Assembly: GCA_021801565.1 (NCBI GenBank) | Contig: JAJYXV010000015.1 | Coordinates: forward strand, 91,168 to 155,167 | Direction: 5' to 3' | Origin: a bacterium | GTDB lineage: Bacteria > Patescibacteriota > Minisyncoccia > UBA6257 > GWB1-50-10 | DNA length: 64,000 nucleotides | Shown: in pieces, positions 1 through 64,000 of the stretch | Layout of the letters: each line of letters starts with the position of its first letter | Numbering within the stretch: the first letter of the stretch is position 1 | Notes under the pieces: generated by a model | Told to the model about the DNA's origin: nothing | Seen by the model: the letters and a program-made list of their open reading frames with translations, nothing else | Database searches by the model: none | Position numbers and translations under genes: made by a program

Positions 1-1076
1 AAGAAAAAAATGAGTTAAATCAACAACTTCCGCTTGAACTCAAAGTTGATCCAAAAACAAACCTGAATCCAAGGTATACACTTGAGTCATTTATTGTTGG
101 TTCGTCAAACGAGCTTGCATATGCGGCAATACAAGCGGTAATAAAAGATGTTGGAAAAAAATATAATCCTCTTTTTGTGTACGGTGGTGTTGGTCTTGGA
201 AAAACCCACCTTATTCAGGGAGCAGGAAACGAAATTATAAAACACTATCAAAAAAACATTGCGGTGTTATATGTAACATCGGAAAAATTTCTGAACGATG
301 TTGTCTCTGGAATCAGAAATAAAAGAATTGATGATATGAAAAAAAAATACAGAGACGTTGATGTTCTTATTATCGATGATATTCAATTTATCGGGGGAAA
401 AGCAACAACCGAACAAGAATTTTTTCATACATTCAATGCGCTTTATGAAAACAACAAACAAATTATTATTTCATCGGACAGGCCGCCATCTGCCATCCCC
501 ACACTTGAAGAGCGTTTGCGTTCACGGTTTGAGGGTGGGATGATCGCTGATATTAGCTATCCGGATTATGAGATGCGTCTTGCAATTTTGAAAACAAAAA
601 CACAAAAAAAAGGTGTTATTATTGAGGATAAAATACTTGAACACATCGCATCAAAAGTACAAAAAAACATAAGGGAGTTGGAGGGTGTGTTAAATAAGGT
701 GGTGTTTTATATACAACACAAAAATGGGATTGATGGTAAAAAGCTTGATGATATTATAAATGAAACCACACAAACAATATCAAAAAACATCACTGTGCAG
801 GAAATTATCAAGACAGTAGCTGATTTTTTTGAGGTTCCACAAGTTGATCTCACTGATAGAAGTAGAAAAAAGGAGGTTGTAGAACCCCGTCAAATTGCGA
901 TGTACCTTCTCCGAGATATATTAAAGCTTTCATATCCTCATATTGGAGAAAAGCTAGGAAAGAGAGATCACACCACCGCAATACACGCGTGTGAAAAAAT
1001 AGAAAAAGAAATAAATAAAAACCAGCAATTTAATCAAAAAATAATGCTTATAAAAGAACGATTGTATAAGTCGTAG
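1..1076 (+). CDS. dnaA: Chromosomal replication initiator DnaA, 5'-truncated by the window edge. The reading frame is open from nt 3 and the ORF-track start at 177 is internal.
   Basis: Upstream in-frame translation from nt 3 (..YTLESFIVGSSNELAYAA..) continues into the AAA+ Walker A (GGVGLGKTHL), sensor motifs and the C-terminal helix-turn-helix DNA-binding domain (QIAMYLLRD..TTAIHACEKI). Confidence 0.9.
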   Translation, partial: EKNELNQQLPLELKVDPKTNLNPRYTLESFIVGSSNELAYAAIQAVIKDVGKKYNPLFVYGGVGLGKTHLIQGAGNEIIKHYQKNIAVLYVTSEKFLNDVVSGIRNKRIDDMKKKYRDVDVLIIDDIQFIGGKATTEQEFFHTFNALYENNKQIIISSDRPPSAIPTLEERLRSRFEGGMIADISYPDYEMRLAILKTKTQKKGVIIEDKILEHIASKVQKNIRELEGVLNKVVFYIQHKNGIDGKKLDDIINETTQTISKNITVQEIIKTVADFFEVPQVDLTDRSRKKEVVEPRQIAMYLLRDILKLSYPHIGEKLGKRDHTTAIHACEKIEKEINKNQQFNQKIMLIKERLYKS

Positions 1077-1082
1077 AAAATC

Positions 1083-1223
1083 TGTGTATAAAAATTTATT
1101 AATGTGGGTTTTTTGTGTATAAAAACAAAAATAAATAAATAAATTTCCCGTACGAAAAATTTATCCACAGTAAGTTGTGTATAAAAAAACAATAGAGAGC
1201 GTTACATTATTGAGATATCCACA
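1083..1223. promoter_or_regulatory. Candidate oriC, a cluster of DnaA boxes in the dnaA-dnaN intergenic region.
   Basis: One perfect TTATCCACA (1161-1169). Three TGTGTATAA (1083-1091, 1114-1122, 1176-1184), each one mismatch from TGTGGATAA. ATATCCACA at 1215-1223. All embedded in very AT-rich DNA between dnaA and dnaN. Confidence 0.6.
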
Positions 1224-1282
1224 TATTCACACCCCTACTATTACTACTATTCTTATAATAAAAAATAATTGATAATAATAAT

Positions 1283-2398
1283 ATGAAACTTATTGTATTA
1301 AGAAATAAATTACTAGAAGCTCTTAGTGTGGTTGATCGCGCAGTCGGAGAAAACTCAAATCTCCCAATTTTAAAATGTGTATATATACGTACAGATGATA
1401 ATAAAATTATATTTACAACAACAAATTTAGAACTAGCAATTACACACGTTTCTTCTGGAAAAATAATAGAAAACGGCGAAGTTGCAATACCCCTTCACCT
1501 TTTTAACACTATTGTTAAAAACATAACATCTGAACGTATTACATTGGAATCAAAAGGAAAAAAGCTTTTTATTGAAACAGATAACTATGAAGCATTTGTG
1601 CAAACACAAGAAATAAAAGAATTTCCAATTATTCCATCAATTCATAACAAAAATCAAAGCTTACAAATAAATTCAAAAACACTCGTAGAAACAATTGAAG
1701 ATGTTATTGTTGCAACACAATATTCAGAAATACGACCAGAAATCAGTGGAATATTTATGGGGGTCGAGGAGTATGGTATAACTTATGCAGGAACAGATAG
1801 TTTTCGGCTCGCAGAGAAGAAAATAGATTCTGGAATAATAAAATCAACATTTATAGAATCGGTTAAATGTATTATTCCACTAAAAACATCAGAAGAAGTA
1901 TTAAAAATTCTTCATAATCAAGAAGAAGGAGATGTTTCTATTTTTATAGATCCAACACAAATATTATTTAAAACACAGAGTGTCGAGATAATATCACGCC
2001 TTATTGACGGAAATTTTCCCGACTATCAATCGATTATTCCAAAACAAACACAAGCAGAGGTAATTGTTCCACGGCAGGAATTTTTAAGCGCAATAAGACT
2101 TACTAGTTCGTTTTCTGGGAGGGGAAATGATATTACCCTCACTGTTGGAGAGAATAAAAAATATATTGAATTATTTTCATCGGATAATGCACTTGGAGAA
2201 AATAGATGTAAAGTACCAGTTCACTTAAAAGGGGAACGCTTTACTTTGGTATTTAATTGGAAATATTTATCCGACGGATTTAAGATATTTAAAAGCGACG
2301 AACTTATTATAGGAATGACAACCCCAGATAGGCCCGTGGTTATAAAAAACCAAACCGATCCATCGCTTATATATGTTGCAATGCCCATAAAAAATTAA
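1283..2398 (+). CDS. dnaN: DNA polymerase III beta subunit (sliding clamp).
   Basis: 371 aa. N-terminus MKLIVLRNKLLEALSVVDRAV is typical of the beta clamp. Canonical position directly after dnaA. Confidence 0.9.
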   Translation: MKLIVLRNKLLEALSVVDRAVGENSNLPILKCVYIRTDDNKIIFTTTNLELAITHVSSGKIIENGEVAIPLHLFNTIVKNITSERITLESKGKKLFIETDNYEAFVQTQEIKEFPIIPSIHNKNQSLQINSKTLVETIEDVIVATQYSEIRPEISGIFMGVEEYGITYAGTDSFRLAEKKIDSGIIKSTFIESVKCIIPLKTSEEVLKILHNQEEGDVSIFIDPTQILFKTQSVEIISRLIDGNFPDYQSIIPKQTQAEVIVPRQEFLSAIRLTSSFSGRGNDITLTVGENKKYIELFSSDNALGENRCKVPVHLKGERFTLVFNWKYLSDGFKIFKSDELIIGMTTPDRPVVIKNQTDPSLIYVAMPIKN

Positions 2399-2431
2399 CC
2401 CACCCTCACCACTTAAAAGGCGATACAGAAT

Positions 2432-4921
2432 CTATTTTTTATAAACAATAAATCGCGATTGAGTAACCGATCCAGATGAGTCGGTTACTTTTATCTCAAA
2501 AAGGTTTTGTGGGTCAAGTGTGGTATTGAAATAGTATTGATATTTATACACTACACCCTCTATATCAAAACCATTTATAAGACGATCGTTTATAAAAAGT
2601 TCAATTCTTTTCAGTTCTTTATTTTTTCCCGCCCGTATATTCGCTTGTATAATAAACGGAGAGGAAAGAAAATCGCCATTTTTTGGATAAGTAGTATTTA
2701 TTGTTGTTTTTTCATTCGTTTCGACCCCCGCACCACTTACGTTAGTGTTTTCGCGATCTGAAGAAAACGAAACATCTCCAGAAATTGATTGATTCCATAA
2801 ATAAGAATCGGGTATATGTGTATGTGCCCAATTTAATACCCCAGTTTCCCAGTTTTTAAACTGCGGATCATTCGCGGGATTTTCTGGTCTCGGGCCAAGG
2901 GGATTTTCTTTATCAATGTAATACAAAATTGAATGTATTTGTGGATATGTCTTTCCTTGGATTATTGGTTTCCATATATATTCCCCGTTTATCATTGGTT
3001 TTGGTGTATAAGGAATTGGGTCTGGTTTTGTAAATGTTTCTGGTTCGTATTTTTTTATAACATCTCGTAAAAACAAGTTCCAAATAGGAACCGCAGCGAG
3101 AATACTACTTCCTTGTCGTATCATGGGTGTGTTGTCGTTATTTCCGGCCCAAGCACCCACAACGAGAAATGGAGTATACCCAACAACCCACGCGTCTCTG
3201 TGGTCACCAGATGTTCCTGTTTTCAATGCCACATCGTACCCATCATAAACAGTGAGAGGAAGAGAACTTCCAAAAATTGGTGCACGGAGCTCTGGTGTTG
3301 AAAGAATTTGTGTAACAAGCCGTATTGACTGTGTGTCGTCAAACACCCTTTTTGTATTATCTGTATATTCTTCTAATACATTTCCCTCCGTGTCTTCTAT
3401 TTTTAAAATAAACACCTGTTCATGTCTCACCCCCTCTTGTGAAAGAGTTCCATATGTGTTTACAAGATCAATCAGTTTTACTTCTCCTCCGCCAAGAACC
3501 AAGGATAGACCGTATCTCCACGTTTCTTTAAGTGTGCTGATACCGAAATCATGAAGTGTTTTTAACGAATCATCCATTCCGGCGAGATATAATAATTTTA
3601 CAGCGGGAATGTTAAATGATTGTGCAAGGGCATTTTCAAGCGTGACGGGTCCGTGTTCTTTTTCATCGAAGTTTTGCGGACGATAACTTGTTTCTGGGGA
3701 ATCTCTTAAGTCAAATTCAGTATTCACATCAAAAAGGACTGTTTTGGGAGAATATCCCTTGTGAAATGCGGTGAGATATACAAATGGTTTTAGTGCGGAT
3801 CCTGGTTGTCTTAATCCTTGCGCCGCAACATTAAAATTTCCATCATTCTTTGTATCAAAGTAATCCCTAGAGCCCACCAAGGCCAAAACTTGACCTGTTT
3901 TTGGGTCTTCTGCAACCAACGCCGCATTGTTAGCGCCATACATTTTTTCGTTGTTTTTAGAGCCTTCTAGAACCGCTTTTTCGGCAGTTTCTTGCATATT
4001 CCAATCAAGCGTAGTGATAACCTTAAGACCACCGTTATTCACCAACTCCTCCCCATATTTATTTATGAGATAGTCCTTTACCATAAGAGAGAAATGAGGC
4101 GCTTTTATTGACCCCAAAGAGGGGGGAGAAAAAACTATTTCTTTCTTCTTTATTTTTTCTACGCTCTGTTTTTCTATAAAACCAAGTTCAGCCATTCTAT
4201 CTAAAACGTAATTTTTTCTATCAATTAAATCTTTTGTGTGAGATCCCCATGGAGAAAAATAACTCGGAGCTTTTAACATGCTTGCAAGTACAGCGGCCTC
4301 CTCTGGAGAAACGTTTCGAATTGATTTTCCAAAATATGTTTGACTTGCCGCCTCAACCCCATACGCGTTTGATCCATATGGTATTTGATTGAGGTAAAAA
4401 TAAAAAATTTGATCTTTCGAATATTTTGATTCGAGTTCTAGTGCGAGAACAAGTTCTTTTATTTTACGCGCGATTGTTTTTTCCGAGCTTAAAAAAATAT
4501 TTTTTGCCAATTGCTGAGTGATGGTTGATCCACCTTGCGCCACCTTTCCTTCCCGTAAATTTGTGTAGAGAGCCCTTAGAATTGCTTTCCAATCAAAGGC
4601 TGGTTGATTGTAAAAATCCGCATCTTCAGCTGCGAGCGTCGCCTTTTTTACCACATCGGGAATTTCTTCAAATGGAATAACAGTTCTTTTCTCCTCCCCG
4701 TGTATTTCATAAAGGACCACCCCGCCGGTTTTATCGTAAATCTTGGTTGATTGATTCGCTCTTCGAACATTAAATTGCTCCGGAGAGGGAAGGGTTTGTA
4801 TGAGAATTGCAACATATAAAGAACCAACAACCAGAAGCCCAAAAGATCCAAATATAAAAATAGACCAAAATGTTTTGGCAAACGATTTGTTTTTTGTTCC
4901 TACACGCCTTTTTTTGATCAT
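2432..4921 (-). CDS. Class A penicillin-binding protein (bifunctional glycosyltransferase/transpeptidase) with an extra C-terminal extension of about 200 aa.
   Basis: N-terminal TM helix. Transglycosylase motifs (GGSTITQQLAKN, RKIKE). Transpeptidase SALKPF (SxxK), SGD and KTGT motifs. Confidence 0.85.
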   Translation of the reverse strand: MIKKRRVGTKNKSFAKTFWSIFIFGSFGLLVVGSLYVAILIQTLPSPEQFNVRRANQSTKIYDKTGGVVLYEIHGEEKRTVIPFEEIPDVVKKATLAAEDADFYNQPAFDWKAILRALYTNLREGKVAQGGSTITQQLAKNIFLSSEKTIARKIKELVLALELESKYSKDQIFYFYLNQIPYGSNAYGVEAASQTYFGKSIRNVSPEEAAVLASMLKAPSYFSPWGSHTKDLIDRKNYVLDRMAELGFIEKQSVEKIKKKEIVFSPPSLGSIKAPHFSLMVKDYLINKYGEELVNNGGLKVITTLDWNMQETAEKAVLEGSKNNEKMYGANNAALVAEDPKTGQVLALVGSRDYFDTKNDGNFNVAAQGLRQPGSALKPFVYLTAFHKGYSPKTVLFDVNTEFDLRDSPETSYRPQNFDEKEHGPVTLENALAQSFNIPAVKLLYLAGMDDSLKTLHDFGISTLKETWRYGLSLVLGGGEVKLIDLVNTYGTLSQEGVRHEQVFILKIEDTEGNVLEEYTDNTKRVFDDTQSIRLVTQILSTPELRAPIFGSSLPLTVYDGYDVALKTGTSGDHRDAWVVGYTPFLVVGAWAGNNDNTPMIRQGSSILAAVPIWNLFLRDVIKKYEPETFTKPDPIPYTPKPMINGEYIWKPIIQGKTYPQIHSILYYIDKENPLGPRPENPANDPQFKNWETGVLNWAHTHIPDSYLWNQSISGDVSFSSDRENTNVSGAGVETNEKTTINTTYPKNGDFLSSPFIIQANIRAGKNKELKRIELFINDRLINGFDIEGVVYKYQYYFNTTLDPQNLFEIKVTDSSGSVTQSRFIVYKK

Positions 4922-4957
4922 ATTCTTACCTTCTCATTTTATAGTTTTTGTTTTGAT

Positions 4958-4995
4958 AATAACATCCCGCCCGCCAATTGGCGGGCGGGATGTTA
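4958..4995. repeat. Perfect 38-bp GC-cored palindrome (ATAACATCCCGCCCGCC AATT GGCGGGCGGGATGTTAT). Candidate bidirectional terminator or attenuator, and a member of the CCCGCC hairpin family.
   Basis: A 17-bp perfect stem with an AATT apex, followed by a T-run on the plus strand. Lies between the PBP start and the upstream acidic small ORF and ruvC. Confidence 0.6.
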
Positions 4996-5008
4996 TTTTG
5001 TTGTGTAT

Positions 5009-5155
5009 TTAATAATTTTCTTCCCCTTCTTCATCTCCGAGAAAATCTTTTGTCTCATCCTCTTTCTCTGTGTATTTTTCTTCATCTGTTGCGGCGTAGT
5101 CAACCTCTTCGTCATCTTCCTCTACAAAAATATCGGGGTCTGTCGTTTTTTTCAT
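5009..5155 (-). CDS. Candidate 48-aa highly acidic small protein (MKKTTDPDIFVEEDDEEVDYAATDEEKYTEKEDETKDFLGDEEGEENY).
   Basis: ATG..TAA ORF found by hand, below the 60-aa ORF-track cutoff. Same strand as, and between, ruvC and the PBP gene. Weak RBS. Confidence 0.25.
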   Translation of the reverse strand: MKKTTDPDIFVEEDDEEVDYAATDEEKYTEKEDETKDFLGDEEGEENY

Positions 5156-5335
5156 CTTCTTCAATAATTTTTAATTTATTCACGCTTAAACGACCTTTTA
5201 AAGCGTGTATAACGCATGCGGTAGGGATAATATAGCGACTATAAACAGAAGTCAACCCCGCTAGAAACAACTTATTTGTCTGGTTTTTTCACTTAAAAAC
5301 ATATTAATGATTTATGGGTGGGATTTCTGACGTGG

Positions 5336-5812
5336 TTAATATTTTTTTATGTAACACGCGGCGATAGCAATGGCAAGCGCATCTGTTGCATCATCGATAA
5401 TTTTTTTTGTGTTTATACTAAGAAGAGCTCCCACCATGTGTGCAACATGTTCTTTTGTTGCCCTTCCGTGTCCAGCAACAGATAATTTTATTTCCGGTGG
5501 AGAAAATTCTATATAAGGGACGCCGTGTTCTGTAATGGTTTTTAATATTACTCCCCGCGCCTGGCTTACCGAAAGCGCTGTTTTTTGATTTGTAGAAAAA
5601 TAAAGAGTTTCAATTCCGGCGATATCTGGTTTCCTTTTTTTTAAGATATTTTCTATTTCTTTTTCTAATACACACAAGCGCTCCCCGTCATTTTTATATT
5701 TTTTTTGTAATGGCAAAATACCACTTTCAATGTGTGTTAACACACCCCCGTGTTTCTTTATTATGCCGATTCCTATGCGAGTTGTTCCTGGATCGATTCC
5801 TAAAATAATCAT
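5336..5812 (-). CDS. ruvC: Holliday junction resolvase RuvC.
   Basis: 158 aa. MIILGIDPGTTRIGIGII N-terminus with the catalytic Asp. RNase H-like fold signature. Confidence 0.9.
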   Translation of the reverse strand: MIILGIDPGTTRIGIGIIKKHGGVLTHIESGILPLQKKYKNDGERLCVLEKEIENILKKRKPDIAGIETLYFSTNQKTALSVSQARGVILKTITEHGVPYIEFSPPEIKLSVAGHGRATKEHVAHMVGALLSINTKKIIDDATDALAIAIAACYIKKY

Positions 5813-5843
5813 AGTGTGAAGAATAATTTAAAAAACAAACACA

Positions 5844-7187
5844 CTAAGATATGTTTTTGAATATAGACGAATCGTCGTCTACGGAAATATTTTTTATTGG
5901 AAGGGTAAACCAAAACGTAGTACCTCGTCCGACGCGGGAATCAAACCCAACGTCTCCCCCGTGTCTTTTAATAATATTTTGTGTGATAAAAAGGCCAAGC
6001 CCGTTTCCGTTTGGTTCGATTTGTGCAGCGTTTGTTGCGCGGTAAAATTTTTTAAATATTTTTTCCCTCTCGTTTTCAGGAATACCAACCCCAGAGTCTT
6101 GAACAGATATTTTTATGACGTTTTCATTTTTTTCGAGCACAACAGAAACAAGTCCTTGTTCTGTATTATATTTCACCGCATTATCAATCAAATTAAAAAG
6201 CGCAAGACCTAGCCGATCCGGGTCGATGGTGATATATAACTCATTGATATTTTTATGGATAAACGTGATTTGTGAAGAGTGTTGACGAGCGAATGGGAGG
6301 ACTGCATCTATAACCCCCTTTATAAAAACAATAATATCTACACTCTTGAAGGAATACCCAAATTTTCCTTCTTCTATTTTTGCGACATCAAGAAGATCAT
6401 TTGTTATTTTTAACGTTCTTTCAGACACCCCAAATGCCTCAAGAGCGATTTTGTGTATTTCTGGCGATGAGTCTTCGGAGAATTTTAATATGTTTTCAAG
6501 TGCCCAGTTAAGTGCGGTAAGGGGGGTTCTTAGTTGGTGAGCGGCGGTATTGATAAATTCATTTTTACTTTGTAATATTGCTTGTTCTCGTGTTTCGTCT
6601 TTTATTAATTTAAGAAAACAAGAGATTTCTCCGTTTTTATCAATAATTCTATTTAGAACGGTGTAGAATTTTTTGTTTTGGTCATCGATAAAAATTTCCG
6701 TGATTTGTGGCCACGCATTGGTTTCAGAAAGTTGTGCGATCGAAGATGCGAGTGAGGGGAATATCACCTGTGTAAGAGACTTGAATTTTTCGATTTGACT
6801 GAGTTTTGGTTCAATGGTTTTTCCAATAATATCGTTTCTGGAAATGGAAAAAATCTCTTCTGCCGCAGGATTAAATTCCATCACCTTAAATTGAGGAGAA
6901 TAAATGACAAGACCGTCTTTTAAGTTTTCTATAATTGCCGATAATTTTCCCTGGTCGGATGAATCGTTGGTTGAACGTTTTGCGGAACCGGATCCCAATA
7001 CAACAACAAGCGTAACGGAGAAAAAAATCAGCGCCCACACAAGAAACAAGAGAAGTGGTTGGGTTTCAAGTAGCACATGAACAACTCCGACAATAATGGC
7101 AAAAAGAAAAAACAAAAACACAAAAACCGACATTTTTGTTCCGACGCCCCCCTTTGTTTTCCAGAAGGAAGAAAATATATTATTCAT
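5844..7187 (-). CDS. Sensor histidine kinase (TM, PAS-like region, HisKA, HATPase_c). No adjacent response regulator.
   Basis: H-box NTAAHQLRTPLTAL. N-box NLIDNAVKY. G-boxes DSGVGIP and GLGLFI. Two N-terminal TM helices. Confidence 0.8.
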   Translation of the reverse strand: MNNIFSSFWKTKGGVGTKMSVFVFLFFLFAIIVGVVHVLLETQPLLLFLVWALIFFSVTLVVVLGSGSAKRSTNDSSDQGKLSAIIENLKDGLVIYSPQFKVMEFNPAAEEIFSISRNDIIGKTIEPKLSQIEKFKSLTQVIFPSLASSIAQLSETNAWPQITEIFIDDQNKKFYTVLNRIIDKNGEISCFLKLIKDETREQAILQSKNEFINTAAHQLRTPLTALNWALENILKFSEDSSPEIHKIALEAFGVSERTLKITNDLLDVAKIEEGKFGYSFKSVDIIVFIKGVIDAVLPFARQHSSQITFIHKNINELYITIDPDRLGLALFNLIDNAVKYNTEQGLVSVVLEKNENVIKISVQDSGVGIPENEREKIFKKFYRATNAAQIEPNGNGLGLFITQNIIKRHGGDVGFDSRVGRGTTFWFTLPIKNISVDDDSSIFKNIS

Positions 7188-9576
7188 ATTTTTTCATATT
7201 TCCCCAATCTCTTCCCATCTTTACTTCTACTACAAGCGGGACCAAAAGAGACAGTGGGTGCTCCATAATGTCTCTTATTGGAGATATAATATTTTTTAGA
7301 ATATCATTATGAACTTCGAATATCAATTCATCGTGTATGGTGAGAATAAGACGCGCCGCGCTCCCGTATTTATTTGTGTCAATAAATTTTTGAGATGCAA
7401 TCATGGCGAGTTTCATTATATCAGCCCCTAAACTTTGTACGGGCATATTTATAGCCGCTCGTTCCATTTCAGAAATAATTTTTTTGTTCTGTATTCCTGT
7501 CGGAAATATCCTCATACGCCCCATCTCGTTTCTTATAACCCCCCCCATCCGTATTTCGGCCCGCATTTTTTCCTGCCATTCTCTCACTTTTGGAAAATCA
7601 AAGAAATATTCGTTAATGAAACGCCTCGCATCATCAAAAGAAAGACCACTTGTTGCAGAAAAAGCTCGTGGTCCCATACCGTACACAACCCCAAAGTTCA
7701 GTGTTTTTGCGATCCGCCGCAAATCCGGTCCGACCGCCGATTCTTCTATATTAAATATTTGTGCAGCGGTTGTATTGTGAATATCCTTTTTATTGAGAAA
7801 AGCAGATATCATTTTTTTGTCTTTTGAAATATGAGCGAGGAGTCGGAGTTCAAGTTGTGAATAATCGAACGAAACCAAGGAAAAACCATCCTCGGCGACA
7901 AATGCTCCACGCAATTCTTTTGACCATTTTGATTCTTGTGGAATGTTTTGGAGGTTTGGTTTTTCAGAAGAAAGTCGTCCTGTTGCTGTTCCTGTTTGCG
8001 AATATGTGGTGTGTATTCGATGGTGTTTGTCTGCTCGCACATATTCAAGAAGCGGAGAAACATATGTAGAGAGAATTTTCATGTTTTCTCTGTGTGCGAG
8101 AATATATTTAATTATTGGATGTTTGTCTTTGAGTCCAAAAAGCACCGACTCCGCTGTTGAGTTCATCCCTGTTTTTGTTTTGTGTTTTCCCCCCTCTTTT
8201 ATCTGGAGTTTTGAAAAAAGAATATCAGCAACTTGTCGCGGGGAATTAATATTAAACCGTTCCTTTGCAAACTCAAATATTTTTTCTTCTGTTTCTTCTA
8301 TCTCCTTTTTTATTTTTTTCTCGAGTTGGATAAGTGTATGTTCTTTACACAACACCCCACATAGTTCCATTTTTGCAAGAATAGGAATGAGTGGCATTTC
8401 TACTCCGTAAAAGATTTTTTCAAGTTTGTATTTTTTTATATTTTCACTTAATACACCATATAATTGATGGGTTATTTGGCCGGATGCGGTGGTTTTGAGA
8501 AACCTTTGTGATATATCGTCAATTGAAAACCTGCTCTTGTCTGGATCAAGAAGCCACGCTGCTACTTTTATATCAAAGACTTTATTGGGTGGAACCGAAT
8601 CATTTTTTTTCTGCTCTATCTCTTTTTTCCAATCATAGACAACTAGAATATTTTTATCAATTGTTATTGTCTTTTGTTTGTTGTCCTCCCCATTTTTTTC
8701 ATTATTTTTTTTATTTAATCCGAGTCTTTTTATGAGACTGTCAAATCCGAGATGATTGAAATATTTTTCAAGATCGTTTGTATTTGGTGCCACGTATCTT
8801 GTTTTGTCGAGCAATACATCCATTGGCACGTCTTTTTTTATGGTTGCAAGATCTTTAGAAAGAAGCGCCATTTTTTTATGTTCGGCTATTTTTTTGAATA
8901 ACGGATTTTTTTCATCAATTGATTTATATATATTTTCTACAGTTCCATATTTTGAAATAAGCTGAACCGCTGTTTTTGGACCAACATTAGGAATTCCGGG
9001 TATATTGTCTGACGGATCTCCGACAAGCCCCTTATAATCGGGAACATGCTCTACGGTGACGCCGAGGCGTTCAAACACTGCATTTTCATCATAAACCACA
9101 ACATCGTTTATCCCTCTTTTAAACGTTTCCACCTCCACTCGTCCATTTTTTACAAGCTGAAGCGTATCGAGATCTCCTGTGAGTATGGTGATAAACACAT
9201 CGCTTTCTTTGCTGAATTTTTCCGAGAACGTGCCGATAATATCATCGCCCTCGTATCCGGGAATTTCTGACACATATATGCCAAATTTTTTGAAAAGTTC
9301 CCGCGATTCTTTGAGTTGAGAAATAAGTTCATCTGGTGCTTTTGGGCGATGAGCCTTATATGCTTCATATTGTTCTTTTCGAAACGTTGGTTCCGGACGG
9401 TCAAACGCAGCGATTACATAATCTGGCGATTTTTCTTTTAGTACTTTGAGTAGTGTGCTGGCAACACCATAAAGCGCGCCTGTTGGTGTTCCATTTGGCG
9501 CAGTGAGGGGAGGAAGGGCATGAAACGATCGATGGATAAGCGAGTGGGCGTCAATAAGAAGAATTTTTTTTATCAT
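7180..9576 (-). CDS. polA: DNA polymerase I (5'-3' exonuclease plus polymerase domains, compact at 798 aa).
   Basis: N-terminal 5' nuclease (LLIDAHSLIHRSFHAL). Pol A motifs RRIAKTLNFGVVYGMG and HDELIFEV. Confidence 0.9.
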   Translation of the reverse strand: MIKKILLIDAHSLIHRSFHALPPLTAPNGTPTGALYGVASTLLKVLKEKSPDYVIAAFDRPEPTFRKEQYEAYKAHRPKAPDELISQLKESRELFKKFGIYVSEIPGYEGDDIIGTFSEKFSKESDVFITILTGDLDTLQLVKNGRVEVETFKRGINDVVVYDENAVFERLGVTVEHVPDYKGLVGDPSDNIPGIPNVGPKTAVQLISKYGTVENIYKSIDEKNPLFKKIAEHKKMALLSKDLATIKKDVPMDVLLDKTRYVAPNTNDLEKYFNHLGFDSLIKRLGLNKKNNEKNGEDNKQKTITIDKNILVVYDWKKEIEQKKNDSVPPNKVFDIKVAAWLLDPDKSRFSIDDISQRFLKTTASGQITHQLYGVLSENIKKYKLEKIFYGVEMPLIPILAKMELCGVLCKEHTLIQLEKKIKKEIEETEEKIFEFAKERFNINSPRQVADILFSKLQIKEGGKHKTKTGMNSTAESVLFGLKDKHPIIKYILAHRENMKILSTYVSPLLEYVRADKHHRIHTTYSQTGTATGRLSSEKPNLQNIPQESKWSKELRGAFVAEDGFSLVSFDYSQLELRLLAHISKDKKMISAFLNKKDIHNTTAAQIFNIEESAVGPDLRRIAKTLNFGVVYGMGPRAFSATSGLSFDDARRFINEYFFDFPKVREWQEKMRAEIRMGGVIRNEMGRMRIFPTGIQNKKIISEMERAAINMPVQSLGADIMKLAMIASQKFIDTNKYGSAARLILTIHDELIFEVHNDILKNIISPIRDIMEHPLSLLVPLVVEVKMGRDWGNMKKYE

Positions 9577-9581
9577 AGCTG

Positions 9582-10025
9582 TTATTTTTTAATTGTAATA
9601 TATCGCTCGTTCTTTTTTTGTCCATGTGTAAAGAAAACCCAGATTGCTTTTTTATTGATTGCTTTTTTTATAAGATCGGCCCACTCGATAACAACAATGT
9701 TTTCGTCATTTGATATCTCTTTTTCAAACCCCACACCAGATAGTTCACTTATTTTTTTTATGCGATATGCATCCATGTGTATGAATGATGAAAAATTATT
9801 TTTGTTAATTTTATATTTTTTTTGGATAAGAAACGTTGGGCTTGTAATTGTCGACCGCACCCCCAGTGTTTTTGCCAGACTTTTTACAAATGTTGTTTTT
9901 CCACTCCCTAATTCTCCTACGAGTCCTATCACCACCGTTTTTTTATGCATATCACGCAATATCTGAGAAATCAGACCTTGCGCTATTTTCTTTGTGTCGG
10001 TGGGAGAAAAAACGTGAAACTTCAT
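9582..10025 (-). CDS. tsaE: tRNA threonylcarbamoyladenosine biosynthesis protein TsaE.
   Basis: P-loop GELGSGKTTF and SPTF motif. About 147 aa. Confidence 0.8.
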   Translation of the reverse strand: MKFHVFSPTDTKKIAQGLISQILRDMHKKTVVIGLVGELGSGKTTFVKSLAKTLGVRSTITSPTFLIQKKYKINKNNFSSFIHMDAYRIKKISELSGVGFEKEISNDENIVVIEWADLIKKAINKKAIWVFFTHGQKKNERYITIKK

Positions 10026-10029
10026 TTAT

Positions 10030-11031
10030 TTAAACAAATCCGTGTTTTTCGAATGGGATATGAAGATGATCATATGCCGCCTTTGTGGCAACGCGTCCCA
10101 ATGAGGTTCTTTCCAAAAATCCAAGATTCATAAGAAATGGTTCATACACATCCTCGATTGTTCCCGTTTCTTCAGAAAGTGCTGCGGCCAGCGCCTTTAC
10201 TCCTACCGGGCCACCCCCAAATCTCTTTATGATGGTTTTTAAAAGTTCTCTATCAGTGTGTTCGAGTCCAAGTGAATCCACTTCAAGTAGTGATAATGTT
10301 TTTTCTACAACATATTCATCAATTGATCCGTTATGATATATTTCCGCATAATCACGCGCTCGCTTTAAAAGCCTATTTGCGGTTCGTGGAGTAAATCGCG
10401 ATGCGCGCGCAAGCATTGCAATTGCACCCGGGGTAATTTCTGTTTTTAAAATATATGCAGATTGTTTTATTATTTTTTCAATATCTTCGGTTCGATAATA
10501 ATCAAGTTTAATTGTTGCTCCAAAACGGGAACGAAGTGGGTTCGAAAGCACATTCACTTTTGTAGTTGCCGCGATTACTGTGAATGGTGGAAGATCGAGC
10601 GAAAACGTTCGTGCCGACGGTCCCTTTCCGACGATAAAGTGGAGTTTTCTACTTTCAAGCGCCGGATATAAAATTTCTTCAACGAGCTTGTTGATACGAT
10701 GTGCTTCGTCAATAAATAAAATTTCATGCGGTTCAATATTACTTAAAATTGCCGCTACATCTCCAGCTTTTTCAAGCGCAGGTCCCGTGGTTGATCTCAC
10801 CTGAACGCCCATTTCTTTTCCTATGAGGTATGCAAGAGTTGTTTTTCCCAAGCCCGCTTGTCCATAAAAAAGAAGATGATCACAACTTTCGCCCCTCTTT
10901 TTTGCCGCATCAATAATAAGACGCAAATTTGTTTTTGCCTTTTCTTGACCCACATATTCTGTCCATGTTCTCGGGCGCAACGCGAGATCAAATCCAGCGT
11001 CATCATTTTTTTCTTCCTTTTTTATTGCCAT
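10030..11031 (-). CDS. ruvB: Holliday junction branch-migration helicase RuvB.
   Basis: Walker A GQAGLGKTTLA. RuvB sensor and arginine-finger regions. Winged-helix C-terminus. The ATG at 11031 lies one codon inside the ORF-track GTG. Confidence 0.9.
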   Translation of the reverse strand: MAIKKEEKNDDAGFDLALRPRTWTEYVGQEKAKTNLRLIIDAAKKRGESCDHLLFYGQAGLGKTTLAYLIGKEMGVQVRSTTGPALEKAGDVAAILSNIEPHEILFIDEAHRINKLVEEILYPALESRKLHFIVGKGPSARTFSLDLPPFTVIAATTKVNVLSNPLRSRFGATIKLDYYRTEDIEKIIKQSAYILKTEITPGAIAMLARASRFTPRTANRLLKRARDYAEIYHNGSIDEYVVEKTLSLLEVDSLGLEHTDRELLKTIIKRFGGGPVGVKALAAALSEETGTIEDVYEPFLMNLGFLERTSLGRVATKAAYDHLHIPFEKHGFV

Positions 11032-11100
11032 CACAATTCATTTTACCGCACATGGGAGAAAATGTGTATTTTTTCTTCTAAAAGCGCGCTTTTTAATGAG

Positions 11101-11239
11101 GTTGACCCAGTAGTGAAAATTCGATATGTCGTTCCACGACACAGTTATATACTATTAAATTAAGACGGTTTGTGTTGGAAACGAATAGCAAAATTGAGCA
11201 CTTTCTCCCTATATAACCGAGTTTCTACTACCGGTTGAC
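11101..11239. repeat. Copy 1 of a perfect 139-bp inverted repeat. Its outer end is about 70 bp upstream of the ruvB start.
   Basis: The reverse complement is identical base-for-base to 15039-15177. Contains the palindrome TGTCG-TGGAA-CGACA (11127-11141). Both ends carry GTCAAC. Confidence 0.9.
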
Positions 11240-11293
11240 ATTTTTTTTGATATACGTATGATAGTCCCTAGTAAAGAGAAAGGAGATAGACAA

Positions 11294-11347
11294 ATGCTGT
11301 TTTTTATTAAAAACGCTGCTTTTCCGCCGCCTTTGGGTGGCTATTGA
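11294..11347 (+). CDS. Candidate 17-codon leader peptide MLFFIKNAAFPPPLGGY with a PPP stall-prone motif.
   Basis: Strong SD AAGGAG (11280-11285) 8 nt upstream of the ATG. The TGA stop (11345-11347) lies inside the -35 hexamer of the downstream promoter. Confidence 0.3.
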   Translation: MLFFIKNAAFPPPLGGY

Positions 11348-11372
11348 CAAATAAATATAAGTATGCTACAAT
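11344..11372 (+). promoter_or_regulatory. Near-consensus sigma70 promoter (TTGACA, 17 bp, TACAAT).
   Basis: TTGACA at 11344-11349, a 17-nt spacer, TACAAT at 11367-11372. The predicted transcription start is near 11379. Confidence 0.5.
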
Positions 11373-11378
11373 ACTAAC

Positions 11379-11556
11379 AGTATCCTGATAATAGACCTGT
11401 GGGTAAACGGATTTCTTCCCAGAAACTTTAGGACTATCTTGCTTTGGCTCGATAACTCCTCGGAAAAATCAGTCTTTTTCTGAAATATAATTTCGGAAAA
11501 TGTGTTTCACACGGCCTAACGGCTTTTTACCCACGGATCTATCATCAGGATTTTTT
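11379..11556 (+). ncRNA. Structured RNA of about 178 nt whose 5' and 3' ends form a closing helix of about 26 bp, followed by a U6 tract. 6S-RNA-like, or a cis-regulatory leader of the downstream transporter.
   Basis: 5' AUCCUGAUAAUAGACCUGUGGGUAAA pairs with 3' UUUUUACCCACGGAUCUAUCAUCAGGAU (two mismatches). Internal hairpins AGGACUAUC..GAUAACUCCU, GUGUUUCACAC and GCCUAACGGC. Ends UUUUUU, 21 nt before the next RBS. Confidence 0.45.
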
Positions 11557-11577
11557 AATAATTAAAGAGGAATACAA

Positions 11578-11853
11578 ATGGATGAGAAAACCATTTGGAG
11601 TATTTTGCTTATGTTTTGTTGGATTATTGTTTCTCTTGGTCAAATAAACCAAGGGATGAAGATTAAAAAAAACAAAAACATAGAAAATATTTCAATTTTC
11701 TTGCCAACAACAGTATTTATTGCACAGACAATTCTTTTTGTTAAAGGATTGTCTTATGGTGATTGGTCGCTAATTATTGGTGCTGTTGTGGTAAATATTG
11801 GTACTATGTTTAATGTTTTTAATTTTCTAAAAATTAAACCAATTCAGAAATAA
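11578..11853 (+). CDS. SemiSWEET-like (PQ-loop/MtN3 family) three-TM transporter, 91 aa, with GQ in place of the canonical PQ.
   Basis: Three predicted TM helices. SLGQ..KKNKNIENIS is aligned by eye to the SemiSWEET PQ..RDIS motif. Conserved Trp (GDWSL) and Asn (VVNIGTM) at the positions of the SemiSWEET binding-site W/N. Good RBS AAAGAGGA. Confidence 0.5.
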   Translation: MDEKTIWSILLMFCWIIVSLGQINQGMKIKKNKNIENISIFLPTTVFIAQTILFVKGLSYGDWSLIIGAVVVNIGTMFNVFNFLKIKPIQK

Positions 11854-11876
11854 GCGCCGCAGATTGCGGCGTTTTT
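11854..11876 (+). terminator. Rho-independent terminator after the transporter gene.
   Basis: GCGCCGCAGATTGCGGCG followed by TTTTT. Confidence 0.5.
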
Positions 11877-11916
11877 CTTTTCTCCCCAACCCCTAACCGT
11901 CTAACTATCTAACCGC

Positions 11917-13590
11917 CTATCCTTCCAGCCACTCAATCTTCCCCGCCAAACGTTCCACTTCAGCAATACTTGTTTTTCCTTTTAATACTTTTAAGAACCC
12001 ATCTTCCTGAAGCATCACCATTCCCTCTTTTTGTGCAACTTCTTTTAATTCGATTTCCGTTGGATTTTTATAAATTAATTCTTCTATTTTTTCTGAGATC
12101 GCAAAAAGTTCGAATATTGAAATGCGCCCCCTGTATCCAATTCCTGCGCAGGCCGGACATCCTTTTGGCCCGTAAATTGTGTACGTCTCATATTCTTTTT
12201 TATTCACGCGCGCTGGAAGTTTTTCTAAAAACTCCTTTATTTTTTCTTTTTGTCCGTCACTTGTTGTGACGGGTGTCTTACACTCGGGGCAAAGCACACG
12301 AACAAGACGTTGTGCAATGACGAGATTTAATGCCGGCCCAATAATTTGTGTTTTTGCGCCCAAGTCAATGAGGCGGGGGATTGCTCCTACCGCATCGTTT
12401 GTGTGGAGCGTTGAAAAGACCAGGTGTCCGGTAAGTGATGCATTCATCGCAATTTCAGCGGTTTCCTTGTCTCTAATTTCTCCCACAAGTACAATATCTG
12501 GATCTTGGCGCAAAATTGAACGAAGTCCGCTTGCAAACGTATAATTCGCATCGGCATCAACTTGTGTTTGTGAAATTCCTTCGAGGTGATATTCAATTGG
12601 GTCTTCAATGGTAATTATTTTTATTTCTGGGTCGGTAATATATTTTAAAAACGCATAGAGCGTGGTAGTTTTTCCGGATCCCGTCGGTCCCGTGTTTAAA
12701 ATAAGTCCGTTTGGTCTGTCGATCTCTTTTTTTATAATTTCGAGATCATCTGGCCGCCATCCCAACTCTTCAAGGTTTGCTTTTAAGGAGAGTGGATCAA
12801 GGAGACGAAGCACAAGTGTTTCGCCGTATTCGGAGGGGATGACGGAGGTTCTTACCTCGATATCGCGGTCACTTAGTTGTATGGTAAAGCGTCCGTCTTG
12901 CGCTTCATCATGGATATTTAATTTTAAATTTGAGAGAAGTTTTATGCGCGTGACAACTGATTTGTACACAAGGGGAGTGAATTCGGAAAAAATAGTGTGG
13001 AGAAGTCCATCAACACGGAGACGAAGCGAATTTTCGTTTTCACCCGGCTCGAGATGAATATCAGATGTTTTCATCGCCATTGCCCCCGCAAGAATAATTT
13101 CGAGAATCTGGGAGGTATACGGACTCTTGAAATTTTTTAATGCAGAAGTAAAATCGGCGAGGCTTTTTATTTGTGTTTGAAACTCTTTAATATGTGCCTC
13201 ATTAATTTCTACACTTCCAGAAATTTCTTTTGTGTCGGCTACGTATTGATAATACGACCACCCATGACGCAGTGATAACATTGAACAAATTGCAATATGA
13301 AGTTCGAATTTATTTTTTAAAGCGTCAATAAGAGTTTTCGATTCGGGGAGCGTCGGATTAAATGCGGCAACAAAAAGTTTTTTTTGGCTGATTTGGAAGG
13401 GGGCTACGAGCGCCTTTTTTGCATCTTCTTCTTTTATTATTTCAAGTGCCCTTAACTCAATTGGGGTTTTTGAACTAATAAGATCAAGATAAGGAAGACC
13501 AAGTTGTGTTGCCCTCCGTTTTGCATCATTTTCTTCTGCAGTTTTTCTTTGTTTTTGAAGTTGTTCCTGAAGTTTTTTTGCAAAAAGCAT
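11917..13590 (-). CDS. Type II secretion / type IV pilus assembly ATPase (GspE/PilB family).
   Basis: Walker A LNTGPTGSGKTT. Asp box and His box. C-terminal tetracysteine CPEC..CPAC. N1 and N2 domains present. Confidence 0.85.
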   Translation of the reverse strand: MLFAKKLQEQLQKQRKTAEENDAKRRATQLGLPYLDLISSKTPIELRALEIIKEEDAKKALVAPFQISQKKLFVAAFNPTLPESKTLIDALKNKFELHIAICSMLSLRHGWSYYQYVADTKEISGSVEINEAHIKEFQTQIKSLADFTSALKNFKSPYTSQILEIILAGAMAMKTSDIHLEPGENENSLRLRVDGLLHTIFSEFTPLVYKSVVTRIKLLSNLKLNIHDEAQDGRFTIQLSDRDIEVRTSVIPSEYGETLVLRLLDPLSLKANLEELGWRPDDLEIIKKEIDRPNGLILNTGPTGSGKTTTLYAFLKYITDPEIKIITIEDPIEYHLEGISQTQVDADANYTFASGLRSILRQDPDIVLVGEIRDKETAEIAMNASLTGHLVFSTLHTNDAVGAIPRLIDLGAKTQIIGPALNLVIAQRLVRVLCPECKTPVTTSDGQKEKIKEFLEKLPARVNKKEYETYTIYGPKGCPACAGIGYRGRISIFELFAISEKIEELIYKNPTEIELKEVAQKEGMVMLQEDGFLKVLKGKTSIAEVERLAGKIEWLEG

Positions 13591-13787
13591 TATTTCTATT
13601 TTACATCTTTTCTTTTTTTACGCATAGATAATCATTGATTGATCACAAGCGATGGGGGTTGTTGCTATTATGATCAAAAAATGAGATTTAGATTCCTAAA
13701 TATTCAAAACAAATGCCCGGTTTTTGCAAGAATTCATATTGAAAAATCCAGGATGTGTATTGTGGAATTTTGTTTTATAATAAACCC

Positions 13788-14600
13788 ATGCTTTTTTTCT
13801 TGTATGGGCCGGATTCGTATCGACGCAAAGAAAAACTAGAACACCTTATTTCTCCATATAAGGAAAAATATAAGAACGCCGACATACTTGAAATCGATAT
13901 GAGTGAGGACGAAAACGAGTGGGAGAGGGTGAGGGATTTTTTGGTTCAACCATCTATGTTTGTTGATTCAAAAGTCGCAGTGGTGCGGCACGCAACAATA
14001 ATTGAAGAACCGGGGTGGATGAACACGCTTCGGTCTCAATTGAAAACAACGAAGGTGTTTACATTCCTTTCTGAAGAAGAAGCACCGAAGAAAAACTTTG
14101 ACTTTCTTTTCTCATCGGCAGTACACAAAGTGGAATTTCAGGAACTAGACGGAAAAACACTTGAAAATTTCATAAAAAACAAATCAGAGAAATTACACAT
14201 CTCTCTTGAGGACGACGCATTACATCTTTTTGTCTTATTCATCCTTTCGTTTGAGAATAATCGCTCGTGGCGCGTTGTTCGTGAGCTTGAAAAATTATCT
14301 CTATTAGGACTTCCGTTGCCGATACAAAAAAAAGATCTTTTGAATTATATCAAAATACACACACATGAAGAATTGTTTTCACTTGCCCGAGATATTGTCT
14401 ACAACAAAGATATTCGTATACGCCTCTTTTCGCTTGAAAAAGTACTTTTACAAAACGAAGCGGTGGCACATTTTTTTAATCTTATATCAGCCCTTGTGAA
14501 AGGGCCTAAAGCGCTTTTATTCGCCGACTATGATGTTCTTGTAAAGAGCGGAAAAATTGGATATGAAGAGGCACTTTTTGAGTTTGCAATGAAAAAATAA
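13788..14600 (+). CDS. holA: DNA polymerase III delta subunit (HolA).
   Basis: MLFFLYGPDSYRRKEKLEHL N-terminus typical of HolA. About 270 aa. The ORF-track start at 13755 is probably an upstream extension. Confidence 0.75.
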   Translation: MLFFLYGPDSYRRKEKLEHLISPYKEKYKNADILEIDMSEDENEWERVRDFLVQPSMFVDSKVAVVRHATIIEEPGWMNTLRSQLKTTKVFTFLSEEEAPKKNFDFLFSSAVHKVEFQELDGKTLENFIKNKSEKLHISLEDDALHLFVLFILSFENNRSWRVVRELEKLSLLGLPLPIQKKDLLNYIKIHTHEELFSLARDIVYNKDIRIRLFSLEKVLLQNEAVAHFFNLISALVKGPKALLFADYDVLVKSGKIGYEEALFEFAMKK

Positions 14601-14747
14601 TCTCGCATCTTTTTGCGCGTATGGGTTTTGGTGGTAAATAGAATATGTTGAAATAGTACGTAAAATGATTTTTTTCCCATTATGAGAGCATAACAAAAAA
14701 GCCCACAAAAATTCTTTCGTGGACCTGATTTGTGAAAGGGTGCGGGG

Positions 14748-15005
14748 TTATTTTTTAATCTTTTTTGAAAGTCGCGATTTTATTCTATTCACCTTCCCGC
14801 GTTTTATAAGGCCTCTTTTTCCCATTTTATCAACTGTTTTATAAATTGTGGGAAGATATGATTCTGCCTCTTTTATTTGGTTTGTTGCAATGAGTTTTTT
14901 AAACTTTTTCACCGCCACCCTTATATTTGCTTTTTGTTCAATATTTCTCTTTCTGCGGCGAATATTTTGTCTCAGTGCTTTTTGTGCAGATGTTGTTTTT
15001 GGCAT
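14748..15005 (-). CDS. rpsT: 30S ribosomal protein bS20.
   Basis: MPKTTSAQKALRQNIRRRKRN.. is characteristic of bS20. 85 aa. Confidence 0.9.
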   Translation of the reverse strand: MPKTTSAQKALRQNIRRRKRNIEQKANIRVAVKKFKKLIATNQIKEAESYLPTIYKTVDKMGKRGLIKRGKVNRIKSRLSKKIKK

Positions 15006-15038
15006 AACGGTAGAATACTAAATCAAAGATTAGAAAAC

Positions 15039-15177
15039 GTCAACCGGTAGTAGAAACTCGGTTATATAGGGAGAAAGTGCTCAATTTTGCTATTCGTTTC
15101 CAACACAAACCGTCTTAATTTAATAGTATATAACTGTGTCGTGGAACGACATATCGAATTTTCACTACTGGGTCAAC
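15039..15177. repeat. Copy 2 of the perfect 139-bp inverted repeat. Its outer end is about 95 bp upstream of ruvA and its inner end is 33 bp upstream of the rpsT start.
   Basis: Identical to the reverse complement of 11101-11239. The palindrome TGTCGTGGAACGACA lies at 15137-15151. Confidence 0.9.
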
Positions 15178-15271
15178 TCAGTAATAATTCACTAACGGGC
15201 GAGCCGCTATCAAGTCAATCCAACATAAAAAAGATGCGGTGCGGTATTTTCGCTGGTATAATAGAGGTAAT

Positions 15272-15862
15272 ATGTTGTATACATTAAATGGACTCGTCAC
15301 TGAAAAGAAACAGAATTTTTTTGTTCTTGAGGTGGGGGGAATCGGATTTAAAATATTTGCGAATATTCATACACTTGAAAAAATTTCTATAGGGAACACA
15401 CCCATTCATTGTTTTTGTTTTCTCCATTCATCTGAGAATCAATTTGATGTGTTTGGCTTTCTTGACGAACCATCACTATCTTTCTTTGAATTATTAAATA
15501 CCGTTCCCGGGGTCGGGCCACGCACCGCACTAAATGTTCTCGATGTGGATTCCGTACAAAATATTACCGCCGCAATTCTTGAAAAAAGAATCGATCTTTT
15601 AACGCGCGCGTCTGGAATCGGGAAGAAAACAGCAGAAAGAATTGTGGTAGAACTTCAAAACAAGCTTCACGTACACGCCTCTTCATCACTTACAGAATCA
15701 ATGGATATAAATATTGAACTGGAGGAAGCGCTTACAAGTCTTGGATATCAACAAAAAGAGGCAAAACAAGCAATACAGACAGCACAAAAACTTTTTCGTG
15801 GAAACGAAACATTCGAAGATCGATTACGAAGCATTTTGAAGGGTATTGGTAAATCAAAATAA
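15272..15862 (+). CDS. ruvA: Holliday junction DNA helicase subunit RuvA.
   Basis: MLYTLNGLV.. OB-fold domain I. HhH motifs (PGVGPRTALNVL, ASGIGKKTAERIV). Domain III. Extended -10 TGgTATAAT and RBS AGAGG just upstream. Confidence 0.9.
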   Translation: MLYTLNGLVTEKKQNFFVLEVGGIGFKIFANIHTLEKISIGNTPIHCFCFLHSSENQFDVFGFLDEPSLSFFELLNTVPGVGPRTALNVLDVDSVQNITAAILEKRIDLLTRASGIGKKTAERIVVELQNKLHVHASSSLTESMDINIELEEALTSLGYQQKEAKQAIQTAQKLFRGNETFEDRLRSILKGIGKSK

Positions 15863-16003
15863 TTTTTATAAATCCCGTTCATAATAGTTTTTTCGAAAAT
15901 ATGAGTTATAAACTATGTTTGATTGTTGGAGAATCAAACAAAAAAGGACGACAGCACACGCGAAAAGCGCGAAGAAACACTCGTGTTTCCTACTAATAAC
16001 AGG

Positions 16004-17362
16004 ATGAAAATCACATTTTACGGCGGAGCAAGAACAGTAACCGGTGCAAATTATTTACTTGAATCCGGTGGAACGAAACTACTCATTGATTGTGGATTAC
16101 ATCAGGGGTCAAATTATTCGGAGGACCTTAATTTTGAACCGTTTCCATACAGTCCGAAAGAAATTAATGCGGTGTGTGTAACACACGCGCATATTGATCA
16201 CATTGGAAGAATTCCTCAATTGGTAAAACGAGGATTTTTGGGTTCTATTTATTCCACGCCCCCTACAATGGATATGGCGGAGGCGCTTCTTATTGATGCA
16301 GAACATATTCTTTCTGAAGAAGCGGAAAAAAGAGAGCTTCCGCCGATTTATGTAATAGGCGACATTGTGAAAACAATGGGATTGTGGAAAAAACAATTAT
16401 ATCATCAAAAATTTATAATTGGTCCATTTGAGGTTGAATTCTATGATGCGGGACACGTACTTGGTTCGAGTTCAATTGTGATTCGTGCCGATGGGAAAAC
16501 AATAGTGTTTTCCGGAGATTTAGGAAACACGCATAAACCATTTTTAAAACCGACAGAACCCATACAAGAATTGGTAGATTATGCGCTTATTGAATCGACC
16601 TACGGCGGAAGAATTCATGAAAAAATTAAAGAGAGAAAAAACGAACTTGAACGTGTTATACATGAAACAATACGAAAAAATGGGGTGCTATTAATTCCGG
16701 CATTTGCGCTTGAACGAACACAAGAGATGATTTTTGAATTAAATGAACTTGTTGAAAATAAAAAAATACCAAATATGCCGGTATTTGTTGATAGTCCGCT
16801 TGCGATCAAACTTACCGCTGTGTATGAAAAATATTGTCGCGATCCGTTGTATTTCAACAATGAAACGATTGATCACGTTAATAATGGGGACGAGATATTT
16901 GATTTTCCAGGACTTCGTTTTTCTCTTACGCAAGAAGAATCAAAAAGCATTTCAAGGGTCCCTGCACCAAAAGTAATTATTGCCGGCGCCGGAATGTCGC
17001 AGGGAGGAAGGGTGTTATACCATGAAAAACAATACCTTGGAGATGAACGCAATACGATATTATTTGTCGGGTTTCAGGCAAAGGGATCACTTGGAAGACT
17101 TCTTGTAGAAAAAAATCCATCAGTCATGATACAAGGAGAACGAATTCATGTCCGTGCGCATATAGAATTGATTGATGGATATTCAGCTCATGCCGATCAG
17201 GCACAACTTGTAAGGTGGATTTCTCTGATGAAAAATTCGATAAAAAAAACATTTATTGTACAAGGAGAAGAAAATGAATCTGAAGCACTTTCAAAAAAAA
17301 TAAAAGACGAATTTGGATGTGATACGCACATTCCTTCTTTTGGAGAGACAGTGGTGTTATAA
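16004..17362 (+). CDS. MBL-fold beta-CASP ribonuclease (CPSF73/Ysh1-like, COG1236-type).
   Basis: HxHxDH motif HAHIDHIG. Beta-CASP and C-terminal RMMBL-like region. Probable start at MKITFYGG. Confidence 0.75.
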   Translation: MKITFYGGARTVTGANYLLESGGTKLLIDCGLHQGSNYSEDLNFEPFPYSPKEINAVCVTHAHIDHIGRIPQLVKRGFLGSIYSTPPTMDMAEALLIDAEHILSEEAEKRELPPIYVIGDIVKTMGLWKKQLYHQKFIIGPFEVEFYDAGHVLGSSSIVIRADGKTIVFSGDLGNTHKPFLKPTEPIQELVDYALIESTYGGRIHEKIKERKNELERVIHETIRKNGVLLIPAFALERTQEMIFELNELVENKKIPNMPVFVDSPLAIKLTAVYEKYCRDPLYFNNETIDHVNNGDEIFDFPGLRFSLTQEESKSISRVPAPKVIIAGAGMSQGGRVLYHEKQYLGDERNTILFVGFQAKGSLGRLLVEKNPSVMIQGERIHVRAHIELIDGYSAHADQAQLVRWISLMKNSIKKTFIVQGEENESEALSKKIKDEFGCDTHIPSFGETVVL

Positions 17363-17381
17363 TTGGAATAAATAATATAAT

Positions 17382-18008
17382 ATGCCACGAAAAAAAATAA
17401 ATTTAGAAAACAATTGTAACGGCAATCACGGCTACCATCTCAAATATAAAATTTGTGTTTCTGGAGCTGCAGAAACGGGATGTTGTGCAGAGGGCACACA
17501 AGAAAAAGCCGAGGCGGTGGGAAGAGAAATTGCAAAAAGAGGGTTGGTGCTTGTTACTGGTGCAACCACAGGGACGCCATATTGGGCCGCAAAAGGAGCA
17601 AAATCAGAAGGGGGGATTGTAATTGGAATTTCACCCGCAGCATCAAAGGCTGCTCACATAAAAACATATCGTCTTCCGATAGATCATCATGATCTTATTA
17701 TTTATACCGGATTTAATTATGCGGGAAGAAATCTTCTTCTTATTCGTTCGGCGGACGCGATTATCACTATCTGCGGAAGAATAGGAACGTTAAATGAATT
17801 TACTATTGCGTTTGAAGATCAAAAACCAATTGGAGTGCTTGAGGGTACGGGAGGAATGGCTGATGGGTTAAGAAATATAGTTGAGAATGCACATCGTGGC
17901 CCCGGGAAAGTCGTATATTCTGAAGATCCGGTCGAGCTTCTTGATAAAGTGCTCGCAGTAATAAAAGAAGAGGAAGAAAAAAACGGAATAAAAGGCCGAG
18001 TACTTTAA
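17382..18008 (+). CDS. TIGR00725/LOG-like Rossmann-fold protein (SLOG family).
   Basis: VTGATTGTPYWAAKGA and ICGRIGTLNEF motifs, typical of the LOG/TIGR00725 family. Confidence 0.6.
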   Translation: MPRKKINLENNCNGNHGYHLKYKICVSGAAETGCCAEGTQEKAEAVGREIAKRGLVLVTGATTGTPYWAAKGAKSEGGIVIGISPAASKAAHIKTYRLPIDHHDLIIYTGFNYAGRNLLLIRSADAIITICGRIGTLNEFTIAFEDQKPIGVLEGTGGMADGLRNIVENAHRGPGKVVYSEDPVELLDKVLAVIKEEEEKNGIKGRVL

Positions 18009-18016
18009 ATAAACAC

Positions 18017-18283
18017 ATGCCCAAAAAGAATGCTGAGGAAAAACCAATTGGTGTAGTGACCCATTACTTTGGGGGGATTAATGTAGTAATAGTAAAATTT
18101 AATACCTCAATAAAAGTTGGGGAAACCATCCATTTTAGGGGTGCAACCACGGATTTTTCTGAGAAGATAAAATCAATGCAGTACGACCATAAAGACATAG
18201 AAGGAGCAAAAAAAGGACAAGAGGTGGGAATTAAGGTTGGTGATAAAGCAAGAGAGGGAGATGAGGTATTTTTAGAGAAATAG
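18017..18283 (+). CDS. Small conserved beta-barrel protein (EF-Tu domain-2-like).
   Basis: 88 aa. Alternating Gly/Val-rich strands (VGETIHFRGATTDF..GDKAREGDEVF). Confidence 0.35.
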   Translation: MPKKNAEEKPIGVVTHYFGGINVVIVKFNTSIKVGETIHFRGATTDFSEKIKSMQYDHKDIEGAKKGQEVGIKVGDKAREGDEVFLEK

Positions 18284-18295
18284 TTTAAGAGACAT

Positions 18296-19420
18296 ATGCA
18301 TAAACCCGCAATTCTTTCGGTGGGGTTGCTTGCTGGTACGATCATTGGTGCCGGCATTTTTTCACTTCCTTATCTTTTTTTTCGTGTCGGACTTGTTCCC
18401 AGCGTGCTCTATCTTTTGATGTTTAGTGGGATATATATTGCGTTCTATTTTATGTATTCATCACTTCTTCTTAAAGAATCCGAACCGCATGATTTTTTTA
18501 GACTAGCCAGAAAATATTTATCAAAACCATTTTCAAAACTTGCCTCGTTTCTTGCGATTGGAGAATTACTATTTGCGCTTGTGATATATCTCATTCTTGC
18601 GGAAAGGTTTTTAAATTTTAGTTTCGGAATAAATGGAATCTCCGCCGTGTTTTTGTTTTGGATACTAAGCTCCGTTTTTATATTTGTCCGTCTGAATTGG
18701 CTGGGGGTTATCGAGGTATTAAGCACTCTTTCTGTTATTACACTCATTATTTTTATTTTTTTTATAGGAGGAACGACAACAAATATTCCTAATATTTCTC
18801 TTTTTCCCCATATATTTGATTGGAAATTATTACTTCTCCCTTTTGGTCCCCTCCTTTTTTCATTTTCCGGGCGTTCTGCCATTTCAAAAATAGTCGAAGA
18901 ATATAGAAAAGCGAAAGATACGAATAGCCGGTTTTCGATTAAAAAATCTCTTGTGTGGGGAACTGTTATTCCTGCAATAGTGTATCTTTTCTTTGTTTTT
19001 AGTGTTTTTCGGCTCGGAGGAAACATTTCCGCAGACACATTAAGCGGGCTCACATTCCTCTCTCCGTTTGTATGTGGACTCCTTGGACTCCTTGGTCTCA
19101 TTGCTCTTTGGGATTCATATTTTATTATTGGGATAAACATAAAAGACATCCTTGTGTGGGATGCCTTATGGCCACGGTGGATTGGTATTAGTATTCCTCT
19201 TTTTCTTCCCTTAGCTCTCTATTTTCTCGGATTTAAAGACTTGCTTTTAGTGCTTGGTCTTGTTGGTGGTGTTTTTACTGCATGTGCCGGAATTTTTGTA
19301 ACACGCATGTGGCAAAACGCGTTTCCTCTCCATGGGTTCAAAAACCTCTCCCACGCGCTGTATATAGTTTTTTCCATCGCCGTTATATATGAGGTTTTAA
19401 ACATCGCGTTCAGTCTTTAA
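18296..19420 (+). CDS. Aromatic amino acid permease of the Mtr/TnaB/TyrP (HAAAP) family.
   Basis: The N-terminal GTIIGAGIFSLP motif closely matches the Mtr/TyrP signature. About 11 TM helices. 374 aa. Confidence 0.6.
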   Translation: MHKPAILSVGLLAGTIIGAGIFSLPYLFFRVGLVPSVLYLLMFSGIYIAFYFMYSSLLLKESEPHDFFRLARKYLSKPFSKLASFLAIGELLFALVIYLILAERFLNFSFGINGISAVFLFWILSSVFIFVRLNWLGVIEVLSTLSVITLIIFIFFIGGTTTNIPNISLFPHIFDWKLLLLPFGPLLFSFSGRSAISKIVEEYRKAKDTNSRFSIKKSLVWGTVIPAIVYLFFVFSVFRLGGNISADTLSGLTFLSPFVCGLLGLLGLIALWDSYFIIGINIKDILVWDALWPRWIGISIPLFLPLALYFLGFKDLLLVLGLVGGVFTACAGIFVTRMWQNAFPLHGFKNLSHALYIVFSIAVIYEVLNIAFSL

Positions 19421-19422
19421 AT

Positions 19423-20823
19423 ATGATAAAAAAGATTTCGAAAAACAGAAATATTTCTCGCATTATATTTTTTTTGTTTCTTTTTTCAATTCCATTTGGA
19501 ACGAAAAAATTTCTTATCTCTTTTACTGGAAACACAAGCGAGTTTGATGCGGCGTTTGTTTTCCTAAGCGATATCTTATTTTTTCTCGCATTTTTTCTTT
19601 TGAGCGAATCGTTTTTTGGAAGCGTGCAAAATGCATTAAAGAGTTTCTTTGTTTTTTTGAAAGAAGAGAAAAAAATAGCCGCCCCTCTTTTTCTTCTCTT
19701 TTTTGTTTCTTTCTTTTCCCTCTTTTTATCATCACACACATACATAAGCGCCTACTCCTTTCTTCGGCTTATATTCATAGGACTTCACTCATTATTTTTA
19801 TTTTTTGTTTTGAAAAAAAATATAATTTCAATAAATTTTTTCGCAGGCACGCTTGTTTCTGCTGCTGTTTTTCAGGCGCTCGTTGGATTTTTTCAATTTT
19901 TCTTTCAAAAAAGCGTGGGAATGTGGTTTTTGGGTGAGTCAATCATCAATGAGTTTTCTAAAAACGTTGCACGCTTTCCTGTTTTTGGCGTTCCGCTTCT
20001 CCGTGCATATGGCACGATGGCGCACGCAAACATACTTGCCGGGTTTCTCGCGTTGGGGCTTATCGCGTGTTTGTTTTTATGGATAAACAAAAAACAAGCG
20101 ACCTCCTCGTCCCTTAAAATTTTTCTAAAAGAGAGGCTACTTTTTCGTATAATCATCTCTATTTCCCTTTTTATAATTCTCGTCGGTATTGTACTTACGT
20201 TTTCGCGATCAGGATGGATTGTCTCTTTATGTGCAATAATGTTTTCATTGTTTGTTGGCACTCTTTATAAAAATACGCGACAACAAACAATTCATCTCAC
20301 CATCGTCATATGTGTATTGTTTCTTCTTCTTTTTATTTCGCTTGGATGGGCAATTTTCCCCCGCGTCACGCTTTCTCGCAGCGAGCCATCGGTGAATTAT
20401 CGAATGCTTTATAACAACATTGGGAGCGATATTGTACTGCAACAACCACTCGGTGTTGGAATTGGGAACCAAGTATTTTTTTCAAGGGAACATAATCTAT
20501 ACGAAAAATATGGCATTTATAATAGTATAGATTGGCAGCCAATTCACAACCTCTATCTTCTTATTGCTTCTGAGCTCGGAATATTAGGACTTCTTTCTTT
20601 TTTATATATTATTATTGTTGCAACCTCATTTTCTTTTAAGAAGCAGTTTTTTGTTTTTTTAAAATCTCCACCTCAATATTTTTGGTTTGGTGTTGTTCTT
20701 CTCTCATCACTTCTTATATTTGGTCTGTTTGATCATTTCCTTTGGACGCTCGAATCGGGAAGGTTGATGCTTTGGCTAGTTTTGGGAATAATGATGTGGG
20801 CAAGCAAGAAACCGTCCTCGTAG
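19423..20823 (+). CDS. O-antigen ligase (Wzy_C) family membrane protein.
   Basis: Multi-TM protein. LTFSRSGWI and HNLYLLIASELGILGL motifs typical of the O-antigen ligase domain. Confidence 0.7.
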   Translation: MIKKISKNRNISRIIFFLFLFSIPFGTKKFLISFTGNTSEFDAAFVFLSDILFFLAFFLLSESFFGSVQNALKSFFVFLKEEKKIAAPLFLLFFVSFFSLFLSSHTYISAYSFLRLIFIGLHSLFLFFVLKKNIISINFFAGTLVSAAVFQALVGFFQFFFQKSVGMWFLGESIINEFSKNVARFPVFGVPLLRAYGTMAHANILAGFLALGLIACLFLWINKKQATSSSLKIFLKERLLFRIIISISLFIILVGIVLTFSRSGWIVSLCAIMFSLFVGTLYKNTRQQTIHLTIVICVLFLLLFISLGWAIFPRVTLSRSEPSVNYRMLYNNIGSDIVLQQPLGVGIGNQVFFSREHNLYEKYGIYNSIDWQPIHNLYLLIASELGILGLLSFLYIIIVATSFSFKKQFFVFLKSPPQYFWFGVVLLSSLLIFGLFDHFLWTLESGRLMLWLVLGIMMWASKKPSS

Positions 20824-20885
20824 TTCAATGGATAGAACGCTGGCCTCCGAAGCTGGAAATAGAGGTTCAACTCCTCTCGAGGGCA
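20814..20885 (+). tRNA. tRNA-Arg (anticodon CCG). No CCA encoded.
   Basis: Acceptor GTCCTCG/CGAGGGC. D arm GTTC..GAAC. Anticodon loop CTCCGAA. T arm AGAGG-TTCAACT-CCTCT. Discriminator A. Overlaps the 3' end of the upstream CDS by 10 nt. Confidence 0.75.
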
Positions 20886-20993
20886 CAAAAAATCGCTGAT
20901 CGAATTTTATCAATACCCGTAGGAGGGCCAGCACCTCTGGTGGGAAAGCTTGGAAATTGTGGGTTTCATGTAATAACACATTGTAAGTACGCC

Positions 20994-21914
20994 ATGGAAT
21001 ATAAAAAAAAGATCAAAAAAAACATTTCGCTTAAAAAATATTCCACCCTCGGTATTGGAGGAATTGCCGAATTATTTTTTTTAGCGAAGAAGCCAGAAGA
21101 TATTATATCGGCAGTTTTATGGGCAAAAAAGAAAAAAGTTCCTGTAAAAATATTTGCTGGAGGAAGTAATGTGTTTTTTGAGAAGAAGAAAGTTGAGGGG
21201 TTGCTAATTTGTGCGCGTGGGGGAAAGATACTCAAGAAAGAACGTGGATACATTGTCGATTCGGGAGTATCACTTGATTTGGTCATAAAAAAATCACTTC
21301 GTGACGGCTATACCGGGCTTGAATCGCTTACGGCAATTCCCGGAACGATTGGGGGGGCCATATATGGAAACGCGGGAGCATACGGACACTCAATTTCCGA
21401 AGTGGTAAAAAGGGTTCAGATATTTAATGGAAAAAGGACACTCTGGGTGAGCGGTGCGGCATCTAAATTTGGATATCGGAACAGTATTTTTAAAAGGAGA
21501 AGTCTATACATATTAAGGGTGGAAATACTTCTCAAAAAAGACAAAAACGATGCAGCTGCCGATGTTTCAAAAAAAATAAGGGCAATACGGAATAAAAAAT
21601 ATCCCCCCACACTGAAGTGTCCCGGAAGCTTCTTTAAAAACATTTTTGTAAAAGACATATCACACAAGGCAAAAAAAATAATTGATAGTTCGAAAATTGT
21701 TGAAGGAAAAATTCCCGCGGGATATCTCCTTGAATCAGTTGGGGCAAAAGGAATGGTGGTGGGGGGCATGAGGGTTATGGACTATCACGGAAACCTTTTT
21801 GTGAACCAAAAAAATGCGACCACATATGATGTTAATAAAATTACTACAACGTTAAAAAAAAGAGTGAAGAGAAGGTTTGATATTGATCTTGAAGAGGAGG
21901 TGATGCGTTTTTAA
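20994..21914 (+). CDS. murB: UDP-N-acetylenolpyruvoylglucosamine reductase MurB.
   Basis: FAD-binding domain KKYSTLGIGG..IFAGGSNVFF. MurB C-terminal domain. The ORF-track start at 20742 runs through the tRNA and is rejected. Confidence 0.85.
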   Translation: MEYKKKIKKNISLKKYSTLGIGGIAELFFLAKKPEDIISAVLWAKKKKVPVKIFAGGSNVFFEKKKVEGLLICARGGKILKKERGYIVDSGVSLDLVIKKSLRDGYTGLESLTAIPGTIGGAIYGNAGAYGHSISEVVKRVQIFNGKRTLWVSGAASKFGYRNSIFKRRSLYILRVEILLKKDKNDAAADVSKKIRAIRNKKYPPTLKCPGSFFKNIFVKDISHKAKKIIDSSKIVEGKIPAGYLLESVGAKGMVVGGMRVMDYHGNLFVNQKNATTYDVNKITTTLKKRVKRRFDIDLEEEVMRF

Positions 21915-21932
21915 TTCCTGTATAATTGATAT

Positions 21933-22556
21933 ATGTCAAAAGAAGAACAGTTAAAAAAACTAGAAAATGAATTAGCCGAAGATATTTCACTTCCCCTTCG
22001 GGAATCAAATCTTGTATTTGGTGAAGGAGACATAAACTGCGACGTATTGTTTATTGGTGAGGCTCCAGGACAAAAAGAAGATGAATTACGACGTCCGTTT
22101 GTCGGAAGGGCTGGAAAGTTGCTCGACAAACTTATTGAGGCAATTGGATGGAAACGCGAGAATGTGTACATTACAAATATTGTAAAGCGCAGGCCACCGA
22201 TGAATAGAGATCCGCTTCCAGAAGAGATTGAAGCATACAAGCCATATCTTACAAGACAAATAGATGTTATTCATCCTAAGGTTATTGCGACACTTGGACG
22301 TTTTTCGATGAATTATTTTATTCCAACCGCAAAAATAACCCGAGACCAAGGAAAAATATTTAGGATCGGGGACGGAAAGCTTCTTGTCCCGCTTTTTCAT
22401 CCCGCTGCTGGATTGCGTTCTCCGGAAATGCTTAAAAAACTAACAGAAAGCTTTTACAAACTTCCATTGATTGTAAAAAAACACAGCGAATTAATAGAGA
22501 AAGAGCGCGCTCATGAAGAGGTTATAGAATCAACACAACAAGAAAAACTTTTATGA
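21933..22556 (+). CDS. Uracil-DNA glycosylase, family 4.
   Basis: GEGD..FIGEAPGQKED and RRPFVGRAGKLL motifs. HPAAG near the C-terminus. Confidence 0.85.
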   Translation: MSKEEQLKKLENELAEDISLPLRESNLVFGEGDINCDVLFIGEAPGQKEDELRRPFVGRAGKLLDKLIEAIGWKRENVYITNIVKRRPPMNRDPLPEEIEAYKPYLTRQIDVIHPKVIATLGRFSMNYFIPTAKITRDQGKIFRIGDGKLLVPLFHPAAGLRSPEMLKKLTESFYKLPLIVKKHSELIEKERAHEEVIESTQQEKLL

Positions 22557-22565
22557 TACAAAAGT

Positions 22566-22955
22566 GTGTTTTCTTCTTTTGTTGGGTATAATGAGGTATA
22601 TACCGAACATATGCATTTCACCGCACTATATCTTATAGAGAGATTTTTTTACAGAATATTAGAATTTTTAAGGCATTGGTATATAAAAAGTATTCGGATG
22701 TATTCAGATTTTATTGTTAGCCGCTTTGAATCAATGGATAGGGTGTTTGCTTGGAAAATTACCGCAAAAAATATTTTTAAACCACTTTATGGTGACTACT
22801 CGGTCACTGGATATGTCTTTGGGTTTCTATTTCGTGTTGTTCGCCTTTTAACGACAACGATACTATATACGTGTATATTTGTCATTGCACTACTTCTCTA
22901 TATTATATGGTTTCTTATTCCACCATTTCTCTTATACAAAACACTAAACTCATAG
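22566..22955 (+). CDS. Hypothetical membrane protein.
   Basis: 129-aa ORF with a hydrophobic C-terminal half. No recognisable motif. Confidence 0.35.
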   Translation: MFSSFVGYNEVYTEHMHFTALYLIERFFYRILEFLRHWYIKSIRMYSDFIVSRFESMDRVFAWKITAKNIFKPLYGDYSVTGYVFGFLFRVVRLLTTTILYTCIFVIALLLYIIWFLIPPFLLYKTLNS

Positions 22956-22959
22956 GCGC

Positions 22960-25452
22960 ATGAATATATATTTTAAAGAAGAACGCTTGTTTTTATCGGG
23001 AATTGGCGAAACCATTGTACGCCTAGTTTCATACGCCGCGTACATATTTCTCACATCTGTGTGTGTGCTTTTGTTTTTTTCAGACGTGGAATCGCTTCGT
23101 TGGTTTTCCCTTCTTTTGGGGATTTTTCTTTTCGACAGACTTCTTCATGCGAGAAAAGGAGAAAAAACAGTTTCAGAGATAGGGGAAAAAAAAGATCAGA
23201 ATGTTGCCCTTGTATGCACAACATCCACCCAACGGGTACTCGGATATGGTTTTCGTCGTTCAATTATGACAAACGAAGATCCCTATTGTGTTATGCTCTT
23301 AGAACTTGTAAAACGGAGAGATATACAAAAAGTCCTCGCTCGGCTTGATATTCGTTATACAGAGTTTGCAGAAAAGATTTCACAATATCTTACCTCGACA
23401 ACCAAAAGAGGAAAAGAAGAGTTTTACACGATTGTTTCTTCAATTGCGATTGAGGCATACAACAATGCGCGTGTGGTTCATGAAAAATATATAGAACCGA
23501 GGAATATATTTGCCGCGATCATATCGAGTGAATATCCGCCAATACAAAAAACACTAGATCTCTTTAATATTCTTCCTGGAGATGTGGCAGAAGCAATTAT
23601 TTTTGGACGATATACCCGTTTTCTTTCTGGAATTAAAACCCTTCCCTCATTTTTGGGTGGCCTCGTATATGAGTCGAGAATAATAAGAAAAAGAGTTATG
23701 AACCGAGCGTGGACATCGCGTCCCACCCCCTTCTTGGATCAGTATGGAAGCGACCTTACCGAACGAGTGCGGAGTGAAAAAATAGGTTTTTTGATTGGTC
23801 ATAGTAAAGAGTACGAAGAGATCCTTCGTGTTATTTCCCGGCCAGGAAAACCAAATGCACTTTTGGTGGGGGATCCTGGATCGGGAAAATCAACTATTGT
23901 TGCGCATCTTGCTTTTCAGATGGTAAAAGACAACGTGCCAAAAGTTTTATTTGATAAGCGCCTTATTTCTCTCAATATTTCGAAACTTGTTTCTGGCGCA
24001 ACACAAGAACAAATGACAGATCGAATGCAAAGAATAGTTCAAGATATATTAAACGCTGGGAATATTGTGCTTTTTATTCCAAATATTCACGATCTCTTTC
24101 GAACTACAAATACGCAGGCGATAAACGTGATGGATCTCCTACTGCCAATAATTGAAAGTCAAAACATTCCTGTTATTGGCGATACGTACCCGAAAGAATT
24201 TAAATCGTATATTGCGCCTCGGACAGATTTTTTAGATCAATTCGATGTAGTGCAAATCAATGAAATTTCTGAAGAAGAGGCAATGCGTTTTCTGGTGTAT
24301 CGAAGTATCTTTCTTGAGCATGATTTTAAGGTTTTTATTACGTTTAAAGCAATTAGAAAATCAGTTGAACTTGCACATAGATATTTTAGAAACAAACTTC
24401 TTCCTGGAAGCGCATCAGATCTTTTAAAAGAGGCAATTGTACAAGCAGAACGCTTGAAAGAGAAAATACTTACCCAGGATTTTGTTATTGACGTCGCAGA
24501 GAAACAAAGCAAAATTCCAATTCAGGGAGCATCAGGGTTGGAGGCTGAACAACTTCTCAATCTGGAAGAGACGATACATGAAAAACTGGTAAACCAAAAA
24601 ACAGCCGTGCGTGATGTTGCGCAAGCGCTTCGAGAATACCGGAGTGGACTTTCTCGCCAAGGAGGACCAATTGCAACGTTTTTATTTGTCGGTCCGACTG
24701 GTGTTGGAAAAACAGAACTTGCGAAGATACTTGCAAAAATACAATTTGGATCAAAAGATTCAATGCAACGTTTTGATATGTCCGAATATCAGGACAAACA
24801 AAGCATTTTTAGGCTTATTGGGACTCCAGACGGAACAAAAAGTGGGACGCTTACTGATGGGGTTATGCAAGAGCCATACAGTCTTGTTCTCCTTGATGAG
24901 TTTGAAAAAGCACATCCTGACGTGTTAAATATTTTTCTGCAAGTCTTTGATGATGGAAGATTGAGCGATAGTCTCGGAAGAACGGTAAGTTTTGAAAATA
25001 CTATTATCATTGCGACATCAAATGCGCATTCACAATTTATAAAGGAAGAGGTAGAAGCTGGAAAAACAATTGAAGAGGTTGGAGAGCAGTTAAAGAAAAA
25101 GCTTACTGATTATTTTAAGCCTGAACTTATTAACAGGTTTTCAGATATTGTTGTGTTTAGAAATCTGAGCAGAGAAGAGATAGAACAAATCACCGGATTA
25201 TTAGTAAAAGAAGTTTCTGAGCTTTTGCGCGAAGTGCACGGAATTACGCTTCAGGTTGAGAGGGGCGCAATACAGAAAATTGCCGAACTTGGGTATAGCC
25301 CCGTATTTGGTGCGCGTCCGCTCCGCCAGGTGATTTCAGAAAAAATTCGCGGAGTACTTGCCGAAAAAATACTTAAAAAAGAAATTGCGCGAGGAAATAC
25401 GGTCTCTTTGGATTATAAAGAAACTAATTTTGTGTTTCAGGTTACGGAATAG
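22960..25452 (+). CDS. Clp/Hsp100 family AAA+ ATPase (ClpC/ClpB-like, two nucleotide-binding domains) with an unusual hydrophobic N-terminal segment of about 60 aa.
   Basis: NBD1 Walker A GDPGSGKST. NBD2 Walker A GPTGVGKTELAK. Sensor-2 and ClpB_D2-small region. Confidence 0.85.
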   Translation: MNIYFKEERLFLSGIGETIVRLVSYAAYIFLTSVCVLLFFSDVESLRWFSLLLGIFLFDRLLHARKGEKTVSEIGEKKDQNVALVCTTSTQRVLGYGFRRSIMTNEDPYCVMLLELVKRRDIQKVLARLDIRYTEFAEKISQYLTSTTKRGKEEFYTIVSSIAIEAYNNARVVHEKYIEPRNIFAAIISSEYPPIQKTLDLFNILPGDVAEAIIFGRYTRFLSGIKTLPSFLGGLVYESRIIRKRVMNRAWTSRPTPFLDQYGSDLTERVRSEKIGFLIGHSKEYEEILRVISRPGKPNALLVGDPGSGKSTIVAHLAFQMVKDNVPKVLFDKRLISLNISKLVSGATQEQMTDRMQRIVQDILNAGNIVLFIPNIHDLFRTTNTQAINVMDLLLPIIESQNIPVIGDTYPKEFKSYIAPRTDFLDQFDVVQINEISEEEAMRFLVYRSIFLEHDFKVFITFKAIRKSVELAHRYFRNKLLPGSASDLLKEAIVQAERLKEKILTQDFVIDVAEKQSKIPIQGASGLEAEQLLNLEETIHEKLVNQKTAVRDVAQALREYRSGLSRQGGPIATFLFVGPTGVGKTELAKILAKIQFGSKDSMQRFDMSEYQDKQSIFRLIGTPDGTKSGTLTDGVMQEPYSLVLLDEFEKAHPDVLNIFLQVFDDGRLSDSLGRTVSFENTIIIATSNAHSQFIKEEVEAGKTIEEVGEQLKKKLTDYFKPELINRFSDIVVFRNLSREEIEQITGLLVKEVSELLREVHGITLQVERGAIQKIAELGYSPVFGARPLRQVISEKIRGVLAEKILKKEIARGNTVSLDYKETNFVFQVTE

Positions 25453-26138
25453 TGAATATAAAGAAATTTATGCATACATATTTTCATATTGATTTTGGAG
25501 GTTTTAAGTTAAATAAGGTAATAAAATACTTTGTTTTTTCTGATCTTATATTTTTAGGTGGGTGGGGGCTTATTGGTCCGATTTTTTCAATTTTTATACT
25601 TGAAAAAATCTCGGGAGCAACACTTGTTACGGTTGGTATAGTTTCGGCGATTTATTGGGTTGTAAAGTCGTTGGTGCAGATTCCTGTCGCTGTTTTTATA
25701 GATAAACGCGAAGGGGAAAAAGATGATTTTTATGTGCTTGTATTTAGTTTGTTGCTCGCGGGCTTTTCAGCAATGATGTTTTTGACAGTACATACCATCA
25801 CCGGATTATATTTAGTCCAATTTATTTATGCTGTCGCTATGGGATTTTATATTCCCTCATGGTCAGCAATTTTTTCTCGACACGCTGATAAAACCCACGC
25901 AGCATTCAATTGGTCACTGGATAGTACTATTGTTGGGTTTGCATATGGAACAACCGCTCTCATTGGTGGAGTTATTGGAAAAATATTCGGATTTCAGACA
26001 ATTTTTATTCTTGTGGGAATCCTATCATTTATCGGTGCATTTATGCTTCTTTCTGTTCCCCACCTTATTCTTCCAAAAATAATTTCAGAAAAAACAGAAA
26101 CATTTCGCGATCACACGCCAGCTAATTTAGGAAGATAA
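25452..26138 (+). CDS. Hypothetical six-TM membrane protein.
   Basis: 228-aa hydrophobic ORF. Its start overlaps the Clp stop. Confidence 0.4.
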   Translation: MNIKKFMHTYFHIDFGGFKLNKVIKYFVFSDLIFLGGWGLIGPIFSIFILEKISGATLVTVGIVSAIYWVVKSLVQIPVAVFIDKREGEKDDFYVLVFSLLLAGFSAMMFLTVHTITGLYLVQFIYAVAMGFYIPSWSAIFSRHADKTHAAFNWSLDSTIVGFAYGTTALIGGVIGKIFGFQTIFILVGILSFIGAFMLLSVPHLILPKIISEKTETFRDHTPANLGR

Positions 26139-26146
26139 TTATTTAT

Positions 26147-26650
26147 ATGACGAAAGAAATAAGTGCGGGGATGATTATTTATCGGATGACCAACGAAGGC
26201 CCAAAATTTTTGCTTTTGTATCATAGGGGAAGATATTGGAATTTTCCAAAAGGAAAATTAAATGAGGGAGAAAAAAACTTTCCCGCTGCGTTACGCGAAG
26301 TATATGAAGAAACCGGCATAGGGAAAAAAGACCTCCTTTTTATTGATTGGTTTAGAGTTCAGGATAAATTTACATTTATTAAAAATAAAGAGAAGGTATT
26401 TAAAACAGTAAGTTATTATCTTGCCGAGACGGATAAAATTACTATTCGTCTTCCTCCAGATCCGGAACAACAGGGATATGGATGGTTTCTCTATCGAGAT
26501 GCACTTCGTATGCTTATTCATCCGAATTTAAAAAAGAATTTAAAAAACGCACACGATCTCATTGTTCGAAAAAAGGGTTTATTGCGTCGTCAAACAGATT
26601 CTCCAAAAAAGGGCGTCAATATACGGGAACGTAGTGAGGGGGTTTTGTGA
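26147..26650 (+). CDS. NUDIX hydrolase.
   Basis: Nudix box GKLNEGEKNFPAALREVYEETGI (Gx5Ex7REUxEEXGU). Confidence 0.8.
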   Translation: MTKEISAGMIIYRMTNEGPKFLLLYHRGRYWNFPKGKLNEGEKNFPAALREVYEETGIGKKDLLFIDWFRVQDKFTFIKNKEKVFKTVSYYLAETDKITIRLPPDPEQQGYGWFLYRDALRMLIHPNLKKNLKNAHDLIVRKKGLLRRQTDSPKKGVNIRERSEGVL

Positions 26651-26750
26651 TCCATGGGGTGTTTTGAAAAGAGGAAAAATATTAAAAATAAGGATATAAA
26701 AATAAAAATCGATTTTAATAGATTTCTCTTTCTCCCATAGATATATAAAT

Positions 26751-26785
26751 AAAAAGTGGCCACCTTTCTAGAGTGGCCACTTTTT
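26751..26785. terminator. Bidirectional rho-independent terminator between the convergent NUDIX and rplT genes.
   Basis: AAAAAGTGGCCACC..GGTGGCCACTTTTT perfect hairpin with A/T runs on both sides. Confidence 0.6.
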
Positions 26786-27131
26786 ATTTGAGTGATTCTT
26801 CTGCAATTTTTTTGAATATTTCTGGGTGTTCTTGTGCGATTTGTGCAAGCACTTTTCGGTCTATTAAAATATTCTTTTTTCTTAATCCGCTCATTAGTGC
26901 GCTATATTTTGTTCCATTTAAGCGAGCACCGGCATTTATCTGCGTTTGCCACAATGATCGGTATTCCCTCTTCTTTTCTTTCCTTCCTTTAAACGATCGA
27001 GCGAGTCCGTGAAGTAGTGCTTCTTTTGCTGCGCGTTCTTTGCTTTTTCTTCCCCATCGATATCCTTTTGTTTTTTTGAGTAATCGCTCACGCTTTTTAT
27101 GAGCGATTGTCCCTCGTTTTACACGTGTCAT
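26784..27131 (-). CDS. rplT: 50S ribosomal protein bL20.
   Basis: MTRVKRGTIAHKKRERLLKKTKGYRWGRK.. The ATG overlaps the rpmI stop (ATGA). Confidence 0.9.
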   Translation of the reverse strand: MTRVKRGTIAHKKRERLLKKTKGYRWGRKSKERAAKEALLHGLARSFKGRKEKKREYRSLWQTQINAGARLNGTKYSALMSGLRKKNILIDRKVLAQIAQEHPEIFKKIAEESLK

Positions 27132-27298
27132 ACGTACATGATAATTTTATTTACTGCCATGGAAAGATCACGATTTTTCTTTTTTCTGCGATATTGCATA
27201 CTGCTTTTGTTGCTCCGCGAGTGCCCGAGCGTGGTCGCTCTGCGCCTCATCTTGCCGGTTCGTGTAATTTTTATCCGTTGTGTAATACTCTTTTTCAT
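27128..27298 (-). CDS. rpmI: 50S ribosomal protein bL35 (56 aa, below the ORF-track cutoff).
   Basis: Hand translation gives MKKSITQRIKITRTGKMRRRATTLGHSRSNKSSMQYRRKKKNRDLSMAVNKIIMYV. Classic infC-rpmI-rplT order. Confidence 0.8.
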   Translation of the reverse strand: MKKSITQRIKITRTGKMRRRATTLGHSRSNKSSMQYRRKKKNRDLSMAVNKIIMYV

Positions 27299-27403
27299 AC
27301 GTGCTTATGTGAGAAAAATTTTACGCTTTTTTGAAAATATTGCAACCCCGCACCCATTATTAACCTTAAAACCGCGAGAGCGGTTTTAATGGAATTTCAA
27401 GAA

Positions 27404-27892
27404 CTATTTTTTTGCTATTTGTACATTAAACCCCCTTCCTCCTTGTTTTGGATCTGTGGTGTTCTGATGGGGTTCTTTAATGAGCGTAAGAAATTCACGA
27501 AGTTTCTTAAGCGCCCACTCTTTATTTGCTTTTTCCCTTCCTTTTAAAAAAAGGTTAATTTCTACTTTGTGCCCCCCTCTTAAAAACTCGTCTGCTCTTG
27601 CTGCTTTTATTTGAAGATCATTTAGTGCTGCGCGGGGAGTAATGCGAATTTGTTTTAAGTCTGCGTTTTTCTGTGCCTGCTTTTGTTTTTTTAATTCTTT
27701 CTCTTTTTGATATCTAAATTTATCAAAGTCCATAATGCGCGCGACGGGCGGAATTGCGGTTGGTGCGATTTCAATGAGATCAAGGTTTTTCCCATATGCA
27801 AGAGCGAGAGCGTCGTCCCGTTTCATAACGTCAAGATTCTTTCCGTTTTCATCAATAACACGGAGCTCTGGGGCAGTTATTTGGTTGTTTAT
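27404..27892 (-). CDS. infC: Translation initiation factor IF-3, with a probable non-AUG (AUA or AUC) start upstream of the ORF-track ATG.
   Basis: The in-frame upstream sequence ..INNQITAPELRVIDENGKNLDV-MKRDDALALAYGKNLDLIEIAP.. is the conserved IF-3 N-domain. No ATG occurs between the upstream stop and that region. C-domain RITPRAALNDLQIKA.. Confidence 0.8.
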   Translation of the reverse strand: MNNQITAPELRVIDENGKNLDVMKRDDALALAYGKNLDLIEIAPTAIPPVARIMDFDKFRYQKEKELKKQKQAQKNADLKQIRITPRAALNDLQIKAARADEFLRGGHKVEINLFLKGREKANKEWALKKLREFLTLIKEPHQNTTDPKQGGRGFNVQIAKK

Positions 27893-28106
27893 TCTATTTT
27901 CGATGGTGTAATTATATCACAGATTTTTATCCATGGAAGCACAAAATCAGTTTTGATGTTTATGGTTTTTGCATACATGAATTTTACAAGAAAAATATGT
28001 AGGCAGATAAAAGTGTATTGGTTTATTCTTTTTAACTCGTGTATTGAAGAAAAACGAAGGTTATATGCTATTTCAAGAAAACCACGGGCGTAAGCCCGTG
28101 GATTTT

Positions 28107-28544
28107 TTATTCATAAGAATGACTATCTTCCTCTTCTAATTGTTCTTCGTAGGCGTCCTGTTCTTTTACTATTCCGTAAAATATAAGAATGATGCCAAGG
28201 ATAAGATAGAAAAGAAAAAGAAGAATTGCGAGAATTCCATTATCGGGTTTTGCGGCAACCCCAACAATAGCAAGAATTATATATACAACGGAAGTTATTA
28301 CAAATATCATTCCCATAAAAAACAAATATTCACCAAGGAACTCTAATCCGGGAATATCCTCAATAGAACTTTCGAGAATTTTCAAGCCGATGCCGAGAAG
28401 CATAACAGCAATAACACCCTCGATGAATGTAATCCATGGGGAATTAAACCCTATTACTTTTGTATGGTTTAGCCATGCAAAAATGATCAGATATGACGAG
28501 AAAATGTATCCAAATAGTCGAATAATAGTCCGTTTCATAAACAC
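28107..28544 (-). CDS. Hypothetical four-TM membrane protein with an acidic C-terminus.
   Basis: 145 aa. Hydrophobic helices and EEQLEEEDSHSYE tail. Confidence 0.4.
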   Translation of the reverse strand: MFMKRTIIRLFGYIFSSYLIIFAWLNHTKVIGFNSPWITFIEGVIAVMLLGIGLKILESSIEDIPGLEFLGEYLFFMGMIFVITSVVYIILAIVGVAAKPDNGILAILLFLFYLILGIILIFYGIVKEQDAYEEQLEEEDSHSYE

Positions 28545-28679
28545 CTCTTTTATTGTAATGAACTGCTTCTTTTTTTATACACCCATGAAAAAATTGCGTC
28601 AATTTTGACAGAGAGGATATACGGGAATATTATAATCTCAGTTTATTTGCTTACTAATAAAAAAGAATAAGAGGAAAAA

Positions 28680-28976
28680 ATGGACTCGGAGAATTCTACT
28701 GGTATAACGCTTTGTATGGATTGTGGGGTGGTTCCATCCGGGGTGCGTCATGACAAAAATCTTGTTCCGCCTTGCACGGTGGTATATGTTTGTAATAATT
28801 GTCTTGAAGAAAGAAGAAATTATTTCATTCAAAATAAAAAACCAAAAATTACAGGTCGGGAAATTGAACTCTGTGTTAGTTGTGGAAATGAAACGGAATA
28901 TACCTATGATACTGACATTAGCCTTCGGGAAAATTATATTGATGGGGTTGGTCAACATTGTGGAAAATGTGGTTAA
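28680..28976 (+). CDS. Double zinc-ribbon protein (four CxxC motifs).
   Basis: CMDCG, CNNC, CVSCG, CGKCG. RBS AAGAGGA. Followed by a terminator at 28978-29006. Confidence 0.5.
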   Translation: MDSENSTGITLCMDCGVVPSGVRHDKNLVPPCTVVYVCNNCLEERRNYFIQNKKPKITGREIELCVSCGNETEYTYDTDISLRENYIDGVGQHCGKCG

Positions 28977-28977
28977 A

Positions 28978-29006
28978 AATAAAATCCGCCAAAGCAGCGG
29001 ATTTTT
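28978..29006 (+). terminator. Rho-independent terminator.
   Basis: AAATCCGC-CAAAGCA-GCGGATTT followed by TTTTTT. Confidence 0.6.
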
Positions 29007-29094
29007 TGTAAGCCCTATTAGAAATTAGTCAAAACTAACCACGGCTCGTATAAGCAGAGACAACTCTAGGTTACAAGAAAAAACTTTAATACAG

Positions 29095-29411
29095 TGGAGG
29101 TGGAGAGATTGAACCCTCTTCCAAAAATTTATTCACACATATTCTACAAGCTTAGTTTTGAACGAAAGTTCAGAACAATGATGCCTTGCGTTATTTAACT
29201 CCGAGCGGAGCAAAGCAAATCCGTATTCAGAGCGGTTCTCATAATAACACCGGTGATCCTCTATGAGACATGAAGGGCCGATGCCGCGCTACGCGTAAGC
29301 GAGTGCGGGGACTGCGTTAAAATTGGCAGTTATAATTTGTTGAACAGTTGTCGAGATATTCAGCTCGGCCTGCTATGTATAAATATAATCTCTGTCGATA
29401 CGTGCACCCCC
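29095..29411 (-). ncRNA. ssrA: tmRNA (SsrA), adjacent to smpB. The tag reading frame is read by hand as A-NFNAVPALAYA.
   Basis: Minus strand 5' GGGGGUG..GUAUCGAC (tRNA-like D region). 3' GAGGGUUCAAUCUCUC-CACCUCC-A, a T arm plus an acceptor strand complementary to the 5' GGGGGUG. Internal ORF GCC AAT TTT AAC GCA GTC CCC GCA CTC GCT TAC GCG TAG at 29289-29327. Confidence 0.65.
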
Positions 29412-29471
29412 ATAATTAACACACAATGCATAACTATTAATTTTTAAAATAACTTTCGGTTTTTGTTGGCC

Positions 29472-29909
29472 TCACACATTCCTTCGTATTTCGCGCTCGG
29501 TTTCCCTTTTTTTGATTACTTCACGTTTATCATATTTTTTTTTGCTTCGTCCGAGCCCCAACTCAATCTTTATCTTTGCGTTCTTGTTATATATCTTTAT
29601 AGGCACAACAGTCAATCCTTTTTCTTTTGTACGTCCGACAAGATGCCGAATTTCTTTTTTATGAAGCAAGAGTTTCCGTGTTCGTTTTGAATCGTATCCC
29701 TCTGGTGTGTTTTGTGGCTGATATGGCGGAATATCGAGATTTACTATCCACATTTCGTTATTTCTTATGATTGCATAACTTCCGGTTGTATTCACGCGCC
29801 CACTCGCAATTGATTTTACTTCAAATCCTCTCAATTCAATACCAGCCTCAAATGTTTCGAGTATTTCATAATCAAACGCAGCCCTTTTGTTCATTGAAAA
29901 TGTTTTCAT
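29472..29909 (-). CDS. smpB: SsrA-binding protein SmpB.
   Basis: 145 aa. N-terminus FDYEILETFEAGIEL..GSYAI and basic C-tail, as in SmpB. Confidence 0.9.
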   Translation of the reverse strand: MKTFSMNKRAAFDYEILETFEAGIELRGFEVKSIASGRVNTTGSYAIIRNNEMWIVNLDIPPYQPQNTPEGYDSKRTRKLLLHKKEIRHLVGRTKEKGLTVVPIKIYNKNAKIKIELGLGRSKKKYDKREVIKKRETEREIRRNV

Positions 29910-29991
29910 CTAATATGTTTACGGTAACATAAAAATACGGAATATAAAGATTTGCCGAAGAATTTTTTTATTGTACAGTTAACATATAGAG

Positions 29992-31599
29992 ATGATAAAA
30001 GAGGAGATATTTGAATTAGTAAAAAATATAATTCCAGCCGGTACCCCGTTTGATGTGGAATTTCAAGAAGAAGGGAAGTTTGGCCACTATTCAACAAGTG
30101 TGGCATTTGCGCTTGCAAAAAAAGAAAAAAAATCTCCTGAGATTGTTGCAAAAGAAATTATTGAAACACTTCAAAAAAATGAACTATTTGAGAAGATTGA
30201 AATTGCCGCGGGGGGATTTATTAATTTTTGGGTTTCAAAAAAGACGTTATATGAAGAATTGAAAGACATATTGGAAAGAAAAAATACATATGGACAGAAT
30301 GAAAAAGGGAGGGAGAAGAAAATAAGAATTGAATATGTTTCAGCAAACCCAACGGGCCCGATTCATATTGGAAATGCTCGCGGAGGTCCTTACGGAGAAA
30401 GTCTTGCACGTGTGTACGAAGAAAGTGGGTATGAAGTGCTCCGCGAATATCTCCATAATGATGTGGGGGGACAAATTGAAAAATTAGGCGAAACACTGTG
30501 GTATTGGTATGAAAAAAAAGTTGGAAGAGAAACAGCGTTTCCGGAGGGTGGATATCAGGGAGAATACCTTGAAGAGGTAGTAACTGCGGCACTTAAAAAA
30601 TTTAAAAATAAAGAGGATATCACCATTCAAACACTTACAAAGTTTGGGCTTGATTATATATTCGAGAACAACATGAACGTTTTAAGAAGAATGGGAATTC
30701 TTTTTGATCTCATTCGAAAGGAGAGTGAACTTATTTCTTCCGGAAAGACACAAGAAGCGATCGATGTCACAAAGAGAATGGGTGCCACAAAAGAGCACGA
30801 AGGGGCGCTATGGTTCGTTCCCAGAGATGAATTTCTAGAGGATAGAGAAGCGGTTATTGTAAAAAGCAATGGAAAACCAACATATTTTGCCTCTGATATT
30901 GCATATCATAAGGAAAAATTTGAGTCAGGATATGATCTAGTGATTGATATATTCGGGAGTAATCACCACGGGCACGTGCCGAAACTTCAGGCGCTTACAA
31001 AATTGTTTCACTTTGATTCAGATGCATTTAAAGTACTCCTTTATCAATTTGTGCGGGTAAAGCGGGGAAGTGAGGTAATAAAAATGTCAAAACGTGCGGG
31101 GACATACGTGACTGCAGAGGAGCTTCTTGATGAAGTAGGAAAAGATAATATGATATTTTCCCTTCTTTCGAGTGCACCAACAACACACATTGATTTTGAT
31201 CTAGATGCAGTAAAGCAAAAATCAATGCAGAACCCCGTATATTATACGCAGTATGCATATGTGCGAGCAAAAAGCATTGGTGCGAAGACCGGGGTATTTG
31301 TATTGAATTCGGATACCAATCTTGAATTTCTCAGCACAGACGAAGATTTATTTCTTATAAGAAAACTAGCGCAATTTCCTGATATAATCGACGCATGCGT
31401 AAATGATTTTGAAGTACATCGACTCACGCGGTATGCGACTGAGCTGGCCCGGGCGTTTCATAATTTTTATGAAAAAGAACGCGTAATTGGGGAGGATGAA
31501 AAAGTGTTTCAAGCGAGAATTTTTCTTATTGAGGCGGTAAAAATAGTGTTTGAAAATCTCTTTAGAATTATTGGTATTAGTACTCCTGAAAGTATGTAA
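29992..31599 (+). CDS. argS: Arginine--tRNA ligase.
   Basis: HIGH-type motif PTGPIHIGNARG. KMSK(R) motif KMSKRAG. ArgS anticodon-binding C-terminus. Confidence 0.9.
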   Translation: MIKEEIFELVKNIIPAGTPFDVEFQEEGKFGHYSTSVAFALAKKEKKSPEIVAKEIIETLQKNELFEKIEIAAGGFINFWVSKKTLYEELKDILERKNTYGQNEKGREKKIRIEYVSANPTGPIHIGNARGGPYGESLARVYEESGYEVLREYLHNDVGGQIEKLGETLWYWYEKKVGRETAFPEGGYQGEYLEEVVTAALKKFKNKEDITIQTLTKFGLDYIFENNMNVLRRMGILFDLIRKESELISSGKTQEAIDVTKRMGATKEHEGALWFVPRDEFLEDREAVIVKSNGKPTYFASDIAYHKEKFESGYDLVIDIFGSNHHGHVPKLQALTKLFHFDSDAFKVLLYQFVRVKRGSEVIKMSKRAGTYVTAEELLDEVGKDNMIFSLLSSAPTTHIDFDLDAVKQKSMQNPVYYTQYAYVRAKSIGAKTGVFVLNSDTNLEFLSTDEDLFLIRKLAQFPDIIDACVNDFEVHRLTRYATELARAFHNFYEKERVIGEDEKVFQARIFLIEAVKIVFENLFRIIGISTPESM

Positions 31600-31629
31600 A
31601 AAATTTCCACATTAATGTGGAAATTTTTT
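31598..31629. terminator. Bidirectional terminator between argS and the convergent secreted-protein gene.
   Basis: AAAATTTCCACAT-TAA-TGTGGAAATTTTTT perfect hairpin. Confidence 0.6.
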
Positions 31630-31652
31630 ATAGCCTCCTAGTTTCTCAGTAT

Positions 31653-32057
31653 TCATGGAGTTATCGCTGGTGGTGCACGTCGCGCGCCCTTTTTCTTCAT
31701 TTCTCCATTTGGTGTGCCGGACTGTTCTTTATCATTTGTTATTTTTACTTTTTTAAGTGTAGCATTCACTTTATTTGTTTTCTTTTGCTTCGTTGTTTTT
31801 GCAAAAGGAATTGTTTTTTTAGTTCCCAGAGTAGTAGTTGTACTCTTTTTTCCCTTCTTTATTTTTTTTAATGTACTGTTTGTGTTTAGCGTTTTTTCTG
31901 CCGTCGCATTTATTTTTTCCAGTTTTATATTCGTTTCAGTTGGATCTCCTTGAGATGCATATGCGGGTGCAGAGAGCGTGACAAGACTTGCGGTAACAAA
32001 CGATATTCCTATTCCTAGCGCGATTTTATTTTTCATACATTCAGTTCTGTTTCTCAT
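31653..32057 (-). CDS. Secreted Lys/Thr-rich low-complexity protein (probable true start at MKNKIALG, signal peptide ..APAYA).
   Basis: Signal peptide followed by a K/T/N-rich repetitive sequence. Confidence 0.45.
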   Translation of the reverse strand: MRNRTECMKNKIALGIGISFVTASLVTLSAPAYASQGDPTETNIKLEKINATAEKTLNTNSTLKKIKKGKKSTTTTLGTKKTIPFAKTTKQKKTNKVNATLKKVKITNDKEQSGTPNGEMKKKGARRAPPAITP

Positions 32058-32106
32058 CGACCTTTCATTCTATGGTACGTGCCAAAATCTTATTTTCTTT
32101 CACCTA

Positions 32107-32817
32107 TTATTTCCTCATTCTTTGTGCTTTTTCTTTCCAATCGTTTATTTCTTCGGCGGAGAATGTACTATCTTCGTTTTTTGTGCCAAATATCTTTATT
32201 TTTCTATTCATTGTATCTGTTGCGACACCATTCCAAATAGTGCCTGACGTATATACCTCCCACACCCCCCCATTCCAGTCAGTGAGTTCAAATTTTCCTT
32301 CGTCTCTCTTTGTGATTTTTCCTGAAATGAGACCCCTTTCTGGATGAGACCAGATATCTTTTTTGTCGTATATAAAATCTTCATAAAAAGGGATGTTATT
32401 TGATGCAAGTTCATGAACTGTTTCTCCTACCCCTAAAAAATGTCCGATTCCTCCCAATGCAACACTCAGTAATATTGCACCCCCGATTATAAAATGCGGC
32501 ATATACCGATAACCTGTTTTTGTATTTTTGAATTCAATGTATATAACAAGAGAGAGAATAATAAGGAGAATAATCCAAAAATAAGGGAGACTTATTATTA
32601 AAAATTCAAAAAATGTTTTTCCCACCATTTCATACATTTCCCAGTCATGATCGGTAAGCGAAAAAAATATGACTCCCGATGCGGCACCGCCGATAAGCAC
32701 GGTACTTCCAAGAAGAACCCATAATCCGATATGTTCAACAACAAAAAGCCATTTTGGTTTTTTTGTTATCTCCCCGCTTTTTATTTTTTCGATGATATTT
32801 TTATCTATATCGTTCAT
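32107..32817 (-). CDS. Membrane protein, possible anti-sigma factor, translationally coupled to the upstream ECF sigma gene.
   Basis: Its start overlaps the sigma-gene stop by 4 nt. Multiple TM helices. Confidence 0.35.
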   Translation of the reverse strand: MNDIDKNIIEKIKSGEITKKPKWLFVVEHIGLWVLLGSTVLIGGAASGVIFFSLTDHDWEMYEMVGKTFFEFLIISLPYFWIILLIILSLVIYIEFKNTKTGYRYMPHFIIGGAILLSVALGGIGHFLGVGETVHELASNNIPFYEDFIYDKKDIWSHPERGLISGKITKRDEGKFELTDWNGGVWEVYTSGTIWNGVATDTMNRKIKIFGTKNEDSTFSAEEINDWKEKAQRMRK

Positions 32818-33434
32818 AGTTCTGTGTGTATGCTTTTTTCTACGACTATATTTTTAAATTTTTCTTTTGCTCGTTTAATAAGCACAGAAATCGTTCCAAT
32901 GGGCTTTTGGAGAATATCAGATATTTCTTCATAATCCCTTTCTTCTAAAAATCTTAATACTAGTACATCGCGATATTTTTTGTCGAGCGCGCCAAGTGCT
33001 TCCATGATATGTTCGTGTATTATTTTTTTATCAAGTTCTTTTTCTATATCGGTATCTGCAGCAATCTTTTCTGCGAGTGTTCCCTCTTCGTTTTCTTCTT
33101 GGTATGTAAATGACGAAAATGGAATTGTTTTTACTTTTCGTAGATAACTTATGGTTTCATTGTGCGCAATGCGGTATATCCATGAAGAAAATTTTAAAGA
33201 AGTATCGAAATCATTTAAATTTTTATATGCCTTGATAAATGTTTCTTGGAGTATTTCTTCCATGTCTTCATTGGAAAGAGAGCTAATTCTTTTTATATAT
33301 CGCGCGAGCTTTTGCTTATATCGATCAATAAGAAGTGCATACACATCGTCGCGTTTCAACGTTTCGAGAACAAGATCCTCATCCGCCTTTCCTTTATATA
33401 TTTCCGCATTCACTATTTTATGTAATACGTCCAT
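32814..33434 (-). CDS. ECF-type RNA polymerase sigma factor.
   Basis: Region 2 LQETFIKAYKNLNDFD..FSSWIYRIAHNETISYLRK. Region 4 ISDILQKPIGTISVLIKRAKEKF. Confidence 0.8.
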   Translation of the reverse strand: MDVLHKIVNAEIYKGKADEDLVLETLKRDDVYALLIDRYKQKLARYIKRISSLSNEDMEEILQETFIKAYKNLNDFDTSLKFSSWIYRIAHNETISYLRKVKTIPFSSFTYQEENEEGTLAEKIAADTDIEKELDKKIIHEHIMEALGALDKKYRDVLVLRFLEERDYEEISDILQKPIGTISVLIKRAKEKFKNIVVEKSIHTEL

Positions 33435-33538
33435 ATGCCACTATTTCTTTCGGTTTTATATATGCATTATTATACAAATACAGTAATAGTCCATATAAAT
33501 TTTGTAAAAATCCGTTTTTTTGTTTAAAATTGATAAAT

Positions 33539-36500
33539 ATGCTGAGACGAACAGATAAATTTTTACTTCCCGATATTGAGGAAAAAGTTCTTGATTTTTG
33601 GGATAAACATGATGTTTTTGCCCGTTCACTTACAAAAAATAAAGGAAAAAAATTCATTTTTTACGAAGGACCTCCGACCGCGAACGGAAAACCAGGAATT
33701 CATCATATACTTTCGCGTTCTTTTAAAGACGTGATATTGCGCTATAAAACAATGCGTGGATATGTCGTTCCAAGAAAGGGGGGGTGGGATGTTCATGGGT
33801 TGCCTGTCGAGCTCGAGGTGGAAAAACAACTTGGTTTTTCTTCGAAGAAAGAAATTGAAAAGTTTGGTATTGCTGAATTCAATCAGAAATGTAAAGAATC
33901 GGTTTGGAAATATAAAGATGAGTGGGAAAAGATTACTAGGCGAATGGGATTTTGGCTTGATCTGAAAAATCCATACATTCCATATCAGAATTCATATATA
34001 GAGACCTTGTGGTGGATTTTAAAATCAATTGGAGAAAAAAAATTACTTTACCAAGGACACAAAATTGTTCCATGGTGTGCGCGGTGTGGCACGGGGCTTT
34101 CTTCACATGAGTTGGCACTTGGTTATCGTGAGGTGGAAGAAAATTCTGTGTATATAAAATTTCATCTCTTGCCAAACCAAAAGTTCGGAAAATCGGGGAA
34201 ATATAAAACAAAAGAAAATGCCTATATATTATCTTGGACCACGACTCCTTGGACACTTCCTGGAAATGTCGCTCTTGCAGTCGGAAAAAATATAACCTAT
34301 GTAGGCGTGCGAATTGATGGTGAAAAAGATCTTTTTATTCTTGGTGAAGACACGGTAGATAAGGTTCTTGCTGGACATGCTATAGAAAAAGTTCACACTC
34401 TCACAGGAAGCGATCTTATTGGTCTAGAATATAAACCACTTTTTAATGTTTCTACGATAAAAAAAATAGATAAGAAAGAAAAGGCATATAAAGTTTACTC
34501 CGCGGATTTTGTAACCACCACAGACGGAACCGGCGTAGTGCACACCGCTGTTATGTATGGAGAAGATGATTATGTTTTGGGGAAACAAATCGGATTGCCG
34601 GAATATCACACAGTGAATGAACAGGGAAAGTTTGTTGAGGGGATTGAGGAACTTTCCGGATTATCTGCGAAAGACACGAAAACAGATGACAAAATATTTG
34701 AATTGTTAAAAAAGAAAAAATTTTTCCTTCGAACGGAGAAATATAAACACGAATATCCGTTTTGCTGGCGTTGTGATTCTCCGCTTCTCTACTATGCAAG
34801 AAGTTCGTGGTTTATTGCAATGAGTAAATTGAGAGATGTGCTTATTGCGGAGAATAAAAAAATAAATTGGGTTCCTGGACACTTGAGAGATGGAAGGTTT
34901 GGAGAATGGATACGTGAGGCGAAAGATTGGGCTATATCACGTGAGCGATACTGGGGCACACCACTTCCGGTCTGGAAATGTAGTTCTTGTGGATCAGAAA
35001 AAATCGTGGGAAGTATAGATGAATTCAAGGAGGCACTTGGAGGCGGAACAAACCGTTATGTTTTTATGCGGCACGGTCAGGCAGAGAACAACACAAAACA
35101 TTTGCTGAATTGTTGGCCCGAACCAGTAAAATTATCCCTTACCCTTCAAGGAAGAACACAGGTTGAAAAAACTGCACGTACGTTGAGAAAAGAAAAAATA
35201 GATATGATTTTTGCCTCAGACATAACACGAACGAAACAAACCGCGGAGATAGTAAAAGAAGTTATTGGATTTAAAGATAAAATTATGTTTGATGCGCGGC
35301 TCCGGGAGTTTGATTTTGGCGATTTTAACGGGAAAAAATATGAATTGTATCAGCCATATTATAGTTCTCGTTTGGAGAAATTCACGAAGCGGACGCCAAA
35401 TGGAGAAAATCATACCGACCTAAGAAGGCGTTTGTTTGAATTTCTTGTCGAAATAGAGAAGAAATACAAAAACAAAACAATTCTTGTAGTAACTCACGAT
35501 GGACCAGTCTATATGCTCCACTCAATTATAAATGGATGGTCGACAGAGGACCAATTGATTGAAAAAGAAAAAAGAGGGTATGACTATATTAAAAACGGAG
35601 GGATCGAAAGAGGAATTATGAAAAATGTTCCGCGTGATACCACGGGATCATTTGACCTTCATCGTCCGTTTATTGATGAGTTTCAATTCATTTGTAAAAA
35701 ATGCAAGGGAATAATGAAACGAGTTCCTGAGGTGGTTGATGTGTGGTTTGATTCTGGGGCAATGCCATTTGCACAATCACACTATCCATTTGAAGGGAAA
35801 AATAAACTTGCATATCCGGCCGATTATATTTCTGAAGGAATCGATCAAACACGCGGATGGTTTTATACACTCCTTGCGGTTGGGGTGCTTACGGGAAAAG
35901 GAACTCCGTTCAAAAATGTTATTTCTTCTGGTCTCATTCTTGATAAAAACGGACAAAAGATGTCGAAATCAAAAGGAAACATCGTTAATCCGTGGGATAT
36001 AATAAAGAAACACGGAATAGATGTGGCACGGTGGTATTTTTATACCACGAATCCACCAGGAGAATCAAAACGCTTCGACGAAATGGAACTCGGGAAAATA
36101 TCGCGCCAGCTTTTTCTACTCCTTTATAATTCATTTGTATTTTTTGATTTATACGGTGCAAAAATAAAAAACAAAACACTTCCTACCTCTCTTCCGCTTC
36201 TTGATAGGTGGATATTGGGAAGACTTACAGAGACAATCGAAAAAGTAACAAAGGGATTTGAAACATATGATATTGGAAGCGCGGGAAAGGCGATTGAATT
36301 GCTTGTTGACGATCTTTCGAGATGGTATATTCGTCGCTCAAGAAAGAGATTTCAAAAACCAGAAAACAAGAAAGATTATGAAACAGCAACCCGTGTTCTA
36401 GGGTTTGTACTTACTGAAATAAGCAAACTTATGGCGCCCTTCACTCCATTTTTTGCGGAGGCATTGTATCAATCACTTATTGGTAAAAAACTTTCTGTGC

Positions 36501-37054
36501 ATTTGGATGAGTGGCCAACCGCGAATAAAAAATTTATTGATAAAGATATGTTTACTCGCATGAACGAGGTGCGTACTATAGCAAGTCTTGCTCTTGCAAA
36601 ACGTGCAGAATTGGGAATTAAAGTACGTCAACCGCTTGCGTCAATTACGTTACCCGCAAAAACATCAGTGTTGAAAGGAGAGCATACGTATCTTGATATT
36701 TTGAAAGATGAGATAAATGTGAAAAATGTAATTTTCTCTAGCCAAACAAAAGAGCAGATGACGCTAGACACAGTAATTACACACGAATTAAAAGAAGAGG
36801 GATGGTTGAGAGAGCTTACGCGGGCTATCCAGGATTTGCGCCAGGATGCAAAACTACAACCGAAGGATATAATTGAGTTGTATATTGAAACATCGGAAGA
36901 ACTCAATTTTGTAGTAACAAAATGGAATAATGAACTGAAAAAATCGGTGAATGCAAAAAATATTCTGTTTTCTAAGCCGAAGGTATTTCATGCAGAAATA
37001 GAAACAAAAATTGATGAATGGCCGATAAAGTTTGCTATAAAGAAAAATAAATAA
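33539..37054 (+). CDS. ileS: Isoleucine--tRNA ligase (type 2) carrying a complete histidine-phosphatase (His_Phos_1/PGM-family) domain of about 200 aa inserted at about nt 35030-35660.
   Basis: HIGH region PTANGKPGIHH. Editing domain WTTTPWTLPGN. KMSKSKGN. Flanks of the insert are canonical IleS (..RERYWGTPLPVWKCSSCGS.. and ..DLHRPFIDEF..KCKGIMKRVPEVVDVWFDSGAMPF). The insert has RHG (VFMRHGQAENN), R (SDITRTKQTA), E (LREFDFGDFNG) and H (VVTHDGPVY). Confidence 0.85.
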   Translation: MLRRTDKFLLPDIEEKVLDFWDKHDVFARSLTKNKGKKFIFYEGPPTANGKPGIHHILSRSFKDVILRYKTMRGYVVPRKGGWDVHGLPVELEVEKQLGFSSKKEIEKFGIAEFNQKCKESVWKYKDEWEKITRRMGFWLDLKNPYIPYQNSYIETLWWILKSIGEKKLLYQGHKIVPWCARCGTGLSSHELALGYREVEENSVYIKFHLLPNQKFGKSGKYKTKENAYILSWTTTPWTLPGNVALAVGKNITYVGVRIDGEKDLFILGEDTVDKVLAGHAIEKVHTLTGSDLIGLEYKPLFNVSTIKKIDKKEKAYKVYSADFVTTTDGTGVVHTAVMYGEDDYVLGKQIGLPEYHTVNEQGKFVEGIEELSGLSAKDTKTDDKIFELLKKKKFFLRTEKYKHEYPFCWRCDSPLLYYARSSWFIAMSKLRDVLIAENKKINWVPGHLRDGRFGEWIREAKDWAISRERYWGTPLPVWKCSSCGSEKIVGSIDEFKEALGGGTNRYVFMRHGQAENNTKHLLNCWPEPVKLSLTLQGRTQVEKTARTLRKEKIDMIFASDITRTKQTAEIVKEVIGFKDKIMFDARLREFDFGDFNGKKYELYQPYYSSRLEKFTKRTPNGENHTDLRRRLFEFLVEIEKKYKNKTILVVTHDGPVYMLHSIINGWSTEDQLIEKEKRGYDYIKNGGIERGIMKNVPRDTTGSFDLHRPFIDEFQFICKKCKGIMKRVPEVVDVWFDSGAMPFAQSHYPFEGKNKLAYPADYISEGIDQTRGWFYTLLAVGVLTGKGTPFKNVISSGLILDKNGQKMSKSKGNIVNPWDIIKKHGIDVARWYFYTTNPPGESKRFDEMELGKISRQLFLLLYNSFVFFDLYGAKIKNKTLPTSLPLLDRWILGRLTETIEKVTKGFETYDIGSAGKAIELLVDDLSRWYIRRSRKRFQKPENKKDYETATRVLGFVLTEISKLMAPFTPFFAEALYQSLIGKKLSVHLDEWPTANKKFIDKDMFTRMNEVRTIASLALAKRAELGIKVRQPLASITLPAKTSVLKGEHTYLDILKDEINVKNVIFSSQTKEQMTLDTVITHELKEEGWLRELTRAIQDLRQDAKLQPKDIIELYIETSEELNFVVTKWNNELKKSVNAKNILFSKPKVFHAEIETKIDEWPIKFAIKKNK

Positions 37055-37062
37055 TATAAATT

Positions 37063-37716
37063 ATGTTTTTAGAGTCACCAATAACCGATGGAAAAAAATT
37101 AGATATAAACGAATTACGAGGGATCATAACAGAAATAGATAAAGAAGAAAGAGAAAATGCGGGAGAAAAAAAATTTTCAGCCGAAATGACAAAACGCGCG
37201 TTCGAGGCATTATGTGATGCATTTAAATCAGTGGGAGCGGAGGAGTTTGGGAATATTCAAGAGTTGTACAATAAAATTCCAAATAAGACGCTTGTGAGGC
37301 GTGAGGACCCAAAGAAACTATTCGATCTTATTGCAGATAAAAAAGATATTAACCTCAATTTTGATCAAGAAATTGTTGGAGAAAAAGGTGATGCATATGC
37401 AAATTGTGCAGAGTATATGGGTGGCAAGGGTTTGGTGAATGCATTTAATGAAGGGTGGAGCCATTTAGGTGGTGTTACTACGGTTATGGGTTTTGGGAAT
37501 GGTGATGATTATACAGTAGAAATTCCAGAAGATTCCATGGTAAAAATTGGAGATTTAGACAGACAATGCGTAAGAATCGTGAAGGGGACAATACATGACA
37601 AAAACGTAAAATTTGTCGTGATACGCGCCCCACAAAAATTTATCGACCCAGTTTCGACGGATTTAGAGAAAAAGAAATTTGTGTTCCGCGGGTATCTGTT
37701 TAACAACATAAACTAG
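37063..37716 (+). CDS. Hypothetical protein.
   Basis: 217-aa ORF with no recognisable motif. Confidence 0.4.
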   Translation: MFLESPITDGKKLDINELRGIITEIDKEERENAGEKKFSAEMTKRAFEALCDAFKSVGAEEFGNIQELYNKIPNKTLVRREDPKKLFDLIADKKDINLNFDQEIVGEKGDAYANCAEYMGGKGLVNAFNEGWSHLGGVTTVMGFGNGDDYTVEIPEDSMVKIGDLDRQCVRIVKGTIHDKNVKFVVIRAPQKFIDPVSTDLEKKKFVFRGYLFNNIN

Positions 37717-37769
37717 AACATAAAGAGCAAAACACAGAAAAAGGCGTCATAATAATGACGCCTCTATTT

Positions 37770-38327
37770 TCACATTTTTTTTACTGCAAGAACAAAATAC
37801 TCCAAGAACGTTTCAAATCCAAGTAATGTTCCTTCGGTGATATGTTCCACTTCATTTTCTGAAAGAGAAGTAGGATTTCCAGTTTTTTCACACACAATTC
37901 TTTCTATTATTTCTTTCCATGTGCTCCTCGCCCTTTCTAAAAATACATCCCACGATTCTTTTAAAAAGATTGGTGCTATCTTTTTGTATGCGCCAAAAAA
38001 CTCATTTTTTACAGATATATTATTCCTCTCTCCATTTTCTTTTTTTTGACACCGTACACACCTAATTGCACCGGGAATTGCTTTTAATCGTTCAGTTGGT
38101 ATTTCTTGGCGACAATTGATGCAAATCCCATAACACCCCGTATCTATTTGTCTCAGGGCGATAATCAGATTTGGAACCACATTGCGTATTTTGTGGTCCT
38201 CGTATGGCGACAGAACAGTTTTAGAAAAGAATGGTTTGTATTTTTCCAATCTTCTTTCAATTCGCTTTTTTTGTTGCGAAATAAACTCAGAATTTTTTTC
38301 TCTTTCGCCAATATTTTCAATGAACAC
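37770..38327 (-). CDS. DksA/TraR-family C4 zinc-finger protein.
   Basis: CYGICINCRQEIPTERLKAIPGAIRCVRC (Cx2Cx17Cx2C), typical of the DksA/TraR/YteA family. Confidence 0.55.
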   Translation of the reverse strand: MFIENIGEREKNSEFISQQKKRIERRLEKYKPFFSKTVLSPYEDHKIRNVVPNLIIALRQIDTGCYGICINCRQEIPTERLKAIPGAIRCVRCQKKENGERNNISVKNEFFGAYKKIAPIFLKESWDVFLERARSTWKEIIERIVCEKTGNPTSLSENEVEHITEGTLLGFETFLEYFVLAVKKM

Positions 38328-38380
38328 TCAACCTCCATTTTTTGTGAGTGTAGCTATTATAATATACTTATTATTTTATG

Positions 38381-39373
38381 TCAAATACTATGAATCAATC
38401 CAATTTTTTCTTTTATCTCCTGCATTTTTTTTGCTGCGATCATCTTTGCCTTTTTATTTCCTTTCTCAGTTTCCTTTAATATTCGAGAGAGTTTTTCCTT
38501 TAATTCGGTTTTTTTCTTTTGAAATGGGGCAAGTCCCTCAATCACTACTTCAGCGAGGTCCGATTTAAATTCTCCATATCTCTTCCCAATATATAATTTC
38601 TCGATTTGTTTTATGGTCTTTCCGCTGAATGCCGAATAAATAAGAAGAAGGTTTGAAATTGCGGGTTTCTCTTTTTCGCCGAATCGTACTTCGCTTCCCG
38701 AGTCGGTGACCGCACGCTTTATTTTTTTACGAATTACTTCGGGTTCGTCGTCCAAAAAGAGACATCCCTCGGGGCGTGATTTAGACATTTTCTTTTCTGG
38801 ATCATCCAAACTCATAAGGCGAGGGATCTCGGTATGAAGCGCCTGGGGCTCTATAAATGTTTTTCCAAATTTTGTATTGAATTTTCTCGCGAGTGTACGT
38901 GTTAGTTCCAGGTGTTGGTCCTGATCGTTTCCAACGGGAACGAATTTTGCATCATAAAGAAGAATATCAGAGGTCATAAGAACTGGATAATTAAAAAGTC
39001 CAACATTTACATTTTGTACTGCCGATTCAGACTTATCCTTAAATTGTGTCATACGCGACAATTCTCCAATCGGCGTTATTGTATTTAAAATCCATGCGAG
39101 TTCCGAGTGTTCCGATATTTCAGATTGTACGAATAGAGTAGATTTTTTTGAATCTAAACCCGCGGCGAGAAATGAGAGGAGAACATCGTCAATTTGTGCT
39201 CTTTTTTCTTTTGGATCAAAGTTTTCAGTGAGTGAATGAAGGTCTGCGACAAAGAAAAAACATTCATATTTTCCTGAATCTTGTAGTTCCACAAAATTTT
39301 TGAGCGCCCCGAGATAGTTTCCGATATGGAGTTTTCCCGTAGGTTGTATACCGGAAACAAGAATTGGATTCAT
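38381..39373 (-). CDS. trpS: Tryptophan--tRNA ligase.
   Basis: GIQPTGKLHIGNYLGA (HIGH) and KMSKS (KKMSKS). About 330 aa. Confidence 0.9.
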   Translation of the reverse strand: MNPILVSGIQPTGKLHIGNYLGALKNFVELQDSGKYECFFFVADLHSLTENFDPKEKRAQIDDVLLSFLAAGLDSKKSTLFVQSEISEHSELAWILNTITPIGELSRMTQFKDKSESAVQNVNVGLFNYPVLMTSDILLYDAKFVPVGNDQDQHLELTRTLARKFNTKFGKTFIEPQALHTEIPRLMSLDDPEKKMSKSRPEGCLFLDDEPEVIRKKIKRAVTDSGSEVRFGEKEKPAISNLLLIYSAFSGKTIKQIEKLYIGKRYGEFKSDLAEVVIEGLAPFQKKKTELKEKLSRILKETEKGNKKAKMIAAKKMQEIKEKIGLIHSI

Positions 39374-39570
39374 GATTTAATAGTAATAAGTAACGAGTAA
39401 TCAGTAAACCCCGTTAGAGGCCCGTGTATTGTATTCGATCTTTATGCCTGGTAATAAACCCATGGCGCCCATATATGTATAACAACTGAAGATTCATTCT
39501 CTAACGGGGTAAATAGTAGGGGATTTATAAAAAGAAGTGCCCTCCGGAGGAGGGCAACAAGAATGGAAGT

Positions 39571-39867
39571 TTAACACTGAACAATCCAAATAGCAGCCGA
39601 TTTAAGAAACACTATGAGGCTTGCGCCGGATAATATCAGAAATACATATGCGACCACGCCATCTGCTCCATTGCCATATATAGTATTTATTTGTTCGGCA
39701 TGTTTCATGGTAAGTACGAAAAATATTACGCATACTATAATTGAAACTCCGATATTGTCCCCATGTAGTATTGGAACACACCATCCGATTATTCCCGCAA
39801 TAATCGTTCCAATCACCGCAAGGAATATGTAGAAAATTGCGTCATTTTTACTTATCATTGTTTTCAT
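39571..39867 (-). CDS. Small hypothetical membrane protein (3 TM).
   Basis: 98-aa hydrophobic ORF followed by the hairpin terminator GCCCTCC-GGA-GGAGGGC. Confidence 0.35.
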   Translation of the reverse strand: MKTMISKNDAIFYIFLAVIGTIIAGIIGWCVPILHGDNIGVSIIVCVIFFVLTMKHAEQINTIYGNGADGVVAYVFLILSGASLIVFLKSAAIWIVQC

Positions 39868-39951
39868 TTTTCACCTTCTTTATTTATTGTTGTAAATTAT
39901 TTAACTCTATTTAAATTATACCATATAATATATATTTTTGTCAATATATAG

Positions 39952-39979
39952 AAAAACCCAGTAAAATACTGGGTTTTTT
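39952..39979. terminator. Bidirectional terminator downstream of the RNase J gene.
   Basis: AAAAACCCAGTAAAATACTGGGTTTTTT. Confidence 0.55.
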
Positions 39980-40049
39980 GCTGATTAATGCTGATTTTGC
40001 GGATCGATGCAGATGATGTTAATCCACTTTAAACTTCGCGTGTTTATCC

Positions 40050-41786
40050 CTATATCTCAATAATCACTGGTAAAATCATCGGTCTGCGCTGTGTTTTGGT
40101 ATATAAAAACTGCCCAATTTGGTCGCGCACTAGTGTTTTTACATAATCTGCGTCGAGTCCCTGGTTTTTCTGTTCTGGAATGCGCCCAATAATACCGCGG
40201 ATTTTTCTTCGGATGTCTTCCAAAAGATCCTGATTTTCTTTGAGGTAAATAAATCCGCGAGAAATAATATCCGGATTTTTTAGTATTCTTCCGTTTTCTT
40301 TGCTAAGCGTGGTGATAATAACCACCATTCCTTCTTGTGCAAGTGTTCTTCGGTCTCGGAGCACCACCTCTCCTACGTCACCGACACCGAGTCCGTCTAC
40401 CATAACATAATATGCCGGCACTTGTTCATTTGTAACGCGCACGCTCTCGCGGAGCATTTCCACCACCAATCCATTGTCGGCAAGAATTGTATTTTCCGGT
40501 TTCAGTTTTAATTCTTCCTGTGCAAGTTTTGCATTTCTCCATCGCATAAAATAATATCCGTGAATAGGAAGAAAGAACTTTGGTTTTACAAGACGCATCA
40601 CGGTTTTTAATTCTTCTTGTGGGGCATGTCCTGATGAGTGAATATCAAGCATTTTGTAGTGATAGATAACCGCTCCCTGGCGAGAAAGATTGTCTTTCAG
40701 TGTTTGAACACTTCGTTCGTTTCCCGGAACGACAGAAGAAGAAAGTACCACCGTATCATCCTTTCTGATTTTAATTTGTTTGTGTTCTCCGTTTGCAATA
40801 CGCATAAAACTTCCATTCGGCTCTCCCTGTGCTCCCGTACAGAGGATGAGTAGTTTGTCATCTCTGTAATTTTTTATATCTTCAAGTGGAATGATTGTTC
40901 CGCTTCTTACTTTTGCATACCCAAGTCGTTGGGCTATTTCAAAGTTTGTTTTCATTGAGCGTCCGCTTATTGCCACGTGCCGTCCAAGTCTGTCAGCAAT
41001 TTTTACAATTTCAGTTAAGCGATCAAGGAGGGAAGCGAATGTTCCAATAAGAATACGTCCTGTGGCTGTTTTGAATATTTTTTCAAGTTCTTGCTCTACA
41101 ACGCGCTCCGAAAGGGAAAATCCGGGGGTTTCTGCGCCAGTCGAATCAAGCATAAGTGTATGAATTCCTTCTCTTCCTACCATTTCCCATGTATTAAGTC
41201 CTAATGGTTTTCCACTTGCGTCATAGTCGAATTTAAATTCTCCCGGGTGAACGATATTTCCAATCGGAGTGCGGATAATCATTCCGGTGCCGTCGGGAAT
41301 ATTATGTACCACATTGAAAAATGTGACTGCGAAATTCTTTGAGATTTGTTTTGTTTCTCCTCCGGTGATAATTTCGAATATTGGTTTTGGAGCGTTTTTA
41401 AATTCTTCTTGTCGCTTCATTATGATTTCTTTGGAAAGACGCGTAGTGTAAATTGTTGGATTCCCTATTTTTTCCAACACATGAGGGAGTGCGCCGATAT
41501 GGTCATAATGTCCGTGTGTGATAATAAGACCTTTTATGTTCTGTTTCCGCTCTTCGAGATATGCGGTGTTTGGAATAATATAATCGATCCCGGGAGTTTC
41601 TTCTTCTGGGAATTGTAATCCCGCATCAATAACAAGGATCTCGTCCTTATATTCAAGAAGCATCATGTTTCGACCAATTTCTTCAAGCCCGCCAAGCGGA
41701 ATGAAGCGGAGAGAATCTTTTGATGTGTGGCTCCCATGATCTCTCATGGGCGCTCTCCTTACCACTCTTTTTGTGTTTTTTATCAT
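40050..41786 (-). CDS. rnj: Ribonuclease J (MBL, beta-CASP, C-terminal domain).
   Basis: HGHYDHIGALP motif. Beta-CASP region. About 578 aa with a basic N-terminal extension. Confidence 0.85.
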   Translation of the reverse strand: MIKNTKRVVRRAPMRDHGSHTSKDSLRFIPLGGLEEIGRNMMLLEYKDEILVIDAGLQFPEEETPGIDYIIPNTAYLEERKQNIKGLIITHGHYDHIGALPHVLEKIGNPTIYTTRLSKEIIMKRQEEFKNAPKPIFEIITGGETKQISKNFAVTFFNVVHNIPDGTGMIIRTPIGNIVHPGEFKFDYDASGKPLGLNTWEMVGREGIHTLMLDSTGAETPGFSLSERVVEQELEKIFKTATGRILIGTFASLLDRLTEIVKIADRLGRHVAISGRSMKTNFEIAQRLGYAKVRSGTIIPLEDIKNYRDDKLLILCTGAQGEPNGSFMRIANGEHKQIKIRKDDTVVLSSSVVPGNERSVQTLKDNLSRQGAVIYHYKMLDIHSSGHAPQEELKTVMRLVKPKFFLPIHGYYFMRWRNAKLAQEELKLKPENTILADNGLVVEMLRESVRVTNEQVPAYYVMVDGLGVGDVGEVVLRDRRTLAQEGMVVIITTLSKENGRILKNPDIISRGFIYLKENQDLLEDIRRKIRGIIGRIPEQKNQGLDADYVKTLVRDQIGQFLYTKTQRRPMILPVIIEI

Positions 41787-41836
41787 ATAAAATATGTTTT
41801 TAGATAAATACGCTAATATTAAATTATTTATCTTTG

Positions 41837-41920
41837 TGCTGAGGGGGAGACTTGAACTCCCACGAGGTTGCCCTCTCCAGGCCCTGAACCTGGTGCGTCT
41901 GCCAATTTCGCCACCTCAGC
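41837..41920 (-). tRNA. tRNA-Leu (anticodon CAG), type II with a long variable arm. No CCA encoded.
   Basis: Minus strand GCTGAGG..CCAGG-TTCAGGG-CCTGG-AGAGGGCAACCTCGT-GGGAG-TTCAAGT-CTCCC-CCTCAGC-A, 84 nt. Confidence 0.85.
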
Positions 41921-41932
41921 AATTATGTGGCA

Positions 41933-42844
41933 TTATTTTTCAAATTCCCTTTTGAACAAATCAATGTATGGAGTGTGTTGCGGAGACATTCCCTTTTTTT
42001 CCGCAATTTTTTTTGTAATCAATATAATTTGTGTGAACGCATTAAAGAATATATCTTTATTTTTTGTTCCATTAAGATTTATCACTATTGGAGACATATT
42101 TCTTTTTTTAAAAAATGCAACAAGCGCTTTTATTTTTTCCTTGTCTTTTTGTGTTATTTTTTTGGAAACCAGAAACAAAGGAATAAACAATTGTGGCATT
42201 TGGCTCACCCCCTCTATCTCATTGTGTGCAATTTCTGGGACCATACCTGAAAATGCTGGAATTTTTGCGGTTTCATTAAAAAATACCTTCCACATGAGCC
42301 CCAATGGAGCTAATGATTTATCTGTATAAATAAGAGGAATACGTGTCCCAATTTTTTTTACGATATCACCACCGTGTCCCGATGGCTCTTTTTTCTTCGG
42401 AAGCATATTAACTTTTCTAAGAGGAAAACAATAAGAGAGGAGAGTGATGACAGTGTGTAGATTATATATCAAACCCTCACGCGGTGTCAAATTATATGTT
42501 TCGAATGTGCCGAATGGAAGTTTGTGCTTTCTTGCAATTTGTTCTTCTCGTCCGCCAGAAGTTACGACAGCGATATTCTTTTTTTTCTTTATTGCCTCGC
42601 GAAGCGCGGCTATTGTTTCGTGTGTATTTCCAGAAAACGACGAAAAAACAAACAACGGTTTTTTTGCTTCAAAATGGGGAAGCGTATAGTCTTTTGAAAC
42701 AAATACGGGAACGGTTAATCCGACATCGTCTTTTATAAATTTTAGTATGTCTCCCACAAGTCCTGATCCTCCCATACCGACAATCACCACCGCATCAAAT
42801 TTTCCTCTTTTTATTCTCTCTTCATTTATAATTTGACACACCAT
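41933..42844 (-). CDS. SIS-domain bifunctional phosphoglucose/phosphomannose isomerase family protein.
   Basis: VGMGGSG and SFSGNTHET motifs of the SIS domain. About 300 aa, like archaeal-type PGI/PMI. Confidence 0.55.
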   Translation of the reverse strand: MVCQIINEERIKRGKFDAVVIVGMGGSGLVGDILKFIKDDVGLTVPVFVSKDYTLPHFEAKKPLFVFSSFSGNTHETIAALREAIKKKKNIAVVTSGGREEQIARKHKLPFGTFETYNLTPREGLIYNLHTVITLLSYCFPLRKVNMLPKKKEPSGHGGDIVKKIGTRIPLIYTDKSLAPLGLMWKVFFNETAKIPAFSGMVPEIAHNEIEGVSQMPQLFIPLFLVSKKITQKDKEKIKALVAFFKKRNMSPIVINLNGTKNKDIFFNAFTQIILITKKIAEKKGMSPQHTPYIDLFKREFEK

Positions 42845-42850
42845 AATTGT

Positions 42851-44455
42851 TTATTCCAATATGCGAGCTTTTGTGACATACCACTTTTCTATATTAAGAA
42901 AACGATCGCGTGGATTTGAAATAGAAAGCGTTGGATCCTCTTCGTAAATAACTCCGCCGAGTTCCGAAGTGTGAATATACATATAGGGAACGGTATAAAG
43001 AAATATTGCTGGGTTATCTTTTTTTATTTCTCCTTCAGCATTTTTCAAAAGATCTTCTTGTTGGGGCGTATCTTTTGTTTGGCGGATAGTGTCGATAAGA
43101 AGATCGAGTTTTTGGTTTTTGTAAAAAGAGAGATTAAGTCCTGGGTACATTCGTTCGGAAGAATGCCAGAACGGAAAGAGATCCCTTTTGTTTTCAAGTA
43201 TATTTCCAAAAAGGAGCACTTCATATTCATTTGTTTTTATTACTTTTTCGACGATATCTTTTGGTTCCACCGTGCGTATAGTGACACTTTCTATCCCTTC
43301 TAAATTCATCCATTGTTTTTTTATTTCCTCTGCGGTTTTTTCGAGAAAATCTATTTTCGGAACAGTGAGAGAAATATTTATTCCTTTTAACTTTGCTTTT
43401 TTAAGAAGCGCACGCGCATCTTCAATATTTTGAGGGGGTGATTCGCGTTCTAAAAGCGGACCGCTTATTGCTTCTGCGTGGCCATTAGGAAACACAGATG
43501 AAAGTATTTCGTTTCTATCTGTTGATAAAGAAAGCGCTTTTCGCAGTGAATCGTTTTTTAATAATTCACTTGTGCTGAGATTGAAGAAAAGAGCATAATA
43601 ACGAGACATTGGAATGTCTGTTATTTTTATTTGAGGTGAAGCTATGGTTTTTGTTTCAATAATTCCGACACTTCCGAATCCATCGATTTCTCTCAAGCGA
43701 AATGCTTTTAATAAATTTTCTTCATTTTCGTAAAATCGAAAAATAAATTTTTGGATAAATGGCTGTGTTCCGTGATATGTTTCGTTTTTTATCAGCTCAT
43801 ATTCAGTAATAAATCCGTCCTTTCGCTGTGAAAACGTTTTGAAACGGTATGGTCCGCTGCCGATCGGTTCAAGATTATATGATGAAAGATGAATATTTTG
43901 TGCGGGAATGCTTCCGAAAATATGCTTTGGAATAATGGGAAGTTTTTTTAATGTTTCGTCGAAAAACGAATAAGGAACAGGAAGCGCAAGCCTCACTTGC
44001 AATTCGCTCATTCGTTCTGCAATAACCCCCTCTACAGTATTTGAAAGGGGAGACTGATTTCCGAGTTCTTGTGCGGCACGTATAGTAAATACCACATCAT
44101 CACTCAAAAGTGGCTTTGCATCATCCCATGTAAGTCCTTCTTTGAGATTTAAGATAAATACACGTCCATTGTCTTCTGTGGTGTATGTATCGATGATGTC
44201 TGAAATTTTTGGGTAAATAAGAGCGCTTATATCCTGATCTGTCGGGTTTCCGGAGATAATCGGGTTTACTGCAATTGGTTGCCCCACAATCCCTTCTCTG
44301 TATAGTCCCCCCCGAACAGGAACGAGTGTACTATTTTCATCTATCGCTGTGGTGATGCGTGCGATGCTTGCAATAAGGAAAAGAGCAACAAAACACATGA
44401 GTATTTTAAACTCCCTTTTGGTAAGCGATGCAAATACGTTTTTTAAGAAAATCAT
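42851..44455 (-). CDS. ABC-transporter substrate-binding protein, family 5 (peptide/nickel type).
   Basis: N-terminal TM/signal anchor. About 530 aa with family-5 SBP architecture. Moderate confidence. Confidence 0.5.
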   Translation of the reverse strand: MIFLKNVFASLTKREFKILMCFVALFLIASIARITTAIDENSTLVPVRGGLYREGIVGQPIAVNPIISGNPTDQDISALIYPKISDIIDTYTTEDNGRVFILNLKEGLTWDDAKPLLSDDVVFTIRAAQELGNQSPLSNTVEGVIAERMSELQVRLALPVPYSFFDETLKKLPIIPKHIFGSIPAQNIHLSSYNLEPIGSGPYRFKTFSQRKDGFITEYELIKNETYHGTQPFIQKFIFRFYENEENLLKAFRLREIDGFGSVGIIETKTIASPQIKITDIPMSRYYALFFNLSTSELLKNDSLRKALSLSTDRNEILSSVFPNGHAEAISGPLLERESPPQNIEDARALLKKAKLKGINISLTVPKIDFLEKTAEEIKKQWMNLEGIESVTIRTVEPKDIVEKVIKTNEYEVLLFGNILENKRDLFPFWHSSERMYPGLNLSFYKNQKLDLLIDTIRQTKDTPQQEDLLKNAEGEIKKDNPAIFLYTVPYMYIHTSELGGVIYEEDPTLSISNPRDRFLNIEKWYVTKARILE

Positions 44456-44519
44456 TGAGATAACTAAAAAATCAAAATTCGGTCATTAGAGAGGACGGAG
44501 TATGTAATAAAAGCTTGTA

Positions 44520-44735
44520 TTAGACCGTGATAAGTTTGAGAATGGCCAGTGCCACAAAAATAATTCCGCACACCACTGTCGCCCAAAAAATTCCTTTCTC
44601 TAATCCGCGGCGAGTTTGATATGATGCATCAGCCCCTCCCCCCCCAAGTACCCCAGACAGTCCGCTTGACCGCTCTTGAAGAAGAATAAGGACAATAAGA
44701 ACAATTGAAATTATTACTTCAGCGATGTTTAACAT
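44520..44735 (-). CDS. secG: Preprotein translocase subunit SecG.
   Basis: 71 aa, two TM helices. LLQERSSGLSGVLGGGG motif. Confidence 0.8.
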   Translation of the reverse strand: MLNIAEVIISIVLIVLILLQERSSGLSGVLGGGGADASYQTRRGLEKGIFWATVVCGIIFVALAILKLITV

Positions 44736-44740
44736 ATTAT

Positions 44741-45109
44741 TTAATCCCCTTTATATAAAAATTTTCCACTTGTTGAGATAATAAAATTCACAAATCCAAC
44801 CAGCAATGAAGCGTAAAGAAGTGGAATATACCCCTGTATTGTAAGTGGCTGACTGAATATGTCAAGAATGAATAATGTTGCCGCGTTTACTACGATAATA
44901 AATAATCCGAGCGTGAGTACAATAAGCGGACCGAGGACGAGTTTCAATATGGGGCGGATAAACGTATTGATAATAGAAAGAATGGTGCCCGCAATAATGA
45001 GATCAAGAAATCCTCCAGAAAAATTAAATCCCGTAATAAAGTATGCAGCCGCATAAAGCGCGATAGAATTTGAAAATATAGAAAAAATGAGTTTCCAGAT
45101 AATTTTCAT
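44741..45109 (-). CDS. DUF360 / phage-holin-4-like four-TM membrane protein (YvlD-like).
   Basis: 122 aa, four TM helices, pattern like YvlD/DUF360. Confidence 0.45.
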   Translation of the reverse strand: MKIIWKLIFSIFSNSIALYAAAYFITGFNFSGGFLDLIIAGTILSIINTFIRPILKLVLGPLIVLTLGLFIIVVNAATLFILDIFSQPLTIQGYIPLLYASLLVGFVNFIISTSGKFLYKGD

Positions 45110-45127
45110 ATATTAATTATATCTGTT

Positions 45128-46678
45128 TTATGTTAATTGTTCGAGAAGGCTTTGTCCCGTCATTTCCTTTGGTTTTTGAATTCCCATAAGCATAAGAATT
45201 GTCGGAGCGACATCGGAAAGAAGTCCTATAACTGGGGGTCGCGATGGTTTTGGAGATGTGTTTTGTTTTTGGAATTCCTTTCCAATGAGGTAAAAGGGGA
45301 CTGGGTTTGCGTCATGCTTTGTTTCTGGCTGTCCGGTTTGCGTACTAATAAGTGTTTCCGCATTTCCATGATCTGAAGTAATAATAAGAATGTGATTTTG
45401 TGCGAGTGTTGCATTAATGAGTCGTTCCATTTCAACGTTGATCACGCGGACCGCTTGTACTGTGGCATCAAAATCTCCGGTGTGGGCGATAATATCTGGA
45501 TTTGCATAATTTACGAGTATGAAATCAAATCCTCCTTCATTCAATGCGACGATTACTCTATCGGTAATCGCACTTGCCATCATTTCTGGATGCTCTTCAT
45601 AATGAGCTACATTTTTTGATGGAATAAGAACGCGATATTCGTTCGGATATGGTTTTTCCTGAAGTCCATTGAAGAAATAGGTTACGTGTGCATATTTTTC
45701 CGTTTCCGCGATACGTAATTGTACTCGTCCAGCGTCAGAGATAACTTTTCCAAGCGGATTGATAATATCTTCTCTTTTAAATGCAACTGGCACAGAAAAG
45801 TCATCTCGATATTCTATCATTGTGGTAATAAGGAGATTTTGGAATTTTTTTGTCTGAAATATTGAAAACTCTGGATTTACAAATGCCTCGACAATTTGTC
45901 TCATGCGATCTTCTCTAAAGTTAAAAAAAAGAATTGAATCCCCGTCTTTAATTGGGTTCACTTTTTCAATGATGGTTGGTTCTATATATTCATCATTGAG
46001 CTTTTTCCTGTATATTTCCTCTATTGCGTTCTGCGCGTTTGTAATACGAACGGTTTCTGGGTGTACCAACATGTTATATGTTTTTTCCGTTCGATCCCAG
46101 TGTTTGTCTCTGTCCATGGCATAATATCTTCCTATGAGTGTGGCGATTGTTCCTATACCATATTTTTTTATTTCTTTTTCTAATTTTTCTATGTATGTTG
46201 TAATAAGTTGTGGTGCGCTATCTCTCCCATCACTGATAATATGTATACACACACGTGGACACCCCTCTCTTTTTGCCATATCAAGAAGTGCTATAAGATG
46301 TGTAAATGCTGAATGAACAACTCCCTCACCAACGAGGCCAATCAAATGAAGCGTGCCGTTGTTTTTTTTTGCATGTGCGAACGAGTTTTTTAAAACTTCA
46401 TTTTTAAAAAAAGTTCCCTCTTCTATTGCGAGCGTGATCCTTGGATAGTGCTGATAAAATACCCTTCCTGCCCCGATGGTAAGATGTCCAATTTCGCTGT
46501 TTCCTTCTTCATCCCATGGCATTCCAATTGAAATGCCAGATGCTTGAAGCGCACCATACGGAAAGTTCTCTTCGATAAATTTGAACGTGTTTAGTTGTGC
46601 CTGATGAATTGGGTTTGATTCGTCTGCCCTTCCAAATCCCCACCCATCAAGAATAACAAGTGTACAAATACGCTTCAT
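45128..46678 (-). CDS. gpmI: 2,3-bisphosphoglycerate-independent phosphoglycerate mutase.
   Basis: N-terminus LVILDGWGFG.. and metal-binding Ser/His/Asp motifs of iPGM. 516 aa. Confidence 0.9.
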   Translation of the reverse strand: MKRICTLVILDGWGFGRADESNPIHQAQLNTFKFIEENFPYGALQASGISIGMPWDEEGNSEIGHLTIGAGRVFYQHYPRITLAIEEGTFFKNEVLKNSFAHAKKNNGTLHLIGLVGEGVVHSAFTHLIALLDMAKREGCPRVCIHIISDGRDSAPQLITTYIEKLEKEIKKYGIGTIATLIGRYYAMDRDKHWDRTEKTYNMLVHPETVRITNAQNAIEEIYRKKLNDEYIEPTIIEKVNPIKDGDSILFFNFREDRMRQIVEAFVNPEFSIFQTKKFQNLLITTMIEYRDDFSVPVAFKREDIINPLGKVISDAGRVQLRIAETEKYAHVTYFFNGLQEKPYPNEYRVLIPSKNVAHYEEHPEMMASAITDRVIVALNEGGFDFILVNYANPDIIAHTGDFDATVQAVRVINVEMERLINATLAQNHILIITSDHGNAETLISTQTGQPETKHDANPVPFYLIGKEFQKQNTSPKPSRPPVIGLLSDVAPTILMLMGIQKPKEMTGQSLLEQLT

Positions 46679-46783
46679 ATTATATGTATTGTACGTCTTT
46701 TGACATCAATGGGGAAGGAGATATAAAATAAATATTGAAAGAGAAAACGTCGATGTATATAAAACTTTCAATTTTTTCGTATT

Positions 46784-48304
46784 ATGAACCCCAACATATT
46801 GTTGGCGGCTGGTTTTGTTTTAGGAATCGTTCTTGGCTATTTCGCACGCATTTGGATAGCTCTCCGCAAGAGAGGTTCATTAGAATCTAGAGCACAAGAG
46901 CAGCTTGAAACTGCAAAATCAGAGGCCAAAGAGACCGTGTTAGCCGCAAACGAAAAAGCAGCGGCTATTATTGCAGACGCGCAAAAAGAAGAGCGCGAAC
47001 GAAAACAAGATCTTCGAAAACTTGAAGATCATTTACTGAAAAAAGAGGCACTTCTCGAGCGTCAACACGCAGAATCAGAGACTCTTACTACAAGAAAAAG
47101 AGAAGAACTTGATCGGTTGAAAAATATAGAAAATGAAGTAAAAGCGAGTCGTGAAAAGGTGGTGCAAGAGCTTGAGCGAGTTGCGGGAATGTCAAAAGAG
47201 GAAGCACGAAGCCAAATGATAAAAGAACTTGAGCGAGATTCGCATAAGGAACTTGCTGAAAAAATCGTGGCACTTGAACGGGAAAGGAAAAACGAAATTG
47301 AAGCAAAAAGTACCGAGATTATTACTTCGGTGATTCAGCGATATGCGCGTAACTGTATTGGAGATGTAACCACAAGCGTAGTAAATCTCCCCAATGAAGA
47401 TATAAAAGGAAAAGTAATCGGTCGGGAGGGAAGAAATATTCGTACCTTTGAACGCCTTACGGGAGTCGAACTTATTGTTGATGAAACCCCAGAGAGTATC
47501 CTTATTTCGTCATTTGATCCACTACGGAGGGAACTTGCAAAAATAGCGCTTGAAAAACTAATTAAAGATGGACGTATACAGCCTGCAAAAATTGAAGAGA
47601 AAGTAGAAGAAGCGCGATTAGAACTTGAAGATCATATAAAAAAAGTAGGCGAAGAAGCGGCGTTTGAAGTTGGTATCCTTGATCTACCGAAAGAAATTGT
47701 CTATTTACTTGGGCGTTTGAATTATCGAACGAGTTACGGGCAGAATGTGTTGAATCATTCGATTGAAATGACGCATATTGCGGGGATGATGGCGTCAGAG
47801 TTACATCTAAAAGTTGATGTTACAAAAAAAGCAGCACTTCTCCATGATATTGGAAAAGCAGTTGACCACGAGGTAGAGGGAAGTCATGTGGATATAGGAA
47901 GAAAACTTCTCAAGAAATATGGAATTCATGAAGATGTGATTAAAGCAATGGAGTCCCATCATGATGAGTATCCATATTCATCTCCGGAATCGCATTTAGT
48001 GGCAACCGCTGATATTATTTCTGCTGCGCGTCCAGGTGCGCGTAGAGATACACTCGAAAAGTATCTGAAAAGACTTGAAGATATTGAACGGGTGGTAAAA
48101 AGTTTTGAGGGGATTAACCAAGCATATGCGGTATCTGCCGGAAGAGAGGTGAGAGTGTTTGTAACTCCTGAAAAAATTGATGATTTTGGCGCATTGCAAC
48201 TCGCAAAACAGGTTGCGGCAAAAATTCAATCAGAGGTGCAATACCCCGGAGAGGTAAAAGTGGTTGTAATTCGTGAAGTGAAGGCGGTAGAATATGCCAA
48301 GTAA
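46784..48304 (+). CDS. rny: Ribonuclease Y.
   Basis: N-terminal TM helix, coiled coil, KH domain (GREGRNIRTFERLTGVELIVDE), HD domain (HSIEMTHIAG..LLHDIGKA). Confidence 0.9.
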   Translation: MNPNILLAAGFVLGIVLGYFARIWIALRKRGSLESRAQEQLETAKSEAKETVLAANEKAAAIIADAQKEERERKQDLRKLEDHLLKKEALLERQHAESETLTTRKREELDRLKNIENEVKASREKVVQELERVAGMSKEEARSQMIKELERDSHKELAEKIVALERERKNEIEAKSTEIITSVIQRYARNCIGDVTTSVVNLPNEDIKGKVIGREGRNIRTFERLTGVELIVDETPESILISSFDPLRRELAKIALEKLIKDGRIQPAKIEEKVEEARLELEDHIKKVGEEAAFEVGILDLPKEIVYLLGRLNYRTSYGQNVLNHSIEMTHIAGMMASELHLKVDVTKKAALLHDIGKAVDHEVEGSHVDIGRKLLKKYGIHEDVIKAMESHHDEYPYSSPESHLVATADIISAARPGARRDTLEKYLKRLEDIERVVKSFEGINQAYAVSAGREVRVFVTPEKIDDFGALQLAKQVAAKIQSEVQYPGEVKVVVIREVKAVEYAK

Positions 48305-48501
48305 TAGAAAACTGACAGAAAAGAGGCAACAAAGAGCATAACTTTTATTCTGTTATTTTAAGATAATAGAAAATCAGATGTGGACAGAGTGTGGGTAAAA
48401 ATATAGAAAAAACCTAATGAATTTGGTATACTGTATATACAGTTAAAAAGGTCGATTTTGCGCAAAATACACCTTTATATTAGGTACCAAAATATAAATT
48501 T

Positions 48502-48777
48502 ATGAAAAAAGACGGACTTGTTGAGGCAGTAATGAAATCCGCGGGGATTGAAACAAAAAAACAAGCACAGCTTATAGTTGAAACAATCTTCGATACCATT
48601 GTAAAAACAATGAGCCGCGGAGAAGAAGTTGCAATCACTGGATTTGGAACCTTCCGAGTTGCAAAAAGAGCAGCTCGCATGGGAGTAAATCCAAAGACTG
48701 GCGAGAAAATACAAATTAAGGCTTCCACAAAACCAAAATTCAGAGCAGGAAAGGTTTTAAAAGAAGCAGTATTATAG
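48502..48777 (+). CDS. hup: DNA-binding protein HU.
   Basis: 91 aa. GFGTFRVAKRAARMGVNPKTGEKIQI arm motif. Confidence 0.9.
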   Translation: MKKDGLVEAVMKSAGIETKKQAQLIVETIFDTIVKTMSRGEEVAITGFGTFRVAKRAARMGVNPKTGEKIQIKASTKPKFRAGKVLKEAVL

Positions 48778-48796
48778 TAAAAATCTATCGAGTAAT

Positions 48797-48832
48797 AAAA
48801 AATCCCTCCGATATTCGTCGGAGGGATTTTTT
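48797..48832. terminator. Rho-independent terminator after hup.
   Basis: AAAAATCCCTCCG-ATATTCG-TCGGAGGGATTTTTT. Confidence 0.6.
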
Positions 48833-49718
48833 AGAGTAACTTCCTCACTACATTACTCATATCAATAAAGATTTGATAAATATTTTTTACTTTAGTAAAA
48901 GATTCTTTTACCAAGTCTTTTATTGATAATTGGGGGTTTTTTTCCACCTCATCTGTTACTGTTGAGGTTGCGGTACTTGTTGCCTCTTCTGTTGCGTTCA
49001 TTAGTATTTTCTCATCTTTGCTTTCTGGTAATTGCAAAATTTTTGTTGTAGAGAAAAGGAGAACCGCTTTGTCGTTTAATTCTTGAGCGTCTTTTAGCAA
49101 CACCTCGGTTTTTGAGAACATTTTTTCTAATTCTGCTGTTTTTATTCTCGCTTTTTTCAATTTTTCAATATCAACGCGTATTTTCTCTGCTCTTTTTTTT
49201 GTTATATCAAGCGCTTGTTTCTGCTGTTCAATGAGAAAATAATCATTGATTTCATCCGCTGTGGGAGTATATTCTTTCTCGCGCCACTCTTTAAATGATT
49301 CTGCTTTTGTTTTTATTTCTGGGAGTGTGAGAGAGGCTTCATTTTCTTTTATAAAATTTTTCTCTGAATCATAATATTCGAGCGCATCGTCAAGATTTTT
49401 CATCATTCTGTTTTTCCACTCGATTGTTGATGTTCCTACTTTTTTAGAATCGATGTCAAAGAGTTTTATTTTTAAATCTTTTGTTTCTGCAATGGAAAAG
49501 TCGATAACTTTTTTGAATGTCTCAATACGAAATGCAATGTCGTTTGGATTTTCTTCATCCTTTGCATTAATAAGCGTGGTGACGCTTTCTTTTACGTCTT
49601 CAAGTGCTTTTTTTGTCGTATCAGACTGAGCATGTGCCGGCGTGTAGAAGTATATTCCGGACAAAAGCGAAAAAAGTATAAAAAGTGAAATGGTACGCAT
49701 ATGTTTAAAAAATGACAC
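48831..49718 (-). CDS. Secreted coiled-coil protein (signal peptide ..TPAHA).
   Basis: Signal peptide followed by a K/E-rich coiled-coil sequence. Its start overlaps the upstream gene. Confidence 0.4.
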   Translation of the reverse strand: MSFFKHMRTISLFILFSLLSGIYFYTPAHAQSDTTKKALEDVKESVTTLINAKDEENPNDIAFRIETFKKVIDFSIAETKDLKIKLFDIDSKKVGTSTIEWKNRMMKNLDDALEYYDSEKNFIKENEASLTLPEIKTKAESFKEWREKEYTPTADEINDYFLIEQQKQALDITKKRAEKIRVDIEKLKKARIKTAELEKMFSKTEVLLKDAQELNDKAVLLFSTTKILQLPESKDEKILMNATEEATSTATSTVTDEVEKNPQLSIKDLVKESFTKVKNIYQIFIDMSNVVRKLL

Positions 49719-50172
49719 TATTTAAAAGTTTATCGATATTTTCGGTATTTTTATTTTCAATATTTAGATCCTGTGATTCTGATTTGAGTGTATTTGGATT
49801 CAAATGACTTGCCTTTGCGTCTTTTATTTCGGTGATTGCTGCCATAATCATGGAATCGGCATTTTGTTGATAAGACAGTTCTTTTAAGTGAATATTAATT
49901 GAAAGAGCATTTACCTCCTGATTTAATGTTTCGGTGTCTTTTAATGAAGAAACCGTGGGGGTCGGAGAAAGGACTGAAACAAGCACAAAAAGCGCAATGG
50001 CGAATGCAAGAGATCCAATTGCTATAGGCTTTCGTATAAACGAAATAAACGTATCTATATAAGAGATGTGTTGTTTTTGTGACAGAATAGACAAACGAAC
50101 CCTTGCTGCGAAATGCGGGTCTGGCGAGATTTGTCTAAGCCGTTCTAATTGTTTGTGTATTTCGTGATTCAT
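49705..50172 (-). CDS. Single-pass membrane protein, possible anti-sigma factor, coupled to the upstream ECF sigma gene.
   Basis: Overlaps the sigma gene by 38 nt. One central TM helix. Confidence 0.35.
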   Translation of the reverse strand: MNHEIHKQLERLRQISPDPHFAARVRLSILSQKQHISYIDTFISFIRKPIAIGSLAFAIALFVLVSVLSPTPTVSSLKDTETLNQEVNALSINIHLKELSYQQNADSMIMAAITEIKDAKASHLNPNTLKSESQDLNIENKNTENIDKLLNSVIF

Positions 50173-50698
50173 TTATTATTTTTTTTATTTGTTTTAGAGC
50201 CCTATGTTGTATTACACGTATTGCCCCCTCTGTTTTGTGAAGTGTTTCGGCGATTTCTTTGTTTGATAGTTCATCAACAAACTTCATAATAAGTATACTT
50301 TGTTCATCCGGTTTTAATTGAGTGAGTGCGTGCCGTATTTGGATCAACTCCATCCCGCGATCTAATTCATTTTCTAGATCGGGGAGGTGGGCAAATGAAT
50401 CTTCTGAAACGAGTTCAATGTCGATGCTCGGTTTTTGTGTTCGGTAAAAGTCAATAACAGCATTGTGCGCAATTTTATAGAGCCAACTCGAAAAAGGATT
50501 TCCTTGAAAGCGATATGTCCGTATATTTTGCCATGCACTCAAAAATACCTGATGGGTAAGATCTTCGGCGTCTGTCTTTTTTGAAACTTTCAAGAGTATA
50601 AAACGATATATTTTTGGAAGATATGTATCGTAAAGAATTCCAAACGCTTCAGACTCTCCTGATTGTGCTTTTTGAATGAGTGTTATTTCCTCTTTCAT
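50135..50698 (-). CDS. ECF-type RNA polymerase sigma factor.
   Basis: Region 2 LTHQVFLSAWQNIRTYRFQGNPFSSWLYKIAHNAVIDFYR. Region 4 IAETLHKTEGAIRVIQHRALKQI. Confidence 0.8.
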   Translation of the reverse strand: MKEEITLIQKAQSGESEAFGILYDTYLPKIYRFILLKVSKKTDAEDLTHQVFLSAWQNIRTYRFQGNPFSSWLYKIAHNAVIDFYRTQKPSIDIELVSEDSFAHLPDLENELDRGMELIQIRHALTQLKPDEQSILIMKFVDELSNKEIAETLHKTEGAIRVIQHRALKQIKKIINESRNTQTIRTA

Positions 50699-50754
50699 AC
50701 CTATAACGATTTATAGCCCCTTTTGTTTCTGAAACGCTGTAACGTTACAAATTC

Positions 50755-50791
50755 TGGAGCGGAATACGGGAATCGAACCCGTGCCTTCACC
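50755..50791 (-). pseudogene. 3' half of a tRNA-Gly (anticodon-stem 3' strand through CCA), an exact duplicate of positions 39-76 of the adjacent intact tRNA-Gly.
   Basis: TGGAGCGGAATACGGGAATCGAACCCGTGCCTTCACC is identical to 50810-50846. Confidence 0.7.
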
Positions 50792-50809
50792 AAAGTTACA
50801 AAAATCTGA

Positions 50810-50883
50810 TGGAGCGGAATACGGGAATCGAACCCGTGCCTTCACCTTGGAAGGGTGACGTACAACCACTATACGAATCCCGC
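50810..50883 (-). tRNA. tRNA-Gly (anticodon TCC), CCA encoded.
   Basis: Minus strand GCGGGAT-TC-GTA..TAC-G-TCACC-CTTCCAA-GGTGA-AGGC-ACGGG-TTCGATT-CCCGT-ATTCCGC-T-CCA. Flanked by the 12-bp inverted repeats GTTACAAAAATC / GATTTTTGTAAC. Confidence 0.85.
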
Positions 50884-50906
50884 AGGTGAAGATTTTTGTA
50901 ACATTT

Positions 50907-50983
50907 TTGGAAGCCCGCCTGCCGCCTGCCTGTCGGCAGACAGGGCGGGCAGGGGTGACGTACAACCACTATACGAATCCCGC
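50907..50983 (-). pseudogene. 5' part of a second tRNA-Gly copy (positions 1-38) whose anticodon loop is interrupted between positions 32 and 33 by a 40-nt GC-rich hairpin.
   Basis: GCGGGATTCGTATAGTGGTTGTACGTCACC-C-[CTGCCCGCCCTGTCTGCCGACAGGCAGGCGGCAGGCGGGC]-TTCCAA. The first 32 nt are identical to the intact tRNA-Gly. Confidence 0.65.
50913..50952. repeat. GC-rich imperfect hairpin (copy A of the CCCGCCTGCC..CTGCCTG family).
   Basis: About 75 % GC in an AT-rich genome. Apex CCTGTC-GGCA-GACAGG. Outer stem GCCCGCC/GGCGGGC. Confidence 0.6.
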
Positions 50984-51210
50984 CACTCATACAATTTTGC
51001 ACAAAAGGTAAATATTCTGCAAGTATATAAAAGTAGCGCACCCCCAAACCCTATGATATGATGTATTTCACACATATCTCGCAATGGGAGTTCAATCGCT
51101 TGAAATTTGCCAGTAAAATTGAGATGAGGGGATTGCTGATGAAAATTAGTCTGTATAATAAAAAGGTGAGATTGATGTATAAATAGTTATTAAGTTTCTA
51201 CTACTTAAGT

Positions 51211-51819
51211 ATGAGTTTTATTGATCAACAAAAGAAGCTTATTCGACTCACTGGGATTTCCATTGTGGTTATTATCGTTGCATTGGGAATTATCTATATT
51301 ACTTCAATTCGTTCTTCACAAGATATACCGGAGCGTTTTGTTGAGGCAAGAAAAAATGCAGCATCTGTGAGTGAAGATATAGTTCGTCTTACAAGTGATA
51401 CGAATGAAAAAATTGCACAAATTAATGTGCTTGAAATAAAAGGGAAGGCAGAAGAAGCGCTTTTACTTATTCAAAGCGCTCGGGCATCGAATGAGGCAGC
51501 GTATGGAAAAGCATTTGATCTCTCTCAAAATTTAAAAACACTTGCCGAGTCGCTTGCTGATATTCATTCCCCGAGGGAACAACAAATTGCATATGAAGCG
51601 GTCGCGGTAGAACTTTCTTTGGTAAGCGAATTTATCTCTTACACGCAAGCACTGAACACTTTTTTGAGTAATCTTGCTTCACTCATTTCAAACAACACAC
51701 TTCAGAATCAAAATATTGTTCGTTCGAATATAAGCACAGTGAACGAGAAAACTTCGCTTATTAACAATCTTAACACCCAATTCATTGAGAAAATGAAGAC
51801 GTTTGATTCATCATTTTAG
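51211..51819 (+). CDS. Hypothetical membrane-anchored coiled-coil protein.
   Basis: N-terminal TM helix followed by a long helical, Ala/Glu/Leu-rich sequence. Confidence 0.4.
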   Translation: MSFIDQQKKLIRLTGISIVVIIVALGIIYITSIRSSQDIPERFVEARKNAASVSEDIVRLTSDTNEKIAQINVLEIKGKAEEALLLIQSARASNEAAYGKAFDLSQNLKTLAESLADIHSPREQQIAYEAVAVELSLVSEFISYTQALNTFLSNLASLISNNTLQNQNIVRSNISTVNEKTSLINNLNTQFIEKMKTFDSSF

Positions 51820-51893
51820 TATAGTGAACGTTCCATACAGGTAATTTTGCTTCCTTGGTAATACAATGGTTTTTTTTATATATAATGATATCT

Positions 51894-52352
51894 ATGGAAA
51901 TAGAAAGACGATTTAGGATTGTTTCTCCGATTCCAAAAGAAATATTTTCAGAAAAAGAAATGTTTCATATTAAGCAAGGATATGGAAAAAAAATCCGCGT
52001 GCGGAAGAGAGGGGAAAAATGCTTTATGACAATTAAAGAAGGAAAGGGTCTTGTAAGAAAAGAATGGGAGGTTGAAATTCCGGAATGGGTGTTCCGAAAA
52101 ATTTGGTCGGGAACAGAAGGAAGGCAATTAGAAAAAGATCGATATGTGATTCCGTATCATAATCACTCAATTGAATTTGATGTGTATAAAGGATCGCTTG
52201 CGCCGCTTATGATTCTTGAGTGCGAATTTGTGGATGAGGAAGACGCAAAACAGTTTGTATTGCCGGAATGGGCGAAAGATGCGATTGAGGTAACGAATGA
52301 TGATCGATATTCCAATCGTTCACTCGCGACGTACGGGTTGCCAAAGAGTTAA
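51894..52352 (+). CDS. CYTH-domain (triphosphate tunnel metalloenzyme) protein.
   Basis: MEIERRFRIV.. with an ExExK-type N-terminus and alternating acidic/basic beta-strand pattern typical of CYTH. Confidence 0.6.
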   Translation: MEIERRFRIVSPIPKEIFSEKEMFHIKQGYGKKIRVRKRGEKCFMTIKEGKGLVRKEWEVEIPEWVFRKIWSGTEGRQLEKDRYVIPYHNHSIEFDVYKGSLAPLMILECEFVDEEDAKQFVLPEWAKDAIEVTNDDRYSNRSLATYGLPKS

Positions 52353-52419
52353 TATAAGAAGTATTCTATAATAAGAAAAGGAAATATTTTGTTCTTTTAT
52401 AAATTAAAGAGGATGTGTT

Positions 52420-52581
52420 ATGAAGCTAGATTTTAATCTTTATTATTTCTGTAAGCTAGAGAAAAAATCAGCAACAATTGAAAAGATAAGACGGTTTTGT
52501 AGTAAAAGGGACTGCCCACATTTGGGGGTACGAAAACGAAAGAATAAGTTTCACCAAAAAAAGAACAACAAAGAGCTTTAA
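52420..52581 (+). CDS. Candidate 53-aa basic Cys-containing small protein (MKLDFNLYYFCKLEKKSATIEKIRRFCSKRDCPHLGVRKRKNKFHQKKNNKEL).
   Basis: Good RBS AAAGAGGA 6 nt upstream. Own terminator ATTACGC-N9-GCGTAAT-TTTT at 52585-52617. Below the ORF-track cutoff. Confidence 0.35.
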   Translation: MKLDFNLYYFCKLEKKSATIEKIRRFCSKRDCPHLGVRKRKNKFHQKKNNKEL

Positions 52582-52655
52582 ATAAAAAATTACGCTGTGA
52601 TATGGCGTAATTTTTATATCTTATATGTGTCTATTGGGTTGTCGCTTAGATATGA

Positions 52656-53735
52656 CTAGGAAGCAAAAAATCTACTGAATGGATGTTTTTTCATTTCCGT
52701 ATGTTTATAGATAAATTTTATATCGTTGTAGAGTACCTTGAGTCCTAATGGAAACGAGCCAAGACAGTTATGTCCCAGAGGTTCTGTGTCTATTTCAATA
52801 TCGTGGCGGATTGCCCGTATTTTTTTATTTATTGCGATGACATTTTCTGGACAAAATATATGATCGTATTTTGCCTGAACAATTCTTGTGTGTTTTGGAA
52901 GGTTTTTAAATTTTTTTTCATAAGCCCCAGGAGAAAGTATTTTTAAAATTTCACGAAGATCTTTTTCTTCTATTTTTCCTCTTATCTTTTCAGCTATCCT
53001 TGTTGTGCCGACACCCTCCATAAGTGCTTTATGAAAGTCATCTGCGAGGAGATGAAAAATTCCGAAGTCGAAAAGTGATGGATTCCCCATGGCGGCAACG
53101 GATGAATAACACGTTCCCATACTAAAGGAGAATATTCCCACCTCTTCAAATCCAAGTTCGTTTTTTAGAATCCATGCAAGTTGTTGTATATCGAAGATAT
53201 TTTTTTGGAAACGCGAGACCATACTTCCAATATCTGGTCCCACGCTTTCATAATCAATTGATTCTTTAATTCCCCACGAAGTCTTGCGATTTGAGGGGAT
53301 GAATAAAAACGTGCTTACTGGTAAGAGTCGTCTTCTTATAAATGAAATAAGCGCTTCGTATTCTTTAGGAATGCCATTCCAATGCATCACTGTGATAAGT
53401 GCCACTTTTTTTCCTGGTCCACTTTTCTGTATTGAATATTTACACGACACCTTCTCTTTCTCGTTTATCACGGATGGGAAAATCATATATTTTCTTTTCC
53501 AATGTATTTCCGTTTTTTCGAGTGGTGCAGCGATGTGTCTTTGAAGATTGGAAAACCAATGATGCGAATATCTTTTCAAAAAATCGAGCGAATCTTCACC
53601 ATCTCTTTTTCTTTTCAGGTGATGTGTTCCAAGACAAAAATCAGGAACGTGCGAATGAAGTTTTTGATGAGATCTGCTCTCTCTTAGTTCTATATTCTTT
53701 ATCCGTTTTGGATTGTCTTTGAATATAAAAATCAT
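52656..53735 (-). CDS. Hypothetical protein, possibly an alpha/beta-hydrolase-like enzyme.
   Basis: 359 aa from the ATG at 53735. The ORF-track start at 53783 overlaps tRNA-Pro. No decisive motif. Confidence 0.4.
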   Translation of the reverse strand: MIFIFKDNPKRIKNIELRESRSHQKLHSHVPDFCLGTHHLKRKRDGEDSLDFLKRYSHHWFSNLQRHIAAPLEKTEIHWKRKYMIFPSVINEKEKVSCKYSIQKSGPGKKVALITVMHWNGIPKEYEALISFIRRRLLPVSTFLFIPSNRKTSWGIKESIDYESVGPDIGSMVSRFQKNIFDIQQLAWILKNELGFEEVGIFSFSMGTCYSSVAAMGNPSLFDFGIFHLLADDFHKALMEGVGTTRIAEKIRGKIEEKDLREILKILSPGAYEKKFKNLPKHTRIVQAKYDHIFCPENVIAINKKIRAIRHDIEIDTEPLGHNCLGSFPLGLKVLYNDIKFIYKHTEMKKHPFSRFFAS

Positions 53736-53740
53736 TATGG

Positions 53741-53814
53741 TGGTCGGAGAGCCGGGAATCGAACCCGGACTATATGCTCCCAAAGCATACGTACTACCAC
53801 TATACTACTCTCCG
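53741..53814 (-). tRNA. tRNA-Pro (anticodon TGG), CCA encoded.
   Basis: Minus strand CGGAGAG..TATGC-TTTGGGA-GCATA-TAGTC-CGGGTTCGATTCCCGG-CTCTCCG-A-CCA. Confidence 0.85.
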
Positions 53815-53863
53815 TTTAGACAGTTATTAGTGTACGGCATTTTCTCAAAAAATAAAGGGTTTA

Positions 53864-56131
53864 TTACTCTCGATGTATTTGTGAAGTAAATAGTTTTACT
53901 GCATTTTTAAGATCTGGATATAAAGAAAGTTCTGGGTCTTTTTTTATTATCTCCTCCGCCGATTTTCGCGCATCTTTCATGAGCTGTGGATTTTGGAGTG
54001 CTTTCATTGCGAGATCGGGCATTCCCGTTTGTCCTTCTCCCAAAAATTCTCCGGGGCCACGGAATTTCAGATCTTTTTCTGCGAGCTCAAGTCCATTTTT
54101 CGCCTCGACGATTGAGGTGAGACGTTTTTTCACATCTTCCGAAGACGAATCAGTAAATAAGAAACAATATGATTGATGTTCACCGCGCCCGACACGCCCC
54201 TTGAATTGATAGAGTTGCGCGAGACCAAATCGCTCAGATCCCTCAATCATCATAATTGAAGCGTTTGGCACATCGACGCCCACCTCAATCACGGACGTTG
54301 AAATAAGAATGTTTATTTCGTTTTTGACAAACAAATTCATTATTTTTGCTTTTTCTTCTCCCGACATTTTTCCGTGGAGCATAGCGACACGTAAATCAGG
54401 AAATATTTTTTTTGAGAGTTTCTCATACTCCTCTTTCACTGATTTTATATTTAGTTCTTCCAGTTCTTTTGTTGTAAGTTTTTGGTCTTCCGTCTTTGGT
54501 TCTATTCTCGGGCACACCACAAACGCTTGCCTACCCTTTTTTATTTCACTTCGAATAAAGGTATATGCTTTCGTGCGTTCTTCGGGTGGCACCGCGCTCG
54601 TAATAATAACCTTTCTGTTTTTTGGAAGCTCGGTGATAAGCGAAAGATCAAGATCACTAAAGAATGTGAGCGAAAGTGTACGCGGAATCGGAGTTGCAGA
54701 CATACTTAAGAAGTGTGGAATATATTCTTTTCGCTTGGTAAGTTCGGCGCGTTGACGCACGCCAAATCGATGTTGTTCATCAATAATAACAAGCCCAAGT
54801 GAGGGAAATGTAATTTTTCTTTCCTTTTTTGTCTTTGACGTCGCAATAAGGGCGTGGGTGCCAATCACTATATTTACTTTTCCACCCTCAATTTCCTTTT
54901 TAAGTGATGGTTTTTTCAAATCGGTTTCCAGTCCATGTCCATATGAGAGTTTTGATTCATTTCCGGTAAGAAGCGCAACCCCTTCTTCATGATCGGGAAA
55001 GAATTTAATGATGGTCTGATAATGTTGTCGGGCGAGTATTTCTGTTGGCGCCATAAGTGCGGTTTGATATCCCTTATGTGCGGTGCATATTGCCGCGAGT
55101 GCCGCGATGATTGTTTTTCCCGAACCCACGTCTCCCTGGAGGAGGCGATTCATTGGGGTTGGTTTATTTAAATCCTGTATGATTTCCCAAAGTGTCTGTT
55201 TTTGTGATGGAGTGAGTTCAAAAGGAAGTATTTCCAAAAATGCTTTTATCATCGAAACATCGATATCAAGTGCGGGCGCCTTTTCTCTTGTAAGTCTCGC
55301 GCGTTCACCAAGAAGATGAAGTTGAAGGAGAAATAATTCTTCAAAATTAAATCGTCTGCGCGCTTCCATTGCATCGTCAAGTGTTTCTGGAAAATGAATT
55401 ATATTGAGCGCCTCGGAAAGTGAAAGGAGATTTTGTTGCTTTACGATTTTTTGCGGGAGCGATTCTTTTGGTTTTTCGATTGCTTTCAAAAGTGGTTGGA
55501 TAAGATAACGTATGCCTTTTGAGGTGAGTCCTTTTGTTTCCGGATAAATCGGCACAATACGCCCCGTGTGTTTTGTTTCTTTATCCTGAAATGTCATCAC
55601 TTCATATCCTGGATTTGAAAAATATAATTCTCCCTCGCGTGATTCGCTTACTTTTCCAGAGAAATTTGCCGTTTTGCCGGGTGCAAGAATATTTTTGATG
55701 TAGGTTTGATTGAACCACACCGCGCGTATTTCTCCGGTCTCGTCTTCAAGTTTTGCCTCAATAATAAACATGCGCTTGTGCCATGCGCGGCGCACGTTTA
55801 TTTTTTTCACGAGCGCTTGAATAGTGCATTCCTCGCGAGGAATAAGATCGGAAATTTTTGTGATATTCGAAAAATCTTCGTATCGTGTTGGGAAATGCCA
55901 GAGCAAATCCCTTACCGTCTCAATGTGCAGTTTATTTAGTTTTTGAACAAATCGCGGTCCGATGCCGTGAATCGAAGAGAGAGGAGATGATAGTTGAATA
56001 TGATTTATCCCACCCATAATCAAGATTTCCGCCATATTATACTCGATTTTTGATGATTTTTCCATTGTATATTTGACTTTTTCATATATACGTGCTATAA
56101 TTAAAACAGTATCAATTAATAATTTATTCAT
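53864..56131 (-). CDS. recG: ATP-dependent DNA helicase RecG.
   Basis: N-terminal wedge domain. Helicase motifs I (GDVGSGKT), II (DEQH), VI. RecG-specific C-terminus. Confidence 0.9.
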   Translation of the reverse strand: MNKLLIDTVLIIARIYEKVKYTMEKSSKIEYNMAEILIMGGINHIQLSSPLSSIHGIGPRFVQKLNKLHIETVRDLLWHFPTRYEDFSNITKISDLIPREECTIQALVKKINVRRAWHKRMFIIEAKLEDETGEIRAVWFNQTYIKNILAPGKTANFSGKVSESREGELYFSNPGYEVMTFQDKETKHTGRIVPIYPETKGLTSKGIRYLIQPLLKAIEKPKESLPQKIVKQQNLLSLSEALNIIHFPETLDDAMEARRRFNFEELFLLQLHLLGERARLTREKAPALDIDVSMIKAFLEILPFELTPSQKQTLWEIIQDLNKPTPMNRLLQGDVGSGKTIIAALAAICTAHKGYQTALMAPTEILARQHYQTIIKFFPDHEEGVALLTGNESKLSYGHGLETDLKKPSLKKEIEGGKVNIVIGTHALIATSKTKKERKITFPSLGLVIIDEQHRFGVRQRAELTKRKEYIPHFLSMSATPIPRTLSLTFFSDLDLSLITELPKNRKVIITSAVPPEERTKAYTFIRSEIKKGRQAFVVCPRIEPKTEDQKLTTKELEELNIKSVKEEYEKLSKKIFPDLRVAMLHGKMSGEEKAKIMNLFVKNEINILISTSVIEVGVDVPNASIMMIEGSERFGLAQLYQFKGRVGRGEHQSYCFLFTDSSSEDVKKRLTSIVEAKNGLELAEKDLKFRGPGEFLGEGQTGMPDLAMKALQNPQLMKDARKSAEEIIKKDPELSLYPDLKNAVKLFTSQIHRE

Positions 56132-56149
56132 AATATAAGGAATTTTGAA

Positions 56150-57004
56150 ATGAAAAAGATGATTGCTATCTTTGTAGTTTTATTTCTCCAGTCTTTGAAC
56201 TTGTATGCTCAAAATTACAGTTCCAAAAAACTCTCAGATACCTCAGTTGTTATTCTGTCCGAATCTGAAAAAACTGATACCCTTTATGAAAAAAACGGGA
56301 TAGTAAAAATTGTACAAACGACTACAAAAATTCCAGTTGCTACAATAATGTTCCCAGAGAATCTTGATTACTACCACGCCTACTCTCTTTTTTATGACTA
56401 CAAAAGAATGGGAAAATCAGATTCTTCGAGAATATCCAATTGGGACACGGTAGTATATCATCCTGAGTACGGATATTTTATGAAAACGGAAAAATCTTCA
56501 TCTAAATACGCATATTTAGATGAAAAAGAAATGAGGGTTTTTGTTAAAGAATTTTCTCAAGAAAAAACTCTCTTGTCGCCAGGATTGTGTTTATTTGCTC
56601 CGACCTTCGTTTTATTTCTATTTTTTGGTTCTTTTTTTTCAAAGGCGTATAAAAAAAGAGAAGAACTTAGATTCGGAGACGGAAGAAATATAAAATTCTG
56701 GACTTATGTATGTTCAACCTTCTCCCTTTTATTAGTTGTTGTTGTTATTTCTGGTTTGATTCTTGGAGCAAAAACAGATGTTTTTTTTGGGATCGTTGTC
56801 TCCGCTGTTATGCTTTTTTTCTTATCGTTTGATTACGAGGATAGAACATTTACACTTCTTCTTGTTCTATTTTGCGCTTGTGGTGCGGGGATTTTTGCTG
56901 GTATTCCAAAATCCATAGGGCTATTCTTTATAACCATCTTTGTGATGGTTATGGCAAACATTGTGGGTAGAATAATACCCACCCCAAAATTTCTTTTGAA
57001 ATAA
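56150..57004 (+). CDS. Hypothetical membrane protein with an N-terminal signal peptide.
   Basis: Signal peptide and several C-terminal TM helices. Confidence 0.4.
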   Translation: MKKMIAIFVVLFLQSLNLYAQNYSSKKLSDTSVVILSESEKTDTLYEKNGIVKIVQTTTKIPVATIMFPENLDYYHAYSLFYDYKRMGKSDSSRISNWDTVVYHPEYGYFMKTEKSSSKYAYLDEKEMRVFVKEFSQEKTLLSPGLCLFAPTFVLFLFFGSFFSKAYKKREELRFGDGRNIKFWTYVCSTFSLLLVVVVISGLILGAKTDVFFGIVVSAVMLFFLSFDYEDRTFTLLLVLFCACGAGIFAGIPKSIGLFFITIFVMVMANIVGRIIPTPKFLLK

Positions 57005-57082
57005 TAAAAAATCCCACCTCATTATTTGGTGGGATTTTTCTTTGGAAATTTTTGATAGTTTTCCAGATAATATAAGTTTTGT

Positions 57083-57826
57083 TTGTGTTACACTATTTGT
57101 ATGCATTACGAAAAATATATCAAAAAATTGAAGGAGGTTTGTATTAAAAATGGTATAAAACTACAGAAAATTGGTGATGTTGGAAAAAAGAAAGAGTATC
57201 CAATGTTTAAAATTGTTTTGGGAAATTCAAGAAAAAAAACAGTGTGTTTTTCTGGCGGAATTCACGGAGAAGAACCCGCTGGTCCGTGGGCAATACTCGA
57301 ATTTATGAAACATTATAATTCGAAAAGATATAAGGATACAAAAATTATTTTATTTCCCGTGGCAAATCCATACGGATTTGACAGGGGAATTCGCCGCAAT
57401 TTTTTGAACAAGGATTTAAACGGACATTTTTGTAAGAGTGTTTTATCGGGAGAAAATAAGGTGCTCTACAATGCTGTAAAGAATGAAAATATTTTCTTTT
57501 TTCATGCGCTTCACGAGGACGAGGGATTTAAAAAGTTTTATCTTTATAATTTTGAAAAAAAACCCGAGAAAATTTACCGCGATATTATTCTGCTTGCGAA
57601 AAAATATTTTCCAATTGATACAAGAAAACGTATTTACAATGATCCCGCAAAAAACGGACTTATTATCAATCGTCCAGACGGATCATTTGAAGACAAGATG
57701 TTTCGAGATGGAGTTCCATATTCAATGTGCACCGAAACCCCGGAAGCACATCCACTTCGTAAAAGAATCGAATTAAATGTAAAAATAATGAATGTTGTAT
57801 TAGATTTTACAAAAAAATCAAAATAG
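57083..57826 (+). CDS. Succinylglutamate desuccinylase/aspartoacylase-like (M14-like) zinc hydrolase.
   Basis: GGIHGEEPAG and NPYGFDRGIRRNFLNKDLNGHF motifs. Confidence 0.55.
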   Translation: MCYTICMHYEKYIKKLKEVCIKNGIKLQKIGDVGKKKEYPMFKIVLGNSRKKTVCFSGGIHGEEPAGPWAILEFMKHYNSKRYKDTKIILFPVANPYGFDRGIRRNFLNKDLNGHFCKSVLSGENKVLYNAVKNENIFFFHALHEDEGFKKFYLYNFEKKPEKIYRDIILLAKKYFPIDTRKRIYNDPAKNGLIINRPDGSFEDKMFRDGVPYSMCTETPEAHPLRKRIELNVKIMNVVLDFTKKSK

Positions 57827-57874
57827 CATTCCTGTTTCAAATTAAAAATTCGCATAGTGTGCGGATTTTTTTTG

Positions 57875-57947
57875 TGCCCCCACTAGGACTTGAACCTAGA
57901 ACCTTCGCCTTAAGAGGGCGCAGCTCTACCAATTGAGCTATAGGGGC
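57875..57947 (-). tRNA. tRNA-Lys (anticodon CTT). No CCA encoded.
   Basis: Minus strand GCCCCTA-TA-GCTC-AATTGGTA-GAGC-T-GCGCC-CTCTTAA-GGCGA-AGGTT-CTAGG-TTCAAGT-CCTAG-TGGGGGC-A. One G-A mismatch in the anticodon stem. Confidence 0.8.
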
Positions 57948-58007
57948 GTATAACAATGATAAATTTTAAATTTTAAATTTCAAGTGGGAGAAAGAAATTT
58001 TGTCTAT

Positions 58008-58550
58008 TTATATAACCCACAAAATAAAGAGAATAAGTGCAAATATAAATTCTTGTTTTGAAAAATATTTAATTGGTCCATGAAGATTTACCCCGTTAGA
58101 ATCGGAGTGCCTCATGGTTTGCTGTTGGGGCAAACGTCGACCAACCTTAGAAAGCATAGTGTTTAATATGTTGTGTGGGTTTCTAACGGGGTTTATTTTT
58201 TTCCAAGGGAAAAACGGATAGAAATCTGCATCATCAAGCGCATCAAAAAGGAGGTGACACGCGTATCCGAGAGAGAATGAAAGCGCGAAATCAAAATTAA
58301 TAAAAAATAAAATAAAACAGATTGGAATAAATGCGAATATACTATGGAGAAAATTTCTTTGATATCCGAGCGTGTCTTCTTTGTCTGAAATAATTTTTAA
58401 CAGTCTCCATGGTTTTAACAAAAGTCCGTGTTTTGCGTACACCGCCAGATGATCAAGGTCTATGAGTGTCGCGCCGATAAGCGCGGGGACATAGTTTCCG
58501 GTTATTTTTCCAATGAGAAGTCCGCCAATAATATGTGTAGGAATAAACAT
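58008..58550 (-). CDS. DUF457 membrane-bound metal-dependent hydrolase-like protein (YdjM-like).
   Basis: N-terminus MFIPTHIIGGLLIG..LIDLDHL characteristic of DUF457. Confidence 0.55.
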   Translation of the reverse strand: MFIPTHIIGGLLIGKITGNYVPALIGATLIDLDHLAVYAKHGLLLKPWRLLKIISDKEDTLGYQRNFLHSIFAFIPICFILFFINFDFALSFSLGYACHLLFDALDDADFYPFFPWKKINPVRNPHNILNTMLSKVGRRLPQQQTMRHSDSNGVNLHGPIKYFSKQEFIFALILFILWVI

Positions 58551-59423
58551 CTATTCGCTTATTCCAGAAAGGAAAATGATACTGAGAATAGTAACTACAA
58601 TTCCAACATATTGGTGCCACTTCAATTTTTCTTTATTTATAAAAAGTCCAAGCAACACCGTGATTACAATATAACTTTCACTGATGGTGGTGGCGATAGT
58701 GATTGGAATAAGTGTTGTCGACATAGCAAACAGAACCCATGCAAGGTTGTCTAAAATAGAAACACTGATAATCGGAATTGGATTTTTACGAATATCTTCT
58801 ATGAGTTCATGAAGTATTTTGTGTCGCGCGAGATAAATAAAACACACGAAGGTAAAAAGGAGACTGGTGAACCATATAGTAAGGAGCGGCGATGTTTGTT
58901 GACTTCCTACGCCAATTAAAAAATTAAAGAGCCCCATACCAATTGCGCCAACACTGGCAAATATAACTCCTTTCTCGATATTAATTCGACGATGATAGTG
59001 GAGGTGTGTATGGTGTTTTGTGATGACAAGGATAATTCCGACGAACGTTGTGAATGAAAGGAGTAGTTGTGGAAGTGAAATTATCTCTCCCCAAATGAGT
59101 GTTGAAAGACCGATAGTGATGGGAAGTTCAATACCGAGTACGGGTTCGACAATTGCAAGTTTTCCTCGTCGAAGCGATTCAAATTCAAAGAGGGCGGTAA
59201 AAAGGACAATGAGTCCAGCGAGAAAAAGAACCGCAAGGTGTTTTGGTTCCCGCAAAAGTCCGCCGAGTTCACTCACAATAAATGGAAAGATAACAATAAT
59301 ACCCGATATACCGATAAAAAAGAGGGATTTCCAGATACCGACAATGCGGCTTGATTTCTGTATAAAAAAATCGCCAAATCCCCAACATAACAACGCTCCA
59401 AATGCGAATAAAATTCCTTCCAT
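58551..59423 (-). CDS. EamA/DMT-family transporter (10 TM).
   Basis: Two EamA-like repeats of five TM helices each. 290 aa. Confidence 0.6.
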   Translation of the reverse strand: MEGILFAFGALLCWGFGDFFIQKSSRIVGIWKSLFFIGISGIIVIFPFIVSELGGLLREPKHLAVLFLAGLIVLFTALFEFESLRRGKLAIVEPVLGIELPITIGLSTLIWGEIISLPQLLLSFTTFVGIILVITKHHTHLHYHRRINIEKGVIFASVGAIGMGLFNFLIGVGSQQTSPLLTIWFTSLLFTFVCFIYLARHKILHELIEDIRKNPIPIISVSILDNLAWVLFAMSTTLIPITIATTISESYIVITVLLGLFINKEKLKWHQYVGIVVTILSIIFLSGISE

Positions 59424-59428
59424 TTTTA

Positions 59429-59503
59429 TGGTGCGCCCGGAGGGATTCGAACCCCCAACGACTGCTTCGAAGGCAGTTATGATATCCGTTTCACTACGGG
59501 CGC
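59429..59503 (-). tRNA. tRNA-Arg (anticodon TCG), CCA encoded.
   Basis: Minus strand GCGCCCG-TA-GTGA..TCAT-A-ACTGC-CTTCGAA-GCAGT-CGTT-GGGGG-TTCGAAT-CCCTC-CGGGCGC-A-CCA. Confidence 0.85.
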
Positions 59504-59583
59504 AACATTATCATTCTAATGTGATTTGTATTAAATTATCAAATTTGTTAATTTCTTGATTTCTGCCGTAAAATGAATATGAG

Positions 59584-61152
59584 ATGAAAGAGTTTTTAAT
59601 TCCAGAAGAAATACAAGAAATAGCGGAAACGCTTACACGAAATGGATATGAAGCATATCTCGTTGGGGGATGTGTGCGTGATCTTTTGATTGGTAATTCA
59701 CTAACCGGCGGACCGAAGGATTGGGACATTACCACAAATGCACATCCAAAAGAAATACAAAAACTTTTTTCCACCTTCGCGGGTGCTACGGCGGACAAGC
59801 CCGCAACCGTGTATGAAAATGATTTTGGGACGGTGGGAATAAAAACAAGATCAGAGGATTCTACATTAAAAGTTGTTGAGGTGACCACGTTTCGTATTGA
59901 GGGGACATATTCAGATAAGCGCCACCCGGATGAAATAAAATTTGCAAAAACAATTGAAGAAGATTTATCACGAAGAGATTTTACGGTGAATGCGATGGCG
60001 CTTTCGTTAACTAATAACCCACAACAAACAATTCACAATAAGAGAAAAGAAAATGTTGTCGGTAGTAAGTTGTCGGTTGTTGGTCTACTTATTGATCCAT
60101 ATAGAGGACAGGAAGATTTGAAGGATAAAATTATCCGCACGGTGGGAGATGCAGAAAAGCGATTTAATGAAGATGCGCTTCGGTTGTTGCGTGCAGTGCG
60201 TCTTTCCGCACAGCTCGGATTCGAAATAGAACAAGAAACACAAAAAGTAATAAAGAAAAATGCGCCACTGTTAAAGCATATCGCCGAAGAACGAATTCGC
60301 GACGAGTTCCAAAAACTTATTATGACTCCGCGCGCCGCTGAAGGAATGTTTATGCTTCAAAAGTTCGATTTGCTTGAGTATATTATTCCCGAACTTTTGG
60401 AAGGAGTTGGGTGCAAACAAAACAAACACCACGTCTACACAGTATTTGAACATAACGTGCGGGCACTTGAATATGCAACAGAAAAAAATTATTCACTTGA
60501 GGTGCGTCTAGCGTCGCTTTTACATGATGTTGGAAAACCACGGACAAAAAGTGGGAGCGGAGAAAGTGCAACATTTTATAATCATGAAATGGTTGGTGCG
60601 CGAATGGCCAAAGATGTGCTTGATCGACTTCGATTTCCCCGCGATCTCGTACAGAAAGTGCGCCATCTCATCCGTTACCACATGTTCTACTATAATGTGG
60701 GAGAAGTAAGCGAGGCTGGGGTGCGGCGATTTATCGCACGCATCGGAGTTGAAAATATAGATGATATTTTGAGTGTGCGTGAGGCTGATCGTGTTGGTTC
60801 AAAAGTACCAAAGGCATTTCCCTACAAACTCCGTCATCTTCTTTTTATGATTGACAAGGTGCGTCACGATCCGGTGCATCCAAAAATGCTCGCGGTAAAA
60901 GGCGATGATATTATGAGATTTTTAAATATTCCAGCTGGTCCGCGCATAGGCGATATATTATTTGTACTTCTCGAGGAGGTGTTAGATGATCCATCAAAAA
61001 ACACAAAGGAGTATCTTAAGGAAAAAGTAAAAGAGCTTGGGGTGCTTTCTCTTGTTGAATTAAGAAAACTTGCAGATGAGGGGAGAAAAAAAAGAGACTC
61101 GATTGAAGAGGGGGTTGAAAATGACATAAAAAAACGCTATTTTGTGAAATAG
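59584..61152 (+). CDS. cca: CCA-adding tRNA nucleotidyltransferase with a C-terminal HD domain.
   Basis: Head motif GGCVRDLLIG..DWDI. RRDFTVNAM. HD domain HHVYTVFEHN..LLHDVGK. Confidence 0.85.
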   Translation: MKEFLIPEEIQEIAETLTRNGYEAYLVGGCVRDLLIGNSLTGGPKDWDITTNAHPKEIQKLFSTFAGATADKPATVYENDFGTVGIKTRSEDSTLKVVEVTTFRIEGTYSDKRHPDEIKFAKTIEEDLSRRDFTVNAMALSLTNNPQQTIHNKRKENVVGSKLSVVGLLIDPYRGQEDLKDKIIRTVGDAEKRFNEDALRLLRAVRLSAQLGFEIEQETQKVIKKNAPLLKHIAEERIRDEFQKLIMTPRAAEGMFMLQKFDLLEYIIPELLEGVGCKQNKHHVYTVFEHNVRALEYATEKNYSLEVRLASLLHDVGKPRTKSGSGESATFYNHEMVGARMAKDVLDRLRFPRDLVQKVRHLIRYHMFYYNVGEVSEAGVRRFIARIGVENIDDILSVREADRVGSKVPKAFPYKLRHLLFMIDKVRHDPVHPKMLAVKGDDIMRFLNIPAGPRIGDILFVLLEEVLDDPSKNTKEYLKEKVKELGVLSLVELRKLADEGRKKRDSIEEGVENDIKKRYFVK

Positions 61153-61155
61153 GCA

Positions 61156-61563
61156 ATGAATAAGTTTTTCGAGAAAAAGATTTGGAGAGCGCTCGCAGTC
61201 ACATGGGGAACACTCTATCTCGTATTGATTACGTTGGATTTTTTCTTTGCGAACAAATATGAGTATATACTTGGCTCGTTCGGAACGCTCTATATCGCGG
61301 TTCTGAGTATTTTTGTGGGGAGTAAGGAATTCGACCGCTGGCATGACAGTCACCCGGGAAAACGTCATGGAGAATTTTTTGTTATTGCGTTCAGTATTAT
61401 CCTCGTCGTGTTCTTTGTTTCATCTTTTTTTCTTGGACCGGAATATAAAGTGGGTACCGATATAATTGCGACGTATATTGCAATTCTTTCCGTTTATGTA
61501 TTGAGTCAGAAATCGAAAGAATTATACGGTGCGCATCGCGAAGATCAGAAACATTTGTTATAG
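61156..61563 (+). CDS. Hypothetical four-TM membrane protein.
   Basis: 135-aa hydrophobic ORF. Confidence 0.35.
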   Translation: MNKFFEKKIWRALAVTWGTLYLVLITLDFFFANKYEYILGSFGTLYIAVLSIFVGSKEFDRWHDSHPGKRHGEFFVIAFSIILVVFFVSSFFLGPEYKVGTDIIATYIAILSVYVLSQKSKELYGAHREDQKHLL

Positions 61564-61656
61564 TGTCTCAACGCGGGGTGGAGTCAAAAAGAAAAACATG
61601 TTTTCTATGTGATAAATATGACGGCAGTACACACGTTTTGGGGTTGAATATTTTGT

Positions 61657-61727
61657 CGGGGCGGAGTATGTCGGTAGTACGCACGCTTCGGGTGCGTGTA
61701 GACCGAGTTCAATTCTCGGCGCCCCGA
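61657..61727 (+). tRNA. tRNA-Pro (anticodon CGG). No CCA encoded. Flanked directly by 13-bp inverted repeats.
   Basis: CGGGGCG-GA-GTATGTCGGTAGTAC-G-CACGC-TTCGGGT-GCGTG-TAGA-CCGAG-TTCAATT-CTCGG-CGCCCCG-A. Flanks TTGAATATTTTGT (61644-61656) and ACAAAATATTCAA (61727-61739). Confidence 0.8.
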
Positions 61728-61796
61728 CAAAATATTCAACGGGAATGTTGGGGACATTCCCTGGAAATTTATAAAAAATTTATATAGACAGGGTTC

Positions 61797-61845
61797 CCCG
61801 CCTGCCCTGCCTGCCGTCAGGCGGGCGTCGGGCAGGAATTCCCTG
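61797..61845. repeat. GC-rich imperfect hairpin (copy B of the CCCGCCTGCC..CTGCCTG family), about 65 nt downstream of tRNA-Pro(CGG).
   Basis: CCCCGCCTGCCCTGCCTGCCGTCAGGCGGGCGTCGGGCAGG-AATTC-CCTGC.. shares the 5' arm motif with 50913-50952. Confidence 0.5.
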
Positions 61846-61906
61846 CTTGCCCGTCCGTAGCTTTAGCGAAGGCGGGTAGCCCGATAAAATAACATTACCA
61901 ATAAAC

Positions 61907-61930
61907 AAAAAACTCCCACATGGGAGTTTT
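61907..61930 (+). terminator. Rho-independent terminator closing the tRNA-Pro(CGG)/GC-hairpin transcription unit.
   Basis: AACTCCCA-CA-TGGGAGTTTT. Confidence 0.55.
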
Positions 61931-61972
61931 CAACTTTGTTTTACTGTTTCAAAAAAATTATAATTTATACAT

Positions 61973-62668
61973 ATGATTCTTAAAATTGCCCATCGTGGAG
62001 CATCTGCATACAAGCCGGAGGATACCATTATTGCGTTTCAAAAAGCGCTTGAAATGAAAGCGGATGCACTTGGAATTGATGTACACGTATGTAAAAGCGG
62101 AGAGGTGGTGGTAATACACGACAGGACGTTGAGGCGGATAACAAATGGAAAAGGACACGTGCGCGACAAGACGCTCACTGAACTAAAACAGCTTATTGTG
62201 GAGGGGAGTGCACACATAGCGACACTTGAAGAAACAATTAATTTTGTTGATAGAAAGATGAAGTTAGACATTGAATTGAAGGAAAGGGGATGTGCAGAAC
62301 CCACATATAGAATTGTTAAAAATGCAATTGAAAAACACGGATGGCTGTATGACAATTTTTTCATTTCATCGTTTATTCGTTCAGAACTTAAAACCATGAA
62401 ACTATTGGACAATAAAATCCAATTAAGTGTTTTGTTTAACTGGTTGCTTCAATTTGGTGTGTTTCGGTTTGCAAAGAAAATTGGTGCCTATTCGATTAAT
62501 CCATCACTTTTGGTTACGAACAAAAAACTTGTGGATTATGCACATAAAGAGGGGATGAAAGTTTTTGTATGGACAGTGAACAAGGAAAAAGATATCACAC
62601 AAATGAAAAGGATTGGTGTTGATGGTATCTTTTCTGATTTTCCTGATAGATTAAAAAAAGTATTGTAA
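61973..62668 (+). CDS. Glycerophosphodiester phosphodiesterase (GDPD family).
   Basis: N-terminus IAHRGAS..PE-T..AF and VHVCKSGEVVVIHD motifs of GDPD. Confidence 0.85.
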   Translation: MILKIAHRGASAYKPEDTIIAFQKALEMKADALGIDVHVCKSGEVVVIHDRTLRRITNGKGHVRDKTLTELKQLIVEGSAHIATLEETINFVDRKMKLDIELKERGCAEPTYRIVKNAIEKHGWLYDNFFISSFIRSELKTMKLLDNKIQLSVLFNWLLQFGVFRFAKKIGAYSINPSLLVTNKKLVDYAHKEGMKVFVWTVNKEKDITQMKRIGVDGIFSDFPDRLKKVL

Positions 62669-62930
62669 AACATAACATTTTACCGTTCCCGGTATGTGGG
62701 TGTCGGTGGGCTTGCCGGAAAATAAGTGAAGAGATAGAGTGATGCTAGCCCTCTAATAAAATTGGGAAAAGATTCCTGTAACGAGGAATGATAGCTGCAC
62801 GTATTTATATTGATGTGTGTGCACCGCGGTCAGTGAGAGCAGAATTCTTATCGTTTGGCTGATAAGAAAGTTAGTTTCCGCATTTGTGTGTACGCTGTTA
62901 AACCCAAAGCCTTTTAGAGATCAGAAACAC

Positions 62931-62956
62931 AAGAGCATCAATGATGCTCTTTTTTG
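62931..62956 (+). terminator. Rho-independent terminator.
   Basis: AAGAGCATCA-ATG-ATGCTCTTTTTT. Confidence 0.55.
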
Positions 62957-63137
62957 TTGAAAAAAAATTTTACGGGCGTAAAATAAAAATATATTTATAA
63001 AATTCTGTCAGAAATTCTGCCCGCAGCAGACGGGTGCGACCACGAAAATTTACTCAACTCAACACATATGAACATCAGTCGAATAATAATTATGAATCAT
63101 AGACCATATCGTTTATTCGCGGTCTACTTCTAACGGA

Positions 63138-64000
63138 ATGAAACTTGAGGGGAAAACGTGTTTGATTTTATATAATACACAGGGAAGCGCTGGTTCTACA
63201 TCATCAGTAATTAATGATGATAGTTTTGATTCACTTGCCGAATCGCGCGATGAGGTACAAATTATAAAAAAGTTTTTAAGAGAATTTGGACTCACGGTGC
63301 GCGTGATGGGGATTCAACGAATTAACGCGCGCATTATTTCAAAAATAGAAGACGTGAATCCCGACTTTGTATTTAACCTGTGTGAATCGCTTTATGAGCG
63401 GAGCCAGACCGAGATGTATGTAGCGGGAATGCTTGAACTACTTCGTATTCCTTATACGGGTAATCCTCCTTTTGCACTCGGGTTAGCGCTCAACAAAATG
63501 AAATGCAAACAAATTTTTGATTCCGCCGGAATTCCAACTCCGTCATCAATTGTGGTTCCTGTTGGTGAAACGCCGAATGTTGAAAACCTCACTCCGCCCT
63601 ATATTGTGAAGCCGGTGCGAGAAGATGGGAGCGCCGGCATTACAAAGGATTCCGTGGTAGAGACACAAGGGGAAGTGGAAAAATTAATTGCGATTATTCA
63701 CAAAGAATATAATCAACCCGCAGTCGTTGAAGAATTTATTGAGGGAAGAGAATTCACTGTTGCGGTGGTCGGCAATCCACCACGCGTTTTGGGAATCGGA
63801 GAGATTAATTTTTCGACCGTTCCAAAAAAAGAACCCAAAATTATTTCATATAAGACAAAATGGGATGCAGAAAAACCACTCGATACAATTTTTCCGGCAG
63901 ACATTGATGCCTCACTTAAAAATCGTATTGAAAAATATGCACTCAAGGCGTTCCAGGCGATTGGATGCAGAGATTATGTGCGGATTGATATACGCGTAAG
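63138..64000 (+). CDS. D-alanine--D-alanine ligase-like ATP-grasp enzyme, 3'-truncated by the window edge. Not in the ORF track because no stop lies inside the window.
   Basis: Hand translation MKLEGKTCLILYNTQGS.. contains YIVKPVREDGSAGI and EEFIEGREFTVAVVGN, both typical of Ddl-family ATP-grasp proteins. Confidence 0.65.
   Translation, partial: MKLEGKTCLILYNTQGSAGSTSSVINDDSFDSLAESRDEVQIIKKFLREFGLTVRVMGIQRINARIISKIEDVNPDFVFNLCESLYERSQTEMYVAGMLELLRIPYTGNPPFALGLALNKMKCKQIFDSAGIPTPSSIVVPVGETPNVENLTPPYIVKPVREDGSAGITKDSVVETQGEVEKLIAIIHKEYNQPAVVEEFIEGREFTVAVVGNPPRVLGIGEINFSTVPKKEPKIISYKTKWDAEKPLDTIFPADIDASLKNRIEKYALKAFQAIGCRDYVRIDIRV

Follow-up and report, generated by a model that had tools for sequence, protein, structure and literature searches.

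The 64-kb window (the whole stretch of DNA that was analyzed) belongs to a tiny candidate phyla radiation bacterium and carries an ileS gene interrupted, in frame, by a histidine phosphatase domain. The gene lies within an unbroken open frame at 33335-37054 on the plus strand, in which the ATG at 33539 is the likely start, giving a protein of 1171 amino acids. The features of the locus are the following.

29992..31599, plus strand: argS (arginyl-tRNA synthetase), conserved upstream partner of the hp/ileS pair (Pfam)
33539..37054, plus strand: ileS, type-2 isoleucyl-tRNA synthetase with phosphatase insert, 1171 aa (unbroken ORF; TIGR00392)
33695..33706, plus strand: GIHH, a non-canonical form of the class-I signature motif, aa 53-56 (sequence)
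34235..34543, plus strand: CP1 editing motifs WTTTPWTLPGN (aa 233-243) and GTGVVH (aa 330-335)
34979..34990, plus strand: CxxC zinc knuckle C481/C484, the first of two in CP3 (conserved in homologues)
35027..35653, plus strand: histidine phosphatase (branch 1) domain with linkers, aa 497-705
35069..35077, plus strand: RHG motif with R511, phospho-acceptor H512, and G513 (family motif)
35228..35230, plus strand: second phosphate-binding arginine, R564 (present in 120/120 homologues)
35306..35308, plus strand: general acid/base E590 in LREFDFGDFNG
35495..35497, plus strand: second catalytic histidine, H653 (present in 120/120 homologues)
35630..35647, plus strand: C-terminal linker PRDxxG, aa 698-703, leading the chain back to IleRS
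35654..35704, plus strand: DLHRPFID block and second CxxC knuckle C719/C722, where IleRS resumes (alignment to 1ILE from residue 487 onward)
35957..35971, plus strand: KMSKS motif, aa 807-811
36203..37045, plus strand: anticodon-binding domain and type-2 C-terminal domain, DUF5915 (Pfam)
45128..46678, minus strand: gpmI, cofactor-independent phosphoglycerate mutase, outside the feature (Pfam iPGM_N 1e-76, Metalloenzyme 4e-62)

The whole protein scores 888.9 bits against the NCBIfam model for ileS (TIGR00392; cutoff 621.4), and Pfam finds tRNA-synt_1 (E = 2e-117, in two stretches, the best covering aa 17-499), Anticodon_1 (2e-32), and DUF5915 (5e-17). Across 64 homologues, H56 of the GIHH motif is invariant and G53 and H55 are at least 90% conserved. 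In the homologue alignment (A1), CP1 residues W233, T234-T236, W238, T239, G330, G332, V334, and H335 are invariant, and the CP1 editing site looks intact on these grounds; K807, M808, S809, and K810 of KMSKS are likewise invariant, and C719 and C722 are conserved. The zinc motif of the Thermus thermophilus CP3 subdomain (PMC7191050) is the equivalent of the C481/C484 knuckle. Judged from its motifs, with GIHH, KMSKS, CP1, and the zinc cysteines all kept, the product is an otherwise normal, editing-competent type-2 IleRS that would be expected to aminoacylate tRNA-Ile; no second ileS was seen within the 64-kb window. The protein is not a member of the acquired mupirocin-resistance enzymes MupA and MupB (NF000257 and NF000258; 752 and 772 bits versus 1900) or of the GNAT-type IleRS family NF040702 (324 bits versus a cutoff of 1999), and Pfam finds no acetyltransferase family in it. 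The full-length AF2 model (pLDDT 88.7, pTM 0.79) has 1ILE and the P. megaterium IleRS2 8C8V (TM 0.81) as its closest solved structures.

An initial annotation of this DNA had proposed that about 205 residues are inserted between the zinc knuckle and the DLHRP block, in a frame that is continuous on both sides. Both points were confirmed: aligned to 1ILE, the flanks match residues 10-478 and 487-821 and about 205 residues stand in place of about 8, and 35027-35660 lies in frame 0 of the unbroken ileS ORF, its translation being identical to the peptide given in the initial annotation; the other two frames are stop-rich. In profile searches, the insert matches His_Phos_1 and the whole protein TIGR00392; the His_Phos_1 match has E = 2e-31 and 109.6 bits at aa 508-669 within the whole protein (Pfam), and E = 7.3e-33 and 114.3 bits for the insert alone, against a gathering cutoff of 21.7. 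The alpha/beta fold of branch 1 (PF00300) is present and the phosphatase fold explains the whole insert. The four catalytic signatures that had been named were recovered, with the RHG motif at 511-513, the second Arg (R564), the Glu/Asp position (E590), and the second His (H653) all in family order. Across 120 fused homologues, some with as little as 52% identity, this catalytic quintet is invariant or nearly so: within RHG, R and H occur in 120/120 and G in 116/120, and the E590 position is E in 118/120 and D in 2. Mean column conservation is 0.57 in the insert versus 0.72 in the IleRS core, meaning that the non-catalytic part of the insert evolves faster. The active site is intact in its residues and under strong purifying selection. 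At the insert's C-terminal end, P698, R699, and G703 of the PRDxxG linker are at least 90% conserved and modeled with a pLDDT of ~91, which suggests an ordered connection rather than a floppy one.

Such an architecture might be taken for an artefact, whether from chimeric assembly, from a join across a frameshift, or from an intein or other mobile sequence inserted recently, but to this we give practically no credence: the frame is unbroken, the base composition of the insert is like that of the host gene (GC 0.384 versus 0.380), and both junctions are conserved, the same ones being found in more than 200 independently assembled homologues. Because the architecture recurs in independent assemblies from NCBI, JGI, ENA, and Logan, a chimeric join, which the initial annotation had wished to see checked, is excluded. 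Inteins, homing elements, and mobile elements were also considered and rejected, as Pfam finds no Hint/intein or endonuclease family and the conserved junctions are ancient. The view that the insert is a phosphatase and not an intein or a decayed fusion is upheld by the 114-bit His_Phos_1 match, the invariant quintet, and the lack of Hint families, and the earlier interpretation of the insert as a whole is supported.

It is also very improbable that the insert is the cofactor-dependent phosphoglycerate mutase (dPGM) of the cell fused to IleRS. The top-scoring NCBIfam match is indeed an archaeal dPGM, at 90 bits, but the dPGM cutoffs are missed (NF038349, 89.8 versus 225; pgm_1, TIGR01258, 33.9 versus 81.7; PRK dPGM models, far below), and the acid/base motif LRExxxGxxxG is of the phosphatase type, LREFDFGDFNG aligning with LREIHLGDWEG of PhoE. 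Since gpmI is present in the genome, the insert is not needed as a glycolytic mutase, as had been argued earlier. No second His_Phos gene was found in the window. Among other candidates, the alpha-ribazole phosphatase CobC (TIGR03162) scored 88.0 bits versus 162.9, the phosphoserine phosphatase PspA (NF045917) 61.5 bits versus 350 in spite of being the best structural match, and the phosphohistidine phosphatase SixA (TIGR00249) poorly, the insert having a capped fold and not a minimal cap-less one. The IleRS-linked phosphatases are their own subfamily, in whose Paceibacteria members RHG is followed by a WPE loop; the insert studied here lies below all NCBIfam equivalog cutoffs. The insert itself is best described as a predicted, catalytically competent branch-1 enzyme that belongs, with PhoE, PspA, and GpgP, to the phosphomonoesterases of small molecules. 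On the chemistry of the family, R511, R564, N518, and H653 would hold the terminal phosphate, H512 would attack it to form a phospho-histidine, and E590 would protonate the leaving group, after which water would free the phosphate.

In sister Patescibacteria, a phosphatase gene of ~190 amino acids (hp) lies directly upstream of ileS, in the order argS-hp-ileS, and hp and ileS are probably translationally coupled. The stand-alone hp was directly upstream of ileS in 7/7 members looked up, and an alignment of seven stand-alone sequences was used to scan species-representative genomes, giving 63 hp loci, 59 of them with downstream sequence. A same-strand ileS follows in 58 of these 59 (41 abutting, 14 with a spacer of 84-2118 nt, and 3 fused), and the order argS-hp-ileS or argS-ileS::hp was found in 58/63 loci as well as in close relatives. 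Of 44 stand-alone members, 42-44 essentially retain the catalytic quintet. Fused relatives have argS followed directly by ileS::hp, without a stand-alone hp, and comparison of these gene orders identifies the insert as the apparent fused form of hp, the stand-alone gene being gone in this lineage and the domain now residing inside ileS. No tRNA-Ile gene was found in the window. The ORF just 3' of ileS (37063-37716) has no Pfam match and is not conserved beside ileS in relatives, and it was therefore left out of the feature.

The comparison with related genomes called for by the initial annotation further showed that the insert is shared by fused homologues and that its site differs between lineages. 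Four insertion sites were found: the CP3 loop (A), the second CP3 knuckle (A'), a position after WFDSG...HYPF (B), and a position before the anticodon-binding domain (C). Among 120 IleRS of Gracilibacteria/Peregrinibacteria type, a label that rests on the NCBI names of relatives, 44 carry the phosphatase at C only, 40 at A only, and 5 at B only, and combinations also occur (B+C in 8, A+B+C in 2, A+C in 2, and A+B in 1). In sequence, the inserts fall into three to four distinct loops within that half of the catalytic domain which is on the KMSKS side. There are one to three phosphatase copies per IleRS, with four in one partial ORF, and two-domain variants keep the catalytic residues in both copies. 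Phosphatase-IleRS coupling, as a neighbor gene or as inserts at several places, recurs across hundreds of related genomes. In one relative, two HAD phosphatase domains occupy site B in place of His_Phos, a hint that phosphatase activity itself is perhaps under selection. Other modules inserted into Gracilibacteria-type IleRS are a P-loop kinase that matches seryl-tRNA(Sec) kinase best, though weakly, as well as a RimI-like N-alpha-acetyltransferase, a serine hydrolase, and unrelated DUF559 nuclease-like and IS200-like Y1 transposase domains; GNAT and His_Phos co-occur in Gracilibacteria/Peregrinibacteria-type IleRS. The co-inserted kinase, acetyltransferase, and hydrolase all belong to enzyme types that act elsewhere on tRNA 3' ends or aminoacyl esters.

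Taken together, we infer, with about even confidence for and against, that a competent phosphatase fused from the upstream hp gene serves as an accessory active site of IleRS. Sitting in the CP3 zinc-knuckle loop of an editing-competent type-2 enzyme, it would follow a logic like that of the CP1 editing domain, and its target would be some phosphorylated ligand of the core that carries out aminoacylation. The likeliest guess for this ligand would be either tRNA-Ile with its 2'/3' end blocked by phosphate or pyrophosphate ("end healing") or a nucleotide by-product. A bolder and distinctly more tentative version is that IleRS has gained a further cis-acting phosphatase site that surveys or repairs the tRNA-Ile acceptor end or an adenylate-site ligand and that, joined by the kinase, HAD, esterase, and N-alpha-acetyltransferase modules which Gracilibacteria-type enzymes carry in the same loops, forms an unrecognized modular platform for quality control or end healing within a synthetase. 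No housekeeping process is known to us by which tRNA-Ile ends, specifically, would be left phosphorylated. The nearest structural relatives (PspA, GpgP, PhoE, CobC, and a riboflavin-pathway HFP) also count against an accessory site, all being small-molecule phosphatases with capped pockets and not nucleic-acid or protein phosphatases. Their metabolic nature would fit with an active small-molecule phosphatase that has a role unrelated to aminoacylation and might act, for example, on a nucleotide, a sugar phosphate, or a phospho-amino acid, an operon neighbor repeatedly captured into permissive surface loops of ileS and thereby constitutively co-expressed in a minimal genome. This explanation we consider possible but rather unlikely. 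Conserved adjacency to ileS is by itself no proof of a functional link, the E. coli order ribF-ileS-lspA being conserved although no mechanistic one is known for it, and adjacency would favor recombination into ileS over other genes; the variety of GNAT, kinase, HAD, hydrolase, DUF559, and Y1 transposase-like inserts suggests that ileS loops could simply be tolerant landing sites, perhaps filled by mobile elements. On the other hand, within the best 150 insert-profile matches each long protein that was checked has IleRS-type motifs, hp and ileS stay linked where the signature motif of IleRS differs and also at one locus (L072) where the upstream gene is not argS, and the conserved, confidently modeled PRDxxG linker points to a fixed attachment and not to beads on a string. 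Three to four independent sites and copy expansion would also be hard to explain without selection for tethering.

Two further roles within IleRS can be envisaged. The phosphatase may provide on-target resistance by inactivating a phosphorylated natural IleRS inhibitor or an isoleucine or adenylate antimetabolite, with the GNAT, kinase, and serine-hydrolase inserts of other lineages in a like role; we regard this as unlikely. Acetyltransferases, phosphotransferases, and hydrolases, all found in related IleRS, are classical antibiotic-modifying classes, and aminoacyl-nucleotide inhibitors are detoxified by some GNAT enzymes, among them MccE and RimL. To our knowledge, however, there is no phosphomonoester inhibitor of IleRS, a PADLOC defense-system search returned no meaningful matches, and a near-universal, ancient phosphatase in a whole bacterial class fits housekeeping better than defense against one compound. 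The G/AXHH variant of the host enzyme, which is the mupirocin hyper-resistance motif of IleRS2, speaks for past inhibitor pressure, although it occurs in 86/163 IleRS2 and is hence common there (PMC10485003). Less probable still is a regulatory phospho-switch or sensor, in which the domain would dephosphorylate IleRS (reversing a HipA-like or built-in kinase) or adjust charging by binding an alarmone or a phosphorylated metabolite, catalysis being secondary. For this speaks the presence of a P-loop kinase and a phosphatase within one IleRS (P0354 and P0360), an arrangement that resembles the PFK-2/FBPase-2 pair, and the family also includes protein phosphatases such as PGAM5, Sts-1, and SixA.

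Aminoacyl-tRNA synthetases are among the best-studied enzymes, and the accessory catalytic modules known in them are editing domains. A literature search returned no paper joining isoleucyl-tRNA synthetase with a histidine phosphatase, and papers on IleRS evolution and resistance (including PMC10485003) and a domain-insertion survey make no mention of a phosphatase in IleRS. As far as could be found, a conserved and, from its residues, catalytically intact phosphatase is apparently undescribed in any aminoacyl-tRNA synthetase. If it acts on tRNA-Ile or an IleRS ligand, it would reveal that tRNA is charged, repaired, or protected with a further, new step, important enough to be retained in some of the smallest bacterial genomes known. 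If it is an unrelated rider, it would be a striking natural case of an essential enzyme into which domains have been inserted repeatedly, of use to protein engineers and to the study of how genomes are streamlined. In both cases, the link gives a function-related handle on a large set of genes generically named "histidine phosphatase family protein" and defines permissive insertion sites in IleRS.

Compared with known systems, PhoE (1H2E/1EBB), PspA (4IJ5), GpgP (6S2Q), and CobC are free-standing, whereas here the phosphatase is inside or beside IleRS. T. thermophilus 1ILE and P. megaterium IleRS2 (8C8U-W) share the domain order and the type-2 C-terminal domain with the window protein, which has a zinc-binding CP3 like that of Thermus and a G/AXHH variant as described for IleRS2, but differs from these type-2 enzymes by ~205 extra residues in the CP3 loop that form a second enzyme; a structure search found no solved IleRS with a phosphatase in this loop. 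A curated precedent for an enzyme inserted in IleRS is NF040702 ([quoted passage not shown]), although the window IleRS lacks the GNAT domain, and no model naming a phosphatase-containing IleRS was found in the NCBIfam scan of the window protein. The RNase H/acid phosphatase Rv2228c (NF005567), the Nudix-histidine phosphatase MutT1 (9CXX and 3FJY), and PFK-2/FBPase-2 are end-to-end fusions and not catalytic-core insertions, and none involves an aminoacyl-tRNA synthetase. For a kinase and a phosphatase (His_Phos, or HAD once) on a tRNA-binding enzyme, T4 PNKP, which acts in tRNA end healing, provides a functional analogy only, its phosphatase being HAD-type and the proteins here not belonging to its family by sequence. 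The CP1 editing domain of IleRS, ValRS, and LeuRS is likewise a second hydrolytic site within the Rossmann fold, and bacterial and archaeal LeuRS have it inserted at different points, in the same way as the phosphatase varies in position between lineages here. CP1 has an unrelated fold and hydrolyzes esters, as opposed to phosphomonoester hydrolysis via a phospho-histidine, but its action is in cis, at the 3' end of the tRNA, and by analogy with it we hypothesize that the phosphatase may also act in cis on tRNA.

The + strand of the window holds an ORF open without a break from 33335 to the TAA at 37052-37054, in which a plausible start for ileS, the ATG at 33539 (MLRRTDKF...), gives an isoleucyl-tRNA synthetase (IleRS) of 1171 aa. 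The features discussed here are as follows.

29092-29411 (-), tmRNA gene
29992-31599, argS
32107-33434 (-), ECF-type sigma factor (206 aa) overlapping a 236-aa membrane protein without a Pfam match
33539-37054 (+), ileS
33695-33706 (+), HIGH-motif variant of ileS (aa 53-56)
35027-35660 (+), phosphatase insert of ileS
37063-37716 (+), 217-aa ORF without a Pfam match
37770-38327 (-), DksA/TraR-type zinc-finger protein
45128-46678 (-), gpmI, cofactor-independent mutase
59584-61152 (+), CCA-adding enzyme with a C-terminal HD domain

The initial annotation described a complete histidine phosphatase set into an uninterrupted ileS frame, and its observation is confirmed in every particular. Positions 35027-35660 are in frame with ileS, the other two frames being rich in stops, and translate into exactly the peptide it quoted. 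Against Pfam, the whole protein matches tRNA-synt_1 in two stretches (2e-117, the best at residues 17-499), His_Phos_1 at residues 508-669 (2e-31), Anticodon_1, and DUF5915, and the insert alone matches His_Phos_1 at 7e-33 (114 bits; the gathering score is 21.7). NCBIfam identifies the protein as ileS (TIGR00392, 889 bits, cutoff 621) and groups it with the type-2, MupA/B-like enzymes. Because its two flanks match residues 10-478 and 487-821 of Thermus thermophilus IleRS (1ILE), about 8 residues of that enzyme are replaced by about 205, in agreement with the extra length reported between the zinc knuckle and the resumption of IleRS. Two conserved CxxC knuckles, C481/C484 and C719/C722, flank the insertion point in the CP3 subdomain; this subdomain binds zinc in the Thermus enzyme and varies from one IleRS to another (PMC7191050). 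The GC content of the insert (0.384) matches that of the rest of ileS (0.380).

A chimeric assembly join had been raised as a possible source of this architecture. In a search of ~5.8 billion proteins, 120 full-length homologues of the window IleRS (52-100% identity) were collected, every one with PF00300 and an insert of 202-214 aa, and the same architecture recurs in NCBI, JGI, ENA, and Logan assemblies, so an artefact is rejected. Their source names are Patescibacteria group, Ca. Paceibacterota, Minisyncoccia, Ca. Jorgensenbacteria, and Ca. Parcubacteria; all taxon names are the submitters' own, and several ENA 'Saccharibacteria' labels look generic. The catalytic signatures listed in the initial annotation are all present, with R511, H512, R564, and H653 invariant (120/120), E590 found in 118 (Asp in the other 2), and G513 in 116. 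Mean column conservation is 0.57 in the remainder of the insert versus 0.72 in the synthetase core, so the insert evolves faster, and the host IleRS retains its signature motifs, the CP1 editing motifs, and KMSKS. AF2 models are confident for both the full-length protein (pLDDT 88.7, pTM 0.79) and the insert alone (pLDDT 95.3, pTM 0.92). This is thus a complete phosphatase with an active site kept by purifying selection. Its acid/base motif, LREFDFGDFNG, aligns to LREIHLGDWEG of PhoE. The phosphatase misses every NCBIfam equivalog of its superfamily by a wide margin, including archaeal dPGM (90 bits, cutoff 225), CobC (88, cutoff 163), PspA (62, cutoff 350), and SixA (29, cutoff 74.5); it is therefore a superfamily member outside any characterised family and is distinct from the glycolytic mutase, as had been proposed from the separate gpmI gene.

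The same phosphatase also occurs as a stand-alone gene. Among 1.84 billion representative proteins, the insert profile retrieved 513 at E <= 1e-30, the best 150 of which comprise IleRS fusions, full length or fragmentary, and ~45 stand-alone proteins (187-205 aa) whose scores match those of the fused domains. For all seven stand-alone members looked up (33-100% mutual identity), the next gene downstream is an ileS without the insert, -4 to +129 nt away, and argS is usually directly upstream of them. A locus scan with the stand-alone profile, using one genome per species, gave 63 loci, most of them named Ca. Staskawiczbacteria and some Nealsonbacteria or 'Patescibacteria group'. There, ileS abuts downstream on the same strand in 41 and follows a spacer of 84-2118 nt in 14; the domain is fused within ileS at CP3 in 3, the locus ends at a contig edge in 4, and the remaining one is a paralogue (33% identical) with no ileS close by. 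An ArgRS gene lies upstream in 58 of the 63. In the fused loci, argS is followed directly by the fused ileS, without a stand-alone gene (L050, L055, and the close relatives P0002, 83% identical, GCA_040757555.1, and P0016). At E <= 1e-15, 4457 of the candidates scored belong to the stand-alone family, a large one with generic annotation only. Mean identity is 34% between stand-alone and fused domains and 35% among fused domains, and the two forms are interleaved in a nearest-neighbour analysis. Locus L068 (1770-2369), from the MAG that also contains L011, carries a further, divergent paralogue of the stand-alone phosphatase (33% identity) that adjoins neither ileS nor argS; the subfamily can therefore also exist unlinked. 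In locus L072, genes for an AbiEii-family toxin and DUF6922 (2738-3677), probably a toxin-antitoxin pair, occupy the normal place of argS just upstream, and the phosphatase-ileS link is retained despite this displacement.

In the window, the sigma factor and the membrane protein, possibly an anti-sigma factor, lie on the opposite strand between argS and ileS, genes only 68 nt apart in the close relatives L075 and L076. The 217-aa ORF starts 9 nt past the ileS stop and is followed by the DksA/TraR-type gene; neither was found beside ileS in the relatives examined, so both look lineage-specific. In the window, argS has the tmRNA gene immediately upstream, and smpB, infC, rpmI, and rplT cluster with argS and ileS in related loci (L001, L073, L074, L075), placing the phosphatase in a conserved translation-gene neighbourhood. 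The CCA-adding enzyme gene is unlinked to ileS; HD domains of this enzyme family can be phosphatases or phosphodiesterases, which is relevant to any idea of tRNA 3'-end repair.

Alignment of IleRS sequences after excision of the phosphatase domains revealed at least four insertion points.

Phosphatase insertion sites in IleRS
Site A, CP3 loop: window IleRS
Site A', second CP3 knuckle: P0200, P0136
Site B, after WFDSG...HYPF: P0155, P0179, P0254, P0136
Site C, after the helix that ends ...TYA and before the LDxW with which the anticodon-binding domain starts: P0155, P0179, P0174

IleRSs of the P0155 type lack the CP3 insert and have two phosphatase domains, one at B and one at C; their relatives are named Ca. 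Gracilibacteria, Peregrinibacteria, or Peribacteria. Among 120 relatives of P0155, the domain occupies C only in 44, A only in 40, B+C in 8, B only in 5, A+B+C in 2, A+C in 2, and A+B in 1, with 5 ambiguous and 13 without it. The highest copy number seen is four, in P0121 (a partial ORF of 1161 aa on a 3947-bp contig), where the copies follow one another behind a class-I synthetase's N-terminal half; the catalytic residues are kept in all copies examined. The phosphatase is thus coupled to IleRS both genomically and physically, in several independently derived configurations, as counted from alignment and motif positions rather than a reconciled phylogeny.

In some of the Gracilibacteria-, Peregrinibacteria-, or Peribacteria-named bacteria, the same loops house a RimI-like GNAT acetyltransferase, a P-loop kinase of the AAA_33/Zeta type (best NCBIfam match, a weak one, to seryl-tRNA(Sec) kinase), a serine hydrolase, DUF559, or an IS200-like Y1 domain, and P0337 has two tandem HAD-IA phosphatase domains at site B without His_Phos. 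Such domain-rich IleRSs (P0277, P0288, P0290, P0317, P0327, P0337, P0354, P0358-P0360, and others) reach 1200-1860 aa, and in these bacteria IleRS looks like a hot spot of enzyme insertion. This acceptance of unrelated domains, nuclease- and transposase-like ones included, favors the main alternative, in which permissive loops of this large, essential protein repeatedly took up a housekeeping small-molecule phosphatase already encoded beside it in the operon; the nearest structures, which are metabolic phosphatases, also fit it. On the other hand, every long protein checked among the best 150 matches has IleRS-type motifs, insertions recur, in sequence, in the catalytic domain's KMSKS-side half, the C-terminal linker PRDxxG is ordered and conserved, copy number has expanded, and one relative has HAD phosphatase domains instead of His_Phos; for these reasons, the likeliest role of the phosphatase is that of an accessory active site working for IleRS itself. 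As the substrate of such a site we favor, tentatively and with low confidence, either tRNA-Ile whose acceptor end is blocked by phosphate or a nucleotide that the adenylate site binds or produces; the analogies behind this proposal are CP1 editing and the end-healing enzymes that combine kinase and phosphatase.

In place of a canonical class-I HIGH motif, the window IleRS has GIHH, of the G/AXHH form, which is conserved in the aligned homologues that bear the phosphatase. In IleRS2, G/AXHH leads to mupirocin hyper-resistance, up to 1000-fold higher (PMC10485003), and GIHH documents inhibitor pressure on the window enzyme. Such pressure fits a minor alternative in which the module modifies an antibiotic or antimetabolite on its target; a phospho-regulatory switch is a further minor reading, placed, like this one, behind an accessory site serving IleRS.

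Literature searches with exact term combinations nowhere joined 'isoleucyl-tRNA synthetase' and 'histidine phosphatase', broader ones returned nothing on a phosphatase-bearing IleRS, recent work on IleRS phylogeny, resistance, and domain evolution does not mention phosphatase, GNAT, or CPR inserts, and phosphatases go unmentioned in a domain-insertion survey from 2026. The architecture has been seen by automated pipelines, one JGI gene being auto-named 'isoleucyl-tRNA synthetase/phosphohistidine phosphatase SixA/...GNAT'; many homologues are named only 'class I tRNA ligase family protein' at NCBI. No model naming a phosphatase-containing IleRS emerged from the NCBIfam scan of the window protein, and one for IleRS with a GNAT domain (NF040702) already exists. 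Should the phosphatase act on tRNA, there would be a real chance of a new functional category; we place the feature, as a new variant, in an already known kind: synthetases to which a catalytic module has been added.

Follow-up and report, generated by a model that had tools for sequence, protein, structure and literature searches.

The tRNA-Gly(UCC) locus described here lies within a 64,000-nt stretch of DNA (the window) from a Parcubacteria-type bacterium (Jorgensenbacteria-like CPR). It appears to be a structural allele of a single-locus gene, produced by a nested duplication, in which a functional inner gene is surrounded by the relic halves of an outer copy; we give this reading a slightly better than even chance of being correct. 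The locus is a real and unusual structural variant, and most likely neither a new kind of intron nor a proven jumping element. A base-by-base reading of the 229 nt concerned (50983-50755, minus strand) shows tRNA-Gly(UCC) nested within its own split copy, in the order that an earlier note on this DNA had described. On the minus strand, nucleotides 1-32 of the tRNA are followed by a 40-nt GC hairpin, TTCCAA, a 23-nt leader, tRNA-Gly with its CCA, an 18-nt trailer and nucleotides 39-76 of the tRNA. The features of the locus, its surroundings and one related site are as follows.

50994..51022, minus strand: conserved block ahead of the outer 5' end (cTTGCa ... TTTTgTGCAAAAt), with invariant alignment columns; the consensus promoter scan made no call here.
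50953..50983, minus strand: outer 5' part, ancestral tRNA-Gly(UCC) positions 1-32 (GCGGG..CACCC); 31 nt, 31/31 identical to the inner gene.
50913..50952, minus strand: GC-rich, near-palindromic hairpin CTGCCCGCCCTGTCTGCCGACAGGCAGGCGGCAGGCGGGC of 40 nt, between outer-copy positions 32 and 33, member of a dispersed hairpin family.
50907..50912, minus strand: TTCCAA, read in the sequence as the remainder of the outer anticodon loop (positions 33-38, including the anticodon TCC).
50884..50906, minus strand: leader of the inner gene, AAATGTTACAAAAATCTTCACCT, 23 nt, made up of AAAT, GTTACAAAAATC (left arm of the inverted repeat, 50902-50891) and TTCACCT.
50810..50883, minus strand: inner, intact tRNA-Gly(UCC) with encoded CCA, the presumed working gene (ARAGORN; Rfam RF00005, 64.3 bits).
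50792..50809, minus strand: trailer of the inner gene, TCAGATTTTTGTAACTTT, 18 nt, made up of TCA, GATTTTTGTAAC (right arm of the inverted repeat, 50806-50795) and TTT.
50755..50791, minus strand: outer 3' part, ancestral tRNA-Gly positions 39-76 with CCA (GGTGAAGG..CTCCA); 37 nt, 37/37 identical to the inner gene.
50738..50749, no strand assigned: palindrome TGTAACGTTACA, conserved, ahead of the ECF sigma gene and outside the insert, present in all relatives including L092, L096 and L089, which have no tRNA there.
50704..50729, minus strand: GAAAC-N16-CGTTA, resembling an ECF-type promoter and conserved among the aligned relatives; the sigma gene that it would serve is at 50135-50698.
61797..61836, plus strand: the window's second hairpin of the GC-rich family, within the loop of a T-arm-like stem (CAGGG TTC[..]AATT CCCTG); it matches the reverse complement of the anticodon-loop hairpin of relative L009 at 37/40 positions.

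The identity of both halves to the inner gene, together with outer flanks that are those of single-gene relatives, bears out the claim that the outer copy is one tRNA-Gly broken in its anticodon loop. A repeat search recovers the two direct repeats at 100% identity (31 nt with a spacing of 100; 37 nt with a spacing of 55) and also detects the inverted repeat. The breakpoints of the outer halves are exactly complementary (..A38/G39..), with zero bases lost or duplicated, and this exactness favours a nested insertion over a decayed tandem triplication. The terminal inverted repeats had been given as 15-16 bp and near-perfect; they are present, but are slightly shorter, with 12 perfect base pairs (GTTACAAAAATC / GATTTTTGTAAC), one bulged T and three further pairs. 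Within the leader, CTTCACCT is the reverse complement of tRNA positions 38-45, and the trailer is similar to GA(A)TTTGTAAC, the native 3' flank, which in the W clade reads CCA-GATTT(T)GTAAC. A third occurrence of the motif, GAATTTGTAAC joined to GTTACAGC, does lie at 50754-50736, as reported, but it is no part of the inserted unit: it corresponds to the conserved palindrome of the downstream ECF sigma gene (TTTGTAAC). Since TGTAACGTTACA is kept in relatives without a tRNA at the locus, the palindrome is older than the insert. The GAAAC-N16-CGTTA motif beyond it, which we take to resemble the known ECF promoter pattern GAAC-N16-CGT, is probably the promoter of the sigma gene. According to the ORF and gene lists, the neighbours of the locus are this ECF sigma factor and hypothetical proteins.

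The inner copy has the properties of a bacterial tRNA. Its Rfam RF00005 score of 64.3 bits compares with a threshold of 29, ARAGORN calls it tRNA-Gly(tcc), and the identity elements G1-C72, C2-G71, G3-C70, U73, C35 and C36 can all be read in the sequence. It is also the only part of the locus that scored as a tRNA when the tRNA finder and the covariance model were run, a check proposed in the earlier note. As it stands, the outer copy draws no tRNA call from ARAGORN or Rfam, and in place of a 7-nt anticodon loop it has one with 40 extra nucleotides at 32/33 and 115 at 38/39. Weak Rfam matches to SpF41, tmRNA_permuted and other families, in scans of the whole window and of the locus at E<=10, were rejected as being the inner tRNA itself. 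The predicted fold of the 229 nt is one cloverleaf enclosed in another (-96.3 kcal/mol, z = -5.07, with 0/200 shuffles as good). A nested fold is likewise predicted for a second species (z = -6.4), and the outer acceptor, D, anticodon and T stems are formed in the predicted folds of both. The conserved block at 50994..51022 is presumed, from its position and conservation, to be the sole promoter of the whole nested transcript. The promoter and terminator scan found no promoter-like or terminator-like site inside the insert. An internal promoter for the inner gene was rejected on this negative scan, and the GC hairpin was rejected as a terminator because no T-run follows it and the terminator scan was negative.

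It could be asked whether two ordinary tandem tRNA-Gly genes, or strain variants, were simply mis-joined, as repeats can be in short-read metagenome assemblies; moreover, three of the MAGs stem from one project. Such an artefact is barely credible. Three assemblies give the same sequence for the locus (GCA_027423585.1, GCA_027423605.1 and ENA ERZ27237541), with which an independent MEGAHIT assembly agrees exactly, and two further MAGs carry a homologous arrangement with a different hairpin and different flanks. The unique junctions at the hairpin, leader and trailer could not be produced by the collapse of tandem genes. In addition, five Logan contigs from other runs begin with the final 30 nt of the 37-nt repeat and a further, unique base; breaks at the predicted repeat ends are expected from a k=31 graph if the repeat is real. 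Identical assemblies and Logan breaks thus speak against sequencing error or a collapsed tandem repeat, which the earlier note had named as grounds for giving up its description.

Comparison with relatives places the nested arrangement beside plain alleles of the same locus. Four of them (L011, L090, L091 and L178; sigma gene 89% identical) have a single intact tRNA-Gly of identical sequence, with the same flanks on either side, so that the empty site foreseen in the earlier note does exist; it is also found in L172. The outgroups L013 and L012 have single-gene tRNA-Gly loci as well. The same nested layout occurs in a second species, at 73% DNA identity (L009, equivalent to L173/L174). Between the two nested species the leader is identical at 21/23 positions and the trailer at 14/18; the non-tRNA parts of the insert are ~82% identical overall, as against 61/94 (65%) for the upstream intergenic flank. 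L172 is conspecific with L009/L174 and identical at 312/316 positions in the aligned flanks, but exactly 155 nt are missing. The insert is therefore polymorphic for presence and absence within the second species.

Species differences in the tRNA (T/A in the D-loop and G/A in the T-loop) are each found, within a genome, in inner and outer copies alike, and the two differ at 0 positions over 68 nt in the window and over 66 nt in L009. Such lineage-specific substitutions, common to both copies, indicate concerted evolution, which keeps the copies identical. The inner gene of L009 has a CCA, however, and the outer 3' ends do not, so the inner unit is no simple copy of that genome's own gene. L009 has two more 3' fragments downstream, and the T arm of its outermost 3' copy is disrupted. 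L014 carries a hybrid tRNA-Gly, after which comes a 3' piece of the other tRNA-Gly type that has been displaced, and in L010 and L169 the tRNA-Gly at the locus has been replaced by another sequence type, which shows that the locus does exchange alleles. Further nested alleles were sought via homologues of the sigma factor; P0004/L169 was rejected as a different tRNA-Gly type, P0123/L180 as having no tRNA, and P0124/L181 and P0126/L177 as contigs whose break within the tRNA has other causes. The nested allele is thus found in two lineages with plain-gene lineages between them. Vertical descent would require several precise losses and the long persistence of an allele that recombination between the repeats would be expected to delete, and such persistence hints at selection or horizontal spread.

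The inverted repeats seem to behave as a leader-trailer RNA helix of 12-15 bp. Across the two species available for the tRNA-Gly helix, one double change (G-C to A-U) keeps the pairing and another change adds a C-G pair. A tRNA-Pro(CGG) in the same genome is similarly bracketed, and its leader-trailer helix shows four double compensatory changes and no broken pairs across three species. In all other tRNAs surveyed, leader-trailer complementarity is <=7 nt. Compensatory substitution of this kind points to an RNA helix and is unlike the conserved ends to which a transposase binds, although DNA-level correction of the palindrome may also have produced the changes. No RNase III signature or gene was found in the 64-kb window, a sample size at which this is uninformative. 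The sequence CGCGGGGTGGAG at 61572 was considered as a fragment of tRNA-fMet and rejected; L183 shows that it is a duplicated 5' end of tRNA-Pro(CGG).

The 40-nt GC hairpin (50952-50913; predicted fold -31.4 kcal/mol) had been proposed to be a separate insertion on top of the nested arrangement, and its membership of a repeat family with copies elsewhere agrees with this. Copies lie at 61797-61836 of the window, at 2655-2694 of L009, and at 2830-2868 and 4923-4972 of L014, sharing 31-37 of ~40 positions; a shorter copy lies upstream in L178. Four of ~6 copies are in the loops of tRNA-derived stems (anticodon loop at 32/33; T loop after C56). A search of viral contigs for the hairpin core gave one match (L171), next to a T-arm-like fragment, which was judged uninformative.

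These observations are best accommodated by a nested duplication. The ancestral gene would have been interrupted twice in its anticodon loop, by the 40-nt GC palindromic repeat and by the 115-nt unit, the latter being a complete copy of the host tRNA with its CCA, bracketed by the leader-trailer helix. The trailer looks to have been copied from the gene's own 3' flank, and the leader to be an inverted copy of that flank together with positions 38-45. This resemblance suggests that a one-off local duplication or templated repair is most likely, rather than an element arriving from outside. Transcription from the old promoter, ahead of the outer 5' half, would then give a single transcript, folding as a cloverleaf within a cloverleaf, from which RNase P and 3' processing would free the inner tRNA as the functional tRNA-Gly. 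A stem of ~20 bp, formed by the leader-trailer helix stacked on the outer anticodon stem, may aid its release, and the outer halves with the hairpin would be by-products incapable of decoding. Recombination of the 31-nt and 37-nt direct repeats with the inner gene would keep the copies identical, and deletion of the insert could restore the plain gene; such recombination would account for the presence/absence polymorphism, loss and gain both being possible directions. Against the nested duplication stands that the proposed derivation of the leader depends on matches of 11 and 8 nt that were spotted in hindsight; a stepwise template-switch derivation was attempted and was unconvincing. The greater similarity of the insert than of the flank between species also appears to count against it, and would be explained by constraint on the helix or by later transfer. 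The CCA that in L009 only the inner gene carries, and the occurrence of the nested allele in two separated lineages, count against it as well.

That greater similarity is what would be expected of a mobile unit, as the earlier note had suggested in the form of a transposon-like mini-element: a non-autonomous element bounded by inverted repeats and carrying its own tRNA-Gly, which enters the host tRNA-Gly at its anticodon loop, by insertion or homing, and is tolerated because it brings a replacement gene. In a passive variant, the outer halves would serve as homology arms and the allele would spread between related genomes by recombination. We consider mobility in either form possible, if rather unlikely. 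The inverted repeats extend to the insertion junctions, the unit occupies the same position in two species while closer relatives are without it, the L009 inner gene has a CCA that its host copy lacks, and the replaced types in L010 and L169 show alleles being exchanged. Precise empty sites are present in the four plain-gene relatives and the conspecific strain, but deletion by recombination between the repeats would look alike. A target-site duplication is absent, the junctions TTCCAA/AAAT.. and ..CTTT/GGTG having no direct repeat, and no transposase or integrase is associated. MITEs and other TIR elements occur in multiple copies, whereas here the orthologous copy in L009/L174 is the only other one in the window, the viral contigs and ~0.77 Mb of related loci. 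Neither end of the unit has a second match within 3 mismatches in the 64-kb window, so the further copies that the earlier note had proposed to look for were not found there or in viral contigs; a search of a phage collection returned generic tRNA-Gly matches only. None of the 46 tRNAs in the ~0.77 Mb of related loci is otherwise nested or flanked by fragments. The arms differ between species by compensatory changes, in the manner of an RNA helix, and the inner tRNA has host-lineage-specific variants that would need gene conversion in any case.

The classical signature of attL/attR sites is a direct repeat of a tRNA's 3' part lying after the intact gene, and the locus could in principle be the scar of one or more integrative elements that targeted the tRNA, with att repeats derived from part of tRNA-Gly, the element later deleted and fragments left around the intact gene. 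The additional 3' fragments in L009 and the hybrid gene with its displaced fragment in L014 would fit such a history, to which we nevertheless give a slim chance. The intact gene and the 3' repeat are only 18 nt apart, by a spacer resembling the native flank; the ORF and gene lists contain no integrase gene nearby; and the duplicated 5' part, the exact 38/39 complementarity and the inverted leader would all go unexplained. Still less probable is an intron-like or split tRNA, in which the outer halves are spliced into a second tRNA-Gly or form a non-covalent two-piece tRNA-like RNA after excision of the inner tRNA. In two species the outer halves show perfect conservation though expected to be free to decay, and their four stems form in the predicted fold; yet the lineage-specific substitutions shared with the inner gene suggest gene conversion, not independent selection, the outermost 3' copy of L009 has a disrupted T arm, and strains with the plain gene manage without the arrangement. 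We know of no bacterial enzyme able to remove such inserts precisely. A group I intron is recognised by a covariance-model match (P3-P9 core) and is typically >200 nt long, but 50500-51300 gave no Intron_gpI match at E<=10 and the inserts are just 40 and 115 nt. A bulge-helix-bulge motif consists of two 3-nt bulges with a 4-bp helix between them at the exon-insert boundaries; the window fold has a single 3-nt bulge (UUU), on the 3' side, and a large multi-element loop on the 5' side, L174 has no such bulge, and no such geometry is common to both species. The intron-like pre-tRNA that the earlier note had offered as an alternative thus fails on both counts, even though Patescibacteria are rich in tRNA introns (PMC13011429).

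The nested duplication would be of interest even if neutral, as a natural case, in a minimal genome, of repeats of 30-40 nt that let a gene be disrupted reversibly and its copies evolve in concert. Here a bacterial tRNA gene is cleanly split by its own complete copy together with a hairpin repeat, and the arrangement persists in two species with plain alleles segregating. To our knowledge, disrupted tRNA genes (split, permuted or multi-intron) are regarded as a speciality of archaea and eukaryotes, and self-splicing introns are the only interruptions known in bacterial tRNA genes. A bolder reading, which we hold to be improbable, is that the allele is not a passive scar. It would then be either a self-propagating 'tRNA-in-tRNA' cassette, with the disrupted host halves as homology arms and the replacement gene supplied, spreading between Patescibacteria, or a selected precursor which, once the inner tRNA had been excised from its long co-varying processing stem, would leave a stable, hairpin-tagged, two-piece tRNA-like RNA with a role of its own. 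In either case it would be the first bacterial counterpart of archaeal split tRNAs. Two further leads, apparently co-varying leader-trailer stems at particular tRNAs and a GC-hairpin family in the loops of tRNA-derived stems, bear on the processing and rearrangement of tRNA genes in CPR bacteria. Such loci will also be mishandled by tRNA finders and assemblers, as the five Logan contigs that break here illustrate.

A search of the literature on nested or split bacterial tRNAs, anticodon-loop MITEs and tRNAs flanked by inverted repeats found nothing comparable, and the locus is best placed by its partial likeness to several known systems. As with REP/BIME sequences, the GC hairpins are short, GC-rich, imperfect palindromes scattered through the intergenic DNA of several related genomes; unlike them, they have a very low copy number (2 in 64 kb), are built of GCC(T/C)GCC units and lie mostly in the loops of tRNA-derived stems. 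The attL/attR sites of prophages and genomic islands share with this locus the exact repeat of the 3' part after an intact tRNA, and the decayed 3' fragments in L009 and L014 add to the likeness, but here the spacer is 18 nt, there is no integrase or element body, a 5' fragment is duplicated too, and the fragments are exact halves of one gene.

Group I introns occur in tRNA anticodon loops of Patescibacteria and cyanobacteria (PMC13011429), and the present locus resembles them in its patescibacterial host, in the loop affected and in being missed by standard tRNA finders. It differs in the size of the inserts (40 and 115 nt vs hundreds) and in their sites (32/33 and 38/39), and tRNA-Gly is not among the reported cases (PMC13011429). 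Disrupted tRNAs in archaea include the split tRNAs of Nanoarchaeum equitans and the multi-intron and tri-split tRNAs of Thermoproteales (PMC4033280, PMC4390854). The break in the anticodon loop, the complementary sequences beside it that join the halves, and the possible cloverleaf around the insert all recall them. In contrast to these, the host here is a bacterium (tmRNA, sigma-70/ECF sigma, RNase Y, HU), there is no bulge-helix-bulge motif, the insert contains the same tRNA in full, a plain allele exists alongside, and splicing is not part of our interpretation. Finally, bacterial 16S and 23S rRNA are bracketed by RNase III processing stems (PMC6582327). The helix described here differs in that it brackets single tRNAs (the inner tRNA-Gly and tRNA-Pro(CGG)), where cleavage by RNase III would be only presumptive; as in the rRNA stems, leader and trailer would form a long helix around a stable RNA, probably retained through compensatory substitutions.

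Read on the minus strand (50983-50755), the tRNA-Gly locus consists of a complete tRNA-Gly(TCC) gene, the inner gene, enclosed by the two halves of an outer copy. A leader and a trailer bracket the inner gene, and a GC-rich hairpin interrupts the outer copy.

Elements of the nested tRNA-Gly locus (read from the sequence except where a program is named)
50983-50953, minus strand: outer tRNA-Gly, nt 1-32
50952-50913, minus strand: 40-nt GC hairpin
50912-50907, minus strand: TTCCAA
50906-50884, minus strand: leader AAATGTTACAAAAATCTTCACCT
50883-50810, minus strand: complete tRNA-Gly(TCC) with CCA, the inner gene (ARAGORN; Rfam, 64.3 bits)
50809-50792, minus strand: trailer TCAGATTTTTGTAACTTT
50791-50755, minus strand: outer tRNA-Gly, nt 39-76

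The inner gene alone is called by ARAGORN and Rfam. A repeat search recovered direct repeats of 31 nt and 37 nt between the inner gene and the outer halves, both at 100% identity, as well as the inverted repeat of leader and trailer. The 229-nt locus RNA is predicted to fold as a cloverleaf within a cloverleaf (-96.3 kcal/mol, z = -5.07), a fold that no sequence among 200 shuffles equalled. The layout described in the earlier note is thus accurate. No partial copies were found near the seven further tRNA genes scattered in the window, and the tmRNA is an ordinary one-piece gene (29092-29411, minus strand; tag ANFNAVPALAYA).

An assembly artefact, named beforehand among the findings that would undo the locus, is rejected. 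A protein identical to the downstream ECF sigma factor is present on 20 contigs; of the three long ones, two belong to NCBI MAGs and one to an ENA MEGAHIT assembly, and all three match the window exactly across the entire intergenic region. In other runs, five Logan contigs begin with the final 30 nt of the 37-nt repeat, followed by a single unique base, which is precisely where a k=31 graph would break if the repeat were real. The nested locus is therefore genuine.

The window has a GC content of about 37%, and the neighbouring genes encode RecG, the ECF sigma factor with a putative anti-sigma, HU, RNase Y and phosphoglycerate mutase, with the tmRNA also present. The relatives compared are Patescibacteria MAGs labelled Parcubacteria, Paceibacterota or Jorgensenbacteria. 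In all of them, even those lacking a tRNA at the site (e.g. L092, L096), the sigma gene is preceded by the palindrome TGTAACGTTACA with GAAAC-N16-CGTTA (window 50704-50749, minus strand), which is kept among sigma proteins 50-92% identical and probably represents an ECF promoter under autoregulation, the palindrome resembling an operator. What had been taken for a third occurrence of the inverted-repeat motif is consequently a sigma-gene regulatory site that predates the insert.

Empty sites were found in five relatives. Four (L011, L090, L091 and L178; sigma 89% identical) carry one intact tRNA-Gly, 74/74 identical to that of the window, between the flanks of the window's outer halves: an upstream block (..TTTTGTGCAAAATTGTAgGAGTG) and, downstream, CCA GATTTGTAACGTTACAG. 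This identifies the outer copy as the ancestral gene. The nested allele recurs in a second species, L009 (L173 and L174 are the same), in which the sigma factor is 83% identical and DNA identity over sigma and downstream sequence is 73%. The layout there is that of the window: 5' half, 40-nt hairpin, TTCCAA, leader, intact tRNA with CCA, trailer and 3' half. Two additional 3' fragments follow downstream, and the T loop of the last one contains small hairpins. In the further 3' half at 2851-2943 (identical in L172 and L174), two small GC hairpins, CCGCCAGAGGCGG and TCAGCCTTGGGCTGA, stand in place of the T-arm 5' strand and loop; since AAAATTTGTAACG follows both 3' copies, 3' half and flank have been tandemly duplicated. 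The fifth empty site is in L172, conspecific with L009 and with the same sigma protein, where the aligned flanks are 312/316 identical, exactly 155 nt are absent and the tRNA-Gly is intact.

Other relatives show tRNA-less, other-type and fragment states, which marks the locus as especially prone to rearrangement and to the exchange of alleles. L089/L180, the nearest relative by sigma (92%), lacks a tRNA at the site and has GC-rich hairpins there; at L089 1280-1460, identical in L180, these are the inverted repeats gcgggcaaaaatttt../..aaaatttttgcccg and gccccgcccccgcgggggcggggc, and GGGTTCGAG is a possible T-loop remnant. A quite different tRNA-Gly(TCC) sequence type (GCGAGAGTAGTACAATGG..) occupies the same site upstream of sigma in L010 (2868-2939) and in L169 (1867-1939), the nearest relative of L009; the tRNA gene here has been exchanged between lineages. 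In the Jorgensenbacteria contig LCQK01000001 (L014 2734-2890; identical in L094), the tRNA-Gly(TCC) is of window type in its first 18 nt and different in the remainder. Behind it lies a displaced 3' fragment of the window-type gene, whose T loop is interrupted by a GC hairpin: GCCGGTTC[39-nt GC hairpin]GATTCCGGTATCCCGCTCA. The arrangement resembles the scar of an old replacement or integration.

The tRNAs of the window and L009 differ at one D-loop (T/A) and one T-loop (G/A) position, and within each genome the variants are found in the inner gene and outer pieces alike. Outer pieces and inner gene show no differences over 68 nt in the window and 66 nt in L009; if the outer pieces had drifted by as little as 10% per lineage, 68 unchanged nt would have a probability of ~0.9^68, roughly 8e-4 by our own arithmetic. 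Between the two genomes, the leader (21/23), trailer (14/18) and hairpin (33/38 plus 4 gaps) have diverged, and just 61/94 positions of the upstream flank are identical. Independent selection would not yield substitutions common to both copies, which points to gene conversion among the repeats; judged by these sequences, inner and outer copies evolve in concert. Recombination between the 31-nt pair would delete 100 nt and between the 37-nt pair 55 nt, together giving the plain allele as in L172, whose sequence would fit loss and a pre-insertion state equally.

The leader and trailer had been read as terminal inverted repeats. An inverted repeat is present (12 bp perfect, a bulged T, then 3 bp), but it appears to behave as an RNA stem rather than as transposon ends. 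Terminal repeats bound by a transposase are expected to keep their sequence. Between the window and L009 the pairing is maintained through a G-C to A-U double change, and another change adds a C-G pair; since the arms keep pairing, not sequence, they are read as a leader-trailer (processing) helix. DNA-level palindrome correction is a possible alternative cause of the compensatory changes. In the predicted L174 fold, the 15-bp helix and the outer anticodon stem are directly stacked, and pairing along the 3' strand runs on for ~21 pairs without interruption.

Among 48 tRNAs surveyed in the window and all fetched loci, leader-trailer complementarity of at least 12 nt occurs in two cases only, the inner tRNA-Gly (window, L009) and a tRNA-Pro(CGG) (window, L182, L183); the remainder have 7 nt or less.

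61657-61728, plus strand: tRNA-Pro(CGG), bracketed region 61643-61740; counterparts L182 1198-1296 and L183 1069-1167

Its inverted repeats, GTTGAATATTTTGT / ACAAAATATTCAAC, are perfect, and the 14-bp flanking helix prolongs the acceptor stem to 21 bp. Across the three species the flanks differ, with compensatory double changes at four pairs and none broken, so that, on this comparison, they would pair as a co-varying leader-trailer stem enclosing one bacterial tRNA. Upstream, CGGGGTGGAGTC (window 61572-61585, plus strand; L183 ~960-972) duplicates the 5' end of tRNA-Pro(CGG), in L183 together with the leader (acgatttggggt..ttttgtCGGGGTGGAGTC); this locus too thus has partial tRNA copies outside an intact, stem-bracketed gene.

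The GC hairpin was proposed to be a separate insertion, and it does belong to a repeat family with relatives at other loci. The window holds no second copy at up to 3 mismatches and Rfam gives no match, but a relative lies at 61797-61836, and family members, compared in either orientation, agree at 31-37 of ~40 positions. In both the window and L009, one interrupts the outer tRNA-Gly in its anticodon loop (32/33); in L014 one follows TTC in the T loop of the tRNA-Gly 3' fragment; another fills the loop of a T-arm-like stem (window 61790-61847); and two are at ordinary intergenic sites (L014 4923-4972; upstream in L178). As the anticodon-loop hairpins of the window and L009 match each other (33 positions) no better than they match other members (35, 37), orthology of the hairpins is not established. 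The T-arm-like stem, CAGGG TTC[..]AATT CCCTG followed by CTTGCCCGTCCGTAGCTTTAGCGAAGGCGGGTAGCCCG (window 61790-61880, plus strand), is near-identical in L182 (~1343-1412), where the loop insert is a 19-nt TCTGCCTACAGCAGACAGG instead of the 40-nt hairpin; a remnant of a tRNA 3' part and a conserved small RNA encoded downstream of tRNA-Pro(CGG) are both candidates for it.

A scan of the insert revealed no internal promoter or terminator, suggesting a single transcript from the conserved upstream block. Normal tRNA-processing enzymes would release the inner tRNA, possibly helped by cleavage of the ~20-bp stem, and the outer halves would be non-functional. A single event of local duplication or of templated repair is the probable origin of the insert; the trailer is similar to the native CCA-GATTT(T)GTAAC flank, and the leader is the reverse complement of ATTTTTGTAAC + AGGTGAAG, the latter being tRNA positions 38-45. 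Horizontal spread of the nested allele, active or by recombination with the tRNA halves as homology arms, or selection for the arrangement, may account for its presence in two lineages with plain-gene lineages between them, for an insert better conserved than its flanks (window against L009) and for the CCA of the L009 inner gene, which the outer 3' ends lack. We consider it improbable that the locus spreads itself as a cassette or serves as a functional precursor resembling a split tRNA. An integrase scar would explain the direct repeat of the tRNA 3' part, but it is at odds with the 18-nt spacer, with the duplication of the 5' half and with the exact 38/39 complementarity, and no integrase gene lies near the locus.

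The suggested mobile mini-element is partly supported, by the empty sites in relatives; its mobility is hypothetical, and the ends resemble an RNA stem. A MITE is not supported, as there is no target-site duplication and, apart from the matching locus in L009/L174, no other copy in the window, viral contigs or related loci. Nor is the intron reading supported: a group I intron gave no match at E<=10 and the inserts are much too short, and the folds of the window and L174 share no bulge-helix-bulge geometry, as a BHB intron or split tRNA would. No description of a bacterial tRNA gene nested within its own split copy was found in the literature. The published tRNA introns of Patescibacteria are group I introns, in different tRNAs and at different positions (PMC13011429), and the present locus is rated among disrupted or duplicated tRNA loci.

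Follow-up and report, generated by a model that had tools for sequence, protein, structure and literature searches.

Why should a tRNA gene lie, with no spacer at all, between the arms of a perfect inverted repeat, and why should part of the same gene recur just upstream? The stretch of DNA analysed here (64,000 nucleotides, hereafter the window) raises this question at a tRNA-Pro(CGG) gene, which the first-pass annotation had recognised and which was confirmed by ARAGORN (61657-61728) and by a match to the Rfam tRNA family RF00005 at 61657-61727 (47.1 bits against a threshold of 29); a gathering-threshold Rfam run missed it because of its speed filters. The gene is 71 nt long (61657-61727, plus strand, as is the whole locus), is identical in the sister genome L107 and is presumed to be functional. 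It does not encode CCA, and a gene for a CCA-adding enzyme lies just upstream of the locus. A repeat search returned arms of 21 nt (61643-61663 and 61720-61740), 100% complementary, which comprise the 7-bp acceptor stem and 14 flanking pairs (GTTGAATATTTTGT and ACAAAATATTCAAC). The 5' flanking arm (IR-L, 61643-61656) abuts the tRNA and the 3' arm (IR-R, 61727-61740) starts with the discriminator A61727, which is paired with T61656. The repeat, its lack of a spacer and its lengthening of the acceptor stem had all been described at first pass, but as 13 bp of repeat and a helix of 20 bp; the flanking repeat is a perfect 14 bp, one pair longer, and the extended arms are complementary over 21 nt. 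The 106-nt precursor has a folding energy of -55.5 kcal/mol (z = -7.5). None of the other five plain tRNAs of the window (0/5) has a helix extending its acceptor stem. The open reading frame at 61563-61787 has no Pfam match and lies wholly inside the tRNA and the structured RNA around it, and is therefore most likely an artefact.

At this locus the anticodon loop of an older proline tRNA gene, now broken, contains a working copy of such a gene, a 'tRNA-in-tRNA'. The outer tRNA-Pro-like gene spans 61574-61884, and its anticodon loop holds IR-L, the inner tRNA, IR-R and two hairpins; the complete composite measures 310 nt and is flanked by two ordinary genes. At its 5' end stands the outer acceptor strand CGGGGTG followed by GAGT (outer nt 1-11, 61574-61584, CGGGGTGGAGT), identical to nt 1-11 of the inner tRNA at 10/11 positions and forming 6/7 acceptor pairs with 61877-61883. 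This stub is followed by an AT-rich insertion of ~32 nt in the outer D arm, with the palindrome GAAAACATGTTTTC (61585-61616); stub and insertion recur in L013, L107 and L011, the last two carrying another hairpin (GGAAAGC..GCTTTC) at the site. The rest of the outer D arm and the 5' strand of the anticodon stem (TATGACGGCAGTAC A CACGT, 61617-61636) are what had first been noticed as a partial upstream duplicate. That duplicate is real: 61617-61642 is identical to 61667-61692 of the tRNA at 21/26 positions, a score reached by 1/500 flank shuffles, with the 10/11 stretch lying farther upstream. The similarity is not due to chance, mainly because homologous half-copies occupy the same place in related loci (L013, L068, L107, L011 and many metagenome loci). 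The junction TTTGGGG (61637-61643), an outer anticodon loop of UGG type whose last G opens the helix, is shared by the window, L013, L016 and L019, and reads TTAGGGG in L068; these loci were retrieved independently of the motif, which afterwards became the anchor of the metagenome search.

Downstream of the helix the composite continues with a hairpin that abuts its 3' end (HP1, GGGAATGTT-GGG-GACATTCCC, 61741-61761, identical in L107), a TGG linker and a second hairpin (HP2, AAATTT-ATAAA-AAATTT, both within 61762-61781, with one loop indel relative to L107). The outer 3' half, for which L097, L112 and L139 provide intact copies for comparison, then resumes with a degenerate anticodon-stem strand ATA (GTG in L107), a variable TAGA, the T-stem strand CAGGG and the T-loop start TTC (61782-61796). 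A 40-nt GC-rich palindrome is inserted in the T loop (61797-61836), as is a shorter one at the same position in L016 and L028, and beyond it lie the rest of the loop, AATT, and the T-stem strand CCCTG (61837-61845), which forms 5/5 pairs with CAGGG; the loop read across the insertion (TTC^AATT) equals the inner TTCAATT. A second GC-rich hairpin (TTGCCCGTCC..GGCGGG, 61846-61876) is deleted in L107, and a similar motif stands directly 5' of tRNA-Pro in L065. A direct and an inverted repeat identify the outer acceptor 3' strand TAGCCCG with discriminator A (61877-61884), and the native trailer TAAAATAACATTACC (61885-61899) precedes a terminator-like hairpin (61909-61930) that probably ends the composite transcript. 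The terminator scan gave this hairpin only, with no intrinsic terminator at the inverted repeat or at HP1/HP2, and no promoter-like site was found between the upstream gene and the composite. The outer shell of the window is not recognised as a tRNA, and is best explained as a pseudogene in decay, into which hairpins and GC palindromes have inserted.

A further 38 distinct loci, drawn from Paceibacteria genomes and from metagenomes, share this layout. Among 57 orthologous tRNA-Pro(CGG) genes adjoining the CCA-enzyme gene, ten show strong leader-trailer pairing, with differing sequences, and every closely examined member of those ten also has the outer half-copies, which supports the link between repeat and half-copy drawn at first pass. 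Searching metagenomes with TTTGGGG and the 5' part of the tRNA as the anchor, and not with the inverted repeat, gave 35 further distinct loci; the helix is carried by 37/39 loci in all. Whether the repeat is kept in orthologous loci, and whether the upstream similarity is more than chance, were the points on which the first-pass interpretation had been made to depend, and both came out in its favour, the repeat being kept as a structure. The inner tRNA may be CGG or UGG, and the core is also found in contexts other than the CCA-enzyme neighbourhood. Inserts measure 116-250 nt and the break points vary between families (after nt 26, 31, 32 or 38). Some loci are nested like an onion (L118, L109, L116, L140), one layer of L118 having a helix of ~53 bp, and L011 has a duplicated 5' unit. 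We found no description of a tRNA-in-tRNA layout in Rfam or in the searchable literature.

We show that the two arms behave as a selected RNA helix of the tRNA-sense transcript. Across the 39 loci the leader-trailer helix (the P helix) has a different sequence nearly everywhere, and 13 of its 14 pairs are altered on both sides; 94.4% of its cells are paired, and sliding the partner lowers this to 34-51%. G.U outnumbers A.C among the mismatches by 18:4 in the helix and by 40:9 with HP1 and HP2 included, and the covariation is stronger than that of the tRNA stems. In nearly all loci the acceptor stem and 14-17 further pairs form a continuous duplex of 21-24 bp (21 bp in the window), free of bulges in 35/37 distinct rows, with 5-7 nt of single strand at the 5' junction and HP1/HP2 at the 3' junction; a U(-1)-A73 pair is present in 35/37. 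The window and L107 hardly differ in junction, helix, tRNA, HP1 and HP2 but have many indels between their shells, and a compensatory change from A-T to G-C separates the two at 61650/61733. HP1 is found in 32/33 parsed loci, with covarying stems (242 Watson-Crick pairs, 9 G.U, 3 mismatches), and HP2 in most of the 33, several of whose automatic parses were poor, with stems as different as CTCC/GGAG and AAATCGT/ACGATTT. Junction nucleotides are also conserved (TTTGGGG, YGG, and TT at positions 39-40). The helices of the subgroup to which the window belongs (window, L013, L016, L019) have zero G.U pairs, which would also fit repeated correction of a palindrome at the DNA level, and tolerance of wobble on one strand is compatible with a single-stranded DNA hairpin as well.

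How such an arrangement arises is seen most directly in a second composite of the window, at tRNA-Gly(TCC) on the minus strand (50755-50983), where the first-pass annotation had rightly seen a kindred locus. Its outer 5' half (50983-50953, 31/31 identical to the inner copy) is followed by a GC palindrome (50952-50913), the rest of the loop TTCCAA (50912-50907), IR-L (50906-50890), a spacer TCACCT, the inner tRNA (50883-50810), IR-R (50807-50792) and the outer 3' half (50791-50755, 37/37 identical); the inverted repeat is of 13 bp, with short spacers. The T-loop palindrome of the Pro locus matches the Gly palindrome (50913-50952) at ~27/33 positions in a manual alignment. By BLAST, GC palindromes are restricted within the window to the two composites, beyond which it holds no extra copies of these tRNAs or GC-rich segments, and a search of the window for the motif CCTGCC..GGCGGGC gave no match. 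In L107 the Gly site is empty, with an uninterrupted tRNA-Gly(TCC) between the same outer flanks. The inserted DNA was copied locally, from the tRNA and its native trailer, and is preceded by an inverted copy of that trailer, IR-L being its reverse complement; it is thus not a foreign cassette that arrived. In the Pro locus, the first 8 nt of IR-R match the outer trailer (61884-61891) at 7/8 positions, and that trailer, A61884 included, matches the inner IR-R of L112 (ACAAAATAACATTACC) at 15/16 and of L013 at 14/16. These data do not sustain the proposal that tRNA genes here travel on small cassettes, bounded by inverted repeats, that leave half-copies behind: the halves are a resident gene split by the insert, the inserts are local, and the repeats belong to no single terminal-repeat family, differing from locus to locus and even between Gly and Pro of one genome.

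The explanation to which we lean, with a little more confidence than doubt, is a nested local duplication followed by selection on the RNA for a clamp or processing stalk. An older tRNA-Pro gene (61574-61884) would have been opened at the 3' margin of its anticodon loop by an insert made of an inverted copy of its own trailer (IR-L), a full copy of the tRNA, the trailer (IR-R), HP1 and HP2. Such a local nested duplication, for which the Gly case provides direct support, is of the kind that multi-step template switching during replication could have produced, and the palindromic acceptor stem may have let the nascent strand realign; acceptor-stem-guided realignment of this kind is the reason we propose for the spacer-free repeat with its -1/discriminator pair. 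Once in place, the helix may clamp the ends of the inner pre-tRNA and so permit independent folding despite pairable half-copies in the same transcript. It would also serve as a defined stalk for release of the tRNA by RNase P and RNase Z, perhaps preceded by an RNase III-like cut of the 21-bp duplex. CCA would be added after release, since the inner tRNA encodes none and the gene for the CCA-adding enzyme lies just upstream.

Partition-function folding with IR-L native or shuffled, a model that ignores co-transcriptional folding and proteins, is consistent with a clamp. In 11 composites the probability of the inner acceptor stem was 0.95 when the arm was native and 0.44 when IR-L was shuffled, but 0.91 when shuffling was combined with removal of the outer halves; shuffling lowered it from 0.67 to 0.00 in the Gly composite and from 0.99 to 0.90 in the Pro composite of the window. 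The helix is therefore predicted to be needed for folding of the inner tRNA when homologous half-copies share its transcript. Some observations sit uneasily with a clamp. The window shell is so decayed that shuffling IR-L barely matters, yet the helix is perfect; and a clamp leaves the conservation of HP1, HP2 and the junction nucleotides unexplained. Many outer shells, moreover, are perfect cloverleaves with compensatory acceptor changes, which would not be expected of a junk shell unless gene conversion maintains them.

It may be instead that the duplex serves mainly as the substrate of a double-strand nuclease, as in rRNA operons. From the sequences at hand we regard this as unlikely, though it deserves to be taken seriously. 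Such a nuclease would be needed if RNase P and RNase Z could not act on a fully paired leader, and with the invariant U(-1)-A73 pair the cleavage site has no single-stranded leader. A leader-trailer duplex of ~20 bp or more, as expected of an RNase III stalk, is what the window and its relatives have; the narrow range of its length in nearly all loci and the covariation at the RNA level agree with this. Yet only tRNAs inside half-copies carry the helix, which is lacking in 47/57 orthologous tRNA-Pro(CGG) genes and in the other tRNAs of the window, so it is not a general maturation route in these organisms; nor is its length fixed, given the layer of L118 with ~53 bp.

Another reading makes the unit a small non-autonomous element, with IR-L and IR-R as its ends and perhaps HP1/HP2 included, that inserts or homes into cognate tRNA genes at the anticodon loop and brings a replacement tRNA; in our judgement it is distinctly unlikely. 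It would account for inserts that always lie in a gene for the same amino acid, for the onion-like layers and the duplicated 5' unit of L011, for one core (helix, HP1, HP2 and TTTGGGG) that appears beside the CCA-enzyme gene and elsewhere with inner CGG or UGG, and for junction nucleotides that stay constant even where outer and inner copies are nearly alike (L097). The repeats, however, differ at each locus, as the Gly repeat (GTTACAAAAATCT) from the Pro repeat in this genome, contrary to the terminal repeats of a MITE or IS, and IR-R is the local native trailer, which means that the copy is local. The borders of the insert show no target-site duplication, the break points depend on the family, and the wobble pattern points to a constraint on a single strand and not to duplex ends. 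An integrase island fits no better: the composite has 310 nt, its open reading frame gave no Pfam match in a search that covered five ORFs at 58008-62668, and the 5' half is displaced too. Ends of IS200/IS605 type were unsupported, the left and right hairpins being unlike, and an integron attC site, to which GTTGAAT...ATTCAAC had drawn attention, was discarded on its orientation, opposite to R''/R'.

Might the outer gene still be a functional tRNA-Pro(UGG), and everything from the helix to HP2 a new kind of bacterial tRNA intron at 38/39, with two tRNAs per transcript? We think this quite improbable. RNase P/Z would free the inner tRNA, and some cleavage-ligation route would rejoin the outer one over the conserved four-way junction, or else the outer gene would give a two-piece, tRNA-like RNA with a role other than decoding; these we judge equally doubtful. 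The position adjoins the canonical intron site at 37/38, and 19 loci have an intact outer T arm and acceptor stem, often with compensatory changes relative to the inner copy; four encode CCA. With the insert removed in silico, ARAGORN calls tRNA-Pro(UGG) in 9/14, and all helices of the insert covary between conserved junction nucleotides. Against this, the window, L107 and L011 conserve the insert, yet their outer genes have been disabled by independent lesions; some half of the loci carry hairpins inserted into the D arm or T loop of the outer gene, the TT that replaces positions 39-40 weakens the anticodon stem, the L028 and L047 families lack an anticodon stem strand or loop altogether, and an inner tRNA that is itself UGG makes the outer copy redundant. 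As an intron-bearing locus, the copy in the window would represent a lineage whose outer gene, once redundant, decayed.

A known splicing machinery is not apparent either. Intron_gpI gave no match at E<=10 in the window region, none in 14 loci at the gathering score and none in 8 intact composites at E<=1. A group I intron would require a U as the last base of the 5' exon and an unpaired internal guide sequence at its own 5' end; here the 5' boundary reads ...TTTGGG(G), and IR-R pairs with the whole of the first 14-16 nt of the insert. The continuous helix, with no 3-nt bulges around a 4-bp helix, provides no bulge-helix-bulge motif. Hammerhead and other small ribozymes were ruled out by the junction sequences and Rfam scans, and the intron mode of ARAGORN was too noisy to use, producing chimeras between neighbouring tRNAs. 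To the best of our knowledge no bacterial enzyme for such tRNA splicing has been described, and a literature search linking 'splicing endonuclease' to Patescibacteria found nothing.

A functionless scar of a template switch or quasi-palindrome mutation would suit the perfect Watson-Crick arms of the window and their origin from the local trailer, but we consider it very unlikely, as pairing is kept through extensive sequence turnover in 37 loci beside a decaying shell and the mismatches are skewed to G.U. The composites are not assembly artefacts: three independent assemblies have identical Pro loci and two NCBI assemblies identical Gly loci, and short Logan contigs break exactly at the repeated or conserved tRNA parts, as real repeats would. 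Rfam scans around the composites, two of them at permissive E-values, gave tRNA as the only known family; weak hits to SpF41_sRNA and to microRNAs merely overlap the tRNA and the long hairpin, and neither the HP1/HP2 module nor the GC-rich palindromes in tRNA loops had an Rfam match. That HP1 is a relic of the anticodon arm of a neighbouring tRNA-Pro(GGG) was rejected on L111 and L130, where the sequences are unlike.

Complete tRNA genes inside older copies of themselves, sometimes in several layers, are thus a recurrent layout in a major uncultured lineage, and the empty Gly site of the sister genome makes a concrete, datable case of tRNA gene duplication and replacement in streamlined genomes. 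On our preferred reading, selection at the RNA level would, after the duplication, build a structural 'insulator' around the working copy. The composites also matter for annotation, as they yield spurious open reading frames, fragments of tRNA pseudogenes and tRNAs missed by filtered covariance searches. They raise the questions of how RNase P and RNase Z deal with a fully paired leader and whether bacteria can remove tRNA inserts other than group I introns, and they offer as candidate RNA motifs both the conserved pair HP1/HP2 and the GC-rich palindromes inserted in tRNA loops.

Leader-trailer stems are familiar from bacterial 16S and 23S rRNA, where they are cut by RNase III. Leader and trailer also pair in the precursor of the MALAT1 mascRNA (PMC8457004). 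The likeness is that the flanks pair and extend the terminal stem, with pairing kept and sequence not; the present helix differs from the rRNA and mascRNA stems in surrounding a single tRNA, and only inside its own half-copies, in being coaxial with the acceptor stem, the -1/73 pair included, and in that its cutting by RNase III is putative.

Integration of phages and genomic islands reportedly displaces tRNA fragments, with sublocations at the anticodon loop and the T loop. Similarly, partial tRNA copies flank the insert here, an intact gene is kept and the breaks fall at the anticodon loop, while mini-elements of the relatives show T-loop breaks, as in integration sites. Unlike at such sites, the insert measures 116-250 nt and has no integrase, it contains a whole tRNA whose source is the locus itself, displacement affects a 5' half upstream as well as a 3' half downstream, and an inverted repeat flanks the inner gene.

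Archaea have intron-containing and split tRNA genes, and the split tRNAs of Nanoarchaeum carry complementary leader sequences. The composites resemble these in a break at or near the anticodon loop and in complementary sequences after the 5' half and before the 3' half. They differ in that there is no bulge-helix-bulge, a complete tRNA lies within the helix, the outer gene of this genome has decayed and any splicing would be hypothetical; moreover the host is a bacterium, as the tmRNA gene in the window indicates. Nearer in phylogeny are the group I introns of Patescibacteria, self-splicing introns of type IA at position 35/36 of tRNA-Asn and tRNA-Asp (PMC13011429). Phylum and insertion in the anticodon loop of a tRNA are shared with these, whereas the present insert has no Intron_gpI match and consists, over ~150 nt, of a tRNA and three helices, set into tRNA-Pro at 38/39.

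The tRNA-Pro(CGG) proposed in the first-pass annotation was confirmed by ARAGORN at 61657-61728, and 61657-61727 scores 47.1 bits against the Rfam tRNA model when the region is searched alone. Speed filters had dropped this 47-bit tRNA from the whole-window Rfam scan at gathering thresholds, so composites, that is, an inner tRNA nested in a split outer tRNA gene, may be under-annotated. The gene, which encodes no CCA, does lie in an inverted repeat with zero spacer, but the repeat exceeds the 13 bp originally described: a repeat search gave perfectly complementary arms of 21 nt each (61643-61663 and 61720-61740), comprising the 7-bp acceptor stem and 14 flanking pairs, with discriminator A61727 paired to T61656. 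The precursor folds with z = -7.5, and tRNA-Gly(TCC) is the only other tRNA of the window flanked by an inverted repeat. The partial duplicate noticed upstream also stands, as it resembles the inner tRNA in 21 of 26 positions (1 of 500 shuffles was as high), and collinear with it is a second match, of CGGGGTGGAGT (61574-61584) to inner nt 1-11. Comparison with relatives identifies this duplicate as the 5' half of a resident gene that was split.

On this comparison, 61574-61884 is an outer tRNA-Pro-like gene broken up by several hairpin-forming insertions. The outer acceptor 5' strand with nt 8-11 (61574-61584) is followed by a 32-nt AT-rich palindromic insertion in the outer D arm (after 61584), the remaining D arm with the anticodon-stem 5' strand (61617-61636) and the outer loop TTTGGGG (61637-61643). 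The inner tRNA with both arms of its leader-trailer helix, IR-L (5') and IR-R (3'), occupies 61643-61740; then come hairpin HP1 (61741-61761), the linker TGG and hairpin HP2 (61765-61781), 3' of which lie the degenerate outer anticodon-stem 3' strand and the variable region TAGA. The outer T arm (CAGGG-TTC^AATT-CCCTG) carries a 40-nt GC-rich palindrome in its loop (61797-61836), a second GC hairpin (61847-61876) stands between this arm and the outer acceptor 3' strand TAGCCCG plus A (61877-61884), and directly 3' is the outer trailer TAAAATAACATTACC, with a terminator-like hairpin at 61909-61930. HP1 often has a 7-nt YYGGGRR loop on a 6-7 bp stem (in the window at 61741-61761, in the related loci L101, L111, L120, L131 and L134, and in others) and resembles the anticodon arm of tRNA-Pro(GGG); the composite thus shows three Pro-type loops: that of HP1, the inner CGG loop and the junction UUUGGGG.

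The window's relatives are Wolfebacteria-like and other Paceibacteria, one protein encoded in it matches assembly GCA_027423585.1, and its tmRNA gene (ARAGORN) marks the host as a bacterium. Upstream of the composite is a CCA-adding enzyme gene (59584-61152), with a 135-aa membrane-like ORF of no Pfam family between it and tRNA-Pro. With this gene as anchor, 80 loci from other species were retrieved, in 57 of which tRNA-Pro(CGG) follows directly, an order widely kept in Paceibacteria. Leader-trailer pairing is strong in 10 of the 57, in mutually unrelated sequences (16 bp in L013; 14-15 bp in L016 and L019), and outer half-copies are present in all those of the ten that were looked at in detail. 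The junction TTTGGGG is common to the window, L013, L016 and L019, and reads TTAGGGG in L068. A metagenome scan for TTTGGGG, a gap of 10-20 nt and the 5' part of a tRNA, the 3' side being unconstrained, returned 45 stretches; together with four earlier loci these give 39 distinct loci. The helix is kept in 37 of them, with pairing held despite differing sequences: as a structure, the inverted repeat is conserved. The order is near-universal: outer 5' half (D arm often intact), TTTGGGG, a helix of 14-17 bp enclosing an inner tRNA-Pro (CGG or UGG), HP1, a YGG linker, HP2, TT and outer 3' half. Nineteen loci, four of them with an encoded CCA, keep an intact T arm and acceptor stem in the outer gene. 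Nesting is multi-layered in some loci, and L118 has a second helix of ~53 bp around a middle tRNA, then another HP1-HP2-3' half. In L011 (3180-3508), the species representative nearest to the window (CCA enzymes 78% identical), the inner tRNA is preceded by two tandem copies of a 5' unit (CACGTTTTGGGG + TAATATAATTTTGT + CGGGGTGGAGT), a pattern that unequal recombination between the outer and the inner 5' half would produce.

The leader-trailer helix is under selection, judging from an ungapped alignment of the 39 loci anchored on the inner tRNA alone. Both sides have changed in 13 of 14 helix pairs, each position has three to five pair types, and 94.4% of helix cells are paired, two helix-less loci counted in; sliding the partner by 1-3 columns left 34-51% paired. 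Non-Watson-Crick helix cells are mostly G.U (18, vs 4 A.C), and for helix, HP1 and HP2 together the counts are 40 and 9 (binomial p = 5e-6 for the asymmetry, from sequences that are not independent). This excess of G.U over A.C points to a constraint that acts on the single strand of tRNA sense, in the simplest case the RNA. A comparison of the window with its sister genome L107, whose CCA enzyme is 80% identical, shows hardly any change from the junction through the helix and inner tRNA to HP1 and HP2, with one compensatory A-T to G-C pair (61650/61733), whereas the shell, the outer gene's two halves, has many indels, including a 44-nt deletion; the insert core is thus under constraint at its location even with a dead outer gene. 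The same alignment suggests covariation of the conserved 8-14 tertiary pair (columns 25 and 31), which is G8 and G14 in the window (61664, 61670), L013, L107, L112 and L134 and U8 and A14 in the other 34.

On folding predictions, the best-supported role of the helix is to clamp the inner pre-tRNA and serve as its processing stalk. When 11 composites with intact shells were folded by partition function, the inner acceptor stem had a probability of 0.95 if the arm was native, 0.44 if IR-L was shuffled and 0.91 if the outer halves were deleted as well; the helix is thus predicted to be specifically necessary because the transcript holds competing half-copies. Shuffling IR-L of the Gly composite lowered its inner acceptor arm from 0.67 to 0.00 and its T arm from 0.89 to 0.01, and had a small effect in the window's Pro composite with its decayed shell (0.99 to 0.90). 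RNase P and RNase Z would then free the inner tRNA, perhaps after a cut by RNase III, and CCA would be added afterwards. The clamp leaves HP1, HP2 and the conserved junction nucleotides unexplained.

Alternatively, the insert may be an intron-like, tRNA-bearing intervening sequence, categorically new, given that perfect cloverleaves survive in many outer copies and that removing the insert in silico yields an ARAGORN tRNA-Pro(UGG) in 9 of 14 cases. We regard this as improbable, since independent lesions have disabled the outer gene of the window, L107 and L011, about half of the loci have further insertions, outer positions 39-40 are altered, and Rfam scans matched no ribozyme or intron model. 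Concerted inner and outer acceptor-stem changes between L013 and L112 suggest gene conversion between the two copies, which could allow functionless shells to stay intact.

The origin of a clamped inner tRNA can be approached at tRNA-Gly(TCC), already singled out in the first-pass annotation and of comparable build. This composite (50755-50983, minus strand) has an inverted repeat of 13-16 bp and exact outer halves (upstream 5' half 31/31, downstream 3' half 37/37). Its insert, between nt 38 and 39 of the outer gene, comprises IR-L (AAAT-GTTACAAAAATCT), spacer TCACCT, the full tRNA, TC and IR-R (AGATTTTTGTAAC-TTT); a 40-nt GC palindrome lies between nt 32 and 33, and the locus is identical in two NCBI assemblies. 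L107 has an uninterrupted tRNA-Gly(TCC) (991-1064) whose leader (…gtgcaaaattgtatgagtg) and trailer (gatttgtaacgtt…) are the same as the flanks of the window's outer halves, and which therefore represents the empty site; the composite is a young example. A copy of the native trailer, slightly diverged, comes after the inner tRNA-Gly, and IR-L is the reverse complement of this copy; between the window's outer Pro trailer and the inner IR-R the match is 15/16 for L112 and 14/16 for L013. These trailer matches indicate that inner gene and trailer were copied locally, and the upstream arm would have been made as an inverted copy of the trailer. In our model of a multi-step template switch, the nascent strand would depart at the anticodon loop, copy the trailer on the opposite strand, realign via the palindromic acceptor stem, copy tRNA and trailer, and switch back to the original template. 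The model would explain the zero spacer, the -1/73 pair and initially perfect arms, but not fully the extra short patches at the Gly junctions. A mobile cassette carrying the tRNA between inverted repeats and leaving half-copies behind, as first suggested, is disfavoured because the repeats are locus-specific, the tRNA copy is of local origin and the half-copies are a split resident gene; in its favour, nesting is repeated and the same core recurs in different genomic contexts. Local copying by a mutational process fits better than a site-specific element because break positions vary between families (L028 breaks after nt 26, L047 after nt 31), and similar events occur at tRNA-Ala(CGC).

Other tRNA-linked repeats were observed. 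The ~40-nt GC-rich palindromic element has copies at 50913-50952 and 61797-61836 in a genome of 37% GC; the two are alike in about 27/33 positions (manual alignment) and, within the window, such palindromes are confined to dead-shell loops (outer Gly anticodon loop, outer Pro T loop). Shorter palindromes, TCCGCC-ANTT-GGCGGA, occupy the same T-loop position in L016, L028 and L118. Many tRNAs of relatives (Arg-TCG, Lys-CTT, Pro, Ala-CGC) have an exact copy of their last 18-23 nt 120-250 nt downstream (L031, 5438-5990; L021, L036, L012, L013, L018, L042-L044, L062, L140, L141). The structured GC-rich mini-element in between opens with an antisense T-arm copy, contains HP1/HP2-like hairpins, has no Rfam match and is tandem in L031 (3 x 126 nt) and L140. 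Two ~95-nt repeated units upstream of tRNA-Pro(GGG) in L111 (minus strand, about 1070-1330), each opening with a hairpin-folded 9-nt stub (CGGGCCGTA) from the tRNA's 5' end, are another kind. LOOT RNA (RF03000, 72 bits), found on a related Patescibacteria contig (L019, 5716-5834, minus strand), is unrelated to the composite.

No Rfam family matches the composite, and we found no description of a tRNA-in-tRNA arrangement in the literature. Group I introns occur in Patescibacteria tRNAs (PMC13011429), yet they sit in other tRNAs, interrupt them at a different site and have a ribozyme core, which the composite lacks. Three further systems offer partial analogies, their defining features being absent here where tested: the helix may act in the manner of leader-trailer stems in rRNA precursors, the displaced tRNA halves recall attachment-site duplications at tRNA genes, and a 5' half joined to complementary sequence is reminiscent of archaeal split tRNAs.
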